A stretch of DNA of 60,654 nt from a virus (Duplodnaviria; Caudoviricetes). The stretch spans positions 1-60,654 of the IMG/VR virus record IMGVR_UViG_3300046777_001314. One strand, written 5' to 3'. Position 1 is the stretch's first letter. Each line of letters begins with the position of its first letter. Positions 1 through 60,654 of the stretch are shown one piece after another. The notes below the pieces were generated by a model. That model saw only the letters and a program-made list of their open reading frames with translations. It made no database searches and was not told where the DNA came from. Both the position numbers and the translations under genes were made by a program.

Positions 1-1
1 A

Positions 2-280
2 CTTAATATTGGATCAATTATAACAATTCGTTATAATATAGAACTAACAACATATTTAAACAATACAGAGGTTTGGATAAAAACACTATTATCTGAAGAT
101 TCTTATTCTCCAATTACTTATGTGGGTAATTTAAAATACCAATATGACTATGAATTTTCGGTTGATCAAAAAATGTTTATACATAATAGTAAAGTTCAAA
201 ATTTTGGTGGTATCCCGCAAATAAGAACAGATAATGCTTGCGAGGCTATGCTAAAATCAGTATATATATCGGTTTCATGA
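2..280 (+). CDS. 3' part of a hypothetical (probably structural) protein, truncated by the window edge
   Basis: Open frame from position 2 (LNIGSIITIRYNIEL...KSVYISVS) to TGA at 278-280; not in the ORF track because it has no start. Confidence 0.7.
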   Translation, partial: LNIGSIITIRYNIELTTYLNNTEVWIKTLLSEDSYSPITYVGNLKYQYDYEFSVDQKMFIHNSKVQNFGGIPQIRTDNACEAMLKSVYISVS

Positions 281-286
281 TATAAT
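278..286 (+). promoter_or_regulatory. Extended -10 promoter TGATATAAT
   Basis: TGnTATAAT overlapping the upstream stop codon, followed by the SD AGGAGG before ATG 303. Confidence 0.7.
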
Positions 287-302
287 AAAATCAGGAGGAA
301 TA

Positions 303-662
303 ATGGCATTTCCAGGTACATATAATTTTAGTTACTATCGTGGTGACACTTTTGAGTTTGTCATTAGCCCAAAATCTGCAAATGGAACAACTTTTCCATT
401 GGCTGATTATACTGGTGAAGGTTCTGCAGCAAATTTTAAAATTGCAAATGTTAGAGGATCTGCTGGTGTTCAGACAACAGCAAGTGCAGTAGTTGACGAT
501 GTTTTAAATACAGTAACATGCACAATCTCACCTTCTGTTGGAAGAGAATTAACTGCAGGATCTTATGTCTATGACGTTGAAATAATTAGTACAACTGGCA
601 TAATTCATACCCTTGTAACTGGAACCATAACTGTAACAGATGATATCTCTGGAGCAGTTTAA
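303..662 (+). CDS. Small beta-rich virion protein, BppU N-terminal-like
   Basis: RGDTF...YVYDVEI...GTITVTDDI pattern; resembles 5066-5488; strong SD. Confidence 0.6.
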   Translation: MAFPGTYNFSYYRGDTFEFVISPKSANGTTFPLADYTGEGSAANFKIANVRGSAGVQTTASAVVDDVLNTVTCTISPSVGRELTAGSYVYDVEIISTTGIIHTLVTGTITVTDDISGAV

Positions 663-664
663 CT

Positions 665-1237
665 ATGTCTCTTTCTATTCCAGTAAATACTGACGATTTA
701 GCAATTATTGCTCCACCAGATACTATTGAGGTATCTGTTGATATTGGTCCAACTGGACAAAGAGGAAGCAAGGTTTTTGTTGGTTCTGGAGATCCAAATA
801 CAAAAAGTTTTACAGAAACTATATACCTAAATGATCTTTATATAAATATTTCTCCAGGAACAGATTATTCATACATGTACCAGTATGTATCAGTACCTGG
901 TGCAGATCAATGGGAAACAATATTAAAAATTAATCCAGCCCTTCATTCAAGATTGGATACAACTATTGACTTTGCAAGCGGTACTGGCACAGCAACAATT
1001 CCAATTTCATCAATAGTTACAGTAACTGGATCACCTCTAGTTGCTTCAGACTTCAATGTTCAATACAGTATTCAGCATTCAAATGTTACATCATCTTCAA
1101 TTTCAAATGTTCAAGTATCAGGTTCAAATCTTGTTGTCACATTAAAGGCAATGGAATATTCAGGATCCTGGCAAACACTGACAGCAACAGATGTTCCTGT
1201 ACATCTATTTATATCAGTAAACACAACTGTGGTATAA
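665..1237 (+). CDS. Hypothetical virion structural protein
   Basis: 190 aa, S/T/V-rich beta composition, short GPTGQRG collagen-like stretch, fibre cluster context. Confidence 0.6.
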   Translation: MSLSIPVNTDDLAIIAPPDTIEVSVDIGPTGQRGSKVFVGSGDPNTKSFTETIYLNDLYINISPGTDYSYMYQYVSVPGADQWETILKINPALHSRLDTTIDFASGTGTATIPISSIVTVTGSPLVASDFNVQYSIQHSNVTSSSISNVQVSGSNLVVTLKAMEYSGSWQTLTATDVPVHLFISVNTTVV

Positions 1238-1238
1238 T
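1230..1238 (+). promoter_or_regulatory. Extended -10 promoter TGGTATAAT
   Basis: Consensus motif overlapping the stop of the upstream gene; SD GAGGTG before ATG 1256. Confidence 0.65.
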
Positions 1239-1255
1239 CTTCAAGAGGTGAAAAT

Positions 1256-1786
1256 ATGGCAGTTGAAAGCATTGGCGAATTAGTCCCCACAAAAATACCA
1301 GGGTATGCTGACGCTGCTGATATTCAGGCAGCACTAAGAGTTTACCATTATGGTTCATATGACTATGATATTAATGAAACAAATACAACTAATCTTGTTA
1401 GTCCTTCTATAGCATATACCCTTAATGATCTTCAAAATCAAATTACTGCCCTTGACAGAATTGCTCCGTCAATTTTAACCGCTAAAGGTGCTCTTATAAG
1501 TGCTTCAGCAGCAAGCACTCCACTCATGCTTGCTGTAGGACAAAATGGAAAAGTACTAACAGCAAACTCTTCAACGGCAACAGGGCTTGAATGGGCTGCC
1601 CCAGAAGTTACACTAAGCAATGCAATTACATTTTCCAATAAAACAATAAGCGGTCTAACAAATATTTTGACCGATATTCCAAACTCATCATTAACAAATT
1701 CATCAATTAACATAAATAACTCACAGGTTGCCCTTGGAGGAAGTATAGACACTCTTCCAGACGTTATGTTATTGATGGGTGGTTAA
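1256..1786 (+). CDS. Short tail-fibre-like protein ending in an LLMGG motif
   Basis: AKGALISA...VGQNGKVLTANSSTATGLEW fibre segment; TNSSININ repeat also in 6210-8597; C-terminus DVMLLMGG. Confidence 0.6.
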   Translation: MAVESIGELVPTKIPGYADAADIQAALRVYHYGSYDYDINETNTTNLVSPSIAYTLNDLQNQITALDRIAPSILTAKGALISASAASTPLMLAVGQNGKVLTANSSTATGLEWAAPEVTLSNAITFSNKTISGLTNILTDIPNSSLTNSSININNSQVALGGSIDTLPDVMLLMGG

Positions 1787-1794
1787 TAAATATA

Positions 1795-1803
1795 TGATAC
1801 AAT
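1795..1803 (+). promoter_or_regulatory. Extended -10 promoter TGATACAAT
   Basis: Intergenic, upstream of SD AGGAG and ATG 1831. Confidence 0.55.
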
Positions 1804-1830
1804 ATGAAAGTATACAGATAGGAGCCACTC

Positions 1831-2163
1831 ATGGCAACAGCATATAAAGTACTAGCACAATCTAACCCAAGTGCTACTACAGAAACAACACTATACACAG
1901 TTCCATCAAGTACATCTACAGTGGTTTCTACCATTTCAGTATGTAATCAATCTGGATCTGCACAGACATACCGAATTGCAGTTCGTCCAGCAGCAGACGG
2001 ATCAACAGCAGCAAAGCACTGGATCGTTTACGGAGCAACAGTAGCAGCATCAGACTCAATCATGTTGACTCTTGGTCTTACTCTTGCAGCAGGAGACCTA
2101 GTTCGTGTTTACGCATCATCTGCAGATCTTGCATTTGCAGCATTTGGTTCAGAAATTTCCTAA
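1831..2163 (+). CDS. Small beta-sandwich virion protein (putative fibre adaptor)
   Basis: 110 aa MATAYKVLAQSNP...AFGSEIS, all-beta pattern, between fibre genes. Confidence 0.55.
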   Translation: MATAYKVLAQSNPSATTETTLYTVPSSTSTVVSTISVCNQSGSAQTYRIAVRPAADGSTAAKHWIVYGATVAASDSIMLTLGLTLAAGDLVRVYASSADLAFAAFGSEIS

Positions 2164-2183
2164 TTAGAGACTGAGGTAAAGAA

Positions 2184-3377
2184 ATGGCAGTAAGAAAAGC
2201 AAGTGATTCTAACCTAACAGGTAAGAAATATAATGATGGGTCAGCAGGAGGAACAAAGGTTATAGATGTTCCAGATGCACCAACAGTTGGAACACCAACA
2301 CTAAACTATCTTATTGCCTCTGTACCTTTTACACCATCTACAAAGGGTGGAGCAGCAACCTCATATACAGTAACTTCTAGTCCAGGTGGCATTACTGCAT
2401 CAGGTTCTTCTAGTCCAATCAGTGTAAGTGGTCTTAGTGATGCAACAGTGTACACTTTTACTGTAAAGGGAACAAATGTTAACTTACGATCTGGAAGTGC
2501 ATCACCAAGTTCTTCAGCAGTAACAACAGGAACATATTATTTGACAGATACAGACAACTTTAATAGAACCACTTCTGGCAATCTGGGCTCAACAAGCACA
2601 AATTCAATGACATGGAATAATGTTAAGGGCACATGGTATGCAGATGGCACATCTGGAAAATCTGATAACACTGCAACAGATAATAATATTGCAACTATCT
2701 TCCTTAAAGGAACAAACATTACAAACCTTCAGGTTGATACACTTAGTACAGGTGGTGTAGGTCCAGCATTTTGGGTAACAGACGCAAACAACTATTGGGC
2801 AGCAACAGTAAAGCATTCAACAACATCTGGATCAAATACAACATGTAGTGGAAATTGTTCACAAACTGGTGGATATTGTGCAACATGTTGTAGCGGTCAG
2901 TACACCAGCACATTCTACTCTTGCGTGTATAACTGCTGCGATGGATATAAACTATACTATGGAGATCCAAATAGCACAAACTATTACGCATTCTATTGTC
3001 AGGTATCTGGCAGAGGAGCCTGTGGTGGTGGATGTAACAGCGGTACTGCATATAACTGTACATCAAACCAAACTATTGCTTATACAAACTATATTTCTAA
3101 CTTTAGATTAATTAAGAATGGAACTGCAGTAGTAGATACACAGTATAATACAAACCAGAGCGCATATCAGAGCGCAGGATCAATTGGTATATCAACATCT
3201 GGAAATCAAATTAACTATGCTGTATATTCAGCAGCCAACAAGGGTGGAACAACATACCATAGTTCAAACTATACAGACAATAGTGCTGTAAAGACAAACT
3301 TCTATGGAGTATTCAAGGGCGATGGAGGAACAAACCAAGGATCAGCCGTTGACAACTTTACAGCGACAACTTCATAA
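2184..3377 (+). CDS. Fibronectin type III + lectin-like protein with a Cys-rich insert (putative receptor-binding protein)
   Basis: FN3 signature PDAPT...SYTVTSSPGG...VSGLSDATVYTFTVKG; second domain bounded by DNFNR and VDNF; all 12 Cys fall in aa 221-292. Confidence 0.65.
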   Translation: MAVRKASDSNLTGKKYNDGSAGGTKVIDVPDAPTVGTPTLNYLIASVPFTPSTKGGAATSYTVTSSPGGITASGSSSPISVSGLSDATVYTFTVKGTNVNLRSGSASPSSSAVTTGTYYLTDTDNFNRTTSGNLGSTSTNSMTWNNVKGTWYADGTSGKSDNTATDNNIATIFLKGTNITNLQVDTLSTGGVGPAFWVTDANNYWAATVKHSTTSGSNTTCSGNCSQTGGYCATCCSGQYTSTFYSCVYNCCDGYKLYYGDPNSTNYYAFYCQVSGRGACGGGCNSGTAYNCTSNQTIAYTNYISNFRLIKNGTAVVDTQYNTNQSAYQSAGSIGISTSGNQINYAVYSAANKGGTTYHSSNYTDNSAVKTNFYGVFKGDGGTNQGSAVDNFTATTS

Positions 3378-3390
3378 TACGGGGGGTAAT

Positions 3391-3636
3391 ATGAAAGATG
3401 TAAATGATAGACCAGCAAGACCATGGGATTTATTCAATAAAAATGTAGGTAGAGTAAAGCCAGAGATTGCTGAAGAACGTTTATCAATTTGCAATGGTTG
3501 CGAACATTTGATTAAAACAACCAAATCTTGCAAAGAATGCGGATGTTTTATGTCAGCAAAAGTAAAATTACCAAATGCAGAATGTCCAATTGGCAAATGG
3601 CAAAGGGTACCAATAAGCATAACTAAGGAGATATAA
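3391..3636 (+). CDS. Small Cys-rich protein (DUF6171-like)
   Basis: Start moved to ATG 3391 after GGGGGG; RLSICNGC...CKECGCFM..K......CPIGKW. Confidence 0.65.
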   Translation: MKDVNDRPARPWDLFNKNVGRVKPEIAEERLSICNGCEHLIKTTKSCKECGCFMSAKVKLPNAECPIGKWQRVPISITKEI

Positions 3637-4292
3637 TGACAGAGAATAACAACGAAAAGCCACCATTTGATATTGCATTAGTTATTGATAATGCAGTAGT
3701 GGATGTTTTGCACTCAGATGGAAGACTAGCAGATATTCTTCTTTCTAATCCAACAATTGTTGATGTAACAAGCGAAGACGGAACACAGTTAGCGTTTGTT
3801 GGTGATAAGTACAATCCAGAAGATGGATCATTTTCTAGAGATGGGGTACTCCCAGAGTCTATAGTAGATGAAACAGGAGATTTTATCTATAAACTTGCAC
3901 TTGTTTTAAATGAAGAAGTTGTGGATGTTTTGTTTATCAATGAAAGACTTGCAGCAATTCTATTGAGCGATCCAATTATTGTTAACGTAACAGGAGACGA
4001 TGGAAAGCAGTTGGCAGACTATGGAGATATTTTTGATCCTGCAACACAGACATTCTCTAAGGGCTCACAGATAGTTCCACAAGAAGAAATTGATGCACAG
4101 ATGAATAAAATTGCAGAAGAACTAAGCAAGATGAATGGCTGGGTATATAATGCAGAAGTTGGACACCATGTTCCTCCAGTTTCCTATCCACAGGATGGTA
4201 AGGTTTATAACTGGGATAATGATGTTGCAAACTGGGTTGAAGCAGATCAAAATCAATTTATCGGCGTAACCATTGATGGAGAAACAGTCTAA
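3636..4292 (+). CDS. Acidic protein with a tandem duplicated domain (putative fibre assembly chaperone)
   Basis: Two copies of ALV.....VVDVL....RLA.ILLS.P.IV.VT..DG.QLA..GD; C-terminal PPVSYPQDGKVYNWD..VANW. Confidence 0.55.
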   Translation: MTENNNEKPPFDIALVIDNAVVDVLHSDGRLADILLSNPTIVDVTSEDGTQLAFVGDKYNPEDGSFSRDGVLPESIVDETGDFIYKLALVLNEEVVDVLFINERLAAILLSDPIIVNVTGDDGKQLADYGDIFDPATQTFSKGSQIVPQEEIDAQMNKIAEELSKMNGWVYNAEVGHHVPPVSYPQDGKVYNWDNDVANWVEADQNQFIGVTIDGETV

Positions 4293-4296
4293 AAAC

Positions 4297-4345
4297 AATA
4301 AAAAAATACCCCCAAGGCATATAGCCAAGGGGGATTTTTTATTTT
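4297..4345. terminator. Bidirectional intrinsic terminator between convergent genes
   Basis: A-run, CCCCCAAGGC-atata-GCCAAGGGGG, T-run, between the + gene ending 4292 and the - gene ending 4349. Confidence 0.8.
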
Positions 4346-4348
4346 ATT

Positions 4349-4903
4349 TTAAATGTTTTGTGGGAACTTGCTTATCCACATCTTGGTTTTGGCTGTTATG
4401 CCTTTCCAAGCAGACCAGTTCTTACCACCATCGCTCATATGGTATGCAATTTTTGCATTGATGACTGGATTCAACAGGTCAAAGTTTGATCTAAGATTAA
4501 ACTTATCACGACGCTCTGGACCTAGATCACTAATCATGTTAATTTGAAATAGTCCGTAAGAACTATCTCCTGTACTTGTGTTGCCATTGAATCTAATTGG
4601 TTGTCCGTTAGACTCTTTCTTGGCTACCGCCCAGGCCTCTTTCAAGTCCTGACCTTCAAAGCCTACTGCCTTTAACATTAAAGCCAAATCTATGTCTGAA
4701 AGAACTGGCTTATTCTCATACTTTTTTAACACTTCTTCCCTAGAAACGAAAAAAACCGCTTTGTGGGCGGTATCCTGATTCTGGGCCGATTTATTAAGTA
4801 AATTATTCTTAGTCGTAACATTTTCTGCATTTGCATTATTTGCAAAAACAGCAGACGATACCACCAATAACATTACCCCAAACCACGCTTTTGTTTCTCT
4901 CAT
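4349..4903 (-). CDS. Secreted lytic transglycosylase (SLT/lysozyme-like superfamily)
   Basis: Signal peptide ending ANA; catalytic AKKES, GLFQIN and WSAW motifs; SD AGGAGG; only credible minus-strand gene. Confidence 0.85.
   Translation of the reverse strand: MRETKAWFGVMLLVVSSAVFANNANAENVTTKNNLLNKSAQNQDTAHKAVFFVSREEVLKKYENKPVLSDIDLALMLKAVGFEGQDLKEAWAVAKKESNGQPIRFNGNTSTGDSSYGLFQINMISDLGPERRDKFNLRSNFDLLNPVINAKIAYHMSDGGKNWSAWKGITAKTKMWISKFPQNI
4749..4771 (-). terminator. Terminator-like hairpin inside the transglycosylase coding sequence
   Basis: Minus strand ACCGC-ccacaaa-GCGGT whose last T begins a T7 run. Confidence 0.45.
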
Positions 4904-4926
4904 AGTTTTTACCTCCTAAGAAACGA

Positions 4927-4961
4927 ATGAGACCCTTTTGGTCTCATAATCTAGTATAACA
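4927..4961 (-). promoter_or_regulatory. Extended -10 promoter (TGTTATACT) followed by a 5' hairpin
   Basis: Minus strand TGTTATACT (4961-4953), then ATGAGACC-aaaag-GGTCTCAT (4947-4927); a second TGTTATAAT at 5016-5008. Confidence 0.6.
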
Positions 4962-5047
4962 TAATCTACTAATGAGTACAACTATAATGTCCGTTTTGTC
5001 CTATATCATTATAACAATCTGATAACAAAATGTATTATTGTTTATTG

Positions 5048-5056
5048 TGATATAAT
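5048..5056 (+). promoter_or_regulatory. Extended -10 promoter TGATATAAT, near-leaderless
   Basis: 9 nt before ATG 5066, no SD; divergent from the transglycosylase promoter. Confidence 0.65.
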
Positions 5057-5065
5057 AAAAGAACT

Positions 5066-5488
5066 ATGGCTACATATAGAGATCAATTAGTCCAAAAAAG
5101 TAAATATGACGTTGGTGCAGTTCCACCAAAAGTTGAGTGGACCTTTGTAAAAGGTGATACAGCAGCATTTCGTGTTTATGTAACAGATGATAATTTAGAT
5201 CCATTAAATATTGCTGATTGGTCAATCAATATGAAAATTAAGAGACCAATAACAGATCCAGTTGTTCCTGGAGAAATTACAGATACAGCAACAACAATTA
5301 TGGCTAAGGTTCCAGCAGCAACAGTAGACGATGGTCCTGGCGAATTTACGGTTTCTTTAACAGCAGCAGAGACTCATAGTTTACAGACAAATGATATTTT
5401 TGATATTCAACTTTCTTTGCCACAAGATGATATTGTTTGGACAGTAGCACAAGGAAGAGTAATAGTTCTTGAGGATGTAACTGACTAA
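5066..5488 (+). CDS. BppU N-terminal-like virion protein
   Basis: VKGDTAAFRV...FDIQL...GRVIVLEDVT; same pattern as 303-662. Confidence 0.55.
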   Translation: MATYRDQLVQKSKYDVGAVPPKVEWTFVKGDTAAFRVYVTDDNLDPLNIADWSINMKIKRPITDPVVPGEITDTATTIMAKVPAATVDDGPGEFTVSLTAAETHSLQTNDIFDIQLSLPQDDIVWTVAQGRVIVLEDVTD

Positions 5489-5712
5489 TGGCATCAGCAG
5501 TAATTACTAGTAAAAATCCTGTAATTACTAGAACAATAGAAAAGAAAAATGTTCCAACTGCAATAATTGTTGGACCTAAAAGGCTTTCAGTAATCAATGA
5601 GACTTTGCCATACAGACTTCGCTTTACTACAATTCAAATTCCAGGTTATGGTCCTAATAATCCCCCAGGAATTGGACTACAGGTAATTGGTTATTCAAAC
5701 TGGATTATTTAA
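5488..5712 (+). CDS. Hypothetical small virion protein
   Basis: 74 aa, TAATG overlap with the upstream gene. Confidence 0.55.
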   Translation: MASAVITSKNPVITRTIEKKNVPTAIIVGPKRLSVINETLPYRLRFTTIQIPGYGPNNPPGIGLQVIGYSNWII

Positions 5713-5729
5713 ATATTTATAATTAATTA

Positions 5730-5738
5730 TGCTATAAT
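5730..5738 (+). promoter_or_regulatory. Extended -10 promoter TGCTATAAT, leaderless
   Basis: 6 nt before ATG 5745, no SD. Confidence 0.65.
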
Positions 5739-5744
5739 ACATGT

Positions 5745-6191
5745 ATGACCCAAGTATCCTTAGCCAACGTAAAGACCAAGTTTGAGACTGGTGATCGTCC
5801 ATCCCAGCAAGACTATGAAGATTTAATTGACTCTACCGCTGGCCAAGCGACCAACCTTGGTTCTTTTGGTAACAATGACAACACAATCAACGGTATTGAA
5901 AATGTAACCGTTATAGATAATTTTGATGCAACACAATGGAGAATGGTCAAGTACATGGTCTCCATATCAAAGACTTCTGCTGGTGATAATAAGTTTTACG
6001 CCACAGAATTAACCATTTTGGTTGATGGAGAAGATATCTCTGTTAGCGAATTTGGAACGATAGACAATGATGGGAATATTGGCACCATTAGCGTCTCCAG
6101 GGTTAGTAACACGGTTGCCCTCACTGTTACACCAGACCCAGCAATCAAGCCTATTACTGTACGTTATGCACGTATGGGACTTAGAGCATAA
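5745..6191 (+). CDS. Virion protein with a FETGDRP N-terminus and a beta-sandwich C-terminal domain
   Basis: KFETGDRPSQQDYEDLIDS; C-terminal domain resembles the C-terminal ~100 aa of 6210-8597. Confidence 0.6.
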   Translation: MTQVSLANVKTKFETGDRPSQQDYEDLIDSTAGQATNLGSFGNNDNTINGIENVTVIDNFDATQWRMVKYMVSISKTSAGDNKFYATELTILVDGEDISVSEFGTIDNDGNIGTISVSRVSNTVALTVTPDPAIKPITVRYARMGLRA

Positions 6192-6209
6192 AACTAAGGA
6201 GATAATAAA

Positions 6210-8597
6210 ATGGCAACAGTCAACAAAGACTTTAAAGTAAAGAATGGACTCATCGTTGAAGGTACAACTGGTACCATTAACAACTATGACATTCTAACAA
6301 AAGATCCAGACGATCAGACCTACATCATTGGTCTTATTGGTGGATCAGCATCATCAAATAATGATCCAGACACAGTAGTTCTTCGTGATGAAAATGGAGA
6401 TTTTGCTGCTAACGTAATCACAGCAGAAGATCATTTTGTTGGAAATCTTACTGGTGATGTAACTGGTACAGTATCAGACATTTCAAACCATAATACAGAT
6501 GACCTTTCAGAAGGTACAACAAATAAGTATTACACAGATGGTCGTGTTAAGGATGTTCTTACAGGATCTACACAAACCAATATTTCTATTACAGAGGTTG
6601 GCGGAGTTCTTCATATTACCGCTGAAAATGGCGTAGCAGACTCAACAACAGATAATCTTGCAGAGGGTACTACAAATAAGTACTTTACAGAACAGCGTGT
6701 TCGTGACACACTTTCTGGTGGAGATGGAATTGCATTCAATTCTACTACAGGAGATATTTCTGCAGATCTTGGTACAGGACTTAACATTGATGGTTCTGCA
6801 AAGATTGCAATTGATCGTACAACTGTTGATGCTTGGTATGATGCTGCAGGTTCAGCATCATCAGTAGCAGGAGATCTTACAACACACATTAATGATACAT
6901 CTACACACGGTGTAACTGGCGACATTGTTGGTACATCAGATTCACAAACACTTACAAATAAGACACTTGAAGGAACTGTATATCTTGGTTCTGCAAATAC
7001 AAACGATGCATACATTCAGACTGAAGTTGATGGTGCAGGAGACCTCACAGTTCATGCAGGTAACAACCTAACACTTTCAACATCTACTGGAGATATTGTT
7101 CTTAATCCAGATGGTACAGCATATGTTGGTTCTGCTTCAGCAGGCAATGAAATTGCAACTAATTCATATGTTGACAACGCAGTTTCTGGTCTTAACTGGA
7201 AGCAGGCAGTAAATCTTCTTGCTAATACAGATGTTAATATGACTGGCGCAACAAATACTCTTGTAATTGATGGCCACGCAGCACTAGACTCTTCTGATAT
7301 TGGATATCGTATTCTTCTTACTAATCAAGACATAGATTCTGAAAACGGTATTTATTCATATACAGAAACATCTGGAACATATACTCTTGTACGTACAGAT
7401 GATGCAGATGCATTTGGTGAATTGGTTGGAGCAGCAGTCTTCGTAATGGAGGGTACAACATATGGTCAAACATCATGGGTACAGTCTAACCACTATCTAA
7501 CTGACTTTGCATCACAAGATTGGACACAGTTCTCTGGTTCGGGTTCTGTTGTTGCAGGAACAGGTATTACAGTAGATGGTCTTGAAGTTTCTGTAGATCG
7601 TACAACTGTTGATACTTGGTATGATGCAGCAGGAACCGCTACTTCAGAAGTTTCTACACATAATAGCCTAACAACTGGTGTTCATGGTGTAACTGGAAAT
7701 GTTGTAGGAACATCTGATTCTCAGACTCTTACAAACAAAACAATTGATGCTTCAAGCAATACACTTTCTAATATTGATAATTCATCACTTACAAATTCAT
7801 CAATCACAGTTAATGGATACTCAACTGACCTTGGTTCATCTGTAACACTTGGAACAGACGATGTTTCTGAAGGTACAACAAATAAGTATTACACAGATCA
7901 GCGTGTAAGAGATGTTTTGACTGGTTCAACCCAGACAAATATTTCAATCACTGAAGTTTCTGGACAACTTATTGTTACAGCAGAAAACGGTGTTGATGAT
8001 TCAACTACTGACGATCTTGCAGAGGGTGTAACAAACCACTACTTTACAGATGGTCGTGCAAAAGATGCAGCAGCAGATCTCTTGACAAATGCAACCCTTA
8101 CAAATATCTCAATCACTGGTACAGGCGCAGGCCTTACAATTACTGCTGAGAATGGTGTTGCAGACTCTGATACTGACGATCTTGCAGAGGGCACAACAAA
8201 CCTTTACTTCACAGATCAGAGAGCAGTGGATGCTCTTGAGGCAGTTGTTCCAAACTTTACAGCAGTTGAGGTTAACTCACTTGCAAAGCAGATTGCAGCA
8301 ACAACTGGTCTAGTTGCTACAGCATCAACAGTAACTGCATACTCTTTCTTCAAAGACGAATATCGTTCAGCGAAGTTTATTGTTAAGTGTGCATATGGTT
8401 CACATACAGAAGTTGCAGAGGTTCTTTTGACCCTTGATACTTCAGACAATATCGCTCTTACAGAGTATGCAATTGTTGGAACTAATGGTTCATCAATGAC
8501 AATTTCTGCTGATGTAAGCGGTACTGATGTAAGACTTCGTGTAACAACAGTCAACAATAACTCAACAGTTAATGTTGTCGGAACACTACTAGCATAA
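6210..8597 (+). CDS. Long repetitive tail-fibre protein
   Basis: 795 aa; five TDDLxEGxTNxYF/YT repeats, THGVTG repeats, SQTLTNKT; T/D/G-rich. Confidence 0.75.
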   Translation: MATVNKDFKVKNGLIVEGTTGTINNYDILTKDPDDQTYIIGLIGGSASSNNDPDTVVLRDENGDFAANVITAEDHFVGNLTGDVTGTVSDISNHNTDDLSEGTTNKYYTDGRVKDVLTGSTQTNISITEVGGVLHITAENGVADSTTDNLAEGTTNKYFTEQRVRDTLSGGDGIAFNSTTGDISADLGTGLNIDGSAKIAIDRTTVDAWYDAAGSASSVAGDLTTHINDTSTHGVTGDIVGTSDSQTLTNKTLEGTVYLGSANTNDAYIQTEVDGAGDLTVHAGNNLTLSTSTGDIVLNPDGTAYVGSASAGNEIATNSYVDNAVSGLNWKQAVNLLANTDVNMTGATNTLVIDGHAALDSSDIGYRILLTNQDIDSENGIYSYTETSGTYTLVRTDDADAFGELVGAAVFVMEGTTYGQTSWVQSNHYLTDFASQDWTQFSGSGSVVAGTGITVDGLEVSVDRTTVDTWYDAAGTATSEVSTHNSLTTGVHGVTGNVVGTSDSQTLTNKTIDASSNTLSNIDNSSLTNSSITVNGYSTDLGSSVTLGTDDVSEGTTNKYYTDQRVRDVLTGSTQTNISITEVSGQLIVTAENGVDDSTTDDLAEGVTNHYFTDGRAKDAAADLLTNATLTNISITGTGAGLTITAENGVADSDTDDLAEGTTNLYFTDQRAVDALEAVVPNFTAVEVNSLAKQIAATTGLVATASTVTAYSFFKDEYRSAKFIVKCAYGSHTEVAEVLLTLDTSDNIALTEYAIVGTNGSSMTISADVSGTDVRLRVTTVNNNSTVNVVGTLLA
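6510..7898 (+). repeat. Exact 30-nt direct repeat within the fibre gene
   Basis: gaaggtacaacaaataagtattacacagat at 6510-6539 and 7869-7898. Confidence 0.85.
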
Positions 8598-8617
8598 TTA
8601 CTAAAGAGGAGTAAGAG

Positions 8618-9076
8618 ATGGCAACAGTTGATAAAGACTTCAAAGTAAAGAATGGGCTTGTCGTTGCAAACGGCGGTTCATTTGGAGGAACAGTCACTGT
8701 TGCCACTCCTACCCTTGGTACTCATGCAACAACAAAAGATTATGTTGATGCTATTGCTGGCTCACCGTCAGTTCCAGTATCAAGTGAAGCACCAGTTTCC
8801 CCAATTGAAGGAAATCTTTGGTATGACACATTAACAAATAGACTTTATGTTTACTATAATTCAGAATGGATTGCACAGGCTTCACTCGCTGACTCAGAAG
8901 TTCTTCAAGATCACATTCATGATACTGCAATTGATGGTTCAGGACTTATAGTAAGTATTTTTAAAGATGCTGGATATTATAATGAAGCGGGTACCCCATT
9001 AGATGCTGGTTACTACAATACTAACTCATGGTCAGCAACATGGGATGGCGGAATTGCGATAGATAATTTTAATTAA
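8618..9076 (+). CDS. Short fibre/connector protein
   Basis: N-terminus MATVDKDFKVKNGLVV nearly identical to that of 6210; HATTKDYVD, P..GNLWYD, two DAGYYN motifs. Confidence 0.65.
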   Translation: MATVDKDFKVKNGLVVANGGSFGGTVTVATPTLGTHATTKDYVDAIAGSPSVPVSSEAPVSPIEGNLWYDTLTNRLYVYYNSEWIAQASLADSEVLQDHIHDTAIDGSGLIVSIFKDAGYYNEAGTPLDAGYYNTNSWSATWDGGIAIDNFN

Positions 9077-9081
9077 TTATC

Positions 9082-9090
9082 TGTTATAAT
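9082..9090 (+). promoter_or_regulatory. Extended -10 promoter TGTTATAAT
   Basis: Intergenic, before SD GAGGAG and ATG 9121. Confidence 0.65.
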
Positions 9091-9120
9091 ATAACTAAAT
9101 ATACGTGAGGAGTATATAAT

Positions 9121-11232
9121 ATGGCAACAAGAATGCAACAGCGCAGAGGAACCGCTTCACAGTGGACAGGTGCTAATCCAATCCTAAATGCAGGTGAAAT
9201 TGGATGGGAATCAGATACTAATAAATTTAAGATTGGTGACGGAGTAAATCACTGGGCTGATCTAAACTACTTCGTAGATGGAGCAGAACTATCAAATATT
9301 ATTGATGGTGCCCCTGCACTTCTTGATACACTTAATGAATTGGCAGCAGCAATTGGTGATGACCCAGCATTTTTCACAACAGTTGCCACAAATCTTTCTA
9401 ACCATGAATCAGATACAACAAATGTCCACGGAATTGCAAATACAGCAGATCTTGCAACACAAGAATATGTTGATTTAGCAGTCGGAAATGCAGAAGTTGA
9501 CCAGTCAACACTTGCAGGAACAGGTATTGATTGGAACGTTGGAACATCACAGTTTGACATTGATTCAACAGTAGCAACAAAGACATATGCAGATGATGCA
9601 GTGTCAACACACTCCTCAGATACCACTTCTGTTCACGGTATTTCTGATACAGCAGAATTAGCAACAAAGACATTTGCAGCAGAACTCCTCACAAATGCTA
9701 CAAAGTCTAATATTACAATTACAGGCGATAAGAATGGTCTTACAATTACTGCCGAAAATGGAGTCGCAGACTCAACAACAGATAATCTTACAGAAGGATC
9801 TACTAACAAGTATTTCACAGACGAAAGAGCACAAGATGCTGTTGGAAATGCAGTTGGAACTGGTCTTACTTATACAGATGCAACTGGAGAAATTAAAGTA
9901 ACTCCAAATACATACGATGCATATGGAGCAGCCTCAACAGCAGAGTCAAATGCAAATTCATATACTGATACTGCAGTAAGCGGTATTTTAGATGGATCAA
10001 CCTTTACTGGAGTAGTTTCAGTTTCAGATACAACAGAATCAACATCAACAACTACTGGTGCAGTAAAAACTGCGGGTGGTCTTGGTGTAGCAAAGAATGC
10101 CTATATTGGTGGAAACCTAGTAATCTCTGGAGACTTCACTGTAAATGGAACTACAACTACCGTTAGCACACAGGACTTAGTTGTTCAAGACCCACTTATT
10201 TATGTTGGAGAAAATAATGCAGCAAACTCTGTAGATCTTGGTATTGTTGCATCATTTGATAATGGAACATATCAGCACACAGGACTTGTTCGTGATTCAT
10301 CTGACAATGCTTGGAAACTTTTCAAGGGTGTAACAGATGAACCAACAACAACAGTAAACTTTGCACAAGGATCACTTGATGATCTTCAGGTTGGTGGATT
10401 AGCAGCATCATCAATGACATTGGGTGGAATTAATGTTGCCACAGAATCATATGTTGATGGCGCAGTCAGCAACGCAGAAGTTGACCAGTCAACACTTGCT
10501 GGATATGGAATTGACTGGAATGTTTCTACATCACAGTTTGACGTTGATACAACAACTATCCAGGCAAGAGTAGCAGACGTATCTGATACAGAAATTGGAT
10601 ACCTTAATGGTGTTACTTCTGCAATTCAGACACAAATTGATTCTAAGGCACCTTCTGCATCACCAACAATTACTGGACATGCAACAATTGAAGGTGTAAC
10701 AGCAACAGGTGCAACAGGAACAGGAAAATTTGTATTTGATAATTCTCCAACACTTGTGACACCTGTACTTGGTGTGGCTACTGCTACATCTATCAACGGT
10801 ACAACAATCCCATCATCTAAGACTATTGTAGTTACTACAGATAAGTTGAGCGTACACGCTGCTACTACATCTGCAGAACTAGCGGGTGTTATCTCTGATG
10901 AGACAGGTACTGGCGCTCTTGTATTTGCTAATTCTCCAACATTGGTAACACCAGCACTTGGAACACCATCATCTGCAACGTTAACAAATGCAACTGGCCT
11001 ACCACTTAGCACAGGTGTGACAGGAACTCTTCCAGTTGCAAATGGTGGTACTGGACTTACATCATACACATCTGGTGATTTTATCTATGCAACTGGTTCA
11101 ACAACACTTTCTAAACTTGGAAAGGGATCTGCAAACCAAGTAATGTACATGAAGGCTGATGGTTCGGGACCAGAGTGGAGAACTGCAGCAGCAGGAGCAG
11201 CATTCAGCGAATTAATGTTGATTGGTGCATAG
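9121..11232 (+). CDS. Tail-fibre protein with an Mtd N-terminal-like domain
   Basis: QQRRGTASQW...NPILNAGEIGWESDTNKFKIGDG; APALLDTLNELAAA; GTLPVANGGTG; C-terminal ELMLIGA; exact 26-nt repeat at 9490-9515 and 10474-10499. Confidence 0.75.
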   Translation: MATRMQQRRGTASQWTGANPILNAGEIGWESDTNKFKIGDGVNHWADLNYFVDGAELSNIIDGAPALLDTLNELAAAIGDDPAFFTTVATNLSNHESDTTNVHGIANTADLATQEYVDLAVGNAEVDQSTLAGTGIDWNVGTSQFDIDSTVATKTYADDAVSTHSSDTTSVHGISDTAELATKTFAAELLTNATKSNITITGDKNGLTITAENGVADSTTDNLTEGSTNKYFTDERAQDAVGNAVGTGLTYTDATGEIKVTPNTYDAYGAASTAESNANSYTDTAVSGILDGSTFTGVVSVSDTTESTSTTTGAVKTAGGLGVAKNAYIGGNLVISGDFTVNGTTTTVSTQDLVVQDPLIYVGENNAANSVDLGIVASFDNGTYQHTGLVRDSSDNAWKLFKGVTDEPTTTVNFAQGSLDDLQVGGLAASSMTLGGINVATESYVDGAVSNAEVDQSTLAGYGIDWNVSTSQFDVDTTTIQARVADVSDTEIGYLNGVTSAIQTQIDSKAPSASPTITGHATIEGVTATGATGTGKFVFDNSPTLVTPVLGVATATSINGTTIPSSKTIVVTTDKLSVHAATTSAELAGVISDETGTGALVFANSPTLVTPALGTPSSATLTNATGLPLSTGVTGTLPVANGGTGLTSYTSGDFIYATGSTTLSKLGKGSANQVMYMKADGSGPEWRTAAAGAAFSELMLIGA

Positions 11233-11274
11233 TACTTCAAAATAATTAGAGTACTAACTCTAAACTAAAGATTG

Positions 11275-11305
11275 ACACGCTCTTATTGAGCGTGTTTTTC
11301 TTTTT
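11275..11305 (+). terminator. Intrinsic terminator
   Basis: ACACGCTC-ttatt-GAGCGTGT followed by TTTTCTTTTT. Confidence 0.85.
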
Positions 11306-11312
11306 AATTCTA

Positions 11313-11348
11313 TGATATACTTAACACTACTTTGGAAATTACAAAGTA
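11313..11348 (+). promoter_or_regulatory. Extended -10 promoter TGATATACT with a 5' hairpin, upstream of nrdJ
   Basis: TGATATACT 11313-11321; TACTTTG-gaaatta-CAAAGTA 11328-11348. Confidence 0.6.
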
Positions 11349-11380
11349 CTCAACTTATTTTTGCTATGAAAGGTAAATAA

Positions 11381-13414
11381 ATGTCAGAAACCGTATTCTC
11401 TTTTCGTCTTTCAGATGAATTTGTAAATAAATATAATAATGTTCCAAGCCCTTTTGGGTTCTCAGATGCAGGGTCTAACTCGCTAGGAGAGATTACATTT
11501 ATTCGTACATATTCTCGTGTTAAAGAAGATGGAACTAAGGAGCGCTGGCATGAGGTTTGCCGTCGTGTAATTGAGGGTATGTACTCAGTACAGAAGAACC
11601 ATGCCAAGGATAACCGTCTACCATGGAATGACAATAAGGCACAGAAGTCTGCTCAAGAGGCATTCCAAAGAATGTTTGAATTAAAGTGGACCCCACCAGG
11701 TCGTGGTCTTTGGGCATTTGGAACACCTATGACTATGGAAAAGCGCAACTCTGCTTCTCTTCAAAACTGTGCAATGGTTTCTACTCGTGATATTGATCGT
11801 AATGATCCTGGTGCCCTTTTTGCTTGGGTAATGGATGCATTAATGTTGGGTATTGGAGTAGGCTTTGATACCCTTGGACAAGATAAGCAAATGTCTATTT
11901 ATGCTCCTACAGAACCAGCATCAATCTATGAAATTCCAGATACCCGTGAGGGATGGGTAGAATCTGTTCGTCTTTTGATTAATTCATTTTTGCGACAGAA
12001 CCAGCCAATTCAAGAGTTTAACTATGATCTTATCCGTCCTCTAGGAGCCCCTATTAAGGGCTTTGGAGGCGTTGCAAGCGGTCCACAGCCACTTATTGAT
12101 CTACATACACGCATTCGTAATGTAATCGGTTCTAGAGCAGGAGAAGCACTAGACAGTCGTGCCATCGTAGACATTGTAAATCTTATTGGTACTTGTGTTG
12201 TTTCTGGAAATGTTCGTCGTTCTGCTACTCTTGCTTTGGGTACACCAGAAGATGAAGGCTTTATTAATCTTAAGAATCCAGAAGTATTTCCAGAAAGAAA
12301 TTCATACGATCCAGAAAAACCAGGTTGGGCATGGATGAGTAATAACTCAATTGCTGCTGAGGTTGGAACAAAGTATGAAGATTATGTAGATTTAATTGCA
12401 GACAATGGAGAACCAGGTTTTATCTGGCTTGATGTTGCTCGTAATTATGGCCGTCTTGCGGATGCTCCTGATTATAAGGACACTCGCATTATGGGCTTCA
12501 ACCCTTGTGCGGAGCAGCCATTGGAAAGTTACGAATTATGTACACTTGTAGAAGTGCATCTTAATCGTCATGAATCCAAGGAGGACTTCCTCAAGACGTT
12601 GAAATTTGCTTATCTTTACGGAAAGACTGTAACATTAATGCCAACACATTGGCAACAGACAAACGGTATCATGCAGAGAAATCGCCGTATTGGAACATCT
12701 CTTACAGGTATTGCCGCATTTGCTGATGAGCATGGTCTTCCAACAACTCGTGAGTGGATGGATGAAGGCTATAACACAATTCGTAAGTATGATCATCAAT
12801 ATTCAGAGTGGCTTTGTGTTCGTGAATCAGTTCGTGTAACAACAGTGAAGCCATCAGGATCTGTATCACTTCTTTCTGGTGCTACCCCTGGAGTTCACTG
12901 GGGCCCTGGTGGAGAATTCTATCTTCGTGCCATTCGTTTTGGTAATCAAGATCCAATGCTTCATTTATTTAAGGCAGCAGGGTATAAAATTGAAGATGAC
13001 CTAGTTTCAGCAAATACATCAGTAGTTTACTTCCCAGTGGCATCAGGACATAAACGTTCTGAAAAGCAGGTTAGCCTATTTGAAAAGATTGGTTTGGCAG
13101 CAACTGCTCAAAAGTACTGGTCAGATAATGGTGTCTCTGTAACTCTATCTTTTGACAAGGAAGAGGAGAAGAAGTTTGTTGCTCCAGCACTAAATATGTA
13201 CGAGGGACAGTTAAAAGCAGTTTCATTCCTTCCAATGGGAAATAAGACATACCCTCAGCAGCCTTATACAGAAATCACAAGAGAAGAATATAACTCATAT
13301 GTAGGCAAGATTGGCAAGATTGACTGGTCTGCTATTTATGATGGTGTAGAAAATCTTGAGGCTGCTGGAGAAGCATATTGCTCAACTGATGCTTGTGAGA
13401 TTAAGTTTTATTAA
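11381..13414 (+). CDS. nrdJ: Class II (adenosylcobalamin-dependent) monomeric ribonucleoside-triphosphate reductase
   Basis: PPGRGLW, LQNC, GNVRRSA, NPCAEQPL active site, TTVKPSG, C-terminal CSTDAC redox pair; no small-subunit gene nearby. Confidence 0.92.
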   Translation: MSETVFSFRLSDEFVNKYNNVPSPFGFSDAGSNSLGEITFIRTYSRVKEDGTKERWHEVCRRVIEGMYSVQKNHAKDNRLPWNDNKAQKSAQEAFQRMFELKWTPPGRGLWAFGTPMTMEKRNSASLQNCAMVSTRDIDRNDPGALFAWVMDALMLGIGVGFDTLGQDKQMSIYAPTEPASIYEIPDTREGWVESVRLLINSFLRQNQPIQEFNYDLIRPLGAPIKGFGGVASGPQPLIDLHTRIRNVIGSRAGEALDSRAIVDIVNLIGTCVVSGNVRRSATLALGTPEDEGFINLKNPEVFPERNSYDPEKPGWAWMSNNSIAAEVGTKYEDYVDLIADNGEPGFIWLDVARNYGRLADAPDYKDTRIMGFNPCAEQPLESYELCTLVEVHLNRHESKEDFLKTLKFAYLYGKTVTLMPTHWQQTNGIMQRNRRIGTSLTGIAAFADEHGLPTTREWMDEGYNTIRKYDHQYSEWLCVRESVRVTTVKPSGSVSLLSGATPGVHWGPGGEFYLRAIRFGNQDPMLHLFKAAGYKIEDDLVSANTSVVYFPVASGHKRSEKQVSLFEKIGLAATAQKYWSDNGVSVTLSFDKEEEKKFVAPALNMYEGQLKAVSFLPMGNKTYPQQPYTEITREEYNSYVGKIGKIDWSAIYDGVENLEAAGEAYCSTDACEIKFY

Positions 13415-13423
13415 TCCTTAGCC

Positions 13424-13432
13424 TGCTATAAT
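13424..13432 (+). promoter_or_regulatory. Extended -10 promoter TGCTATAAT
   Basis: Intergenic, before SD AGGAG and ATG 13450. Confidence 0.65.
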
Positions 13433-13449
13433 AGTGTGATAGGAGAATA

Positions 13450-16400
13450 ATGTCTAACGCATCCAATTTATATGCAGAAAAAGTGTTTGCAGAGCACCCA
13501 TTGGGTCTTTGGGCTTTAGACGACAAACTTGACTATATAAGTCTTATATCAGAAGCACAAAGAAACATTAGTTCTGCATGGGATGTTGAGAATGGTGGTA
13601 TTGAGGCAACTTTAACTCCACCATCGGGAGTACCTTTTCCAGATAGCACTACTACAACAGTATTTTCTCAGGTTTTTTTAACAGACACAAATGATGTAAA
13701 TTTTTGGAGTCCAGACCTAATTAACTTTACAAGTCTTGATCAGGACAAGGGAAGTTTTTGTGTAGGTTCTTATGTATATTGCGATAGCGCATACATGAAT
13801 TCTATTTCTATAGGATATGAATATACTGATCCAAATACTTTAGAGGTTACAAGAAACTATAAAACGTTTCAAACCTCTGTAACCCAGACTTGGCTTTTTA
13901 TTTCTGAGACATTTGAAATTCCAAACGTTAATGCACAACTAAGAGCATTTTTATCAATAAACGTTAGTTCTGGGGGATCAACAACAGAGGCGTATAGGTT
14001 TTATGTTAATGGAGTAACTGTTGGACAATGGTCAGAAGAATTTAACGCAAAATCTTTGGGTGTGTCTTATGAAACTATTCCTTTAGGTATTTCAACTTAT
14101 GGTGGACACAACGGAGTAAAAGCAAGTGCGTATGGATTAGAAGATAATCCAGGATATTATATTGCCTATCCAAATTTATTAGCAAGAAATACAAGCATCC
14201 CCATGGTATTTGGAGCATCAAACCTAACAAAACTTAGTCCTTCAAACACTGCATCTTTAATAGTCCCAGGAAAAGGTTTTTTAAATAAAAAGGGTCAGTT
14301 TCTTGATTACACCATAGAGTTTTGGGCAAAAATAAACTCAGACTCTGGAACAGATAAAAAAATATTTGGTCCCATATCTTCTACTGACGGACTTTATGTA
14401 AATCAAGGATTTTTAACTTTTGCTGTTGGAGATAATTTTGGTTCTCATTTTGTTGGTGAATGGTTTAGACCAATGCTTATACATATAAGAATAATTAAAG
14501 ATTCAGTTTCTGTTTTATTAAATGGAGAACAGGTTATAGCATTTAGCATAAATACAGATACCTTAGAATTACCAAATGAACTTGATCAAGATGGAAACAA
14601 TCAAGACTGGCTTGGTTTTTATTCGTATGAGGATGTTTTCCCATATGAAATTGACTGTGTTGCAATTTATCCTTATTCTGTACCGCTTAATATTGCAAAA
14701 AGAAGATGGGTTTATGGGCAAGCAGTAATATCTACAGAATCTATTAATTCTTCTTATAACGGAAGTTCTGCATTTATTGATTACCCATTTGCAAACTATA
14801 CATCAAATTATACTTATCCAAATTTTGCAAATTGGAATCAGGGAAGTTTTGATAACTTAAATACAACTGCAACATCTTTATCTACACCGTTATATAGGCT
14901 TCCAGAGATATTTACTGGATCAAAAACTTTACAAAATTTTTATGATGATAATCAGGCAATTCAGTCAGGTGCAAATAAGTTTATTACATTTAAACCAAAT
15001 TCAACATGGGAAGGTGTTCAGTCATACATAAACTTTCCATCTCTGAATATTCTAAACGATGAAGTGCATACGATTTATGGAATTTTTAGTTCAGATAGTT
15101 TGCTTTTAGAAGAAACTCTTTTTAAAATTTATAATACCTCAACAGGAAATTTTTTTGCTGTAAGAAAAGACTTAGATGAAATTCACTATTATTTAAATTA
15201 TAATGGACAAGAAGAAGAAATTTATAGATCTTCTGTTGTTCAAGAAGAAGAACTATTTGTTGCTGGTATTAATATAGATAGGCTTGTAAGTTCATTCGGT
15301 GGCAACGTTGCAACATTTTTTGGAAGCAAAAATAATTTAAGATTGTATGTTGCTGGAGAAGAAGATAATCAGTATTCATTTAATGGAAAAATGTATTCGT
15401 TTGGACTATCTACATCTTTTAATACTTCTACCATTAGTAATCATTTTTCAGAAAATGGTATTGCCTTACTTGATTCAACTGAAGAACTATTAGGGCATAC
15501 CGCAAGTTACACACTGCTTCCACTAGAAGAGTATGGGCTTTTCTACCTTGACATAGGTATTTCTGGATACTGGGAAGACTATTTGCCATTATCTTATTTT
15601 GGCAAGTATGTAAGTGGTAAGACTGGGAATTATTATTATGACTTAGACTTCTTACAGTTTAATATTGATTATCCAGCACCAGTTTCAGTAATTGAACATA
15701 TAACCGAGCCATACATAACATATAATACTGAAAATGCTTCAGTAAAAACATACATAACTTTTCAATATATTACAGACGGTGCTAATTCATTACAGGAAAA
15801 TTTTACAACAACCATACCAGTTTCTGAGTCAAATATTATAGATATTGATTTATATCCAAACTGGACAACAACAAAGTTTGAGGTTATTGATGGAACTCTT
15901 ATATATCCAAGTAAACTTATAGACTTCAATTCTTTAGCAATTGTTTATCATGTTGAGTTTGACTGTAAAGGAATTATTAAAAAACCAGTTCAAATTAAAA
16001 AATTAGAGTTAGCATCGCAAGCACTTAATGACAATTCTTTTAATCCAATTGGAACAAGATTTGGAATAAACTTATTTCCATATAAAAAGTCGGGAATTTA
16101 CTATGACTATAAATCAAAAAATCCATTCAGCATATATAAAGGAACAAGTCCATATTTATATTTAACTAGGGATTCTGGTATTAAGGTTCGTGGAGAATTT
16201 GATCCACAAACAAGCCGTGGCATTGCAATATCTATAAATGAATCAAAATCTAGTAGTTATCAGATTAACGCCATTCAGTTATGGATGAAATACGATAAGT
16301 CTATGTTTCCAGAAAATGAATTAGAACTTTTTGATATAAAGTATAAAAATGATACAATTAAGTTTTATTATGTATCAGACACCCTAAAAAGAAATCGTGC

Positions 16401-16905
16401 AAAAATAATTGCAAAAAGTTTAAATACGGGACAAGAATTTAATGGGTTGTCCTATTACCAAAATGGAATACTAGTTAGAGAGCCCAGAATCAGTTTAAAC
16501 GAATGGTTGTCCCTTGGAATTTCTTTTTCTAACTCTTTAAGTTTTAACTCTTATATAGGTTCAATTGACCTAAATGGAGAAATGCTATTTAATAATATAT
16601 CTTATTATCAGGCAAATAGTTTGCAGCAACTACAAAAATACATTACAAGACCATGGATTAGTGTTAAAAATGATGGATTGGTTGACCTTGATTGGCAGTA
16701 CTGGCTTAACGACTATGTTTGGCAGGGTGTTCTGGTTGTTGCATCAACTAACCTTTATTCTACTAATCCAGACGAAATTTATAAAACATATATAGGAACC
16801 AATAAAATCATTGTAGATGACTCACAGGGAATTTCGTTTGACCCAGAAAAGGTTAGCATATATAGCGAAAGATCTTGGCAGACAACCATCAAAACTCCAG
16901 TGTAA
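13450..16905 (+). CDS. Large virion protein with LamG/concanavalin-A-like domains
   Basis: 1151 aa; EHPLGLWALDD N-terminus, YTIEFWAK...LLNGEQV...IDCVAIY LamG-like pattern. Confidence 0.6.
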   Translation: MSNASNLYAEKVFAEHPLGLWALDDKLDYISLISEAQRNISSAWDVENGGIEATLTPPSGVPFPDSTTTTVFSQVFLTDTNDVNFWSPDLINFTSLDQDKGSFCVGSYVYCDSAYMNSISIGYEYTDPNTLEVTRNYKTFQTSVTQTWLFISETFEIPNVNAQLRAFLSINVSSGGSTTEAYRFYVNGVTVGQWSEEFNAKSLGVSYETIPLGISTYGGHNGVKASAYGLEDNPGYYIAYPNLLARNTSIPMVFGASNLTKLSPSNTASLIVPGKGFLNKKGQFLDYTIEFWAKINSDSGTDKKIFGPISSTDGLYVNQGFLTFAVGDNFGSHFVGEWFRPMLIHIRIIKDSVSVLLNGEQVIAFSINTDTLELPNELDQDGNNQDWLGFYSYEDVFPYEIDCVAIYPYSVPLNIAKRRWVYGQAVISTESINSSYNGSSAFIDYPFANYTSNYTYPNFANWNQGSFDNLNTTATSLSTPLYRLPEIFTGSKTLQNFYDDNQAIQSGANKFITFKPNSTWEGVQSYINFPSLNILNDEVHTIYGIFSSDSLLLEETLFKIYNTSTGNFFAVRKDLDEIHYYLNYNGQEEEIYRSSVVQEEELFVAGINIDRLVSSFGGNVATFFGSKNNLRLYVAGEEDNQYSFNGKMYSFGLSTSFNTSTISNHFSENGIALLDSTEELLGHTASYTLLPLEEYGLFYLDIGISGYWEDYLPLSYFGKYVSGKTGNYYYDLDFLQFNIDYPAPVSVIEHITEPYITYNTENASVKTYITFQYITDGANSLQENFTTTIPVSESNIIDIDLYPNWTTTKFEVIDGTLIYPSKLIDFNSLAIVYHVEFDCKGIIKKPVQIKKLELASQALNDNSFNPIGTRFGINLFPYKKSGIYYDYKSKNPFSIYKGTSPYLYLTRDSGIKVRGEFDPQTSRGIAISINESKSSSYQINAIQLWMKYDKSMFPENELELFDIKYKNDTIKFYYVSDTLKRNRAKIIAKSLNTGQEFNGLSYYQNGILVREPRISLNEWLSLGISFSNSLSFNSYIGSIDLNGEMLFNNISYYQANSLQQLQKYITRPWISVKNDGLVDLDWQYWLNDYVWQGVLVVASTNLYSTNPDEIYKTYIGTNKIIVDDSQGISFDPEKVSIYSERSWQTTIKTPV

Positions 16906-16907
16906 TA

Positions 16908-16916
16908 TGGTATACT
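16908..16916 (+). promoter_or_regulatory. Extended -10 promoter TGGTATACT, leaderless
   Basis: 7 nt before ATG 16924, no SD. Confidence 0.6.
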
Positions 16917-16923
16917 GATGGTT

Positions 16924-17319
16924 ATGGATTCTTTAATTAACCCCGAAACTGGCGAACCTATCGTTAAAAATGTACGTAGGCAGGTCATTGAGAAGAAGTA
17001 TAACTGGGGCCTATACGTATATAAGAAGTCAAACGGGAAATGGTTTACAGATGGCAATGGCAATGTGCTTAATATTGAGTCTGTTCGTAATGATTTATCC
17101 AAAATTGCAGAATTAAGGGCAGCAGCCAAGCACTATGGCGATGATGGTGAGGGTGAGTGTGTCTTTGTTCCTGGGCTAACCAGAATTACTGACGAAGAGC
17201 ATTCAGAGCAGATTGATCGTATGAAGGCTGGGCTTATCCCATCTATGAACGATCTTGGTGCATGGCATGCAGCACAGCAAACACTTAATAAAGCAGGTAA
17301 GGACGCATTTGATGAGTAA
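16924..17319 (+). CDS. Hypothetical protein preceding the portal
   Basis: ORF track 16918-17319; ATG 16924 fits a leaderless start; overlaps the portal start. Confidence 0.65.
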   Translation: MDSLINPETGEPIVKNVRRQVIEKKYNWGLYVYKKSNGKWFTDGNGNVLNIESVRNDLSKIAELRAAAKHYGDDGEGECVFVPGLTRITDEEHSEQIDRMKAGLIPSMNDLGAWHAAQQTLNKAGKDAFDE

Positions 17320-18946
17320 CGATGATTATTTAGAGGCTAGACTTGGCACTACAGAAAAACCAGAAAGTCAATTTAAGAATAGCGACCCATTTAATAAGTC
17401 TTGGGAAGAATTAAAAAATCTTGGGGGACTTGAAGATAACTTTAAGCGTCGTATGACACGACAAGTAAATAAAGCAATGACCCAAGAAGGATATCTTGCT
17501 ACTAATTCAAACATTGATCTTTTAAGTACACCATATCTTAATTCAGCAAATGCTGATCCAAAGGGACTTAAAGATTCTGGCTCAAAAGCAATCAATCCTG
17601 GTTTGGTATATAGAAATGGTTATGGTCTTTTTGATGTTATTACACCGCCATATAATCTTTATGAACTAGCAAACTTTTACGATACATCTTTTGCTAACCA
17701 TGCTGCTATTGATGCAAAGGTAGAAAATGTTGTTGGTCTTGGTTATCGTTTTGATGTAACAGATCGTACAATGATGAGTCTTGAAAATAATTCAGATCAG
17801 GCTGCAACAGCCCGTGCCCGTAATCGTATTGAAAGAGCAAAACTAGAACTTCGTGATTGGCTTGAGTCATTAAATGATGACGATAGTTTTACACGCACAA
17901 TGGAAAAGATTTATACTGACTTACAGGCAACTGGAAATGGTTACATGGAAGTTGGTAGAACCGTAAGTGGTGAGATAGGATACCTTGGACATATTCCATC
18001 TACAACAATGCGTGTTCGTCGTATTCGTGATGGATTTGTTCAGATCATTGGACCAAAGGTTGTTTACTTCCGTAACTTTGGTGCAACCAACAGAAATCCA
18101 TTGACAGCAGATCCACGTCCAAATGAAATTATACACTTTAAAGATTATTCACCGCTAAATACATATTATGGTGTTCCAGATATTATTGCAGCACTTCCAT
18201 CACTTATTGGTGACCAACTTGCTTCACAGTATAATATTGATTACTTTGAAAACAAGGCAGTACCAAGATATGTAATTACGCTTAAAGGTGCTAAGTTGTC
18301 TGCTGACGCTGAAGACAAGATGTTCCGATTCCTACAGACAGGACTAAAGTCTCAGTCACACAGAACTTTATATATCCCACTTCCTGGAGATAATGATCAC
18401 TCTAAGGTTGAATTTGATATGAAGCCAATTGAAAATGGGATTCAGGATGGATCATTCAAGGAGTATCGTAAGCAAAACCGTGATGATATTTTGATTGCTC
18501 ATCAGGTTCCAATCTCTAAACTTGGCGGATCAGACTCTGGCGCTATCGCAGCAGCACTAGCACAAGACCGTACATTTAAAGAGCAGGTTTCTCGTCCAGA
18601 GCAACAGCATCTTGAGAAGGTAATCAGCAAGATTATTAAAGAAAAGACAGATATTCTTCAGTTTAAGTTTAATGAACTTACACTTACAGATGAGATTGCA
18701 CAGTCACAGATCCTTGAGCGCTATGTCAAGAATCAGATTATGCTTCCTAATGAAGCCCGTGAAATCCTTGATCTTCCGCAGGCAGACCATGGAGATACTC
18801 CACTTGAACTAAGCCCAAGACAGGCAGCGGATGCAAGAGCAAATGGTAATCGTTCTAGAGATGCAGAGAGAACAAACAATCAGTCAGATGGCTCTGCCAC
18901 CGTGTCTGGACGTAATCCGAAGGGTGAAGGTAGAGCGTCTCAATAA
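17312..18946 (+). CDS. Portal protein (PBSX/HK97-like)
   Basis: TGNGYMEV, EIIHFK, YYGVP, YFENKAVP, PNEARE motifs; start moved to ATG 17312 after AAGGA. Confidence 0.9.
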   Translation: MSNDDYLEARLGTTEKPESQFKNSDPFNKSWEELKNLGGLEDNFKRRMTRQVNKAMTQEGYLATNSNIDLLSTPYLNSANADPKGLKDSGSKAINPGLVYRNGYGLFDVITPPYNLYELANFYDTSFANHAAIDAKVENVVGLGYRFDVTDRTMMSLENNSDQAATARARNRIERAKLELRDWLESLNDDDSFTRTMEKIYTDLQATGNGYMEVGRTVSGEIGYLGHIPSTTMRVRRIRDGFVQIIGPKVVYFRNFGATNRNPLTADPRPNEIIHFKDYSPLNTYYGVPDIIAALPSLIGDQLASQYNIDYFENKAVPRYVITLKGAKLSADAEDKMFRFLQTGLKSQSHRTLYIPLPGDNDHSKVEFDMKPIENGIQDGSFKEYRKQNRDDILIAHQVPISKLGGSDSGAIAAALAQDRTFKEQVSRPEQQHLEKVISKIIKEKTDILQFKFNELTLTDEIAQSQILERYVKNQIMLPNEAREILDLPQADHGDTPLELSPRQAADARANGNRSRDAERTNNQSDGSATVSGRNPKGEGRASQ

Positions 18947-18968
18947 CTGAGAAACCTACATAAAAGTT

Positions 18969-18977
18969 TGGTATAAT
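18969..18977 (+). promoter_or_regulatory. Extended -10 promoter TGGTATAAT
   Basis: Intergenic, 10 nt before ATG 18988, no SD. Confidence 0.6.
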
Positions 18978-18987
18978 GGATTACGAT

Positions 18988-20298
18988 ATGAACATAAATA
19001 AGGCTTTTTGGACCACTGATGGCGACAATGTTCGTCTATCAATGCCCTTTGGAAAAGTAGATGTAGAAAAAAGAATTGTATCTGGTTTTGCATCTCTTGA
19101 TAACGTTGACAAGCAGTATGATATTGTTACAACAGAAGCATCAATGAAGGCATTTGCAAAGTTTCGTGGTAATATTCGTGAAATGCATCAACCTTCAGCA
19201 GTTGGCAAGATGCTTAATTTTAAAGAAGAAAAGTATTTTGATCCAGAGACAAAGAAATTCTATAAGGGAGTTTATGTCTCTACATATATCTCAAAGGGTG
19301 CACAGGATGCATGGGAAAAGGTTCTTGACGGAACATACACTGGTTTTTCTATCGGCGGTAGAATGAATAAGTGGGATGATGCATATAACGAAGAACTAGA
19401 TAAATCAATTAGAATTATTAAGGACTATGATCTTGTTGAGTTGAGTCTTGTAGACTCCCCAGCAAATCAGTTCGCAAGTATTATGTCAGTAGAAAAAGTT
19501 GATGGCGTAGATGTTATTAAGGGAGAATTTGCTGACGTTGTTGTGGAAAATGTTTTCTATGACGAAGAAACAGGTATTGTCCTTACTTCTGATGAAGAAA
19601 CATATGTTAGCCCAGTAAGCGGTAATGAAATGAAAAACATTGGTTTTGTAGAAAAAGATGACTCAGAAAAAGCAAACATGATAAAGTTCTTAGTTGATAG
19701 TGCTAAAGGCATTAATACTTCTAAGATTAACAAGGAGGTAAACCCTATGTCAGAAGATACAACAGCAGTAGTTGATGCACCAGTTGCAGAAGCAGAAGCA
19801 GTATCCGCAGAGGTCACTCCAGAGGCACAACCAACAGAAGAAGCAGAAAAGGCTGAAGTAGTTGCAGAAGCAACTCCAGAAGCAGTAGAAAAGTCTGATT
19901 CAGAAGATAGTGCTACATCTTCAGTAGAAGATGCAATTCAGACTCCTGAAGCACCAGCAGCAGAAGATGCTGCAAAGGCTGACGAAGTAATTGCAAGTGC
20001 AATTGCAGAAATCAAGGAATCTGTTACTAATGCCTTTGGCGATCTAACAGCAACAATTAAGTCACTTGGTGATGAAGTTGCTAACCTAAAGAAGTCTCTT
20101 GATGCCACAACAACTGATGTGAATCAGATCAAGGGTACTTTTAATGAAATTGGAAAGAGAGTGGATTCCGTAGAAAAGGACACTGCTTTCCGCAAGTCTG
20201 GCGATCTAGGCGAGATCGTGCAGGAATTGGACTCAACCCCAGTTCAAAAATCCCTATGGGGCGGACGTTTCCTCAAATTCTCCGACCTATATAACTAA
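18988..20298 (+). CDS. Prohead protease (HK97 family) fused to a scaffold
   Basis: VSGFAS...D, REMH, TGFSIGG, ELSLVDSPAN; acidic A/E/P-rich linker and coiled-coil C-terminus. Confidence 0.88.
   Translation: MNINKAFWTTDGDNVRLSMPFGKVDVEKRIVSGFASLDNVDKQYDIVTTEASMKAFAKFRGNIREMHQPSAVGKMLNFKEEKYFDPETKKFYKGVYVSTYISKGAQDAWEKVLDGTYTGFSIGGRMNKWDDAYNEELDKSIRIIKDYDLVELSLVDSPANQFASIMSVEKVDGVDVIKGEFADVVVENVFYDEETGIVLTSDEETYVSPVSGNEMKNIGFVEKDDSEKANMIKFLVDSAKGINTSKINKEVNPMSEDTTAVVDAPVAEAEAVSAEVTPEAQPTEEAEKAEVVAEATPEAVEKSDSEDSATSSVEDAIQTPEAPAAEDAAKADEVIASAIAEIKESVTNAFGDLTATIKSLGDEVANLKKSLDATTTDVNQIKGTFNEIGKRVDSVEKDTAFRKSGDLGEIVQELDSTPVQKSLWGGRFLKFSDLYN
19747..20298 (+). CDS. Nested in-frame scaffolding protein
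   Basis: Full SD AAGGAGGT 7 nt before in-frame ATG 19747 (MSEDTTAVV...). Confidence 0.65.
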   Translation: MSEDTTAVVDAPVAEAEAVSAEVTPEAQPTEEAEKAEVVAEATPEAVEKSDSEDSATSSVEDAIQTPEAPAAEDAAKADEVIASAIAEIKESVTNAFGDLTATIKSLGDEVANLKKSLDATTTDVNQIKGTFNEIGKRVDSVEKDTAFRKSGDLGEIVQELDSTPVQKSLWGGRFLKFSDLYN

Positions 20299-20325
20299 CA
20301 TAAAAATCACTAGGAGGTGAACAAT

Positions 20326-21441
20326 ATGTCAGAAGATATCGTAAAAAACTATCCAGGAACTACACAGGGCCACACCCATACAGGTGAAGGCGCAGTAGCA
20401 TCTGGTTCTACCGCAGACGCAGCAGCCATTGTTAATGGTCGTGAAGGCGTTATGGGTAACATTGATGGTGCAAATTACGGAACATCAGGAAGCCTTGGAG
20501 TAAATCCAGTAGGTACACCTGGCGGTATCCTATTGCCTGAACAAGCACGTCGCTTCATTGATTATGTGTGGGATGCTACAGTTCTCGCTAAGGATGGACG
20601 TAGAGTTACTATGAGAGCCAACACAATGGAACTTGAAAAGGTTAACGTTGGTGAGCGTGTAATTCGTGCAGCAGCACAAGCAGACCCTACATTTACAAAT
20701 GCAGGCGCAACTTTCTCAAAGGTTGAATTGACTACTAAGAAGATTCGTCTTGACTGGGAAGTATCAACAGAAGCACTAGAAGATAACGTAGAAGGTGGCG
20801 CTCTTGAAGACCATCTAGTACGTTTGATGACAACTGCTTTTGCAAACGACATTGAAGATCTTGCAATTAATGGTACAGGTACAGGCGGAGACGCTTTCCT
20901 TAACATTATGGAAGGCTTTGTTTCAAAGGTACAGGGCGGAGACTCACACGAGTCTTTCGTAACAGTTGAAAATAACAACTGGACAACACCAGTACTTCAG
21001 GATATCATCCTTGCAATGCCACGTAAGTATCGTGCAATCAAGAACAACCTAAAGTTCTATGCAGGTACAGACGCATTCCAGGGTATCGTCAAGAACAACG
21101 GTACACTTGCTGATGCAATTGCAGAAGCATTTACACCACGTCTTGGTGGTACTGAGGCTAACCGTCAGGCATACTATGATGGTAATGCTCAGACATTCGG
21201 TGGAGCACGTACAACACGTGTTCTTGGTGTTGAAGTTCAGGAAGTTCCTTACTACCCTGCAGGCTATGTAGATCTTACATTCCCTCAGAACCGTGTATGG
21301 GGATTCCAGCGTGATATCACTGTAAACCGTTTCTACCAGCCAAAGAAGGACACAATTGAGTACACAGTATTCGTCCGCTTTGGTATTCAGTGGGAAGAAC
21401 TTGACGCAGTTGCATTCGCAACAGCAGCAAATAACTCATAA
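20326..21441 (+). CDS. Major capsid protein (HK97 fold)
   Basis: GGILLPEQARRF, STEALEDN, DIEDLAINGTG; follows protease/scaffold; SD AGGAGGTG before ATG 20326. Confidence 0.92.
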   Translation: MSEDIVKNYPGTTQGHTHTGEGAVASGSTADAAAIVNGREGVMGNIDGANYGTSGSLGVNPVGTPGGILLPEQARRFIDYVWDATVLAKDGRRVTMRANTMELEKVNVGERVIRAAAQADPTFTNAGATFSKVELTTKKIRLDWEVSTEALEDNVEGGALEDHLVRLMTTAFANDIEDLAINGTGTGGDAFLNIMEGFVSKVQGGDSHESFVTVENNNWTTPVLQDIILAMPRKYRAIKNNLKFYAGTDAFQGIVKNNGTLADAIAEAFTPRLGGTEANRQAYYDGNAQTFGGARTTRVLGVEVQEVPYYPAGYVDLTFPQNRVWGFQRDITVNRFYQPKKDTIEYTVFVRFGIQWEELDAVAFATAANNS

Positions 21442-21453
21442 TCGCAAAACGAT

Positions 21454-21496
21454 TGACTTTGGGGAACGGTGTCAAAGCCGTTCCCTTTAGTCATTT
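21454..21496 (+). terminator. Stem-loop after the capsid gene (probably a leaky terminator)
   Basis: TGACT..GGGAACGGT-gtcaaa-GCCGTTCCC..AGTCA with only short T tracts. Confidence 0.7.
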
Positions 21497-21509
21497 ATAA
21501 GGAGATTAA

Positions 21510-21749
21510 ATGTCATATCCAGGAACACCGCAAGAACACACACACGTTGCAGAAGGTGCAATTGTTACACTTGGTAATCCAGGAGTAATAATTATGGGTC
21601 CAGGGGGTCTGCAAGTTAATACAATGGGTGTATTAGGTGAAGCAAATATGGGTGATACATCGGGACCAAATGCAGTTAATCCATCAGGAACACAAAGCGG
21701 GATTCGCTTGCCATCACAAAATAATTTTGGCATAAGAAGACAACGCTAA
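21510..21749 (+). CDS. 79-aa paralog of the major capsid N-terminal arm
   Basis: YPGTPQEHTH..EGA and MG....AN.G.TSG...VNP.GT..GI.LP.Q match roughly the first 75 capsid residues; SD AAGGAG. Confidence 0.8.
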   Translation: MSYPGTPQEHTHVAEGAIVTLGNPGVIIMGPGGLQVNTMGVLGEANMGDTSGPNAVNPSGTQSGIRLPSQNNFGIRRQR

Positions 21750-21752
21750 TTC

Positions 21753-21761
21753 TGGTATAAT
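21753..21761 (+). promoter_or_regulatory. Extended -10 promoter TGGTATAAT
   Basis: Intergenic, before SD AGGAGG and ATG 21778. Confidence 0.65.
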
Positions 21762-21777
21762 GACATAGGAGGAATTA

Positions 21778-22119
21778 ATGTCTATTGTTGAAGATTTGTC
21801 TAAGAAGACTGTTATGGAAATAAAGTCTTATGCAAAGAAAAATAACATTGATTTATTTGGGGTAAGCACAAAGGCTCACATGCTTGAGGTAATTGCTAAT
21901 TGGACTCCCAAAGAAGATTCAGTAGCAAAACCAAAGGTTGAAAAGTCAGTAGATGAAAAAATAGCACTTTTTTCAGGCAGAAATATATTCTGGAATGGAG
22001 TTGGAGAACTCGTAAAAGGATATAATATTGTAACCAAGGAGGTTTCCGAAAAGTGGCTTACCCACAAGTTGGTTCGCATAGCGACACCACAAGAGGTAGC
22101 AAAGCACTACGGTAAATAA
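21778..22119 (+). CDS. Hypothetical protein with a Rho N-terminal/HeH-like motif
   Basis: LSKKTVMEIKSYAKKNNI....KAHMLEVI pattern. Confidence 0.55.
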   Translation: MSIVEDLSKKTVMEIKSYAKKNNIDLFGVSTKAHMLEVIANWTPKEDSVAKPKVEKSVDEKIALFSGRNIFWNGVGELVKGYNIVTKEVSEKWLTHKLVRIATPQEVAKHYGK

Positions 22120-22121
22120 TT

Positions 22122-23102
22122 ATGATAGTTTTAAGACTCCCACCATATCCAATTGACGTTAAATATGACGTTCCAGAACCAAACACAGATTATCTTTTTA
22201 CTATTGAGAATGCTCCTAAAACAATTGAGGCATCTGAAATTCTAACATCAGATAGCAATTCTCAAATTACTTTTACACTTACAGGTGATTTTGTAACATA
22301 CGATCATGACTATGCTGTTGCTATCTATGAATTAGTTGATGGTGCTCCAGAACATATTTTTGTTGAAGATATTCTTAGTATTGTTCGTCCATATGTTGAT
22401 CCAAGAACACTTGGTACAACTGCTACAGAAATAGCAGAAGCAACATATAATGAACGTATTGCTAGAGCAATTATTGATTCTTTGATTAGTCGTGGTTTTA
22501 CATTTGAAAAGAAAGTTCTTGAGGTTGTTGGTCAAGGTAATGACTATATGCCAGTGTGGGAAACAATTTATAAGATTGACAAGGTTTATGAAAATGGTGT
22601 TTTAGTTTATGATTATCAGGCAGAAACACCCGCACTTGCAGGTTTTAATTATGTGATTACTCAAGATAGAACTGCAATTGTAAAGGTTCCAACTGACTCT
22701 AGTCAGTATGAGCCAAAAAATCGTAATGAGCGCAAACCACTAAAGTATAGAGATGCAGGATCGGACTCATTCTATACATATGCTCCATATGAAAACTTTG
22801 ATAACATGTGGATTAATACAAGAAATCCTGCAGTCTCTTTCCCTGAAGGGTTTGATTATATTTTTATTTATGAGGCAGGATACAAGGTTATTCCAAATGA
22901 TGTTCGTGATGCAGTAAACATGCTTATTAATGATATTAAGTGTGGAAAAATGGATCACTATAAATCATATGTAAGCGAATATGAAACAGATCAGTTTAAA
23001 CTTAAGTATGATTCATCTAAGTTCTTTGGTACTGGAAATATTTTAGTTGATATTATTCTTGATAAGTATATAACAGACTTGCGTACACCAGGGATTCTAT
23101 AA
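22122..23102 (+). CDS. Head-to-tail adaptor
   Basis: Position; ARAIID...YEAGYKVIPNDVRDAVNML...TGNILVDIILDKY. Confidence 0.65.
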   Translation: MIVLRLPPYPIDVKYDVPEPNTDYLFTIENAPKTIEASEILTSDSNSQITFTLTGDFVTYDHDYAVAIYELVDGAPEHIFVEDILSIVRPYVDPRTLGTTATEIAEATYNERIARAIIDSLISRGFTFEKKVLEVVGQGNDYMPVWETIYKIDKVYENGVLVYDYQAETPALAGFNYVITQDRTAIVKVPTDSSQYEPKNRNERKPLKYRDAGSDSFYTYAPYENFDNMWINTRNPAVSFPEGFDYIFIYEAGYKVIPNDVRDAVNMLINDIKCGKMDHYKSYVSEYETDQFKLKYDSSKFFGTGNILVDIILDKYITDLRTPGIL

Positions 23103-23566
23103 TGCATGGGTCATCATCAAATCCATGTGATACAACAGACTTTATGTATCCAATGCTTGCTGATGTTTATTATTCTATAATTAGCCAAGATGAGTATGGA
23201 AAGGCAATAAAAGACTGGGTATTTGATAGGACAATTACTTGTAATGCTCAGGCAATGACAAAAAGAACACAAGAAGAAATGAGCCCTAATGTATTTTTAC
23301 AATTAGATGGCAAATTAGTAGCAAGATCTAGAATAGACGTTAGAACATCTTCTAAAAATGAAAACCATGCACTAACCAATATACTTATAACAAATGTAAG
23401 ACTTCCAAATGACAATGTGGTTTATAGAGAAACCGCAGGGCCAAGAAACGGAAGACCAACAATTTTTGAAGTGGCAACTACAGAGCCCTTTGTTGGAGGT
23501 CTTCAGTCAATTGAATATTACTATATGATGTGGCGTAGATCAGAAAATCAGACAGTAGGCAACTAA
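23102..23566 (+). CDS. Head closure/stopper protein (putative)
   Basis: Position after the adaptor; QDEYGKAIKDW pattern; 154 aa. Confidence 0.55.
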   Translation: MHGSSSNPCDTTDFMYPMLADVYYSIISQDEYGKAIKDWVFDRTITCNAQAMTKRTQEEMSPNVFLQLDGKLVARSRIDVRTSSKNENHALTNILITNVRLPNDNVVYRETAGPRNGRPTIFEVATTEPFVGGLQSIEYYYMMWRRSENQTVGN

Positions 23567-24243
23567 TGAGAGTAGTAACTAATTTTAAAGATTTTGAAAG
23601 AAAACTTAATAATATAGTTGATTACTCTATTGGTTTTTTAGATGGTGCTCAAAAAGGTAAAATTGTATTTTTAAATAATTTAGGTAAAAGTGTTATTACA
23701 GTATTAAAACAATATGTTGACTCTGAGGCAAGATCAAATCCAAGAGCACTTCACCACGTATATGAATGGTATAAAACTGGAAGCCCATCCGCAAGACTTT
23801 ATGATTTTGACTATACAGTAAGCAACCTAGGATTATCCATAAAATCAAACTTTAAACAATCAACATCTATAGCAAATGGATCATCAACTCCATTTTATAA
23901 TAAAGCAAAAATTATGGAAGAGGGTGTACCAATTACTATTTCTCCTAAAAAATCTAATGTACTGGTTTTTGAGGCCGATGGTGAAACTGTTTTTACAACC
24001 ACAGATGTAACAATTGAAAATCCAGGTGGTCAAAATGTTGCTGGCTCTTTTGAAAAAATAGTTGATGAGTTTTTTAATGTATATTTTAGGCAGTCATTTT
24101 TAATGTCATCTGGACTAAACTCCTATATTAAAAATCCAATAATGTATAAAAGAAATTTTGTTGCGGGATCATTGGGTGGAAAGTCGGTTGGAGTCACAAC
24201 TGGATTTAAGTGGATAACAAATATGAAAATTGGGGTAGAATAA
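23566..24243 (+). CDS. Neck/tail-completion protein (putative)
   Basis: Position; EEG.P.TI.PKKSNVLVF motif. Confidence 0.5.
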   Translation: MRVVTNFKDFERKLNNIVDYSIGFLDGAQKGKIVFLNNLGKSVITVLKQYVDSEARSNPRALHHVYEWYKTGSPSARLYDFDYTVSNLGLSIKSNFKQSTSIANGSSTPFYNKAKIMEEGVPITISPKKSNVLVFEADGETVFTTTDVTIENPGGQNVAGSFEKIVDEFFNVYFRQSFLMSSGLNSYIKNPIMYKRNFVAGSLGGKSVGVTTGFKWITNMKIGVE

Positions 24244-24247
24244 TAAA

Positions 24248-24850
24248 ATGACTACTAGTTTAAATGTACTTTCTGGATCTGCATATCCTCCACTATTTAT
24301 TAATCAATATGTTATTGATCAATTAAAGAAGTTTACAAGAACAGAAAAAGGTTCAAACGGAGATTTTATAGAGGTACCTCTTTATAGTAAAGTACCTGGA
24401 AAAATAGATCCCATTGTTCCAGTACAGGCAACCAATATTGATGATTTATATTCAGAAATAACAGTAACTGATAACCCATTTTTAATTGCTTATGATAGGC
24501 TTATTAGATATAATCAAGAAACAGCATATTGGTCTAAAAGAGAGCAACTTGTTTATACTATCCACTCAACTGATAGCGAAAAGGGATTTGACATTTCAAG
24601 AGTAATTGTTGAGACCCTAGATAGAGAAGATGCTGCAGCCCAAGACGTAAATGCTTGGATAGCCCAAAATGATATTTTTGATAAGTTTGGAAGGCCTATT
24701 TCTTGTAATGTATTTTTTCATAATTTTAGGGTTTTTCAGATTGATGAAACCAGAGACATTGTTGAACTGGGCTCAGTCAAATTCAACTGGAGGGGCAAGA
24801 TAATAATTGAGTACGACTATCATGCCAACACCTCCTCTTCGTATAATTAA
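24248..24850 (+). CDS. Tail terminator (putative)
   Basis: Directly upstream of the tail tube gene; 200 aa. Confidence 0.5.
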   Translation: MTTSLNVLSGSAYPPLFINQYVIDQLKKFTRTEKGSNGDFIEVPLYSKVPGKIDPIVPVQATNIDDLYSEITVTDNPFLIAYDRLIRYNQETAYWSKREQLVYTIHSTDSEKGFDISRVIVETLDREDAAAQDVNAWIAQNDIFDKFGRPISCNVFFHNFRVFQIDETRDIVELGSVKFNWRGKIIIEYDYHANTSSSYN

Positions 24851-24856
24851 AAATGC

Positions 24857-24865
24857 TGTTATACT
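24857..24865 (+). promoter_or_regulatory. Extended -10 promoter TGTTATACT
   Basis: Intergenic, upstream of the major tail gene. Confidence 0.6.
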
Positions 24866-24927
24866 GATATCTGAGGAAACACAGCGCCAAAAACTTAATA
24901 ACCCTATTTAGAAAAAGAGGTGAAAAT

Positions 24928-25566
24928 ATGGCTAACTATAGTCGTGGTACATCAACCAACATCATCGTTGGTGCAGCAGCACTTTTTGTTGCAGATACAA
25001 CTCTTGATGCAGCAAGCCTTACAGCGTTTGAAAATACAAAGTCTTTTAAGGATACCCTTACAAATGATGCAGATTATACAAACGTAGGCTACACAATGAA
25101 CGGCCTTGAATTGCAGTTCCAACCAGATTTCGGTGAAGTCCAGGTAGACCAGATTCTTGACGTTGCAAAACTTTACAAGCAGGGAATGCAGGTTAACCTT
25201 GCAACTGCTTTCGCTGAAGCAACACTTGAGAATCTTCTTCTTGCACTTGCATACAGCGATTCAAAACTAACAGGTGATAAGGCCACATCAAGTGGTCGTG
25301 CACTTGATCTTTCAGCAGGTGACATTGGAGAATGTCCAGTTGAACGTGGAATCGTTGCAATCGGTCCAGGAACTGGTGATTGCGTTGATTCAGCAACAGT
25401 AGAACGTGTATACACAGCATACCGTGCACTTTCAATTGAAAATGTTACAGTATCTGCAAAGCGTAACGAGGCTTCAATGTTTGAAGTTTCATTCCGCCTT
25501 CTTCCAGAAGACGTTTCAGGCTCATACGGTAAGATCGTAGATCGTACCTTTACACCTGCTTCATAA
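24928..25566 (+). CDS. Major tail (tube) protein
   Basis: NIIVGAA, VGYTMNG...VDQ, AEATLENL; strong SD GAGGTG; upstream of chaperones and tape measure. Confidence 0.85.
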   Translation: MANYSRGTSTNIIVGAAALFVADTTLDAASLTAFENTKSFKDTLTNDADYTNVGYTMNGLELQFQPDFGEVQVDQILDVAKLYKQGMQVNLATAFAEATLENLLLALAYSDSKLTGDKATSSGRALDLSAGDIGECPVERGIVAIGPGTGDCVDSATVERVYTAYRALSIENVTVSAKRNEASMFEVSFRLLPEDVSGSYGKIVDRTFTPAS

Positions 25567-25580
25567 TTTAATAAGATATA

Positions 25581-25624
25581 CGACTTAGCCCACTACGTAA
25601 AAGGTAGTGGGTTTAGTTGTTTTT
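25581..25624 (+). terminator. Intrinsic terminator after the tail tube gene
   Basis: CGACT..GCCCACTAC-gtaaaag-GTAGTGGGT..AGTTG then TTTTT. Confidence 0.75.
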
Positions 25625-25625
25625 A

Positions 25626-25634
25626 TGGTAGAAT
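25626..25634 (+). promoter_or_regulatory. Extended -10 promoter TGGTAGAAT, near-leaderless
   Basis: Immediately after the terminator, 8 nt before ATG 25643, no SD. Confidence 0.55.
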
Positions 25635-25642
25635 TAAAAGAT

Positions 25643-26353
25643 ATGGCTACAACAGTTTATAATAATAAAGTTATTAATCTTATTGATGGCACAGAAATAG
25701 ATGCTATCCCATTAAAGATAAAGTATCTTCGTGAATTCATGGAGGCATTTGAGCATATTAAAAATGCTAAAAATGACGATGATGCTATACAGTTATTGTG
25801 TGAGTGTGCAAGAATATCTATGAAACAATACTATCCTAAAATCTCAAAAACAATTGAAGATGTTCAAGACAACCTTGACTTACCCACAATATATGCAATA
25901 CTTGATATATCTGCTGGCATAAAAATAGATAAAAATTCAGAAGAATCAGTAAAAAATCAGGCCACAGAAAGCGGTATGACCTGGGATGAACTAGATTTAG
26001 CAAAACTAGAATCAGAGGTATTTTTGCTGGGTATATGGAAAGATTATCATGAACTAGAATTATCTTTATCTATGCCAGAATTGCTGGCGACCCTAGCAAG
26101 CAAAAGAGAATTAGATTATGAAGAAAAGAAATTTTTAGCAGCAATACAGGGTGTTGATCTAGACGCAGAAAATGGAAGTGGAAAAGGTCAAAAAGAATGG
26201 GAAGATATGAAGGCTAGAGTATTTAGCCGTGGTGCCACATCTGACAGTAATGATGTTCTTGCATTGCAAGGTGTTAATGCACAAAAAGCAGGGTTTGGTA
26301 TTGGTTTTGGTCTTGATTATGAAGACGTTAGAGACCCCTCTGCTATGCTATAA
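25643..26353 (+). CDS. Tail assembly chaperone, long (GT-like) form in one reading frame
   Basis: N-terminal half homologous to 26382-26702, plus a C-terminal extension; lies between tail tube and tape measure. Confidence 0.7.
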   Translation: MATTVYNNKVINLIDGTEIDAIPLKIKYLREFMEAFEHIKNAKNDDDAIQLLCECARISMKQYYPKISKTIEDVQDNLDLPTIYAILDISAGIKIDKNSEESVKNQATESGMTWDELDLAKLESEVFLLGIWKDYHELELSLSMPELLATLASKRELDYEEKKFLAAIQGVDLDAENGSGKGQKEWEDMKARVFSRGATSDSNDVLALQGVNAQKAGFGIGFGLDYEDVRDPSAML

Positions 26354-26354
26354 T
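26346..26354 (+). promoter_or_regulatory. Extended -10 promoter TGCTATAAT
   Basis: Overlaps the stop of the upstream chaperone; SD GGAGG before ATG 26382. Confidence 0.65.
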
Positions 26355-26381
26355 TAACTAAGCCTATATAGGAGGAAATTA

Positions 26382-26702
26382 ATGGCAACAAAGGTACATG
26401 AGAGCAACAAACTTACTCTCATTGATGGGACAGAGATTGAGGTAAGACCTCTTAAGATTTCTCTTCTTCGCCCATTTATGAAGAAGTTTGAGGGCGTAGC
26501 AGCGGTGGCAGATAACAATGAAAAGTCAATGACTCTTCTGGTTGAATGCGTACAAATTGCTATGGAGCAGTATAAGCCAGAATTGGCAAAAGACTTAGAT
26601 GCATTGGAAGAACTTCTTGACCTTCCAACTGTCTATAAGATTGTTGAAGCAGCATCAGGTATTGAACTTGGGTCTGTAGCAAACGTTCTTGCATCTGAAT
26701 AA
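26382..26702 (+). CDS. Tail assembly chaperone, short (G-like) form
   Basis: 106 aa LIDGTEIEVRPLKI...LDLPTVYKI; directly before the tape measure. Confidence 0.75.
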   Translation: MATKVHESNKLTLIDGTEIEVRPLKISLLRPFMKKFEGVAAVADNNEKSMTLLVECVQIAMEQYKPELAKDLDALEELLDLPTVYKIVEAASGIELGSVANVLASE

Positions 26703-26724
26703 TAAAACTTAAAAGAGGTGATGC

Positions 26725-29700
26725 ATGGCTGATGTAAATGCTAATATTGGCGTAAATATTGATACGTCTGAAGCATTGGCCCAACTTAAGAGCCTTCAAC
26801 GTCAGATCTCGCAGTTTCACTCTTCAATCGCTAAATCTAGCGAAGCAGCAGCACTTGCACAGAGGGATCTGCAGAGAAATTTTCTCAATAGCGTAAATGC
26901 TCTTGGGGCTTTCTCTGCAGAACTCCGCACTGTAAAAACAACATCTGAATCTTTTACTACTTCTCTTGAGAAGAATAAGTTCTCAATGCGAGAATACTTC
27001 CGTTATGCGGGAGCATCTACAAAAACATTTGGTCGTTTATTTAGATCAGAGTATGACACAATTGCCAAGGTAGCAGAAGATCGTGTCAAGACACTTCAGA
27101 CTCAATACATTAAGATGGGCAGAGATGCCTCTGGAGCAATGAAGGCAATTGCTATTAGACCAGATCAACTTGATATGGGAAGTTATTCCACACAGGTTCA
27201 AATTGCTGCACAAAAACAGGCATTATTTAATCAATTAATGAAACAAGGTTCCACAAACCTTTTGAATTTTGGTAAGAATACACAATGGGCTGGCCGTCAG
27301 TTGATGGTAGGTTTTACACTTCCACTTATGGCAGTTGGTTCTGTTGCTTCAAAAACATTTATGGAAATGGAAGCACAAGCGCTTAAGTTTAAAAAGGTAT
27401 ATGGAGATTTATTTACTCCGCAAGCAGAAACAGATCAAGCATTAGCAGACATACAGGCTCTTGGAAGAGAGTTTACCAAGTATGGTATTGCTGTATCTGA
27501 AACAGTTGGATTAGCAGCAGACGCTGCTGCAGCAGGTTTTAGTGGCATAGATTTACAGCGTCAAACAACCGAAGCAACAAGACTTTCTGTACTTGGACAA
27601 ATTGATAATCAGCAGGCGCTTCAGACCACAATTTCTTTGCAGAATGCATTTGCTATTTCTAGCGATAAACTTGCAGATAGCATTAACTTCCTTAACGCAG
27701 TTGAAAACCAGACCGTAACATCTCTTGATGATATCACTGTTGCAATTCCAAAGGTTGCACCAGTTATTCAACAACTTGGTGGAGATGTTAAAGACTTAGC
27801 ATTCTTCCTTACAGCAATGAAAGAGGGCGGAGTCAATGCGTCAGAAGGCGCTAACGCACTAAAGTCTGGTCTTGCATCATTAATTAACCCAACTAACTCA
27901 GCACGTAAGATGCTTAAGGGAATGAACATTGATATTGATGCTATAGTCAATAATAATAAGGGTGATCTTAAAGCAACTGTGATTGGATTTGCTCAAGCAC
28001 TTGATACACTTGCACCTCTTGCAAGAGCAAGAGCAATTGAAACAATGTTTGGTAAGTTCCAGTTTGCTCGTCTTTCAACCTTGTTCCAAAATGTTACAAA
28101 AGATGGAACACAGGCATCCAGAGTTCTTCAGTTGGCTGGTTCTTCAGTAGAAGATCTTGCTGCTTTGTCAGAAAAAGAATTAGGAATGACTGCTGATTCA
28201 GCAATGAATAAGTTTAGAAAAGCAGTTGAAGATCTTAAATTTGCAATCATTCCAGTTGGAGAAGCATTCTTAAAAACAATAACACCAATCATTGATGCAG
28301 TAACAAACATTGCAGAAAAATTCTCTAATCTTTCTGATGGAACAAAAAAGGCAATAACAGTAATGGTTACTGTGGTTGGTGGCCTTGGACCAGTATTACT
28401 TATGACATTTGGTTTGCTTGCTAACGGCGTAGCAAATATTATTAAACTTTTTGTTACACTACGCACTGGATATCAAAAATTAACTGGGCAATCAAAAAAT
28501 CTTGGTGAACAAACTCAGTACATGACAATGGAGCAGTTGGACGCTGCAGCAGCAGCACACTCTCTTAATCAAGCACACGCAACTCTTACACAACAATTTA
28601 CTGTAGAAGCATCAGCAGTAGAGGCACTTAGAAGAGCATATGAGGGAGCAATTGCAGCAGGAGCAAGATTTGCTTCAATAAACCCTGGAATGATGATGCC
28701 TCCAAAGAAGATGGCAGATGGTGGCCTTGTTGTTGGTCCAGGGACAGGAACATCAGATTCTGTTCCTACCATGCTTTCAAACGGTGAGTCTGTAATACCA
28801 GCGGACAAAACTAAAAAATATGGTGGACTAATTCGTGGAATTATTGCTGGAAATATTCCAGGATTTGCTCGTGGAGTTGTTAACTTTGGCGGTAGAGATT
28901 TTAATATTCCAATGTCATCAAGAACAACACAAGGAGCAATTGAGGGTGTTCTTGCTAGATTTAGTAAAGACATAGAGGGTCTTTCGCTTGCACTTGATGC
29001 ACTAGAAGCAAATGCACAACAACTTGGAATGTCTTTCCAAGAAATGAAGGCAGATGACCTAAAGACATTTTTAGATGAATTTGGTGTTGCAAGAAATAGA
29101 GCAAAGGGAACCTCATCATCTGGAGGATTTGTATTTGCACATGCACAAGAACGTGGCTCAGATATAAGAGATATTCAGGAACTAGAAAGATTAGTAAGTC
29201 TAGCATCCGATACAACTAAGGGTATTGGTAAGTATCTTAAGGCATCACTAGAGGCACTAAAGGCTGGAGAAGCAGCAAAGATACAGTTAGCAGCAGCAGA
29301 AAAAGAGCAAGCATCTCTTATAGAAAGACTAAATAGTGCTAAGACTGATGCAGAAAAATCAGCAATACAGTCTCAACTTGCAGCGATAGAAGAAACTAAG
29401 TCTTTGGCTCTAGGAATTATAAAAGCAGCAGATGCTGCAAAGGTTTATACTCTTAGTAACTTTGGATTTGTTCTTCCAGAAGAAGCAAATAAAGGCAAGA
29501 TGGCTCCAAAAAATGTTGCAGAACAATTTACTGGAGACAACGTATCAAGAACAATGGCTCCTATTTATGCAGAATATGCAAGAAAGTTAGGAATGTCTCT
29601 TGACCAGGCACTAGCAGATCCTTCTATTGCTGCACAAATGCATGCTGATATGGCGCAATTTGGTCAATTAATTTCTAATGAAATTGGAACCGTCACAACA

Positions 29701-32700
29701 GAGTTTTTATCTGATCCAGATTTTTATGCTGCTGTTGAAAGAGCAAGGCAGGGATTGGCTGGAGTAGTTTCTGATGTATTAATTGATGCTGTTAATGATC
29801 TCAAGAGAACCTCAACTGTAGTAACTCAAGGTGGTGCAGTTAATAGAGGAGCAGAAGGACAAAGAATTGGTGTTGCTCAAAAAGAAACAGCCCTGCGTGA
29901 TTATTTGGGTGTTGCCCAAGGTGGTAGTTCTTATAGAGATATTGGAACTGCTGGATATGTCGCAATAGGAGAAACAATTGGATCTACAACAGTAGCAGGG
30001 GTTGCAAGAGGTGCAGGAACAGCGTCTCCATCAAAGAAAACAATTCCAGTTGGAGAAGATATTGTTCGTGGTGTTGAGGTTGGAATGGGCCAGGAAGCAC
30101 CAATGGCTGTAAAGGTTGCAGAACAAGTAGCAAACGATATTGTTGCTGGAGCACAACGTGGAGCAAGAACAACTGGAAACATAACACCAGGAGCACCAAC
30201 AACAATTGAAAAAACTAAAGATGGAAAAACTATCTCTGTAATTCAAAAAAATGTTGCAGAGCAAAGAATTGCAGGTAGGGCAGTAGAAGCATCAGAAAAA
30301 CTTGCTAAGATGAATAGTGCAGTGATGGGGGCATCATTTGCTCTTACTGGCGTTGCGGGCGTTGCTCAAATGTTTGGCGGTACTATTGGAAAACTTTCAA
30401 ATATAGTATTCAGCCTATCTGGAGTGTTATTTGCATTAATGTCAGTAACACAAGCATTGACTCAAACACAAGCACTAAAACTAGCCGTAGATAGAGCATC
30501 CCTTATTGCTGGAAGAATGCAAGGTTTAGGAAAAACTGCAGAAGGAGCACAGATAGGCGGAAAGATTTCATCCCTATTTACAAAGGGTGGAGGCTTCGTT
30601 GGTTTCATGAAAAATATTGTTACCGCTGGAAAGTTTGCATTAAGGTTTGCTGGCGGAATAGGCTTGGCAATTACCGTAATATCCTCAGCAATTGCAGCAT
30701 TCCAATTTTGGAAGAAAAAGAATGAAGAAGCAAGGGTTGCTATTGAAGGACTTGGTGACGCAGCACTTCTTTCTACAGAAAAAGTTAAAACACTTGGTGA
30801 TTTTTTTGGAGTTAAGACACAAACAACAAGACTTGAAAGAACAGGTGCACAACTTGTACTTGACCAGCAAACAAGATCTAAGGTTGATGAATTAAGAGGT
30901 TCAGAAGGTTTTAAGAAGAATTTTAAAAATGATATTAATGCATTAAAAGGTGCAACTGATGGCCAGGCAGAACTTATATTTAAATCTTTAGCAATTCAGT
31001 TAAAGGGTAAAGGTTTTGCAAAAGAAAACATTGATACCATAATAAAAGCATTACAAGAAGAATCTGGAAAAGCAAATGTTAAGATTGATTTTGACAAAAT
31101 AGATTTATCAACTAAAGAAGGACAAAAAGATCTTCAAAAAACTGCATTAAAACTTGGCAATTCATTTGGAAAACAATTTGGTGTTGGATATTCAGAACAA
31201 ACAAAAACTGCAATAAATGCCTCAACTGGACAAGTTGTTACATGGACAGAACAAAAACTAACAAAAGGATTACAAAAAAATCTATCGTTAGTATCAAAAT
31301 CATTTGCTGGAATGATTAATGGACTTTCTGGACAACTTGAAAATGGAAGTATTACTGCACAAAAATTTAATCAATCTTTTGATACTATATCAACAACTAT
31401 AGAAAAAATGCCAAAGCCACAGGCTTTGCTTTTAATGGATAATATTATTAAAAGTATGCCTGGACCACTTGCTAAGTCAGCACTTGGAATTAAAAATGTG
31501 GCAGATCAAATGCTTATTGCTAAGGCTGCTGCTCTTGGAATTGCTACAATTACTCCAGCAATGATTAAGGCACTTCAAACTGCTGCAACAAGCACAGATG
31601 CTCGTGCTGGATTGGCTGCTTCAAGAGTTAGAGCAAAAATTAAAGAAGATATGAAGGCAATACAAGAAGTTATGGCTCTTGTATCAGGAAACAATAAGCC
31701 TGAAGGAACAAACGAAGGCACTGGAGAAAAAAGCAAACTCCAACTTGCTATTGAGCAATTACAAAAACAAAGATCAGAACTTCAAAATACAGCAAAAGCA
31801 TATTCTTTATTAACAAAGGCTGGATTAGATGCTGCTGTTGCAATGGAGTATGCAAAAGATCCTGTAATTGCACTAGGACTTGCAACTAAAGGTCTTAGCA
31901 TTGATCAGGTTAAAAAATTAGCGGAAATAATGAAGGATATTGAAAAATCTGCATCAAGTCAAGCAATCAAAGAATTTTTCCTTAATGTTAATAAAGAAAA
32001 CAAAATTAAGGAAAGTCTTTCTGGTGTTGCCTCTACAATTTCACAAATGGGTGGAAGCCTAGAAGACATTAATAATATTTTGGGTAACCCTGAACTTGCA
32101 TCTTATTTATTAGACCCACTGCTTACATCAGAACAAAGTGCAGAAAGAATTAAGAGATATCTTGACGGAATTAAAACTGGAAAAGAACTTGACCTAAAGA
32201 TTAAACTTTCTACCCCAGAAGGAGTTGCAGAGGCATTTTCTGATTTGTCTTCAAAAGCATCAGGTTATTTTGATATTCTTGAAAGAAGCATCCAGGATAG
32301 ATTTGCTGATCCAATTAAGGCTGCAGAAGTTGCAGCAGAAAAAGCAGCAGACGCAGTAAAGGCTATTCAGTTAGAAATTGACGGATTAACTAATCAATCT
32401 TCAATAATCCAAAGACAGATGGATATAACAATTAATAGACCGCTTGATCTTTTGCAACAAAGAAATGCAGTTCTCTCTGAAAATATGGCTCTTATTGATA
32501 ATGCTGCAGAAAAGGTTAATGCAAAATATGATGAACAAGCAAACGCTTTAGCAAAGATATCAGAAATTAATCAAGAAATTGCAAATCAACAAAAACAACA
32601 GATTGATCTTGCAAGCGCTATAACTTCTGGAGATATTGCAGCAGCAGCAAGAGCAGAACAAGAAATGAGAGCACAGGCTGCAGCAGCAGCAAGTGGTCGT

Positions 32701-33735
32701 GCTGGCGGAGTGCTTGATGTTGCAAGACAAAGAGAATTGGCTGGACTTACTGCAAATGGAATGACTGCAGAACAAATTAAGGCTGAACAGTATCAAATTG
32801 AAAGAAAAACATTTGCTCTTGAACAACAAAGACTTCCTTTGACACAAGCAATTCAGGCAATAGAAGATAAAATTTATTCAATTCAAAATGGTAAATTAGC
32901 AACAGCACAAAAAACTCAAGAAGAAGCAGACGCAGCACTCATCGCAAAGAAAAATGAATTGCAAGCAGAACTTAATGCAATTGATGTACAACGTACAAGA
33001 TGGAATCAAGCACAACTTGCTATTGATAATGCAAAGATTGCTGCAGGAGAGTTTGATGATGTTATCAATGCAACAAACGATAAAGTTGCAAAACTTGCTG
33101 ATATGTGGAAGAGTCTTAGCACATCTAAAAATATCAATATTGGCGGTAGTGCAGTAAATGATATGGTTAAGGCAGTTGTAGAGGAAACCAGTAAAACTGC
33201 AACAACCGCAGCAACAGATACTGCAAAAACAGCAGCAGAGGTTGTAAAGGGATTTGTACCAACTTTAGTTGGGCCAACAGCAAATCCAGGGGCAAAGGGC
33301 TTTATTGGTCCTGTTGCACCCAAAGCCACAACCTCAGCACCTTCCTCAAACTTTACCCCTACAGGACTTTCCAATAAACTAAGGGCCATGGGCGTTAGTC
33401 TCTTGTCTGGCGGTGGAATGGTTCCAAAGTATTTTGCTACTGGAGGTTATTCAATGGGAACAGATACTGTTCCAGCAATGCTTACCCCAGGAGAATTTGT
33501 TGTTAAAAGATTTGCAGTGGATAAGTTTGGTGTAAATAATCTCAAGGCAATTAATGATGGAACATTTACTCCAAAATCAACAGTTGCATCAGTAAACAAC
33601 AATTCCAATTCAGTGTATAATTATGGTATAAGTGTTAATGTTTCTAACTCTAATGCAAGTACTGATGATATTGCAAGAGCGGTAATAACACAAATTAGAA
33701 ATATTGATAATCAAAGAATTCGGGGACAAAGGTAA
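26725..33735 (+). CDS. Tape measure protein (TP901-like core)
   Basis: 2336 aa, Ala-rich helical, hydrophobic segments, coiled coils, two D(S/T)VPxML.GE motifs. Confidence 0.92.
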   Translation: MADVNANIGVNIDTSEALAQLKSLQRQISQFHSSIAKSSEAAALAQRDLQRNFLNSVNALGAFSAELRTVKTTSESFTTSLEKNKFSMREYFRYAGASTKTFGRLFRSEYDTIAKVAEDRVKTLQTQYIKMGRDASGAMKAIAIRPDQLDMGSYSTQVQIAAQKQALFNQLMKQGSTNLLNFGKNTQWAGRQLMVGFTLPLMAVGSVASKTFMEMEAQALKFKKVYGDLFTPQAETDQALADIQALGREFTKYGIAVSETVGLAADAAAAGFSGIDLQRQTTEATRLSVLGQIDNQQALQTTISLQNAFAISSDKLADSINFLNAVENQTVTSLDDITVAIPKVAPVIQQLGGDVKDLAFFLTAMKEGGVNASEGANALKSGLASLINPTNSARKMLKGMNIDIDAIVNNNKGDLKATVIGFAQALDTLAPLARARAIETMFGKFQFARLSTLFQNVTKDGTQASRVLQLAGSSVEDLAALSEKELGMTADSAMNKFRKAVEDLKFAIIPVGEAFLKTITPIIDAVTNIAEKFSNLSDGTKKAITVMVTVVGGLGPVLLMTFGLLANGVANIIKLFVTLRTGYQKLTGQSKNLGEQTQYMTMEQLDAAAAAHSLNQAHATLTQQFTVEASAVEALRRAYEGAIAAGARFASINPGMMMPPKKMADGGLVVGPGTGTSDSVPTMLSNGESVIPADKTKKYGGLIRGIIAGNIPGFARGVVNFGGRDFNIPMSSRTTQGAIEGVLARFSKDIEGLSLALDALEANAQQLGMSFQEMKADDLKTFLDEFGVARNRAKGTSSSGGFVFAHAQERGSDIRDIQELERLVSLASDTTKGIGKYLKASLEALKAGEAAKIQLAAAEKEQASLIERLNSAKTDAEKSAIQSQLAAIEETKSLALGIIKAADAAKVYTLSNFGFVLPEEANKGKMAPKNVAEQFTGDNVSRTMAPIYAEYARKLGMSLDQALADPSIAAQMHADMAQFGQLISNEIGTVTTEFLSDPDFYAAVERARQGLAGVVSDVLIDAVNDLKRTSTVVTQGGAVNRGAEGQRIGVAQKETALRDYLGVAQGGSSYRDIGTAGYVAIGETIGSTTVAGVARGAGTASPSKKTIPVGEDIVRGVEVGMGQEAPMAVKVAEQVANDIVAGAQRGARTTGNITPGAPTTIEKTKDGKTISVIQKNVAEQRIAGRAVEASEKLAKMNSAVMGASFALTGVAGVAQMFGGTIGKLSNIVFSLSGVLFALMSVTQALTQTQALKLAVDRASLIAGRMQGLGKTAEGAQIGGKISSLFTKGGGFVGFMKNIVTAGKFALRFAGGIGLAITVISSAIAAFQFWKKKNEEARVAIEGLGDAALLSTEKVKTLGDFFGVKTQTTRLERTGAQLVLDQQTRSKVDELRGSEGFKKNFKNDINALKGATDGQAELIFKSLAIQLKGKGFAKENIDTIIKALQEESGKANVKIDFDKIDLSTKEGQKDLQKTALKLGNSFGKQFGVGYSEQTKTAINASTGQVVTWTEQKLTKGLQKNLSLVSKSFAGMINGLSGQLENGSITAQKFNQSFDTISTTIEKMPKPQALLLMDNIIKSMPGPLAKSALGIKNVADQMLIAKAAALGIATITPAMIKALQTAATSTDARAGLAASRVRAKIKEDMKAIQEVMALVSGNNKPEGTNEGTGEKSKLQLAIEQLQKQRSELQNTAKAYSLLTKAGLDAAVAMEYAKDPVIALGLATKGLSIDQVKKLAEIMKDIEKSASSQAIKEFFLNVNKENKIKESLSGVASTISQMGGSLEDINNILGNPELASYLLDPLLTSEQSAERIKRYLDGIKTGKELDLKIKLSTPEGVAEAFSDLSSKASGYFDILERSIQDRFADPIKAAEVAAEKAADAVKAIQLEIDGLTNQSSIIQRQMDITINRPLDLLQQRNAVLSENMALIDNAAEKVNAKYDEQANALAKISEINQEIANQQKQQIDLASAITSGDIAAAARAEQEMRAQAAAAASGRAGGVLDVARQRELAGLTANGMTAEQIKAEQYQIERKTFALEQQRLPLTQAIQAIEDKIYSIQNGKLATAQKTQEEADAALIAKKNELQAELNAIDVQRTRWNQAQLAIDNAKIAAGEFDDVINATNDKVAKLADMWKSLSTSKNINIGGSAVNDMVKAVVEETSKTATTAATDTAKTAAEVVKGFVPTLVGPTANPGAKGFIGPVAPKATTSAPSSNFTPTGLSNKLRAMGVSLLSGGGMVPKYFATGGYSMGTDTVPAMLTPGEFVVKRFAVDKFGVNNLKAINDGTFTPKSTVASVNNNSNSVYNYGISVNVSNSNASTDDIARAVITQIRNIDNQRIRGQR

Positions 33736-34361
33736 TGGCAACTCCTACTTATATGAATAGTAGAAAACAGTACGGAAGACCTCAAGCCATATTATGGTCG
33801 GAAAATGCTGGAACGCTTTCAAATGGACTGTATGTTCCAAATGGATATGAGATTGGATCAACATATCCAGAAAATACTAGTCCTGATTTAATTGATCAAT
33901 TTTTAATATTATCAGATCATAATCGTGGAGATCTATCATTTTCTAATCAAAGAATTGAACAAAGACAACGAACAATAAATGGTCGTATGAGGTCTTATCA
34001 TATTGCAGATAAACTACAAATGTCAGTATCTTGGAATAATTTGCCATCAAGATCTCATAATGCAAATCCACAAATTGATTACTCAACGGCAGTTCCTGCA
34101 GCAACCGAATATACTGCAGACGGTGGTGCAGGCGGAGCAGAACTACTTGATTGGTACGAAAATCATCAAGGACCATTTTGGATGTTTTTGTCTTATGATA
34201 AATATACTAACTTTGGAAAAGATGATGCAGCATATAACCATTTAAACCAATATAGTCAGGTAATACAGGTTTATTTTGCCGATTTTAATTATTCTGTTGT
34301 AAAGCGTGGGTCAACCAATCATGATCTATGGAATATATCCGTAAGTTTAGAAGAGGTATAA
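33735..34361 (+). CDS. Distal tail (Dit-like) protein, putative
   Basis: Directly after the tape measure; RTINGRMRSY, WNISVSLEEV. Confidence 0.55.
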   Translation: MATPTYMNSRKQYGRPQAILWSENAGTLSNGLYVPNGYEIGSTYPENTSPDLIDQFLILSDHNRGDLSFSNQRIEQRQRTINGRMRSYHIADKLQMSVSWNNLPSRSHNANPQIDYSTAVPAATEYTADGGAGGAELLDWYENHQGPFWMFLSYDKYTNFGKDDAAYNHLNQYSQVIQVYFADFNYSVVKRGSTNHDLWNISVSLEEV

Positions 34362-34362
34362 A

Positions 34363-37300
34363 GTGTTTGTTAATGAAACATTAAAAACACACTTTGAAAC
34401 ATCATCAACAGTAAGACTTGAGTCACTAGTCATTGCTGAGTGGAACATGAATATGCCAGATAATATTTTTAAGGTTGGAAACTATAGATATAGACCAACA
34501 GAACTGGGAAGTCCATATTCTGTTTTGGTTGAAAGTTTTGATAATAATGATTTTGGAAACTATTATACCAATGCATTGGAGTCAGATATAATTGTTTCAA
34601 ATGGTTACACTAATAATGATGTTCCTCAATTATTTCTTTCAAATAAAGAAAAAAATAAATTATTTTACTCTTTACAAGACTGCTTAAAACCATTTAGACC
34701 AAGATCAGGAATTAATAAACCACTATATTTTGCAGGTAAATATTTAGCAAACTCTGGTAAAAATATTGCAGAACGTCCAAGATATTACATGCCATCAAGA
34801 TATGACCAGTTTAAGTATTGGAGTTCTTATAGAACTGAGTCAAATAAAGAATATGGAATATCAAACAATAAAGTAGAAAATGAGTTTTATATTCATGACG
34901 CAGCACCATTTGTTGTATACAAAAATGCTGTTCCAACAAATAGAATTGTAGTAAAGATGCAAACAAATGTTGGAACTGTTGACCTTGGGCCGTTTCAAAC
35001 TTCAACAGTGTCACTGCCAGATCCATTGTATGGTGATGTAAATAAAACAACTCCTAAAAAGTGGAAAATCCAATATTTAAATAATAATAATTGGGTTAAT
35101 GCATATAGTTTTGACGAGAACACACTAAGGGATAATGGATCTTCAGCAATAAGTTCTGATGGATATGTAGAGTTGGAATATGGAGCAATAATTCCAGAAC
35201 AATATAGAAATATATTTTTTCATGCTCAGATTATTTCTGATACCTCATTGCTTCCATCTCAGTCTATTGTTGGATATACATATCAAGTAATTGAAAACGA
35301 AGGCGATGCTGGGACATTTTATATTTGGACTGGAGAAAACTATGAATCTTTTCCAGTTGTTTATGGTTGGAGGCTTGGCTCAGAATCAATAAATAATAAT
35401 ACAGATTTTGTAACAGATTTTACTTCACCATCTACATATGTTAATTATGAAAATAACTCAACACTATACAGAGAGTTTGTTTATATAGAGGGATTAAGAA
35501 TTGTTATTGATACAATGAATAAGTTTGATTGCACGTTTGATCTTATTGAAATGTCCCCAAGATTAGTTGCCAATATATCTGATAAGGTTGTTGATTATAG
35601 AGTTACAAAAGTTTTATCTGATATTGGATCAACATCGTTGCCAGTTGGTCAACTTCTTGCTTCCACTGGAGAAATTAATATATTTGATGAAGATCAGGCA
35701 TTTAATTATGAGAATAGAAATAGCATAATATCTGAATATGTAAAAAAGAATATTAAGTTTAATTTTTATGAGAATATACTAGATGTAGATAACGCAAATT
35801 ATTATGTACCAATTAAAACACTATACTCTGACGGAATTCCACAAGCAAATAATACTGGTGCGTCTGTTTCTATACAGTTGCGTGATTTTTATTTTTATTT
35901 TGAATCAATAACCGCTCCAAGACTTTTACTTACAAATGTATCGTTAAGTTATGCAATTTCTTTATTGCTTGATTATGTTGGATTTACAAATTATTCTTTT
36001 AAAAGATTAGACACAGAAAACGATCCAATAATTCCATACTTTTTTGTTGCTCCAGACCAAAATCTGGCAGAAGTTTTAAATCAACTTGCAGTTTCAACAC
36101 AAAGTGCAATGTTTTTTGATGAATATAATAATTTTATTGTAATGAGTAAAAATTATTTAATGCCTTCATTAGATGAAAGATTAACAGATTTTACTTTAGG
36201 TGGAACAAATAATCAGGTTGATTCTGGAATTGTTGAAAATCAAACATCTGGCAAACTACCAAATATATTGCAAATTTCTTCAAAAGATAAAAAGATATAT
36301 AATGATGGAAAAATTAACTATACGACTAGATACATTCAAAGATCATATGGTTCTATTCGTCAATCATCATTAATTGATCAAGAAAAAACTTGGATATATA
36401 AACCAGTATTGTTGTGGGAAGTTGCAGGAACAGAAAATACAAAAACAGTTAATGAACTTGCAGCAAAGCAAGGCAATTATGTTTTGGGTGCAATACCAAT
36501 CAATTCTGAACTATCAGATCAATTACCAACTGTGGTTAAAAATGAATTAACAAATAATATACTTGATCTTGGAGAAAACGTTTATTGGCTTACAAGATAT
36601 CAGGGATACTTTTATTCTAACGGAGAGATAATTAGATACGATGCAGCACAATTTAACATAACTGGTGTTGGCAATGTTTGGATTTCAGATAACCAAGAAT
36701 ATCAAAGTTATTTCTCTTCTTTACCATTTAATGGAAAAATTTATCCAACTGGATTGGTAAGAATTTATGCAACACCATACTATGAAACAGTTGGTGGTAT
36801 AACAAGACTAAAAAATGGAGAAGTTGAATCACACGGAAGAGGTCAGTTTGGGACAAATGTAACAACCCATAGTTCTGGACTTTCTTCTTATTGGTCAGAT
36901 AATGCTAATGTTCGTGGTTGTGATATGAAAGCACAATATTTGTTTACAACTGAATTAGACCCGACAATTCCTGCAACAGAAATTGGCCAAGCAGGTATAA
37001 ATAATACAACATCTAGATTAACATCAAGAAATGGTGTTATTAAAAACTTTATGGCCGTTTCTAATAAAACTGAAACAGACATTAATTCATTTAAATCAAC
37101 ACAGACAGGAACAATTCAGTCTTCTGCTCTTGTAATTAATGGACCATCTTTTAAAACCAATGAAGTTCCACTAAACTTTGTTTCATATGTGTATAAAGAT
37201 CTTGATAATGCATATAAGCATTTTGGAACAAGAATGCGTATAGTTGGAAAAGTTGAAAACAATACAGATCGTTTTCAAACACCAACAGGAAGTACATCTT

Positions 37301-38667
37301 ACTATCAGGTAAACTCTGCAACACCAAGCCAAAGCGTAACAATTGGTGGAGGTTCTGGAGGACTGGCAGTACTTTTAAATCCAGAAACAAATAATGGGTA
37401 TTATTTTGAAATCATTGCTTTGACTGAAAACAACATTGAATCATACTTAAATCTTGACTCACAGCAAAAATCAAATATATCTATTAACAATATTGTTTTT
37501 TATAAAGTTAAAAAAGAAACTTCTTCTTCTAGTGCAATACCAATAAAACTTTGGGGAGGACTTTCTTCAATACTCGTTGATGATGGAAAATTTACTGGCC
37601 AATATAGGATGAACGGGGAATCAAATCCTACGGTCTATGATTTGTCTGTTGAATATGAAAATATTGGAAAAATAAGAAGATTCTATTTATACATTAATAA
37701 CAAATTAATTAAGGTAGTTGACGATAATGATCCTTTGCCAGTTTACAATAACATGGCTTTATTTACTCGTGGTTCATCAAGATGTATGTTTGAGAATGTT
37801 TATGCCTTATGTGCAAATTATTCTCAAAATACTGTATCAACTGTAGCAGAAAAAATTGCTGATGTATTTGGTCAAAATCAGGTTGGTCTTGATGAGTCTT
37901 TTAGAAGATATGCAATGAGCGGTGTTGTACAGTCAACGTACCTATCTGGAATTAGTGCACAACAGCCTCCAAAATATAGTATGTATTTTGAGGAGTTCGG
38001 AACAATTATGCGTGAGTGTGCATATTTTGATATTAAATATGATCGTGCATATCCTGCCTTATATGCAAAACTTTCACCAACATTCAATAGAATAAAAGGA
38101 TATTCTGTTTCGGGATTTTATGCAGACTCATACGGAGCAGAATTTTTAATTTTTAATGCAACGGATAAAGCGCTTGTTCTTGATGAAACAAGCGGTAATT
38201 ATTTAAGAATTCAAGGTATAACTTTTACTCAGGATACTACCCATCAGTTAACTGTGGATGAATACTTTAAGAAACGTGGCAATCTATCCGACCCAGAACT
38301 AAAGGGTACTTCAGTTGTTTACTCACCATTAGTTGAACAACAAAAATATGATGAAATTAAATTAAGTAGATTAACTTATGGTAAAAATGAATTTACAATT
38401 GATACACCTTATATTCAAACAGAAGATGATGCAAATGCGTTAATGAAGTGGATTATTGAAAAATTAATGAAACCTAAAAAATCTGTTGGTTTAAATATTT
38501 TTGCAATACCAACGATTCAACTTGGTGACATTGTTACTGTTGACTATAAAGATAACAATAATGTTGATATGGTTGCTTCAGATACTTCAAGGTTTGTTGT
38601 TTATAATATAGAATATTCAAGAGGTTCAGATGGACCCTCAATGACATTATATTTGAGTGAGGTATAA
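34363..38667 (+). CDS. Large minor tail (hub/tip) protein
   Basis: 1434 aa; AMFFDEYNNF and PTIQLGDIVTV hub-like motifs; GTG start. Confidence 0.65.
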   Translation: MFVNETLKTHFETSSTVRLESLVIAEWNMNMPDNIFKVGNYRYRPTELGSPYSVLVESFDNNDFGNYYTNALESDIIVSNGYTNNDVPQLFLSNKEKNKLFYSLQDCLKPFRPRSGINKPLYFAGKYLANSGKNIAERPRYYMPSRYDQFKYWSSYRTESNKEYGISNNKVENEFYIHDAAPFVVYKNAVPTNRIVVKMQTNVGTVDLGPFQTSTVSLPDPLYGDVNKTTPKKWKIQYLNNNNWVNAYSFDENTLRDNGSSAISSDGYVELEYGAIIPEQYRNIFFHAQIISDTSLLPSQSIVGYTYQVIENEGDAGTFYIWTGENYESFPVVYGWRLGSESINNNTDFVTDFTSPSTYVNYENNSTLYREFVYIEGLRIVIDTMNKFDCTFDLIEMSPRLVANISDKVVDYRVTKVLSDIGSTSLPVGQLLASTGEINIFDEDQAFNYENRNSIISEYVKKNIKFNFYENILDVDNANYYVPIKTLYSDGIPQANNTGASVSIQLRDFYFYFESITAPRLLLTNVSLSYAISLLLDYVGFTNYSFKRLDTENDPIIPYFFVAPDQNLAEVLNQLAVSTQSAMFFDEYNNFIVMSKNYLMPSLDERLTDFTLGGTNNQVDSGIVENQTSGKLPNILQISSKDKKIYNDGKINYTTRYIQRSYGSIRQSSLIDQEKTWIYKPVLLWEVAGTENTKTVNELAAKQGNYVLGAIPINSELSDQLPTVVKNELTNNILDLGENVYWLTRYQGYFYSNGEIIRYDAAQFNITGVGNVWISDNQEYQSYFSSLPFNGKIYPTGLVRIYATPYYETVGGITRLKNGEVESHGRGQFGTNVTTHSSGLSSYWSDNANVRGCDMKAQYLFTTELDPTIPATEIGQAGINNTTSRLTSRNGVIKNFMAVSNKTETDINSFKSTQTGTIQSSALVINGPSFKTNEVPLNFVSYVYKDLDNAYKHFGTRMRIVGKVENNTDRFQTPTGSTSYYQVNSATPSQSVTIGGGSGGLAVLLNPETNNGYYFEIIALTENNIESYLNLDSQQKSNISINNIVFYKVKKETSSSSAIPIKLWGGLSSILVDDGKFTGQYRMNGESNPTVYDLSVEYENIGKIRRFYLYINNKLIKVVDDNDPLPVYNNMALFTRGSSRCMFENVYALCANYSQNTVSTVAEKIADVFGQNQVGLDESFRRYAMSGVVQSTYLSGISAQQPPKYSMYFEEFGTIMRECAYFDIKYDRAYPALYAKLSPTFNRIKGYSVSGFYADSYGAEFLIFNATDKALVLDETSGNYLRIQGITFTQDTTHQLTVDEYFKKRGNLSDPELKGTSVVYSPLVEQQKYDEIKLSRLTYGKNEFTIDTPYIQTEDDANALMKWIIEKLMKPKKSVGLNIFAIPTIQLGDIVTVDYKDNNNVDMVASDTSRFVVYNIEYSRGSDGPSMTLYLSEV

Positions 38668-38671
38668 TTAT

Positions 38672-39466
38672 ATGTATAGTTCAAGAATGATGACAGACGG
38701 AGGAGACGATTCAGACGCAAGAATGCTTAGAAGGGTTAAAGGTGTTTCTGCAGAAGAAACGGCAGTTAAAAATGCACTTGCTGCAGTTGAAGCGGATACT
38801 GGAGTAGAAAAAGCATTAAGTATTGCAAGAGCATATTCTGTTGCAGACTGGAGAAAAGCAGAAGAAGCATCAAATAAAACTGGACCAATACAGTCACCAC
38901 CATCTACAATTAATCCAGTTCCAGTAAAAAATATAGTTGCACAAAATCAATATACTCAGTCTCCATCAGTATCAGTTGCAGCAACTCCATTAACTCCTGC
39001 CCCAGTAAATAACTTTGCTTCATCAATAGCAAAAACAGTTACAAATCCAATTAAAACAGCAACACCAGATATTGTATTATTTGATGATTCTGCCGTACCA
39101 GTAGAAATTATGGCAGATCTTGTATTTGAAGATATAGGTGGACAAGAACTAATTAATATTGCAAGAAACGATACTATTAATGGTCAAAAAATTATTTATC
39201 AGCCAATTAAAAACATTGACTCAATTAACCAACAGTATAACCCAAACAATATTATTGGTATTCAAAAAACATCAGATAAATACTTTAGTGGTTTTGCAAT
39301 AAAGTTTGATCAGACTGTTCCGATCAATCCAAGTTCTTTAGACAACAATCCAGTCTACATGGACGCATCTGGCAATATTGTGGTTGAAAGCATTAACCTA
39401 AAGGCCGATGAGCAGTTAGAAATACAAATAGCCATAGATGGTACAATATATGAGACGGAGATATAA
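38672..39466 (+). CDS. Minor tail protein with a low-complexity N-terminal half
   Basis: P/T/S/A-rich linker then a globular C-terminal region; SD GAGG before ATG 38672. Confidence 0.55.
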   Translation: MYSSRMMTDGGDDSDARMLRRVKGVSAEETAVKNALAAVEADTGVEKALSIARAYSVADWRKAEEASNKTGPIQSPPSTINPVPVKNIVAQNQYTQSPSVSVAATPLTPAPVNNFASSIAKTVTNPIKTATPDIVLFDDSAVPVEIMADLVFEDIGGQELINIARNDTINGQKIIYQPIKNIDSINQQYNPNNIIGIQKTSDKYFSGFAIKFDQTVPINPSSLDNNPVYMDASGNIVVESINLKADEQLEIQIAIDGTIYETEI

Positions 39467-40806
39467 TGATAACTAATACTGGAAAAAATATTATTGCAAA
39501 GTACCTACTTGGACAAGCACCCTCTTTTGCCTCTTATATAGCCATTGGTAGCGGTTCTAAGCCACTTTTATCAACAGACCCATATGGAGACTACTCCTCA
39601 TATAAAACTCTTGATTTTGAAATGTTTAGGGTTCCTATATCCTCAAGAGGATTTGTTAATGAGGACAATGTTTCTAAGTTGGTTTTGACGGCAGAACTTC
39701 CAACAGAAGAAAGGTATGAGATTTCTGAGATTGGTATTTTTTCTGCGGGATCAAATTCAGCAGCAGGAGCATATGACAGCAGAACTATACTTTCATTTAC
39801 TCAGGCAGAAAATTGGCAGTATCACACATCAACAGAAACAACTGCTATTAGCACAGTAACTCAAGCACTAGATTCTCCAAATGACGATAATGTTATTTCA
39901 GTTATTGATCCCGTTTTTCAAGCAAATTCTGATAACAGTATTTTTTATAAAGAGTCTCGTGCAAATCGTTATGAAAGATGCAGGTTTTTAAATAATACAA
40001 TTATAATCAATGGCGCAGATGCAAACTTAACAAAAGAAACAAACATAACTGACGCATCTGGTGATGGAACAAGAATTTTGTACACAACAGAAAGAAACCA
40101 CAATTTAAAGGTTGGCGACACAGTAACTGTTACTGGAATAGATCCAGTTAATTATAATATAACTGGACTAGTAAACACTGTTCCTTCAGCAACAACATTT
40201 TCTTTATTGAGTGATCAAATAGGATCTTTTGTTTCTGGGGGATCAACTACAGTAAATCACTTTTATGTGGAGGATGGATCAAACCACATTCATTTAAGTG
40301 GAATACAGACAGACTTTTCTAAAAATTCACCAATTGATGAATTAAAGTTAGCATTTTCTGTTATTAATAAAAATGGTTCTTCTGCATCATCACCAGATAC
40401 CGTTAGAGTTTTAGTTGAGTTTGCTGAGGCTGATTCTCCAAATGTAGAGTACGCTAGATTTGAAGCAGATCTTATAAAAGGAACAGACCCAGGTGAGTAT
40501 GATCTTGTAAATAATCGTTATTGGGTAATCACAAAACAACTTCAAGAACTTTTTACTACTTCTAATTTTTCTTGGAACCTAGTTAATGTAGTAAAAATTT
40601 ATGTGACAACAATTGTTGGAGGAGCCCCATCATCTGATTATTATGTTTCTCTTGATGCAATGAGACTAGAAAATGTTGCTACGGAAAATGCACTATACGG
40701 GCTAACTGGTTATTCAGTAATAAAAAATACAGATGCGGTTACAATCATTAAATCTCCAAACACAACAAACTATATAGAGTTTAGGTTTTCAATAGGTGTT
40801 TCATAA
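39466..40806 (+). CDS. Minor tail protein (tail-collar-like N-terminus, small beta-barrel insert)
   Basis: MITNTGKNII...YIAIGSG...ISEIGIF; HNLKVGDTVTVTG insert. Confidence 0.55.
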   Translation: MITNTGKNIIAKYLLGQAPSFASYIAIGSGSKPLLSTDPYGDYSSYKTLDFEMFRVPISSRGFVNEDNVSKLVLTAELPTEERYEISEIGIFSAGSNSAAGAYDSRTILSFTQAENWQYHTSTETTAISTVTQALDSPNDDNVISVIDPVFQANSDNSIFYKESRANRYERCRFLNNTIIINGADANLTKETNITDASGDGTRILYTTERNHNLKVGDTVTVTGIDPVNYNITGLVNTVPSATTFSLLSDQIGSFVSGGSTTVNHFYVEDGSNHIHLSGIQTDFSKNSPIDELKLAFSVINKNGSSASSPDTVRVLVEFAEADSPNVEYARFEADLIKGTDPGEYDLVNNRYWVITKQLQELFTTSNFSWNLVNVVKIYVTTIVGGAPSSDYYVSLDAMRLENVATENALYGLTGYSVIKNTDAVTIIKSPNTTNYIEFRFSIGVS

Positions 40807-41306
40807 TGGTAGACCCTGGAATAAAAAAATCTATAGTATTAAACTCTGAGTTACCATCAATAAACTCTGAACTAAACGGGTATGAGGTAAGATATAGGGT
40901 TATATCTGAAGATAAAAACAGAACTTCTCATTGGTCTCCAGTATACTTAGTTTTGCCAAATTTTACATATCAGCCAGGCGCAATTAGTTTTAATAAAAAT
41001 GGGTCAATAGCATCATTTTCTTGGGACAATGTTCCAATATATAAAGATTCAGTTTATATAAGACAGGCACACGAATATGATATTTGGGTTCAATGGGATA
41101 AAAATGATGGCGGAGATTGGTCATATAAGCAAAGAATTGATGGAACAAGCATTTCTTTTCCAATTCCAGATACATATACAATAAATGGGGTTGTGCAGAG
41201 TTCACAACCAAATCAAGTCTCATTAGAGGTATACCTAAAGGGAAGCCCAATAACAAGAGATTTTTCTAATTTGTTGGTTTATCAAAGCGGACCACACACG
41301 ATCTAA
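40806..41306 (+). CDS. Minor tail protein (FN3-like)
   Basis: YEVRYRVISEDKNRTSHWS pattern; tail cluster context. Confidence 0.5.
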   Translation: MVDPGIKKSIVLNSELPSINSELNGYEVRYRVISEDKNRTSHWSPVYLVLPNFTYQPGAISFNKNGSIASFSWDNVPIYKDSVYIRQAHEYDIWVQWDKNDGGDWSYKQRIDGTSISFPIPDTYTINGVVQSSQPNQVSLEVYLKGSPITRDFSNLLVYQSGPHTI

Positions 41307-41315
41307 TGATATAAT
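41307..41315 (+). promoter_or_regulatory. Extended -10 promoter TGATATAAT
   Basis: Immediately after stop 41306, before ATG 41325. Confidence 0.6.
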
Positions 41316-41324
41316 GGAGAGATA

Positions 41325-41765
41325 ATGGCTAAAGTACCACTACCCGAAAGAGGGCAACCGCTAGATGTAACATACATCTATCAAATGGCAGAAACAATTA
41401 ATGAGTTGGCAACTCAGGTATCTTCTGCTACATATAACTATACAACCATCAACAATGGTATATCTGGACCTCAAAGCGTAAAAACATCAGAAACCAAGAT
41501 TGTTGGTGGATATGTACAGGTTGCAAACAATGCTACTGTAACTGCAGCATCTGAAGTTTCATTTTCTTATACCTTTGATGACTTTAAGTATTCTCCAATT
41601 GTTTCGGCAACACCGTACAACATTGGAAATACACCTGCTGGACAAAATGTATCTGTTATTTTAAAAACAGTAACTACTAGCAAGGTTGAAGGCGTTGTAA
41701 GATTTGGTGCGTCTGGAGATCTTTCTTTAGCGGTACACCTAATTATTATTGGCATACCAAACTAA
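41325..41765 (+). CDS. Small tail-tip/fibre-like protein
   Basis: F..DFKYSPIVSAT...IIIG C-terminal beta domain typical of fibre tips. Confidence 0.5.
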   Translation: MAKVPLPERGQPLDVTYIYQMAETINELATQVSSATYNYTTINNGISGPQSVKTSETKIVGGYVQVANNATVTAASEVSFSYTFDDFKYSPIVSATPYNIGNTPAGQNVSVILKTVTTSKVEGVVRFGASGDLSLAVHLIIIGIPN

Positions 41766-41783
41766 AGAATAAAAGGGTAGAGA

Positions 41784-41975
41784 ATGATTAATTGCAAAAG
41801 ATGCAAGGGTAGAATTTTTATTGATAGACAATATAATTCTCAAATGCACATTGAGACTTACTGTGTACGTTGTGGGGAAAGAAAATTTTATCATCCCCCG
41901 CAAGAAAGCAGGGAGGGCAGATGGCTACTGCTAAACGAAAAATACAGAGCGAAGAATACAATAACGAGTCTGTAA
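41784..41975 (+). CDS. Small zinc-ribbon protein
   Basis: CKRCKG...YCVRCG. Confidence 0.6.
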   Translation: MINCKRCKGRIFIDRQYNSQMHIETYCVRCGERKFYHPPQESREGRWLLLNEKYRAKNTITSL

Positions 41976-42463
41976 TAAAGGGAAACCAAAATGTTTGGTT
42001 TTTGAATGGTGATTTAGTTAGAATACATCATAGTTCAAGATCAACAGGAATGGTTTCTGTTTATAATATTACAAAGGATAGATTTGAAACTTGCCTACGC
42101 ACTGATTTTAGACGTAATAGAGAAAGAGCATATACTATAGCAGAAACGGCTATTCTTGTCAATAGGCATAGAAAGTATTTACCAAGATTAATTAAGTCAG
42201 GAACAATCCCTGCACCAACTGGATCAAGAAAAGGCGGGGAACCAGGATGGCAAGTAAGAGCATATTACTCAGAGTCGCAAGTAAAAGAGATACGTGCTAT
42301 ACTTGCAAGTATACATATTGGACAACCAAGAAAAGACAAATTAATAACAAATAACATGACTCCTACTAGTCAAGAATTGACAAGACGAATGGGAGACGGT
42401 ATACTTACATATACGAAGACAGAAGATGGAAGATTTATTCCAACTTGGTCAGAGAGCATTTAA
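41921..42463 (+). CDS. MerR/excisionase-like HTH DNA-binding protein
   Basis: YTIAETAILVNRHRKYL..LIKSGTIPAP...RAYYSESQV; SD GGAGGG before ATG 41921. Confidence 0.65.
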   Translation: MATAKRKIQSEEYNNESVIKGNQNVWFLNGDLVRIHHSSRSTGMVSVYNITKDRFETCLRTDFRRNRERAYTIAETAILVNRHRKYLPRLIKSGTIPAPTGSRKGGEPGWQVRAYYSESQVKEIRAILASIHIGQPRKDKLITNNMTPTSQELTRRMGDGILTYTKTEDGRFIPTWSESI

Positions 42464-42481
42464 AATAGGAATGGGTGGGGA

Positions 42482-42691
42482 ATGGAAAACGATTCAACAA
42501 AGGTAAACGTAACACTTGGATATACTCTTAATCTGGGAAACTTCCAGTCACTAAGACTTGATCTAGGGATTATTGATTCAAAGCGTGATGGCGAAAATAT
42601 TGAACAGGCTTTTGATCGTGTCTATAAGTTTGTAGAAGATAAACTTACAGAGAAGATTAAGGAAGCACAAGAAGAGGCTTCTGAAGGATAA
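42482..42691 (+). CDS. Hypothetical protein
   Basis: 69 aa, VTLGYTLNLGNFQSLRLD. Confidence 0.6.
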   Translation: MENDSTKVNVTLGYTLNLGNFQSLRLDLGIIDSKRDGENIEQAFDRVYKFVEDKLTEKIKEAQEEASEG

Positions 42692-42999
42692 TGGCAGAAC
42701 GCAAAGACCGAATGGCTTTGCTCAGTCGCTATAACAAATTTTACACGCAACGATATGAGCGTAAGTCCAACATCAATCTAAATGTTGAACAGTGGGCAGC
42801 AGATGCCTTAGTAGAATCATATGGTATTTCGCAATGCTATGATTTGCTAGAGTATTATTTTAGTATTGCACAAGAACCCTCATGGAATTATTTTGCTTAC
42901 AATGCAGAGAAAATTCTTAATGGTAAACTAGAAGTAGAAGAAGATATCAAACAAAGAGCAGAACTAAGAAAGAAAGCAAAGGAGTGGCTGAGTGAATAA
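42691..42999 (+). CDS. Hypothetical protein upstream of the helicase
   Basis: 102 aa, overlaps its neighbours on both sides. Confidence 0.6.
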   Translation: MAERKDRMALLSRYNKFYTQRYERKSNINLNVEQWAADALVESYGISQCYDLLEYYFSIAQEPSWNYFAYNAEKILNGKLEVEEDIKQRAELRKKAKEWLSE

Positions 43000-44212
43000 T
43001 ACAGAAGCAAAGGTTATCTCCGCAGTTTTAGCAGATAAGCAACTACATGTTTTGTTGCAGGCAAATGTAGAAACATTGCTTCGTACACATAATGACGTGT
43101 GGAATTTTATTAGACTGTATGCTGAAAATAATGGAACAGTTCCTCCAACTTCCCTGGTTGTAGAAAAGTTTAGAGACTTTCAACCAGTACAAAACGTCGG
43201 CGCAACTAAGCATCATCTTGAAGAACTTCAAACAGAATATCTAAATGATAGTCTTAAAGATATTCTTAGGTCTGCAGCAGGTGAAGTTCAAAATGGTCAA
43301 GGATCAGTAGCGCTTGAAGAACTTATTACAAAAACATCACAGTTAAAGAAAAATACTTCAGCAATTCGTGATATTGATGCAACAGATATTGATTCTGCTA
43401 TTTCATACTTTGAGCAAGTAAAAGAACAGCAGGCATTGGGTCATAGAGGAATTAAAACAGGTTTGCCAGGATTTGACAACTACCTACCATCTGGAATTAT
43501 GCCAGGGCAGTTAGGAGTTTTTCTAGCATACCCAGGTATCGGAAAGTCATGGATGGCCCTATACTTTGCTGTGCAAGCATGGAAACAGGGTAAGACACCA
43601 CTTATTATTTCTCTTGAAATGAGTGAAACAGAAGTTCGTAACCGTGTGTTTACAATTATGGGTGAAGGTCTTTGGTCACATCGTAAACTTTCAAATGGTG
43701 AAGTAGAACTTGACATGATGAAGAAATGGCATACAGACAGAATTGAGGGTCGTCCACAGTTCCACATCATATCTAACGATTCTGGCGGTGAGGTAACACC
43801 TTCTGTAATTCGTGGAAAGATTGATCAATATAAACCAGACTTTGTTGTAGTAGATTACCTTCAGTTGATGAATCCAAATCAAAAGGCTGATAATGAAACG
43901 GTAAAGATGAAGAATCTTTCTCGTGAACTTAAACTTATGGCTATTAGTGAAGAAGTACCTATTATTGCTATCTCTTCTGCAACACCAGATGATGTTAAAG
44001 ATCTTTCTACAGTTCCTACTCTTGCACAAACTGCGTGGTCAAGACAGATTGCATATGATGCTGACTGGGTACTAGCCCTTGGTCGTGCTACCAATAGTGA
44101 CATTATTGAATGTGCATTTAGAAAAAATCGTAATGGTTTTATGGGTGATTTTTTGGTTCAATGTGACTTTGATAAAGGTTACTACAGATATAAAGATTTT
44201 GAGGATAAATAA
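42992..44212 (+). CDS. dnaB: Replicative DNA helicase (DnaB family)
   Basis: GIKTG, Walker A AYPGIGKS, ISLEMS, VVVDYLQLM, DADWVL, KNRNG. Confidence 0.93.
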   Translation: MNNTEAKVISAVLADKQLHVLLQANVETLLRTHNDVWNFIRLYAENNGTVPPTSLVVEKFRDFQPVQNVGATKHHLEELQTEYLNDSLKDILRSAAGEVQNGQGSVALEELITKTSQLKKNTSAIRDIDATDIDSAISYFEQVKEQQALGHRGIKTGLPGFDNYLPSGIMPGQLGVFLAYPGIGKSWMALYFAVQAWKQGKTPLIISLEMSETEVRNRVFTIMGEGLWSHRKLSNGEVELDMMKKWHTDRIEGRPQFHIISNDSGGEVTPSVIRGKIDQYKPDFVVVDYLQLMNPNQKADNETVKMKNLSRELKLMAISEEVPIIAISSATPDDVKDLSTVPTLAQTAWSRQIAYDADWVLALGRATNSDIIECAFRKNRNGFMGDFLVQCDFDKGYYRYKDFEDK

Positions 44213-44943
44213 TGAAACCAAAAAAAATAATCTTTACTCCAACTCAAAAGGTTGTAGAACAAAATTTAGACATTCCAAAGCCATCTACAAACCATGTTCC
44301 AGAATGGTACAGAAATCAAAAACTATTTTCTAATAAAACAAATAATTTTGTAGATGCCTATGGATCAAATGATTATTTTGGTACATATAAACTTTGCGTA
44401 CCTTTTGTTGACACAGTGATTTCTGGATACACCATCTCTTTAGATTGTGATGTTATTATTAATAATGGTGTAAATCAAGGATATCTTCCAAGACCATCTT
44501 GGATGGGATTGTTGCCACCACTAGATGTTCCAGATGGTGATAGAATTAAAAGTATTGGAAACTACCCTGTTCCACTGGGATATAGCCCAATGCTTCTTAG
44601 GTGGCATTGCCATTGGCAAATAAAGACACCAAAGGATTATAGTTTATGGATAACTCATCCATCTCATAGACATGATCTTCCATTCTTTACAATAAATGGT
44701 TTTGTTGATACAGATAAACATGAAAATAGTTTAAACTTACCGTTTTTTATTAAAGCAGGATTTGAGGGTGTAATTGAAAAAGGAACTCCTATTGCTCAAA
44801 TTATTCCAATAAAAAGAGATAACTGGGAATCAGAAAAAGGAACATACAATCAACAAGAAGTTGAAAATAGTTTTTATAGACTTAAAAGATATGCAGTAAG
44901 ATCATATAAAAATCAATGGTGGACAAGAAAGAGTTATAAGTGA
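44212..44943 (+). CDS. Hypothetical protein (DUF6065-like, possibly dUTPase-like beta fold)
   Basis: PEWY, TYKLCVPF.D...GY, IKTPKDYS, GFVDTD, IEKGTPIAQIIP. Confidence 0.5.
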   Translation: MKPKKIIFTPTQKVVEQNLDIPKPSTNHVPEWYRNQKLFSNKTNNFVDAYGSNDYFGTYKLCVPFVDTVISGYTISLDCDVIINNGVNQGYLPRPSWMGLLPPLDVPDGDRIKSIGNYPVPLGYSPMLLRWHCHWQIKTPKDYSLWITHPSHRHDLPFFTINGFVDTDKHENSLNLPFFIKAGFEGVIEKGTPIAQIIPIKRDNWESEKGTYNQQEVENSFYRLKRYAVRSYKNQWWTRKSYK

Positions 44944-45854
44944 CATATTCAGAAGAGCAGATACGTCGTGTTCTTAATGGAGCAGGCATTGATATTGAGG
45001 CAGAGTTTGGTTCAGACTTTATTATTTTTTGCCCGTATCACAATAATAACAGAACGCCTGCAGGTGAAGTATCTAAAGATTCTGGATTATTCTTTTGCTT
45101 TGGTTGTCAAGTAACTAAGAACCTAACTGAGTTGATTATGTTTATGTCAAATAGAACATACTTTGAAGCAGTACGATACATTAAAAGCAAAGAGCAGGAG
45201 TCAAATATATCTTCTGTGGTTGATAAAGCATTATATGCTCCTGCTGATTTTGTTCAGTATGACGAACTACTGATTAAGAGATTAAATAATCAAGCACTTG
45301 AATCACCAAGAGCAATGAGGTATTTTGAAGGTCGTAGCATCACAAAAGAATCTGTGATAAAATTTAACTTGGGATATTCTGAAAAGCAAGACTCTGTAAC
45401 TATACCAATGGCAACCCCTGATGGAATGTGCATTGGATTTGTTGCTAGAACTGTTGAAGGTAAAGAATTTAAGAATACACCAGGGTTACCAAAAAGTAAG
45501 ATTTTGTTTAACTTGCATAGAGTTAAAACATCAACAACAGTCTATGTAGTTGAATCATCATTTGATGCTATTAGACTTGATCAAGTAGGTTTCCCAGCAG
45601 TTGCAACACTGGGGGCTAATGTATCTGTATCACAGATTAAACTATTAGCAAAGTACTTCAATAATGTTGTACTTGTTGCAGACAACGATGAGGCTGGCTC
45701 TATCATGAAAGATAAACTGCTTGAAAAACTAGGCCATCTCGTCACAGTAATACAGTTAGACAAAAAATATAAAGATATAGGCGATATGGATGATGAAGCG
45801 ATTAAAAAGTTGGAGTTCCAATTTGACAATTCAATCATCGCCATGCTAAAATAA
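44940..45854 (+). CDS. dnaG: DNA primase (CHC2 zinc finger + TOPRIM)
   Basis: CPYH...CFGC; VYVVESSFDA; ADNDEAG; KDIGD. Confidence 0.9.
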   Translation: MTYSEEQIRRVLNGAGIDIEAEFGSDFIIFCPYHNNNRTPAGEVSKDSGLFFCFGCQVTKNLTELIMFMSNRTYFEAVRYIKSKEQESNISSVVDKALYAPADFVQYDELLIKRLNNQALESPRAMRYFEGRSITKESVIKFNLGYSEKQDSVTIPMATPDGMCIGFVARTVEGKEFKNTPGLPKSKILFNLHRVKTSTTVYVVESSFDAIRLDQVGFPAVATLGANVSVSQIKLLAKYFNNVVLVADNDEAGSIMKDKLLEKLGHLVTVIQLDKKYKDIGDMDDEAIKKLEFQFDNSIIAMLK

Positions 45855-45881
45855 AAACATAACAAAAATATAGGAGAAAAA

Positions 45882-46535
45882 ATGGCTATCGTAAAGGGAC
45901 TAAAAAATATCAACGCATTGGTAGATAAGCCCAAGTATGAAGGTAACGGAACAAAGGTTCGCTGGCTTAAGTTGGCTGACGGACAATCAGTAAAGATCCG
46001 CTTTATTGAAGAACTAGACGAAGATTCAGCAAACTATAATGCAGACCGTGGTCTTGCACTTGTAGTTTCAGAACATACAAATCCAAAGGACTATAAGCGT
46101 AAGGCTGTAGATACAATGGATACAGAGGGCCGTGACTGGGCTGAAGAAATGCACCGCAAGGATCCAAAGGCTGGTTGGAGAGCACGTCTTCGTTTCTATT
46201 GCAATGTACTTGTAGATGATGGCATTGAGGCACCATATGTGGCTATCTGGTCAATGGGTGTTAGCAAGCAGTCTGCATTTAATACTATTCGTGAATACGC
46301 TCTTGAAACAGGAAGTATTTCAAATCTTACTTGGAAGGTAAAGCGAAATGGTCAGGGAACTGAAACATCTTATACTCTTATTCCAGGTACTCCAGATAAG
46401 GAACCATTTGATTGGTCATCTGTTGAACCATTCCCACTAGAGAAGGCACTCAACAAGATTCCTTATGCTGAACAAGAAGCCTTTTATCTAGGCTTTGATA
46501 CACCTAATGCTGCTTCATCAAACATGGACTGGTAA
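45882..46535 (+). CDS. Single-stranded DNA-binding protein (gp32-like)
   Basis: WLKLADGQSVKIRF, KRNGQGTETSYTL, C-terminal DW; between primase and polymerase. Confidence 0.7.
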   Translation: MAIVKGLKNINALVDKPKYEGNGTKVRWLKLADGQSVKIRFIEELDEDSANYNADRGLALVVSEHTNPKDYKRKAVDTMDTEGRDWAEEMHRKDPKAGWRARLRFYCNVLVDDGIEAPYVAIWSMGVSKQSAFNTIREYALETGSISNLTWKVKRNGQGTETSYTLIPGTPDKEPFDWSSVEPFPLEKALNKIPYAEQEAFYLGFDTPNAASSNMDW

Positions 46536-46542
46536 TTAATAG

Positions 46543-49500
46543 GTGAATTACGTAGGTTTGCATGTCCATACACACTATTCTCTAATGGATGGTGTTGCTA
46601 CTCCAGAAGAATATATTGACCGAGCAGTTGAACTTGGTATGCCAGCACTGGCTATCACAGATCACGGAACCTTATCTGGGCATCGGGAACTGTACCGCAT
46701 TGCAAAAGCAAAGGGCATCAAACCAATTCTTGGCATAGAAGGCTATTTGGCATTAGATAGACACGATAAAAGGGATAAGTCCGAAAGGGTAGGTCCACTT
46801 GATGTTAACTATTTCCATATAGTCCTTCTTGCTAAGAATCAACAAGGTCTAGAAAACCTTAATAAGTTAAATGAAATTTCATGGACAGATGGTTTTTATC
46901 GTAAGCCACGTATTGACTTTGAGGTGCTTGATAAGTATGGTGATGGACTAATTGTTTTGTCTGCTTGTCAAGGTGGACTAATTGCAAAGGCTATTGAAAA
47001 TGAAGAATATGCATTTGCAAAAGAAAAAGTTCAGTGGTTTAAGAATCGCTTTAAGGATGACTTCTATATTGAATTAATGCCACACAACCCAAAGAATATT
47101 AACGATGAACTTGTTGCATTGGCAAAAGCATTTGACGTAAAAGTTGTTGTAACACCAGATTGTCATCATGCTGACACAAGTCAAAAAGAAATTCAGGAGA
47201 TGATGCTCCTATTAAATACACACGGCAAAGTTCTAAAGGAATCAACTTTTGATAAATCAAAGAAGATTGATAACATGATGGAACGTTTGGATTACCTATA
47301 TGGAGAAGACCGTCAAATGTCTTTCCGTACTTTTGATATTCACCTTCTTTCTTATGAAGAGATGAAGGTTGCAATGGCAGAACAGGGACACACAGATGAA
47401 GAGATGTTCACAAGTTCTTTAGAGATTGCAGACAAAGTTGAAGACTATGATATTAAGTCTGGCCTTGACTTGCTTCCAGTTCAGTACAAGAAGCCTATGG
47501 AAGAACTAAAAAATCTTGCTATTGAGGGTTTGACTGAGCGTGGACTAGAAAATAATCAAGAATACCTTGATCGCCTTGAAGAAGAATTAACTATTATTGG
47601 CGAAAAAAACTTTGGTCCTTACTTCCTAGTTGTGCGTAACATGCTTAACTGGGCAAAGAAGGAAGGAATTATGGTAGGTCCAGGTCGTGGATCTGCAGCA
47701 GGTTCTTTGCTTTGCTATGCACTTGGCATTACAGACATTGATCCAATCAAGCATGGCCTTTTGTTCTTCCGATTTATTAATCCAGACCGTAATGACTTTC
47801 CAGATATTGACTCTGATATTCAGGATACACGTCGTGATGAAGTAAAAGATTATCTTGTTAGACAGTATCGCCATGTTGCCTCTATTGCAACATTTATGCA
47901 GTTTAAAGATAAGAATATTGTTAAAGATGTTTCTCGTGTTTTAAACATTCCTCTTGCAGATGCCAATAAGGTTAATAAACAAATTGATACATGGGATGAA
48001 TATTGTACATCTAAAAATGCACAGTGGTTTAGAGAAAAATATCCAGAGGTGGAGGTATATGGTGAACAACTTCGTGGTCGTATTAAAGGTACTGGCATTC
48101 ATGCTGCTGGTGTGGTCACTAGCAAAGACCCTATATTCAGATATGCGCCAATGGAAACTCGTTCTGTTACTGGTAGTGACGAACGCATTCCTGTCGTTGC
48201 TGTAGATATGGGTGAGGCTGAAAATATTGGCCTCATTAAGATTGATGCTCTTGGTCTAAAAACTTTGACGGTACTTAAAGATTGTATTGACATAATTAAA
48301 GAGCGTGAAGGAACAAAGATTGATCTATTAAAGATTAATATGGATGATGCTAATGTTTATAACATGTTGTCAGATGGTTATACAAAAGGTGTGTTTCAGT
48401 GTGAAGCAGCACCTTATACCAACCTTTTGGTTAAGATGCGTGTAAAAAATCTTGAAGAACTTGCTGCATCTAATGCTCTAGTTCGCCCTGGTGCAATGAA
48501 TACTATCGGAAAAGACTATATTGCCATTAAACATGGTCGTCAAAATCCAGACTACAAGCACCAAATTCTTAAATCATTTACGGAGGAAACCTATGGCTGT
48601 ATTCTTTACCAAGAACAAGTTATGCAAGCATGCGTACACCTTGGCGGTATGTCCATGTCGGAAGCAGATAAAGTTAGAAAGATCATTGGAAAGAAAAAAG
48701 ATGCTAAAGAGTTTGACGTTTTCAAGGATCAGTTTGTTAAGGGTGCTTCGCAATATGTTTCGCCAAACCAAGCCCTAGACTTGTGGCATGACTTTGAGGC
48801 CCACGCAGGGTACTCATTTAACAAGTCACACGCAGTAGCATACTCAACACTATCTTACTGGACAGCATGGTTGAAGTATCACTATCCACTAGAATTTATG
48901 TATTCACTATTAAAGAATGAGAAGGATAAAGATGCACGTACTGAGTACCTTATTGAAGCAAAAAGAATGGGAATCAGCATTAAATTACCTCACGTTAATG
49001 AGTCAGATATTGATTTTAAAATTGAAGGTAAGGGTATACGGTTTGGTTTGTCAGGTATTAAGTTTATCTCGGATAAGATTGCTGAAAGATACATTGCTGC
49101 TAGACCTTTTAAGTCATATGCTGAACTTGAGAAGTTTACTTTTACTAAAGGAAACGGAGTTAACTCTCGTGCTCTTCAAGCACTACGAATCATTGGTGCA
49201 GCAACATTTGAAGACAGCCAACGTAATGATCAAGAGATTAAAGAAAATCTCTACGAATATCTAAATCTTCCTGAGTTTAACATGCCAGTTCCTCAGCATT
49301 ACTATGCTTATATCCAAGAAGCAGAAGACTATGAAGAAACTGGATCATTTGTTATGCTTGGTATGATTAAGTCAATTAAACGTGGTAAGGGTTGGTCAAG
49401 AGTTGAGTTTCTTGATAAGACTGGCAGTGTTGGAATATTTGATGATGAAAACACAACAATTGAAACTGGTAAAACTTATTTGATTCTTGTTAGTGATAAT

Positions 49501-49818
49501 AGGATTGTTAACTCAATTCCAGCAGATCAAATTAAAGACTCTAAAGATCCTTTAGTTAAGTTCTTAAACTATAAGCAGTTGCCTTATAAGGGTGAAGAAC
49601 AATTTGTTGTATCTTTCAAGCCTAGAATGACAAAGGCTGGCAAGAAGATGGCAAATCTTGTAGTAGCAGATGCTGCTAGAGAACTTCATTCTGTTCTTGT
49701 ATTCCCTACAGCATTTTCTAAGGCATACATGACAATTGAAGAAGGAAATGTATACAAAGTTTCTTTGGGTAAGACTAAAGACGGAACAGTTATATTGGAG
49801 GACGTAGTAAATGTTTGA
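46543..49818 (+). CDS. dnaE: DNA polymerase III alpha subunit (family C)
   Basis: PHP motif LHVHTHYSLMDG, GPGRGSAAGS, PDIDSD, HAAGVV, YQEQVM, YSFNKSH. Confidence 0.96.
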   Translation: MNYVGLHVHTHYSLMDGVATPEEYIDRAVELGMPALAITDHGTLSGHRELYRIAKAKGIKPILGIEGYLALDRHDKRDKSERVGPLDVNYFHIVLLAKNQQGLENLNKLNEISWTDGFYRKPRIDFEVLDKYGDGLIVLSACQGGLIAKAIENEEYAFAKEKVQWFKNRFKDDFYIELMPHNPKNINDELVALAKAFDVKVVVTPDCHHADTSQKEIQEMMLLLNTHGKVLKESTFDKSKKIDNMMERLDYLYGEDRQMSFRTFDIHLLSYEEMKVAMAEQGHTDEEMFTSSLEIADKVEDYDIKSGLDLLPVQYKKPMEELKNLAIEGLTERGLENNQEYLDRLEEELTIIGEKNFGPYFLVVRNMLNWAKKEGIMVGPGRGSAAGSLLCYALGITDIDPIKHGLLFFRFINPDRNDFPDIDSDIQDTRRDEVKDYLVRQYRHVASIATFMQFKDKNIVKDVSRVLNIPLADANKVNKQIDTWDEYCTSKNAQWFREKYPEVEVYGEQLRGRIKGTGIHAAGVVTSKDPIFRYAPMETRSVTGSDERIPVVAVDMGEAENIGLIKIDALGLKTLTVLKDCIDIIKEREGTKIDLLKINMDDANVYNMLSDGYTKGVFQCEAAPYTNLLVKMRVKNLEELAASNALVRPGAMNTIGKDYIAIKHGRQNPDYKHQILKSFTEETYGCILYQEQVMQACVHLGGMSMSEADKVRKIIGKKKDAKEFDVFKDQFVKGASQYVSPNQALDLWHDFEAHAGYSFNKSHAVAYSTLSYWTAWLKYHYPLEFMYSLLKNEKDKDARTEYLIEAKRMGISIKLPHVNESDIDFKIEGKGIRFGLSGIKFISDKIAERYIAARPFKSYAELEKFTFTKGNGVNSRALQALRIIGAATFEDSQRNDQEIKENLYEYLNLPEFNMPVPQHYYAYIQEAEDYEETGSFVMLGMIKSIKRGKGWSRVEFLDKTGSVGIFDDENTTIETGKTYLILVSDNRIVNSIPADQIKDSKDPLVKFLNYKQLPYKGEEQFVVSFKPRMTKAGKKMANLVVADAARELHSVLVFPTAFSKAYMTIEEGNVYKVSLGKTKDGTVILEDVVNV

Positions 49819-50128
49819 TCAGTTAGCAATTGATTTGCACAAAGTAGCAGTTGAAAAAGGTTTTTGGCCAGAAGATATTGATGATATTTTTGTTGCTAAA
49901 CAACTTATGATGATTGTCTCTGAAGTTGTTGAAGTAATGGAAGCGGTTCGCAAAGACAAAGGTGAAGAAGAGATTGCTAAAGAGTTTGCAGATATTATTA
50001 TTCGTACACTAGATCTTTATGCAGGAATGGTAGAAGCAGGGTATACTAGAGAATCACTTGATTATATTCTAAAACAAAAAACAGAATTTAATAAGACTAG
50101 ACCAGAGAAGCATGGGGTAAGATTTTAA
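49811..50128 (+). CDS. MazG-like nucleotide pyrophosphohydrolase
   Basis: SEVVEVMEAVRK...EFADIIIR...K..FN..R. Confidence 0.8.
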   Translation: MFDQLAIDLHKVAVEKGFWPEDIDDIFVAKQLMMIVSEVVEVMEAVRKDKGEEEIAKEFADIIIRTLDLYAGMVEAGYTRESLDYILKQKTEFNKTRPEKHGVRF

Positions 50129-51141
50129 TGTCAGTAACAATGGAAGAAGTATTAGCACAGTTAGATCCACGTATTCGTAAACGTCTTGGCGATGCTACGA
50201 ATCAAAAGGTTGAGTGTGCAGCAACACCTAGTTTTGGCCTTAATAGAGCCTTAAAGGGTGGTTTGCCGTATGGCCGTCAGGTTCTTATATGGGGTTCTAA
50301 GTCTTCCGCTAAATCTTCTCTATGTCTTCAGATGATTGGTGAGGCACAAAAAGAAGGAAAGATATGTGCTTGGATTGATGCAGAAATGTCATACGATTCA
50401 GCATGGGCTGAAAAACTTGGGGTAGATTCAACAAAACTTATTTACTCACAAGCAAGAACTATTAATGAGATGGTAGATGTAGGCACAAGCCTAATGAATG
50501 CTGGTGTTGATATAATTGTTGTAGACAGTATTACATCTCTACTGCCTGCTATTTATTTTGAGAAGGACACAGATGAACTTAAGCAACTTGAGAACACCAA
50601 ACAAATCGGTGCTGAGTCTAGAGACTTTAGTAATGCGTGGAAAATGCTTAACTATGCAAACAATAAAGTTAAGCCAACTTTGCTTGTTCTTATTTCTCAG
50701 TCTCGCAACAATATCAGTGCTATGTATACTAGCCAGCAGCCTTCTGGTGGTCAGGCTACTAAGTTTTATTCCTCAACTGTTATTAAGTTATTTTCTTCTG
50801 AGTCCGATAACCAAGCGATTAAGGGAAAGATTCAAGTAGGAGATAAATTAATTGAAGAAAAGATTGGTCGCAAGGTTAAATGGGAGTTACAATTTTCTAA
50901 AACATCTGCTGGTTTTCAAAGCGGTGAATATGATTTTTATTTTAGAGGCGATAACGTGGGCATTGACGGTATTGGTGATCTTGTTGATACCGCAGAACTT
51001 GCTGGCCTTGTAGAGCGCACAGGTGCTTGGTATAAACTTGAAGATGGAACAAAGGTTCAAGGTCGTGAAGGGTTTATTAACCGTGTTAGAGAAGATCTTG
51101 ACCTACAAGAGTCTCTGAGAAGTAAGTTGTTGAATGGCTAG
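50128..51141 (+). CDS. recA: RecA-like recombinase
   Basis: LKGGLPYGR, GSKSSAKS, WIDAE, IVVDS, SGGQATKFYSS, GAWY. Confidence 0.92.
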   Translation: MSVTMEEVLAQLDPRIRKRLGDATNQKVECAATPSFGLNRALKGGLPYGRQVLIWGSKSSAKSSLCLQMIGEAQKEGKICAWIDAEMSYDSAWAEKLGVDSTKLIYSQARTINEMVDVGTSLMNAGVDIIVVDSITSLLPAIYFEKDTDELKQLENTKQIGAESRDFSNAWKMLNYANNKVKPTLLVLISQSRNNISAMYTSQQPSGGQATKFYSSTVIKLFSSESDNQAIKGKIQVGDKLIEEKIGRKVKWELQFSKTSAGFQSGEYDFYFRGDNVGIDGIGDLVDTAELAGLVERTGAWYKLEDGTKVQGREGFINRVREDLDLQESLRSKLLNG

Positions 51142-51316
51142 AGATTTTTCTATCTATTCGGGTAAATGGCCATGTAAAACATGTTCAGAAACCGTATTGA
51201 CATTAAGGCTCTGGCCTGATTCTGGAGATGCTACCTGGATGTGCTCCAATAAACATTTGTCAAAGGTTAACTTAATACCAACAAAAAAAACAAAGAAAGA
51301 TTTCAAAAATGAGTGA
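51134..51316 (+). CDS. Small zinc-binding protein
   Basis: CKTC...WMCSNKH. Confidence 0.55.
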   Translation: MARDFSIYSGKWPCKTCSETVLTLRLWPDSGDATWMCSNKHLSKVNLIPTKKTKKDFKNE

Positions 51317-51593
51317 AAGATCAGAGTCAAAAAGAATTAATGCCAAGCAACATAAAAATTCTGGACGTAATATGAAAAAGGGTGATGCTACTTGGAAAAA
51401 TTTTACTGTTGATTTTAAAGAGTATCCCAAAGGAATAACAATCAATAAAGATATATGGGCTAAGGCTGTAACTGATGCAATAAAAAATCATAATGATCCA
51501 GCAATCTTTATTGTTTTAGGAGAGGCAGACTCAAAGGTACGACTTGCTGTGATAGAATTAGATATGCTAGAACAATTAATGGGGGAAAAATGA
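51309..51593 (+). CDS. Holliday junction resolvase-like PD-(D/E)xK nuclease
   Basis: E...NSGR..KGD....VDFKE pattern; 94 aa. Confidence 0.6.
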   Translation: MSERSESKRINAKQHKNSGRNMKKGDATWKNFTVDFKEYPKGITINKDIWAKAVTDAIKNHNDPAIFIVLGEADSKVRLAVIELDMLEQLMGEK

Positions 51594-52501
51594 AATATTT
51601 GGTAACTGGCGGAGCAGGCTTTATTGGATCACATTTGGTTGACAGACTAATAGAATTAGGCCATGAAGTTATTGTTATTGATAATGAATCATCAACAACT
51701 ACAGAAACATACTATGGAAATGATAAAGCAGAATATTATTTTGCAGATGTTACAGATTACTTTAAAACTACAGGACTGTATGCTGGAGTAGACTGTGTTT
51801 TTCATTTTGCTGGACAAGCCAGCATCCTTGGAAGTATGGGGCATACAGTAAAAACAGCATATTCTGATATTTATGCAACAAGTGTTGCCTTGCAGTGTGC
51901 TAAAGACAATAATGTAAAAAAGTTTGTTTATGCATCCTCTGGTGCAGTTTATGGAAATAATGAATTACCTCATACAGAAACACAGAAAGAAGATTCTTTA
52001 AGCGTATACTCAGCATCAAAAATTGCTGGTGAACAACTTTGTGAAACATATCGGAAATTATTTGATATAGATACAATAATACTTAGATATTTTAATGTTT
52101 ACGGAGAAAGACAGCCAAAAAATGGAGAATTTCCTTCAGTGCTTGGTTTATTTGAGCGCCAAAAAGAAAAACAGTCACCATTGACGGTTTATAATGGCGG
52201 AGAACAAAGAAGAGATTTTATACATGTTTCAGATGCTATTGATGCAACCATTCTTGCAAGTACTACATTAATACCAGAAGAATATGCGGGAACTCCATTT
52301 AATATTGGATATGGGAAAAATTATTCAGTTCAAGAAATAGCAAAAATGTATAAGCATTATTTTATAAATGTTGAAAAAGAAAACATTCCACTATACACTA
52401 TTGAGGCAGATATAAAAGAAAGTCTAGCAAACATAGAAAAAGTAAAACAAGTATTTAATTGGCAACCAAAGATAGATCTAGAACAGTGGTTAAATAAATA
52501 A
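51590..52501 (+). CDS. NAD-dependent epimerase/dehydratase (extended SDR), copy 1
   Basis: VTGGAGFIGS, ASSGAVYG, YSASK, RYFNVYG, RDFIHV. Confidence 0.92.
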   Translation: MKYLVTGGAGFIGSHLVDRLIELGHEVIVIDNESSTTTETYYGNDKAEYYFADVTDYFKTTGLYAGVDCVFHFAGQASILGSMGHTVKTAYSDIYATSVALQCAKDNNVKKFVYASSGAVYGNNELPHTETQKEDSLSVYSASKIAGEQLCETYRKLFDIDTIILRYFNVYGERQPKNGEFPSVLGLFERQKEKQSPLTVYNGGEQRRDFIHVSDAIDATILASTTLIPEEYAGTPFNIGYGKNYSVQEIAKMYKHYFINVEKENIPLYTIEADIKESLANIEKVKQVFNWQPKIDLEQWLNK

Positions 52502-53400
52502 TGAAAGCATTAGTTACTGGCGGTGCAGGATTTATTGGTTCTAATTTAGTAAATAAACTAATAGAACTTGGTAATGATGTAGTTGTAATTGATAATGAAT
52601 CGTCTGATGCACATGATCAGCCCTACTGGAATATAAATGCAAAAAACTATAATATGGATATTTGTGATTATGATAATACAAAAAATTTATATGATGGAAT
52701 TGATTATGTATTTCATTTAGCAGCAGAAGCAAGAATACAACCAACAATTAATAATCCAGTTAAAGCAACTATGACAAATACCCTTGGAACAAATGTTGTT
52801 CTTCAATGCTCTCGTGAGGCTGGGGTAAAAAGAGTTATGTACTCTTCAACATCTGCAGCCTATGGAAGAAATGAACTGCCAAATATAGAAACACAACCAG
52901 ATGATTGTTTAAATCCATACTCAGTGTCAAAGGTAAGTGGAGAAAAACTATGCTCAATGTATACAGAACTATTTGGACTAGAAACTATTATTTTTAGATA
53001 TTTTAATGTATATGGAAATAATCAGCCAATTCGTGGTCAGTATGCTCCAGTTATGGGTATATTTGGAAGACAAAAATCTGATGGAGATTTATTAACTATT
53101 GTTGGCGATGGTGAACAGCGTAGAGACTTTATTAATGTAATGGATGTTGCCGATATAAATATATTGGCTGCAACAGCAAATATTGAAAAACAATATATTG
53201 GAACAGTATTTAATGTTGGTTCAGAAACTAATTATTCAATTAATCAAATTGCAAAAATGTATAACCATCCTACAACAAATATACCAGTTAGAGTTGGAGA
53301 AATGAGAGAAACTTTAGCAGATATAACTAAAACAAAAAATATTCTTGGGTGGAATCCAAAAATAAAACTTGAATCATGGATTGGAAAAAATAATGGCTGA
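52501..53400 (+). CDS. NAD-dependent epimerase/dehydratase (extended SDR), copy 2
   Basis: VTGGAGFIGS, HLAA, SSTSAAYG, YSVSK, RYFNVYG, GDGEQRRDF. Confidence 0.93.
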   Translation: MKALVTGGAGFIGSNLVNKLIELGNDVVVIDNESSDAHDQPYWNINAKNYNMDICDYDNTKNLYDGIDYVFHLAAEARIQPTINNPVKATMTNTLGTNVVLQCSREAGVKRVMYSSTSAAYGRNELPNIETQPDDCLNPYSVSKVSGEKLCSMYTELFGLETIIFRYFNVYGNNQPIRGQYAPVMGIFGRQKSDGDLLTIVGDGEQRRDFINVMDVADINILAATANIEKQYIGTVFNVGSETNYSINQIAKMYNHPTTNIPVRVGEMRETLADITKTKNILGWNPKIKLESWIGKNNG

Positions 53401-53710
53401 ACAAATTGAACCAGGCAAGACAACACTAGAAATGGTAAATGGCTTGACAGAGATTGCAGATTATATGCAGGACGAGGAATTGACTACTGCTTTAACATTT
53501 ATTGCAAAGGTAATTATTAAGCCAGACATTCCAACCCAAGTAGCAAGCATTGAGATTGTTAGACTACAGGCTATTGCAGCAAAGATGGCTTTTAAGGCTA
53601 CTTGGATGGCTAATGTAGACAAGAATGATCGTGCAAAGAAGAACATTTATTACACAGCAGCGGAATCTATCAATAACTTGGTGTCAGCACTCAAGTATAT
53701 AATGCGCTAA
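53393..53710 (+). CDS. Hypothetical helical protein
   Basis: Start moved to ATG 53393, overlapping the epimerase stop. Confidence 0.6.
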   Translation: MAEQIEPGKTTLEMVNGLTEIADYMQDEELTTALTFIAKVIIKPDIPTQVASIEIVRLQAIAAKMAFKATWMANVDKNDRAKKNIYYTAAESINNLVSALKYIMR

Positions 53711-53712
53711 CC

Positions 53713-53721
53713 TGCTATACT
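53713..53721 (+). promoter_or_regulatory. Extended -10 promoter TGCTATACT
   Basis: Intergenic, before ATG 53746. Confidence 0.6.
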
Positions 53722-53745
53722 TATATAAAACAAAAGGGAATAAAA

Positions 53746-54579
53746 ATGACAAAAAGTTTACTAAAGCAGGTTATGTTAAAAGAAGCAGAAAAGAAAGAAG
53801 CAATTAATAAGCAAAACACAATCTTCAATGCTGAAGATATGATTGCCAAGATTAATGCTGGATACACTGTTAGCCGTGGTCCAAAAATGACAACAAAGAA
53901 AACATTTGCCCCATCAACAATTGCATATCAACATGGCCAATGTCCACGTTATTGGTATCTTGCATTTGATGGAAATATTTTTGATGATTACACAGATGCT
54001 TATGGTGTTGCAAATATGAGTTCTGGAACTATGGGGCATGATAGAATCCAAGGAGCAATGCTTGCTTCAGGAGTTGCAGTTCCTTATATTAATGATAAGG
54101 GAGAGAAGACAACAGAGTTTAAAGTGGTATCAAATGATCCACCAATTTTTGGTTATGGCGATGTAATGCTTAATTGGGAAGGCGAAGAAATCATTGGAGA
54201 AATCAAGACAATGATGAGTGAAGCATTTGAGTATCGCAAGAAAACAAACAAACCAAAGGGAGCACACTTAATTCAGTTGCTCATTTACATGAAGATTCTT
54301 GGTAAGCAAAAGGGCGCTCTCATATATGAAAATAAAAACAATCATGACTTAATGATTATTCCAGTTGAAGTAAATGATGGCTACCGCCAATGGATTGATT
54401 ATGCATTTAACTGGATGCGTGAAGTTCGCAAGGCATGGGAAAATCAAACAATACCAACCAAAAATTATCGTGGTAATTCAAAGATTTGCAAGACATGTCC
54501 AGTAAAAGCCGCATGCGCTGAAGCAGGAGAGGGAACTGTTAAAATTGCTTCCCTGGAGGAACTGAGTGAAACTTTGTAG
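53746..54579 (+). CDS. Cas4-like/RecB-family exonuclease
   Basis: PS......CPRYWY, G..GH, GYGD...EIKT, QLLIY, CKTCPVKAAC (four-Cys Fe-S motif). Confidence 0.82.
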   Translation: MTKSLLKQVMLKEAEKKEAINKQNTIFNAEDMIAKINAGYTVSRGPKMTTKKTFAPSTIAYQHGQCPRYWYLAFDGNIFDDYTDAYGVANMSSGTMGHDRIQGAMLASGVAVPYINDKGEKTTEFKVVSNDPPIFGYGDVMLNWEGEEIIGEIKTMMSEAFEYRKKTNKPKGAHLIQLLIYMKILGKQKGALIYENKNNHDLMIIPVEVNDGYRQWIDYAFNWMREVRKAWENQTIPTKNYRGNSKICKTCPVKAACAEAGEGTVKIASLEELSETL

Positions 54580-54856
54580 TAGATGTGACAACTATTTCAC
54601 ACCAAAAGTCTCTTATCAGATTTACTGCAGTGAATCCTGTAGAGACGATGCTACAAAAGAAAAGATAGCAGAACGTTATCAAGCAACTCGTAGACAAAAA
54701 AGAATAGGCAAGGTTAGAAAGTGTTTGGGTGGTTGTGGAGTTGATCTTTCAATCTACAATGATTCAGGGTTTTGTTCTAATTGCAACATAAGCAAAAAAG
54801 CAGTTGATAAAATGTTAAAACAATTAAAAGGTTTTATTGAATATGAACAAGACTAA
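54566..54856 (+). CDS. Zinc-finger protein
   Basis: CSRC...YCSESC...CLGGC...CSNC. Confidence 0.6.
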   Translation: MKLCSRCDNYFTPKVSYQIYCSESCRDDATKEKIAERYQATRRQKRIGKVRKCLGGCGVDLSIYNDSGFCSNCNISKKAVDKMLKQLKGFIEYEQD

Positions 54857-55439
54857 ATGGGGAGTTCCAATTATGCCAAACACAATTTGTGCTATTGACG
54901 CTAGTACAAATAGTCTTGCCTTTGCTCTTTTTGATACTACCCAAAAAAATCTAGGTGCTATTGGTAAAATAAATTTTGAAGGACATGATACATACGAAAA
55001 GGTTATGGATGCTGGTAAAAAGGTCAAGGCTTTTTTTGATTTTTATGGTGGGTTTAAGGCAATCATAATTGAGCATACTGTATTCATGAATAGTCCAAAA
55101 ACTGCTGCTGATCTTGCTTTAGTTCAAGGGGCTATTCTTGGAGCAGCAGGACAAGCAGGAACAGAAATCATTGGCAAAGTTTCACCAATTACATGGCAAA
55201 ACTTTATTGGTAACAAAAAGATATCTAAAGAAGAGCAGTTGCTTATTCGCTCTAAAAACCCTGGCAAATCTGTATCTTGGTATAAAACCTATGAAAGAAA
55301 CCTAAGAAAAGAAAGAACTATTAAGTTTATTAATACTATTTATGATAGAACTATTACAGACAATGACGTTGCAGATGCCTGCGGTATTGGGCATTGGGCA
55401 TTAAGCAATTGGACAAAGGCTATAGGAGTTGACAAATAA
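54843..55439 (+). CDS. RuvC-like Holliday junction resolvase
   Basis: ICAIDAST, IIIEH, DNDVADACGI. Confidence 0.8.
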   Translation: MNKTKWGVPIMPNTICAIDASTNSLAFALFDTTQKNLGAIGKINFEGHDTYEKVMDAGKKVKAFFDFYGGFKAIIIEHTVFMNSPKTAADLALVQGAILGAAGQAGTEIIGKVSPITWQNFIGNKKISKEEQLLIRSKNPGKSVSWYKTYERNLRKERTIKFINTIYDRTITDNDVADACGIGHWALSNWTKAIGVDK

Positions 55440-55457
55440 CATTATGGCTGCTAAACT
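55429..55457 (+). promoter_or_regulatory. Sigma70-type promoter TTGACA-17 nt-TAAACT with extended TG
   Basis: TTGACA 55429-55434, TG 55449-55450, TAAACT 55452-55457. Confidence 0.5.
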
Positions 55458-55599
55458 ATATACTAGTGAGACTTGGCTTCGTAAGAGATTTCTTATGGAT
55501 AAAAAGTCTCCACAAGATATTGCAAAAGAGTGCGGAACAAGCGTAGAAACCATCTATGTATATCTTGCTAAATTTGGATTAAGGAAGTCAAAAAGATGA
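55444..55599 (+). CDS. 51-aa helix-turn-helix protein
   Basis: Manual translation MAAKLYTSETWLRKRFLMDKKSPQDIAKECGTSVETIYVYLAKFGLRKSKR; below the ORF-track cutoff. Confidence 0.75.
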   Translation: MAAKLYTSETWLRKRFLMDKKSPQDIAKECGTSVETIYVYLAKFGLRKSKR

Positions 55600-55721
55600 G
55601 TAAGTTTCATAAGTTTGTAACATTTATTGCAGCAGTCTGCGCTGTTGGATTGACCTATGCTGTTTTTACATTAAGGGGGATGCCAGAAGCATTTGATTGG
55701 GAGGATGAAGATGAGCGATAA
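55596..55721 (+). CDS. 41-aa single-pass membrane peptide
   Basis: Manual translation MSKFHKFVTFIAAVCAVGLTYAVFTLRGMPEAFDWEDEDER; ATGA overlap with the HTH gene. Confidence 0.6.
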   Translation: MSKFHKFVTFIAAVCAVGLTYAVFTLRGMPEAFDWEDEDER

Positions 55722-55953
55722 TCTAAATATAACAGTAGACCAAGTAAACCATCCAACCCACTACACAACAGATCCTTCTGGAGTTGAGTGTATTCAGATT
55801 ACTCGTCACCGTAATTTTAATATTGGTAATGCATTTAAATATCTTTGGAGAGCAGGTCTAAAGGATGAATCAAAGACTATTCAGGATCTTGAAAAAGCAA
55901 TCTTTTATATTAAAGATGAAATCAATAGGTTAGAGGGAAAGTATGTCAACTGA
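55711..55953 (+). CDS. DUF3310 (SaV-like) protein
   Basis: DQVNHPTHY...ECI...GNAFKYLWRAGLK...DLEKA; SD GGAGG before ATG 55711. Confidence 0.85.
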   Translation: MSDNLNITVDQVNHPTHYTTDPSGVECIQITRHRNFNIGNAFKYLWRAGLKDESKTIQDLEKAIFYIKDEINRLEGKYVN

Positions 55954-56479
55954 AGAAGATTTAGTAAAACATCTTGATCAAGTAAATCAAGTTGTTTCTG
56001 AGTATCTAAAAGGCTCTGACCCAACAAGAATTTCTAAAGAACTTTCTATACCAAGAGTTCGTGTTGTAGAACTTATTAATGAGTGGAAGGTTATGGCTTC
56101 TGCTAATGATGCCATACGTGCCCGTGCAAAGGAAGCACTTGCAGCGATGGATGCACACTATAGCAAACTAATTACAAAATCATATGAGGTTATTGACGAA
56201 GCAACTATGACTAATAATCTTAGCGCAAAAACTCAAGCAATTAAACTTGTTGTTGATATTGAAAAAGCAAGAATTGATATGCTTCAAAAAGCAGGACTTC
56301 TTGAAAACAAAGAACTTGCAGAAGAAATGGTTGAGATTGAAAAACGTCAAGAAACACTTGTTGCAATATTAAGAGATATAGCATCATCTCATCCAGAAAT
56401 TCGTGACCTAATTATGCACAGACTTTCTTCTGTTGCAAAAGATGGAGAAGTGATTACAGTTGTCCACAATGTTCAATGA
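55943..56479 (+). CDS. Terminase small subunit (putative)
   Basis: N-terminal HTH plus helical region; overlaps the large subunit start. Confidence 0.65.
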   Translation: MSTEEDLVKHLDQVNQVVSEYLKGSDPTRISKELSIPRVRVVELINEWKVMASANDAIRARAKEALAAMDAHYSKLITKSYEVIDEATMTNNLSAKTQAIKLVVDIEKARIDMLQKAGLLENKELAEEMVEIEKRQETLVAILRDIASSHPEIRDLIMHRLSSVAKDGEVITVVHNVQ

Positions 56480-58247
56480 TTTTTTTGAGGCGTTAAAAAA
56501 TAATAACTTTGAGGAAATTCCCGTAGATGCTAAGACATTTGTTGAAGGTGAATCATATCTAAATCAACCTCCACTCTCTGATATACAATATGACATTGTT
56601 GAGGCAATGAGTCAAATTTATAGAGAAGAAGATCTTGTAGATATCATGGGGGCAGAAGAAGGTCATCGCTATTATAAGAAGTATACAAAGAATGAGGTCA
56701 TTCTGCAACTTGGCAAGGGATCTGGAAAAGACTTTACATCAACCGTAGCATGTGCATATATCGTATATAAACTACTATGCCTAAAAGATCCTGCTAGATA
56801 CTTTGGTAAGCCCGCAGGAGATGCAATTGATATTATTAACGTGGCTATTAACGCTCAACAGGCTAAGAATGTGTTCTTTAAAGGATTCAAGACTAAGATT
56901 GAAAAGTCTGAATGGTTTGCAGGAAAATACAATGCAAAGGCAGAAAGCATTGAGTTTGATAAAGCAATCACGGTTTACTCTGGTCACTCAGAAAGAGAAT
57001 CACACGAAGGTTTGAACCTTATTCTTGCAGTACTTGATGAAATTTCTGGTTTTGCAACTGAAGTAGGAACTGGTAATGATCAAGGTAAGACTGCAGATAA
57101 TATCTATAAGGCATTCCGTGCATCTGTAGATTCTCGTTTCCCTGACCTTGGTAAGGTTGCACTGCTCTCATTCCCTCGTTTTCCAGGTGACTTTATCTCG
57201 CAAAAGTATGAAGATGCAATTATGGAAAAAGAAGTCATTACAAAGACACATCGTTTTATCATGAATCCAGACTTTCCAGAAGATGCTGAAGGAAACTATT
57301 TAGATATTGCTTGGGACGAAGATCAGATTATTGCATATAAATATCCTGGGGTATTTGGATTAAAAAGGCCAACATGGGTAGTAAATCCAACCCGTAAGAT
57401 TGATGATTTTAAATTAGCATTCTTTACAGATATGGGTGATGCAATGCAACGCTTTGCCTGTGTACCAACCTTTGCTTCTGACGCATTCTTTAAGCAAAAG
57501 GATAAACTTGAAAAGTGTATGACGCTTAGAAATCCAATTGATAATAATAAAAGGTTTGATGAATCATTTACTCCAGATCCAGATAAAGTTTATTATGTCC
57601 ATGCTGACCTTGCACAAAAGCATGACAAGTGTGCAGTAGCAATTGCACATGTTGATAAGTGGGTTAATCTTCAAGTAGTTAAAGATTATGAACAGGTTGC
57701 CCCAATTATTATTGTTGATGCTGTTGTATGGTGGGAGCCAAAGGTTGAAGGTCCAGTAAACCTTTCGGAAGTAAAACAGTGGATTCAAAATCTTCGTAGG
57801 CAGGGATTTAACCTTGGCATGGTTACATTTGACCGTTGGCAGTCATTTGATATTCAACAAGAACTTCAAGCAGTAGGAATAAGAACTGATACTGTTTCTG
57901 TTGGTAAAAAACACTATGAAGATCTTGCAATGATGGTTTATGAAGAGCGTATTGCTATGCCAAGAATACCTTTATTGCTTGACGAAATGTCTGAACTTAA
58001 GATTATTAATGATAAAAAGGTTGATCACCCACGTAAAAAATCTAAAGACCTTTCAGATGCAGTTACTGGGGCTGTCTTCGGCGCATTGTCTCACACCCCA
58101 AAGAATACTAATATAGAGATTGATATTCATACGTGGTCAACTTCAGCAAAGAAACTTGCTGAGAGCGAACAACGTATGGTAGAATTGGATAGTCGGGAAA
58201 TGCCTGAAGAAGTTCGGGAATATCTTGGCAACTTCAATTTATTGTAA
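56460..58247 (+). CDS. Terminase large subunit
   Basis: Walker A GKGSGKD, Walker B LAVLDE, nuclease motifs HADLA, FDRWQS, DHP...KDLSDA. Confidence 0.9.
   Translation: MSTMFNDFFEALKNNNFEEIPVDAKTFVEGESYLNQPPLSDIQYDIVEAMSQIYREEDLVDIMGAEEGHRYYKKYTKNEVILQLGKGSGKDFTSTVACAYIVYKLLCLKDPARYFGKPAGDAIDIINVAINAQQAKNVFFKGFKTKIEKSEWFAGKYNAKAESIEFDKAITVYSGHSERESHEGLNLILAVLDEISGFATEVGTGNDQGKTADNIYKAFRASVDSRFPDLGKVALLSFPRFPGDFISQKYEDAIMEKEVITKTHRFIMNPDFPEDAEGNYLDIAWDEDQIIAYKYPGVFGLKRPTWVVNPTRKIDDFKLAFFTDMGDAMQRFACVPTFASDAFFKQKDKLEKCMTLRNPIDNNKRFDESFTPDPDKVYYVHADLAQKHDKCAVAIAHVDKWVNLQVVKDYEQVAPIIIVDAVVWWEPKVEGPVNLSEVKQWIQNLRRQGFNLGMVTFDRWQSFDIQQELQAVGIRTDTVSVGKKHYEDLAMMVYEERIAMPRIPLLLDEMSELKIINDKKVDHPRKKSKDLSDAVTGAVFGALSHTPKNTNIEIDIHTWSTSAKKLAESEQRMVELDSREMPEEVREYLGNFNLL
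58156..58185 (+). promoter_or_regulatory. Promoter within the terL 3' end, probably for the surface-protein gene
   Basis: TTGCTG (58156-58161), 18 nt, TAGAAT (58180-58185) with extended TG. Confidence 0.45.
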
Positions 58248-58268
58248 AAAATACTAACAAGGAGAAAA

Positions 58269-59981
58269 ATGAATTCATTTAAGAAAATTGCCCTAGGTCT
58301 TGCTGCAGCGATGACTTTTGGCGTTATGTCAGCACTTCCGACAAGTGCTGCTGTAATCGGTCCAACACTAACGATTGACTCTGCTACAGATACAATCACT
58401 GCTGGTGAAACCGCAACTGCAGTAGTAACATTGTCGTTTATTTCAGAAACAGCAGCAGATACAGCAACAGTGCTTTCTGCTATGTTCTCACAACCAACAG
58501 GTGCATCAAAGAATGCAACACTTACATTGCTTGAGACAACAACTGCTACAGTTGCAGTTGCAGCAGGAAATCTTTCTGCTGATGTTAACTCAACAGTTGG
58601 AACACCAGGATATGTAACTGCAAAGTTTACAGTATCATTGGTTGCACCAACGGTTGCAGGAACATACGAAGCAAGAATTATTACAACTAAGCCAGCAACT
58701 GGTCCATCAGTAGCATGGACAGTTACAGTTAAGGCAGCAGATGTTACACCTTCTGCAGCAACAACAACTTCAATCCTAAATGCTGGTGAAGTAACAACTG
58801 CAACAGCAGATGCTTCAGTTTATGCACCAAAGGCTACTTCTACAGATGCAGCAGCAGTAATTGTGGTTACACCCAAGAATGCAGCAGGTGGAGCAGCAAC
58901 TGAATCAATTCTTGCAACAGTAACAGGATCAGGTCTTGTTGGCTATGGCACAAATGCTACAACAATGACAGCAATGGGTCGTGCACTAGTAATTCCTACA
59001 GGCAACTACGTTGGTGTATTTTCTGACGGTACAGCAGGAGTTGGAACAGTTACTCTTACAACACTTACAGGTACAGTACTTGCAACAGAGCAGGTAACAT
59101 TCTATGGAGATATCGCTACAATCGTAGCAACTACAGTTAAGTCTGTTATTGCAGTTGGTGCAAATACAACTACAGTTAAGGCAGTTGCAAAGGATGCTTC
59201 TGGCGTAACAGTTGGCGCAGGCACACTATATGCATATTCATCAGATATTGCAACAGTTTCTGATTCAGGAACAGCAGCAACTATCGTAGATGGTGCAGCA
59301 ACATTTACTCTTACTGGCGTTAAGGCTGGTGGAGTTGCCATCACAGTAAAGAACTCAGCAGGAACAATTGTCTCTGCTCCAGTTGCTACTCGTGTAGAAG
59401 CAGCAGCAGCAACAGTTAAGTTGTCATTTGATAAGGCTGTATATCTTCCAGGAGAAGCAGCAACCATTAAGGTTCAGGTTCTTGATGCAGCAGGTCTTCC
59501 AGTATCTGGAAAGACACACTCTGCTCTATTTGCAACAGGTGGAATTGTTTCTAACTATGCATTTGGTTCAGGATCAGATGTTCTTACAGCAACATCAGTT
59601 ACAACTGATACAGAAACTGTAAAGTCATATAAGGTATTCATGCCATTGACTGAAAACACTGTAACAATCACAGCAACTGGTGGATCATCTCTTCCAGTAG
59701 CAGGTCAGGTTGCAGTTACAGCATCAGCAGTTGTTTCTAATGAAGCAGCAAAGGCTGCTACAAAGGCTTCTGAAGAGGCAGCAAAGGCAGCACAGGCTGC
59801 TACAGATGCAGCACTTGCTGCAGCAAAGGCTGCTGACGAAGCAACACTTGCTGCTAAGGCATCATCAGATGCAGTAGCAAAACTTTCAAAGTCTGTTGCT
59901 TCAATGATTGCTTCACTTAAGAAGCAAATCACAGCACTTACCGCTCTAGTCTTAAAGATTCAGACAAAGGTAAAGGCTTAA
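58269..59981 (+). CDS. Secreted Ig-like repeat surface protein with a C-terminal Ala-rich coiled coil (S-layer-like)
   Basis: Signal peptide MNSFKKIALGLAAAMTFGVMSALPTSA; A/T/V-rich Ig-like segments (VKAVAKDASG, KVQVLDAAGLPV); tail LKKQITALTALVLKIQTKVKA. Confidence 0.7.
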   Translation: MNSFKKIALGLAAAMTFGVMSALPTSAAVIGPTLTIDSATDTITAGETATAVVTLSFISETAADTATVLSAMFSQPTGASKNATLTLLETTTATVAVAAGNLSADVNSTVGTPGYVTAKFTVSLVAPTVAGTYEARIITTKPATGPSVAWTVTVKAADVTPSAATTTSILNAGEVTTATADASVYAPKATSTDAAAVIVVTPKNAAGGAATESILATVTGSGLVGYGTNATTMTAMGRALVIPTGNYVGVFSDGTAGVGTVTLTTLTGTVLATEQVTFYGDIATIVATTVKSVIAVGANTTTVKAVAKDASGVTVGAGTLYAYSSDIATVSDSGTAATIVDGAATFTLTGVKAGGVAITVKNSAGTIVSAPVATRVEAAAATVKLSFDKAVYLPGEAATIKVQVLDAAGLPVSGKTHSALFATGGIVSNYAFGSGSDVLTATSVTTDTETVKSYKVFMPLTENTVTITATGGSSLPVAGQVAVTASAVVSNEAAKAATKASEEAAKAAQAATDAALAAAKAADEATLAAKASSDAVAKLSKSVASMIASLKKQITALTALVLKIQTKVKA

Positions 59982-59997
59982 ATAATCCAACAATTAG

Positions 59998-60025
59998 GGG
60001 AGTCAGGAAACTGGCTCCCTTTTTT
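59998..60025 (+). terminator. Intrinsic terminator
   Basis: GGGAGTCAG-gaaa-CTGGCTCCC followed by T6. Confidence 0.88.
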
Positions 60026-60037
60026 GTTTGTATAAAA

Positions 60038-60046
60038 TGATATAAT
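60038..60046 (+). promoter_or_regulatory. Extended -10 promoter TGATATAAT
   Basis: Directly after the terminator, before the last ORF. Confidence 0.65.
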
Positions 60047-60071
60047 AGGGTTATTAAACATCGGAAAGGAT

Positions 60072-60654
60072 GTGCCCCCTATCAAAAATCTCCTACTAAA
60101 AAGTGGGTTGGTGGCATTTTTAGTGGGATTGTGGTTCATTCTATGTCCAACCGATCAGGCACATGCTGATGAAATAGTAACAAACCAAGTATCCTCATCA
60201 GACACATCAACTGCAACAATAGATTCTTCTTCAATAATAATAGTACATACATCAATAGAAAGTGCTACAGCCATCATTGAGGTAGCCCAGGCTACAATTA
60301 CTCAGGCTGAAACTACCACGGCAGTTATACAAACCCAAGCAACAGCCATTACAAGCCCTACAGATACCATTACAGCCACTATCACACAGGCACAGGAATC
60401 AATTGTCCAGGCTCAAACAGTAGTAGATAGTGCTACTGTGGCTGTCAATAATGTAATTTCTAATCAGAATTTTCTGGATCAAGCAATAGAAACTCAAACA
60501 GCCATGGCACAAATAGTAGCCACAGAATCAGCAACAGTCCTATCTTTAATAGACAGTATGACAGTTCTTAATAACCAGATTGATAGCCAGACAGCAACTG
60601 TTAATACAGATAGTGCTACTGTTACAACTCTTCAGGGCGATGTAACATTAATTG
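60072..60654 (+). CDS. Secreted T/A/S/Q-rich protein, truncated by the window edge
   Basis: Manual translation (V)PPIKNLLLKSGLVAFLVGLWFILCPTDQAHA/DEIVTNQ...; signal peptide; frame appears open to the window end; exact start uncertain. Confidence 0.65.
   Translation, partial: MPPIKNLLLKSGLVAFLVGLWFILCPTDQAHADEIVTNQVSSSDTSTATIDSSSIIIVHTSIESATAIIEVAQATITQAETTTAVIQTQATAITSPTDTITATITQAQESIVQAQTVVDSATVAVNNVISNQNFLDQAIETQTAMAQIVATESATVLSLIDSMTVLNNQIDSQTATVNTDSATVTTLQGDVTLI

Follow-up and report, generated by a model that had tools for sequence, protein, structure and literature searches.

A separate gene, 3' of the major capsid gene, for a capsid-leader copy in an uncultured freshwater phage lineage

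What is encoded by the 79-codon reading frame that follows the major capsid gene in a 60,654-base virus record and resembles the beginning of that very capsid protein? The record, estimated to represent about 56% of the genome, was analysed over its whole length and is termed the window here. The original prediction had taken the small ORF for a free capsid N-arm supplied in trans, with the filling of arm-binding sites at the portal vertex, a cement function or the tuning of capsid size as possible roles. The argument refers to the following features of the head module (evidence or family matches in brackets):

17255-18946, + strand: portal (PF04860)
18976-20298, + strand: head maturation protease, 440 aa, C-terminal part scaffold-like (Peptidase_S78_2, S78; phrog_9427 over the full length)
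20326-21441, + strand: major capsid protein (MCP), HK97 fold, 371 aa (PF05065 from residue 66; phrog_1623 over residues 65-367)
20347-20544, + strand: paralogue of the small ORF within the capsid gene, MCP residues 8-73 (BLASTP and a six-frame match at 20347-20547)
21454-21493, + strand: RNA hairpin directly 3' of the capsid stop, with an inner 10-bp stem at 21461-21486 (folding, conservation)
21499-21504, + strand: Shine-Dalgarno box AAGGAG of the small ORF, five bases 5' of its ATG (direct sequence reading)
21510-21749, + strand: small ORF, 79 aa, separate capsid-leader copy that ends in a basic tail (translation, BLASTP, conservation, selection, tree)
21753-21761, + strand: extended -10-like box TGGTATAAT, followed by the Shine-Dalgarno box of the next gene (conservation across loci)
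21778-22119, + strand: next gene, 113 aa, found directly 3' of the capsid gene where the small ORF is absent
22122-23102, + strand: 326-aa gene, positional counterpart of the head-to-tail adaptor of Streptomyces phage Bmoc

The small gene and its genomic setting

The capsid protein was modeled with AlphaFold2 from a 58-row alignment (pLDDT 65.7, pTM 0.63; a run with a shallower alignment reached a pLDDT of 38.9, and the deeper run was used), and Foldseek grouped the model with the capsid proteins of P2/P4 (gpN, 7jw1; best match), T5/DT57C and HK97. An in-frame GTG at 20317 is an alternative to the ATG at 20326 as the start of the capsid gene. Across 38 aligned relatives, the protease-scaffold protein was conserved in its protease part and its last approximately 100 residues, with a variable, acidic linker between them (residues 250-340; charge of -20 at pH 7). 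By DNA, the nearest deposited phages (134 records) were Streptomyces and Rhodococcus phages, which shared 60-80% identity in the protease and capsid genes only; a gene of about 130 aa occupies the position equivalent to that of the 113-aa gene in Streptomyces phage Bmoc and in Bmoc-like loci. Eight relatives were present in freshwater MAG bins, and because these bins belong to mutually inconsistent taxa, no host is named.

The small ORF starts with ATG, ends with TAA and encodes a protein with RRQR at its C-terminus; both this basic tail and the ORF's own Shine-Dalgarno box (AAGGAG, 21499-21504) were as originally described. A box of the AGGAG type precedes the start in most of 34 relatives, the few others having AGGGG or GGGAG. 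A search of 5.8 billion proteins yielded homologues in 83 clusters at 44-93% identity and with lengths of 47-92 aa (most 75-92), several of them on contigs of 100-110 kb. When the window sequence was aligned with 36 homologues picked over the whole identity range, 17 columns were invariant among the 37 sequences, among them the initial M-S-Y and several glycines in a string, and the tail was basic in all 37, with a variable sequence. The reading frame on the + strand was open in 34/34 unique related loci (the antisense frame in two of the 34), and the variable sites at codon positions 1, 2 and 3 amounted to 42, 38 and 66 of 70, respectively. The median pairwise dN/dS of the small ORF was 0.265 (535/561 pairs usable), close to that of the capsid leader (0.260) and twice that of the capsid core (0.132). 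Judged by these substitution patterns, the small ORF is a functional gene under purifying selection. Within the capsid protein, evolution is fastest in the leader (dN/dS of 0.26 versus 0.13 for the core). No known family was matched: Pfam and PHROGs gave no hit at E ≤ 0.1, tblastn against 50,697 deposited phage genomes none at E ≤ 1, and the best neighbour in the ESM Atlas (score 0.79) was uninformative.

The hairpin with weak T tracts that had been noted 5' of the ORF was recovered: the segment 21454-21493 folds with -28.6 kcal/mol (z -5.5; 0/200 shuffles as stable), possesses a weak T tail and is absent from the list of a simple terminator scan. A post-capsid hairpin of -22 to -32 kcal/mol was located at the same place in all 34 relatives with the small gene, and reading of the unfolded sequence revealed a G+C-rich inverted repeat at this site in 15 relatives that lack it. 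The TGnTATAAT box was situated just 3' of the small-ORF stop in 34/34 loci with the gene and just 3' of the post-capsid hairpin in 15/15 loci without it; between the capsid stop and the small-ORF start it occurred in 0/34 loci. The order of elements is thus capsid stop, hairpin, Shine-Dalgarno box, small ORF, TGnTATAAT, Shine-Dalgarno box and next gene in the 34 unique loci with the gene, as opposed to capsid stop, hairpin, TGnTATAAT, Shine-Dalgarno box and next gene in the 15 loci without it; the small gene has therefore been inserted into the interval that separates the capsid hairpin from the promoter-like box that comes next.

With the box as a putative promoter and the hairpin as a putative attenuator, the small gene would be transcribed as the tail of the capsid unit, from RNA that runs past the hairpin. 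The expression from behind the hairpin that had been suggested originally is in line with this placement and with the lack of a promoter-like box of its own. Twenty freshwater metatranscriptome runs contained 0.15-0.23 of the sampled words. The RNA contigs of four runs (derived from relatives, at a likeness cut-off of 88%) covered only the capsid gene (20300-21451) and nothing at 21452-22200; since these contigs stem from relatives, the cut-off is 88% and the small ORF diverges more strongly than the core of the capsid, this gap is uninformative with respect to expression.

The segment shared with the capsid protein

Residues 2-70 of the small protein align with MCP residues 8-73 in a single BLASTP alignment with composition adjustment (32/71 identities, E 8e-12), and the local alignment score of 126 compares to 31.8 ± 5.9 for shuffled sequences (z 16.1; 0/2000 as high). 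A recount of the two by-eye alignments in the original prediction gave 11/15 and 18/32 identities again. A six-frame search of the 60,654-base record (approximately 56% of the genome) revealed only these two copies at E ≤ 10, and no third one. The alignment ends at MCP residue 73, and the Pfam PF05065 and phrog_1623 matches start at MCP residue 65-66, so that the match indeed stops where the capsid core begins, as had been stated; the small ORF does not itself belong to the HK97-fold capsid proteins, its likeness to them ending at the core start.

Which part of the capsid protein was copied becomes apparent from the comparison with the Bmoc-like phages. Residue 20 of the 331-aa MCP encoded by Streptomyces phage Bmoc, which shares 43% identity with the window MCP, aligns to residue 66 of the latter, and the Bmoc-like MCPs of 80 viral contigs possess a leader of only about 19 residues that consists of the conserved start, glycines and a conserved GGLL..EQ; in a few of them, the leader is of intermediate length (about 40 residues), with an abundance of G, T and S. 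The MCPs of the window lineage carry an insert of approximately 50-55 residues between their first eight residues, MSEDIVKN, and GGILLPEQ. The MCP part homologous to the small ORF is this glycine-rich leader insert together with the first core residues: the small ORF is a copy of the insert plus GI.LP.Q (about seven residues; GIRLPSQ in the small protein, GILLPEQ in the capsid), lacks the conserved first eight residues and has its short basic tail in the place of the N-arm helix. Glycine accounts for 18-21% of the residues. According to the AlphaFold2 model, MCP residues 1-68 are devoid of secondary structure (pLDDT below 50), the N-arm helix comprises residues 71-84 and the spine helix residues 158-182.

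The copied segment is, as far as alignments and model indicate, mostly a disordered, clade-specific leader ahead of the N-arm and not the HK97 N-arm proper, for which classical inter-subunit contacts are known. The proposal of a free capsid N-arm therefore stood in part: the small protein is a genuine separate paralogue of the capsid N-terminus, but the segment is mostly leader insert, with only the last approximately seven residues overlapping the core. Like a propeptide or delta domain, the homologous capsid segment (residues 8-73) is positioned N-terminal to the N-arm; a helical, coiled-coil, scaffold-like structure was not found for it. The small protein does qualify as a small head-module protein whose N-terminal sequence is common to another head protein. 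A family-profile search of 1.84 billion representatives did not reveal the same leader on several different cargo proteins: its 15 matches at E ≤ 0.001 were small proteins, capsid fragments and low-complexity long proteins.

Matching with the own capsid leader, distribution and origin

If the small gene had originated by one duplication, its product would be expected to resemble the capsid leader of its own genome no more than the leaders of other genomes. The own-genome scores were, however, higher than the cross-genome scores (135.4 versus 121.4; reached in 0/5000 permutations, which ignore relatedness), with almost all of the excess residing in residues 1-24. An H-x-H motif was present in both copies in 26 genomes and in neither in 8, with 0/34 discordant, and in one clade both copies share a one-residue insertion with V-D-H. 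Among 15 sequence types, the first 20 residues were identical to the leader of the own type at 10.2/20 positions compared to 8.4 for other types (0/50,000 permutations, again ignoring relatedness), and the own type was the best match in 8/15; the remaining C-terminal 50 residues showed little own-genome excess (21.0 versus 20.5; 3210 of 50,000 such permutations). Discordant genomes were L012, L015 and L021. The HTH/HSH contrast offered one phylogenetically independent pair on well-supported branches and three on all branches, and is underpowered. The co-variation with the own capsid N-terminus, which the original prediction had put forward as a check, was thus encountered in the first approximately 20 residues, by permutations that disregard relatedness and with one to three independent pairs.

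The likeness is not one of DNA. In the relative L309, small protein and capsid leader are identical at 16/18 residues compared by codon (17/20 over the full segment), and different codons are used at 8 of these 16 identical residues, including serine encoded by AGC versus TCT; within-genome DNA alignments of the two copies were weak in all eight genomes examined. Because the codons differ and the DNA alignments are weak, the match to the own leader is held at the protein level. For the same reasons, recent gene conversion was rejected as its cause; an old gene conversion followed by synonymous drift may have produced it.

For the distribution of the gene, loci were collected by four viral-contig scans and one genome-contig scan; the capsid gene was recognised in 220 loci, of which 217 had enough downstream sequence, leaving 195 unique ones. 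All 195 have a capsid protein of the same kind; the small gene was present in 45 of them and missing in 150, a pattern that needs at least eight changes on the capsid-core tree. In a tree with 90 capsid leaders (the 45 from the own genomes and 45 sampled from the 134 unique leaders of genomes without the gene), all 45 small proteins were placed on one side of a branch with an SH-aLRT of 99; the same small-protein branch had received a value of 97 in the first locus set. Since all 45 small proteins form one side of this branch, the simplest reading of the tree is one origin followed by loss or exchange. On this reading, a single partial duplication, of the major capsid gene's 5' end, gave rise to the small gene. 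A downstream ORF resembling the own capsid N-terminus was found in none of 87 other loci (maximum z of 2.9), comprising 7 MAG contigs and 80 Bmoc-like loci with short leaders, six of the loci having too little flanking sequence. In the relative L001, an exact 1081-nt tandem duplication joins the small-ORF 5' end to the capsid gene.

A division of conserved motifs between the two copies was considered and abandoned. In the first locus set, the exact sequence SGPNAVNPSG was present in the capsid protein of 13/15 loci without the small gene versus 0/34 with it, and where the gene was absent, the capsid leaders also had the higher scores with the small-protein profile. This pattern is a sampling artefact, since those loci had been fetched by the pattern GPN[AS]VNPS. 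In the wider sample, with 160 further loci fetched by means of capsid proteins, the exact motif occurred in 18/150 loci without and 0/45 with the gene and gave no signal in independent pairs, and the capsid leaders scored 45.9 bits against the small-protein profile in genomes with the gene and 39.1 bits in those without. Subfunctionalisation by complementary conservation of the two copies was rejected, as its signal was lost in the wider sample and the first set was motif-biased.

Possible roles and comparison with known systems

How, then, might a free copy of the leader be used? The explanation favoured here, plausible but held with clear reserve and built in part on analogy with known head-assembly systems, would make the small protein an accessory head-assembly protein of the procapsid interior that acts in trans. 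Because it is little more than the leader and was selected to match it, the small protein most likely shares the partner of the leader or binds the leaders themselves. It would make the leader's contacts in trans during procapsid assembly and would go to the capsid interior along with the leaders; the shared partner could be the neighbouring capsid leaders, the protease-scaffold fusion as a candidate common partner of leader and small protein, or both. The basic tail (charge of +2.8) might anchor the protein to the scaffold linker, which is very acidic, or to DNA at a later stage, and by analogy with P2 both leader and small protein would probably be processed or removed at maturation. Against this explanation, it has to be considered that the gene is dispensable for the capsid type (150/195 relatives without it), that the co-variation signal rests on few independent events and that leader and small protein are without predicted structure. 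A more specific role, as a "leader mimic" assembly factor that joins the capsid leaders within the procapsid by homotypic, sequence-matched contacts and completes or caps leader clusters left incomplete by the lattice at pentons or around the portal, appears unlikely; if true, it would explain why the first 20 residues track the own capsid although the genes no longer exchange DNA.

Different roles would follow if the small protein remained in the mature capsid as a free arm, acting as a cement or plug, e.g. at empty sites around the portal vertex. The last matched residues (GIRLPSQ versus GILLPEQ) copy the core start just ahead of the N-arm helix, the matching of the first 20 residues would fit a homotypic leader packing with a slot for a free copy, and the position behind the hairpin would suit a low-copy component. 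However, the copied part is mostly the disordered, clade-specific insert and not an HK97-type contact arm, no Pfam or PHROG match to a decoration or cement protein was obtained, and P2, the nearest structural relative, loses its leader at this position (PMC7552001). As 150/195 relatives with the same capsid protein also manage without the gene, a permanent arm of this kind is rather improbable, and the roles in portal-vertex filling, cementing or capsid-size control named in the original prediction found no support. About as doubtful is a role towards the prohead protease, as a decoy substrate or a competitive regulator that has its recognition region in common with the capsid leader and would time or buffer capsid cleavage without being a building block. 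The phage has its own S78-type protease, and conservation in the small protein is highest in SGPNAVNPSGTP.GIRLP.Q (the 10-mer being exact in 28/34), a stretch before the first N-arm helix that corresponds in position to the site at which gpO cuts gpN in P2 (PMC7552001); but no cleavage site is known for the family, the 10-mer is exact in only 18/195 capsid proteins, which would be odd for an obligatory recognition site, and the protease-scaffold protein, which is expected to cut itself, shows no similar motif, no third copy of the small-protein motif having been seen by eye in the alignment of its relatives.

Outside of head assembly, an anti-defence decoy that soaks up a host immune sensor of the capsid late in infection has been considered. 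Bacterial defence systems sense capsid proteins, no part of the capsid evolves faster than the leader (dN/dS of 0.26 versus 0.13), and an accessory, patchily distributed gene matched to the own capsid leader would be compatible with such a role; the absence of a match to known anti-defence families in Pfam and PHROGs, the location in the head unit and the many invariant glycines, which look structural rather than shaped by an arms race, render it very unlikely. Hardly credible at all is a decaying duplication remnant or a functionless chance ORF. The small ORF is a truncated copy of the adjoining gene, and the duplication in L001 shows that such rearrangements do occur here. On the other hand, the signs of decay named in the original prediction were missing: the median dN/dS is 0.27, the frame is open in 34/34 loci (antisense 2/34), third-position variation predominates, and 83 clusters down to 44% identity have kept a length of about 75-92 aa, 17 invariant columns and the Shine-Dalgarno box.

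The assembly of tailed-phage heads is usually told in terms of capsid protein, scaffold, protease, portal and, sometimes, decoration proteins. If the small protein acts in assembly as favoured above, a disordered capsid leader would have a sequence-specific task that can be supplied in trans, and matched and mismatched leader pairs would provide a handle on what leaders bind. In more general terms, the small gene is a clean example of gene birth by partial duplication of a structural gene, with selection keeping the product thereafter. The lineage is widespread among uncultured freshwater phages, with thousands of capsid homologues and with capsid transcripts in four freshwater metatranscriptomes.

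Among known systems, the decoration protein gpD of phage lambda is also encoded beside the capsid gene; the small protein differs from decoration proteins of this type in having no family match or predicted fold and in being homologous to the capsid's own leader. The HK97 delta domain is a long, helical region N-terminal to the N-arm that replaces a scaffold in a phage with a prohead protease. The window leader likewise precedes the N-arm in the presence of a prohead protease, but it is glycine-rich and without predicted secondary structure, and the scaffold-like part is separate from it, on the protease. In T4, according to PMC9958956, the prohead protease takes 65 N-terminal residues off the capsid protein and cuts or degrades small core proteins; gp67, gp68 and the internal proteins with a capsid targeting sequence are small head-region proteins that enter the prohead interior, as is proposed for the small protein. 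In contrast to it, the core proteins of T4 do not duplicate the capsid propeptide, no sequence relation was found by Pfam and PHROGs, and for the small protein the role is inferred.

The closest structural parallel is P2, where, in PMC7552001, the first 31 residues of gpN are described as lying on the procapsid interior, contacting trimer interfaces and being removed by gpO, with a disordered linker joining this leader to the N-arm. The window phage resembles P2 in that gpN (7jw1) is the best match of its capsid model and its protease, like gpO, is a fusion with a scaffold-like part; it differs in the leader, which comprises about 65 residues, is glycine-rich and without predicted helix, and whose cleavage is a putative one, and P2 possesses no separate gene for a leader copy. 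For 80alpha, PMC5744158 describes an N-terminal sequence that is common to the capsid and scaffolding proteins and needed for assembly, i.e. likewise two head proteins with the same N-terminal sequence. According to this source, however, the shared part of 80alpha amounts to 13-14 residues, is cut by the host protease Prp at F|A and belongs to two otherwise full-size proteins, whereas in the window phage approximately 65 residues are shared, the second protein is almost wholly the shared part and the protease is the phage's own. The original prediction knew of no described example, and within the full texts covered by the literature search no separate gene for a capsid-leader copy was found. 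In comparison, accessory head proteins that have their leader in common with the capsid protein are known.

Upstream of the portal gene and within the protease-scaffold protein

The region in front of the portal gene (17255-18946) contained a ribonucleotide reductase gene, directly followed by a long open reading frame located shortly upstream of the portal gene:

11381-13414, ribonucleotide reductase gene (phrog_367)
13450-16905, 1151-aa ORF

The 1151-aa ORF had no PHROG match at E <= 0.001, and a 133-aa ORF was positioned between it and the portal gene; none of the scanned ORFs was recognisable as a terminase. Inside the 440-aa protease-scaffold protein (18976-20298, plus strand), the motif P-M-[ST]-[ED]-[ED]-T was conserved at residues ~256-262 (window 19740-19760), where the conserved middle part of the protein passes into the acidic linker; its similarity to the start of the capsid protein, M-S-E-D, may be due to chance.

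Capsid gene in transcripts, bins and a duplicated locus

The capsid gene (window 20300-21451) was covered by contigs of four freshwater metatranscriptome runs from four studies; these contigs exhibited 88-99% likeness and originate from the window phage or close relatives. This capsid gene was also present on eight genome contigs (L084-L091), each binned into a metagenome-assembled genome, the labels of which (Flavobacterium, Flavipsychrobacter, Methylococcus, Actinomycetota, Aquiluna, Polynucleobacter, Lishizhenia and Bifidobacterium) were mutually inconsistent; this conflict points to phage contigs that were binned wrongly rather than to prophages.

The related locus L001 revealed a deviating gene order: a hybrid second copy of the capsid gene, with a hairpin on either side, was located between the capsid gene and the small ORF. 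This order resulted from the tandem duplication of a 1081-nt segment (L001:3647-5808), the two copies of which (3647-4727 and 4728-5808) were 100% identical. At the repeat junction, the small ORF (the stand-alone copy of the capsid leader; its counterpart in the window is located at 21510-21749, plus strand) contributed its first ~41 nt, to which the capsid gene, starting at approximately codon 50, was fused out of frame. Either the capsid gene and the small ORF underwent illegitimate recombination very recently, or the duplication is an assembly artefact.

The 113-aa gene and its upstream box

Behind the capsid region, a promoter-like box and a short gene were arranged as follows:

21753-21761, extended -10-like box TGnTATAAT
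21778-22119, 113-aa gene

The box was found at the same place, just 5' of the 113-aa gene, in 49 related loci, comprising all those with the small gene (34/34) and all those without it (15/15), and is probably the promoter of the connector and tail genes. The N-terminus of the 113-aa protein gave weak matches to short PHROG families, including the end of an endonuclease VII family. The gene itself is kept after the capsid gene throughout the wider family, which includes Streptomyces phages such as Bmoc; its counterpart in the Streptomyces phages comprises about 130 aa.
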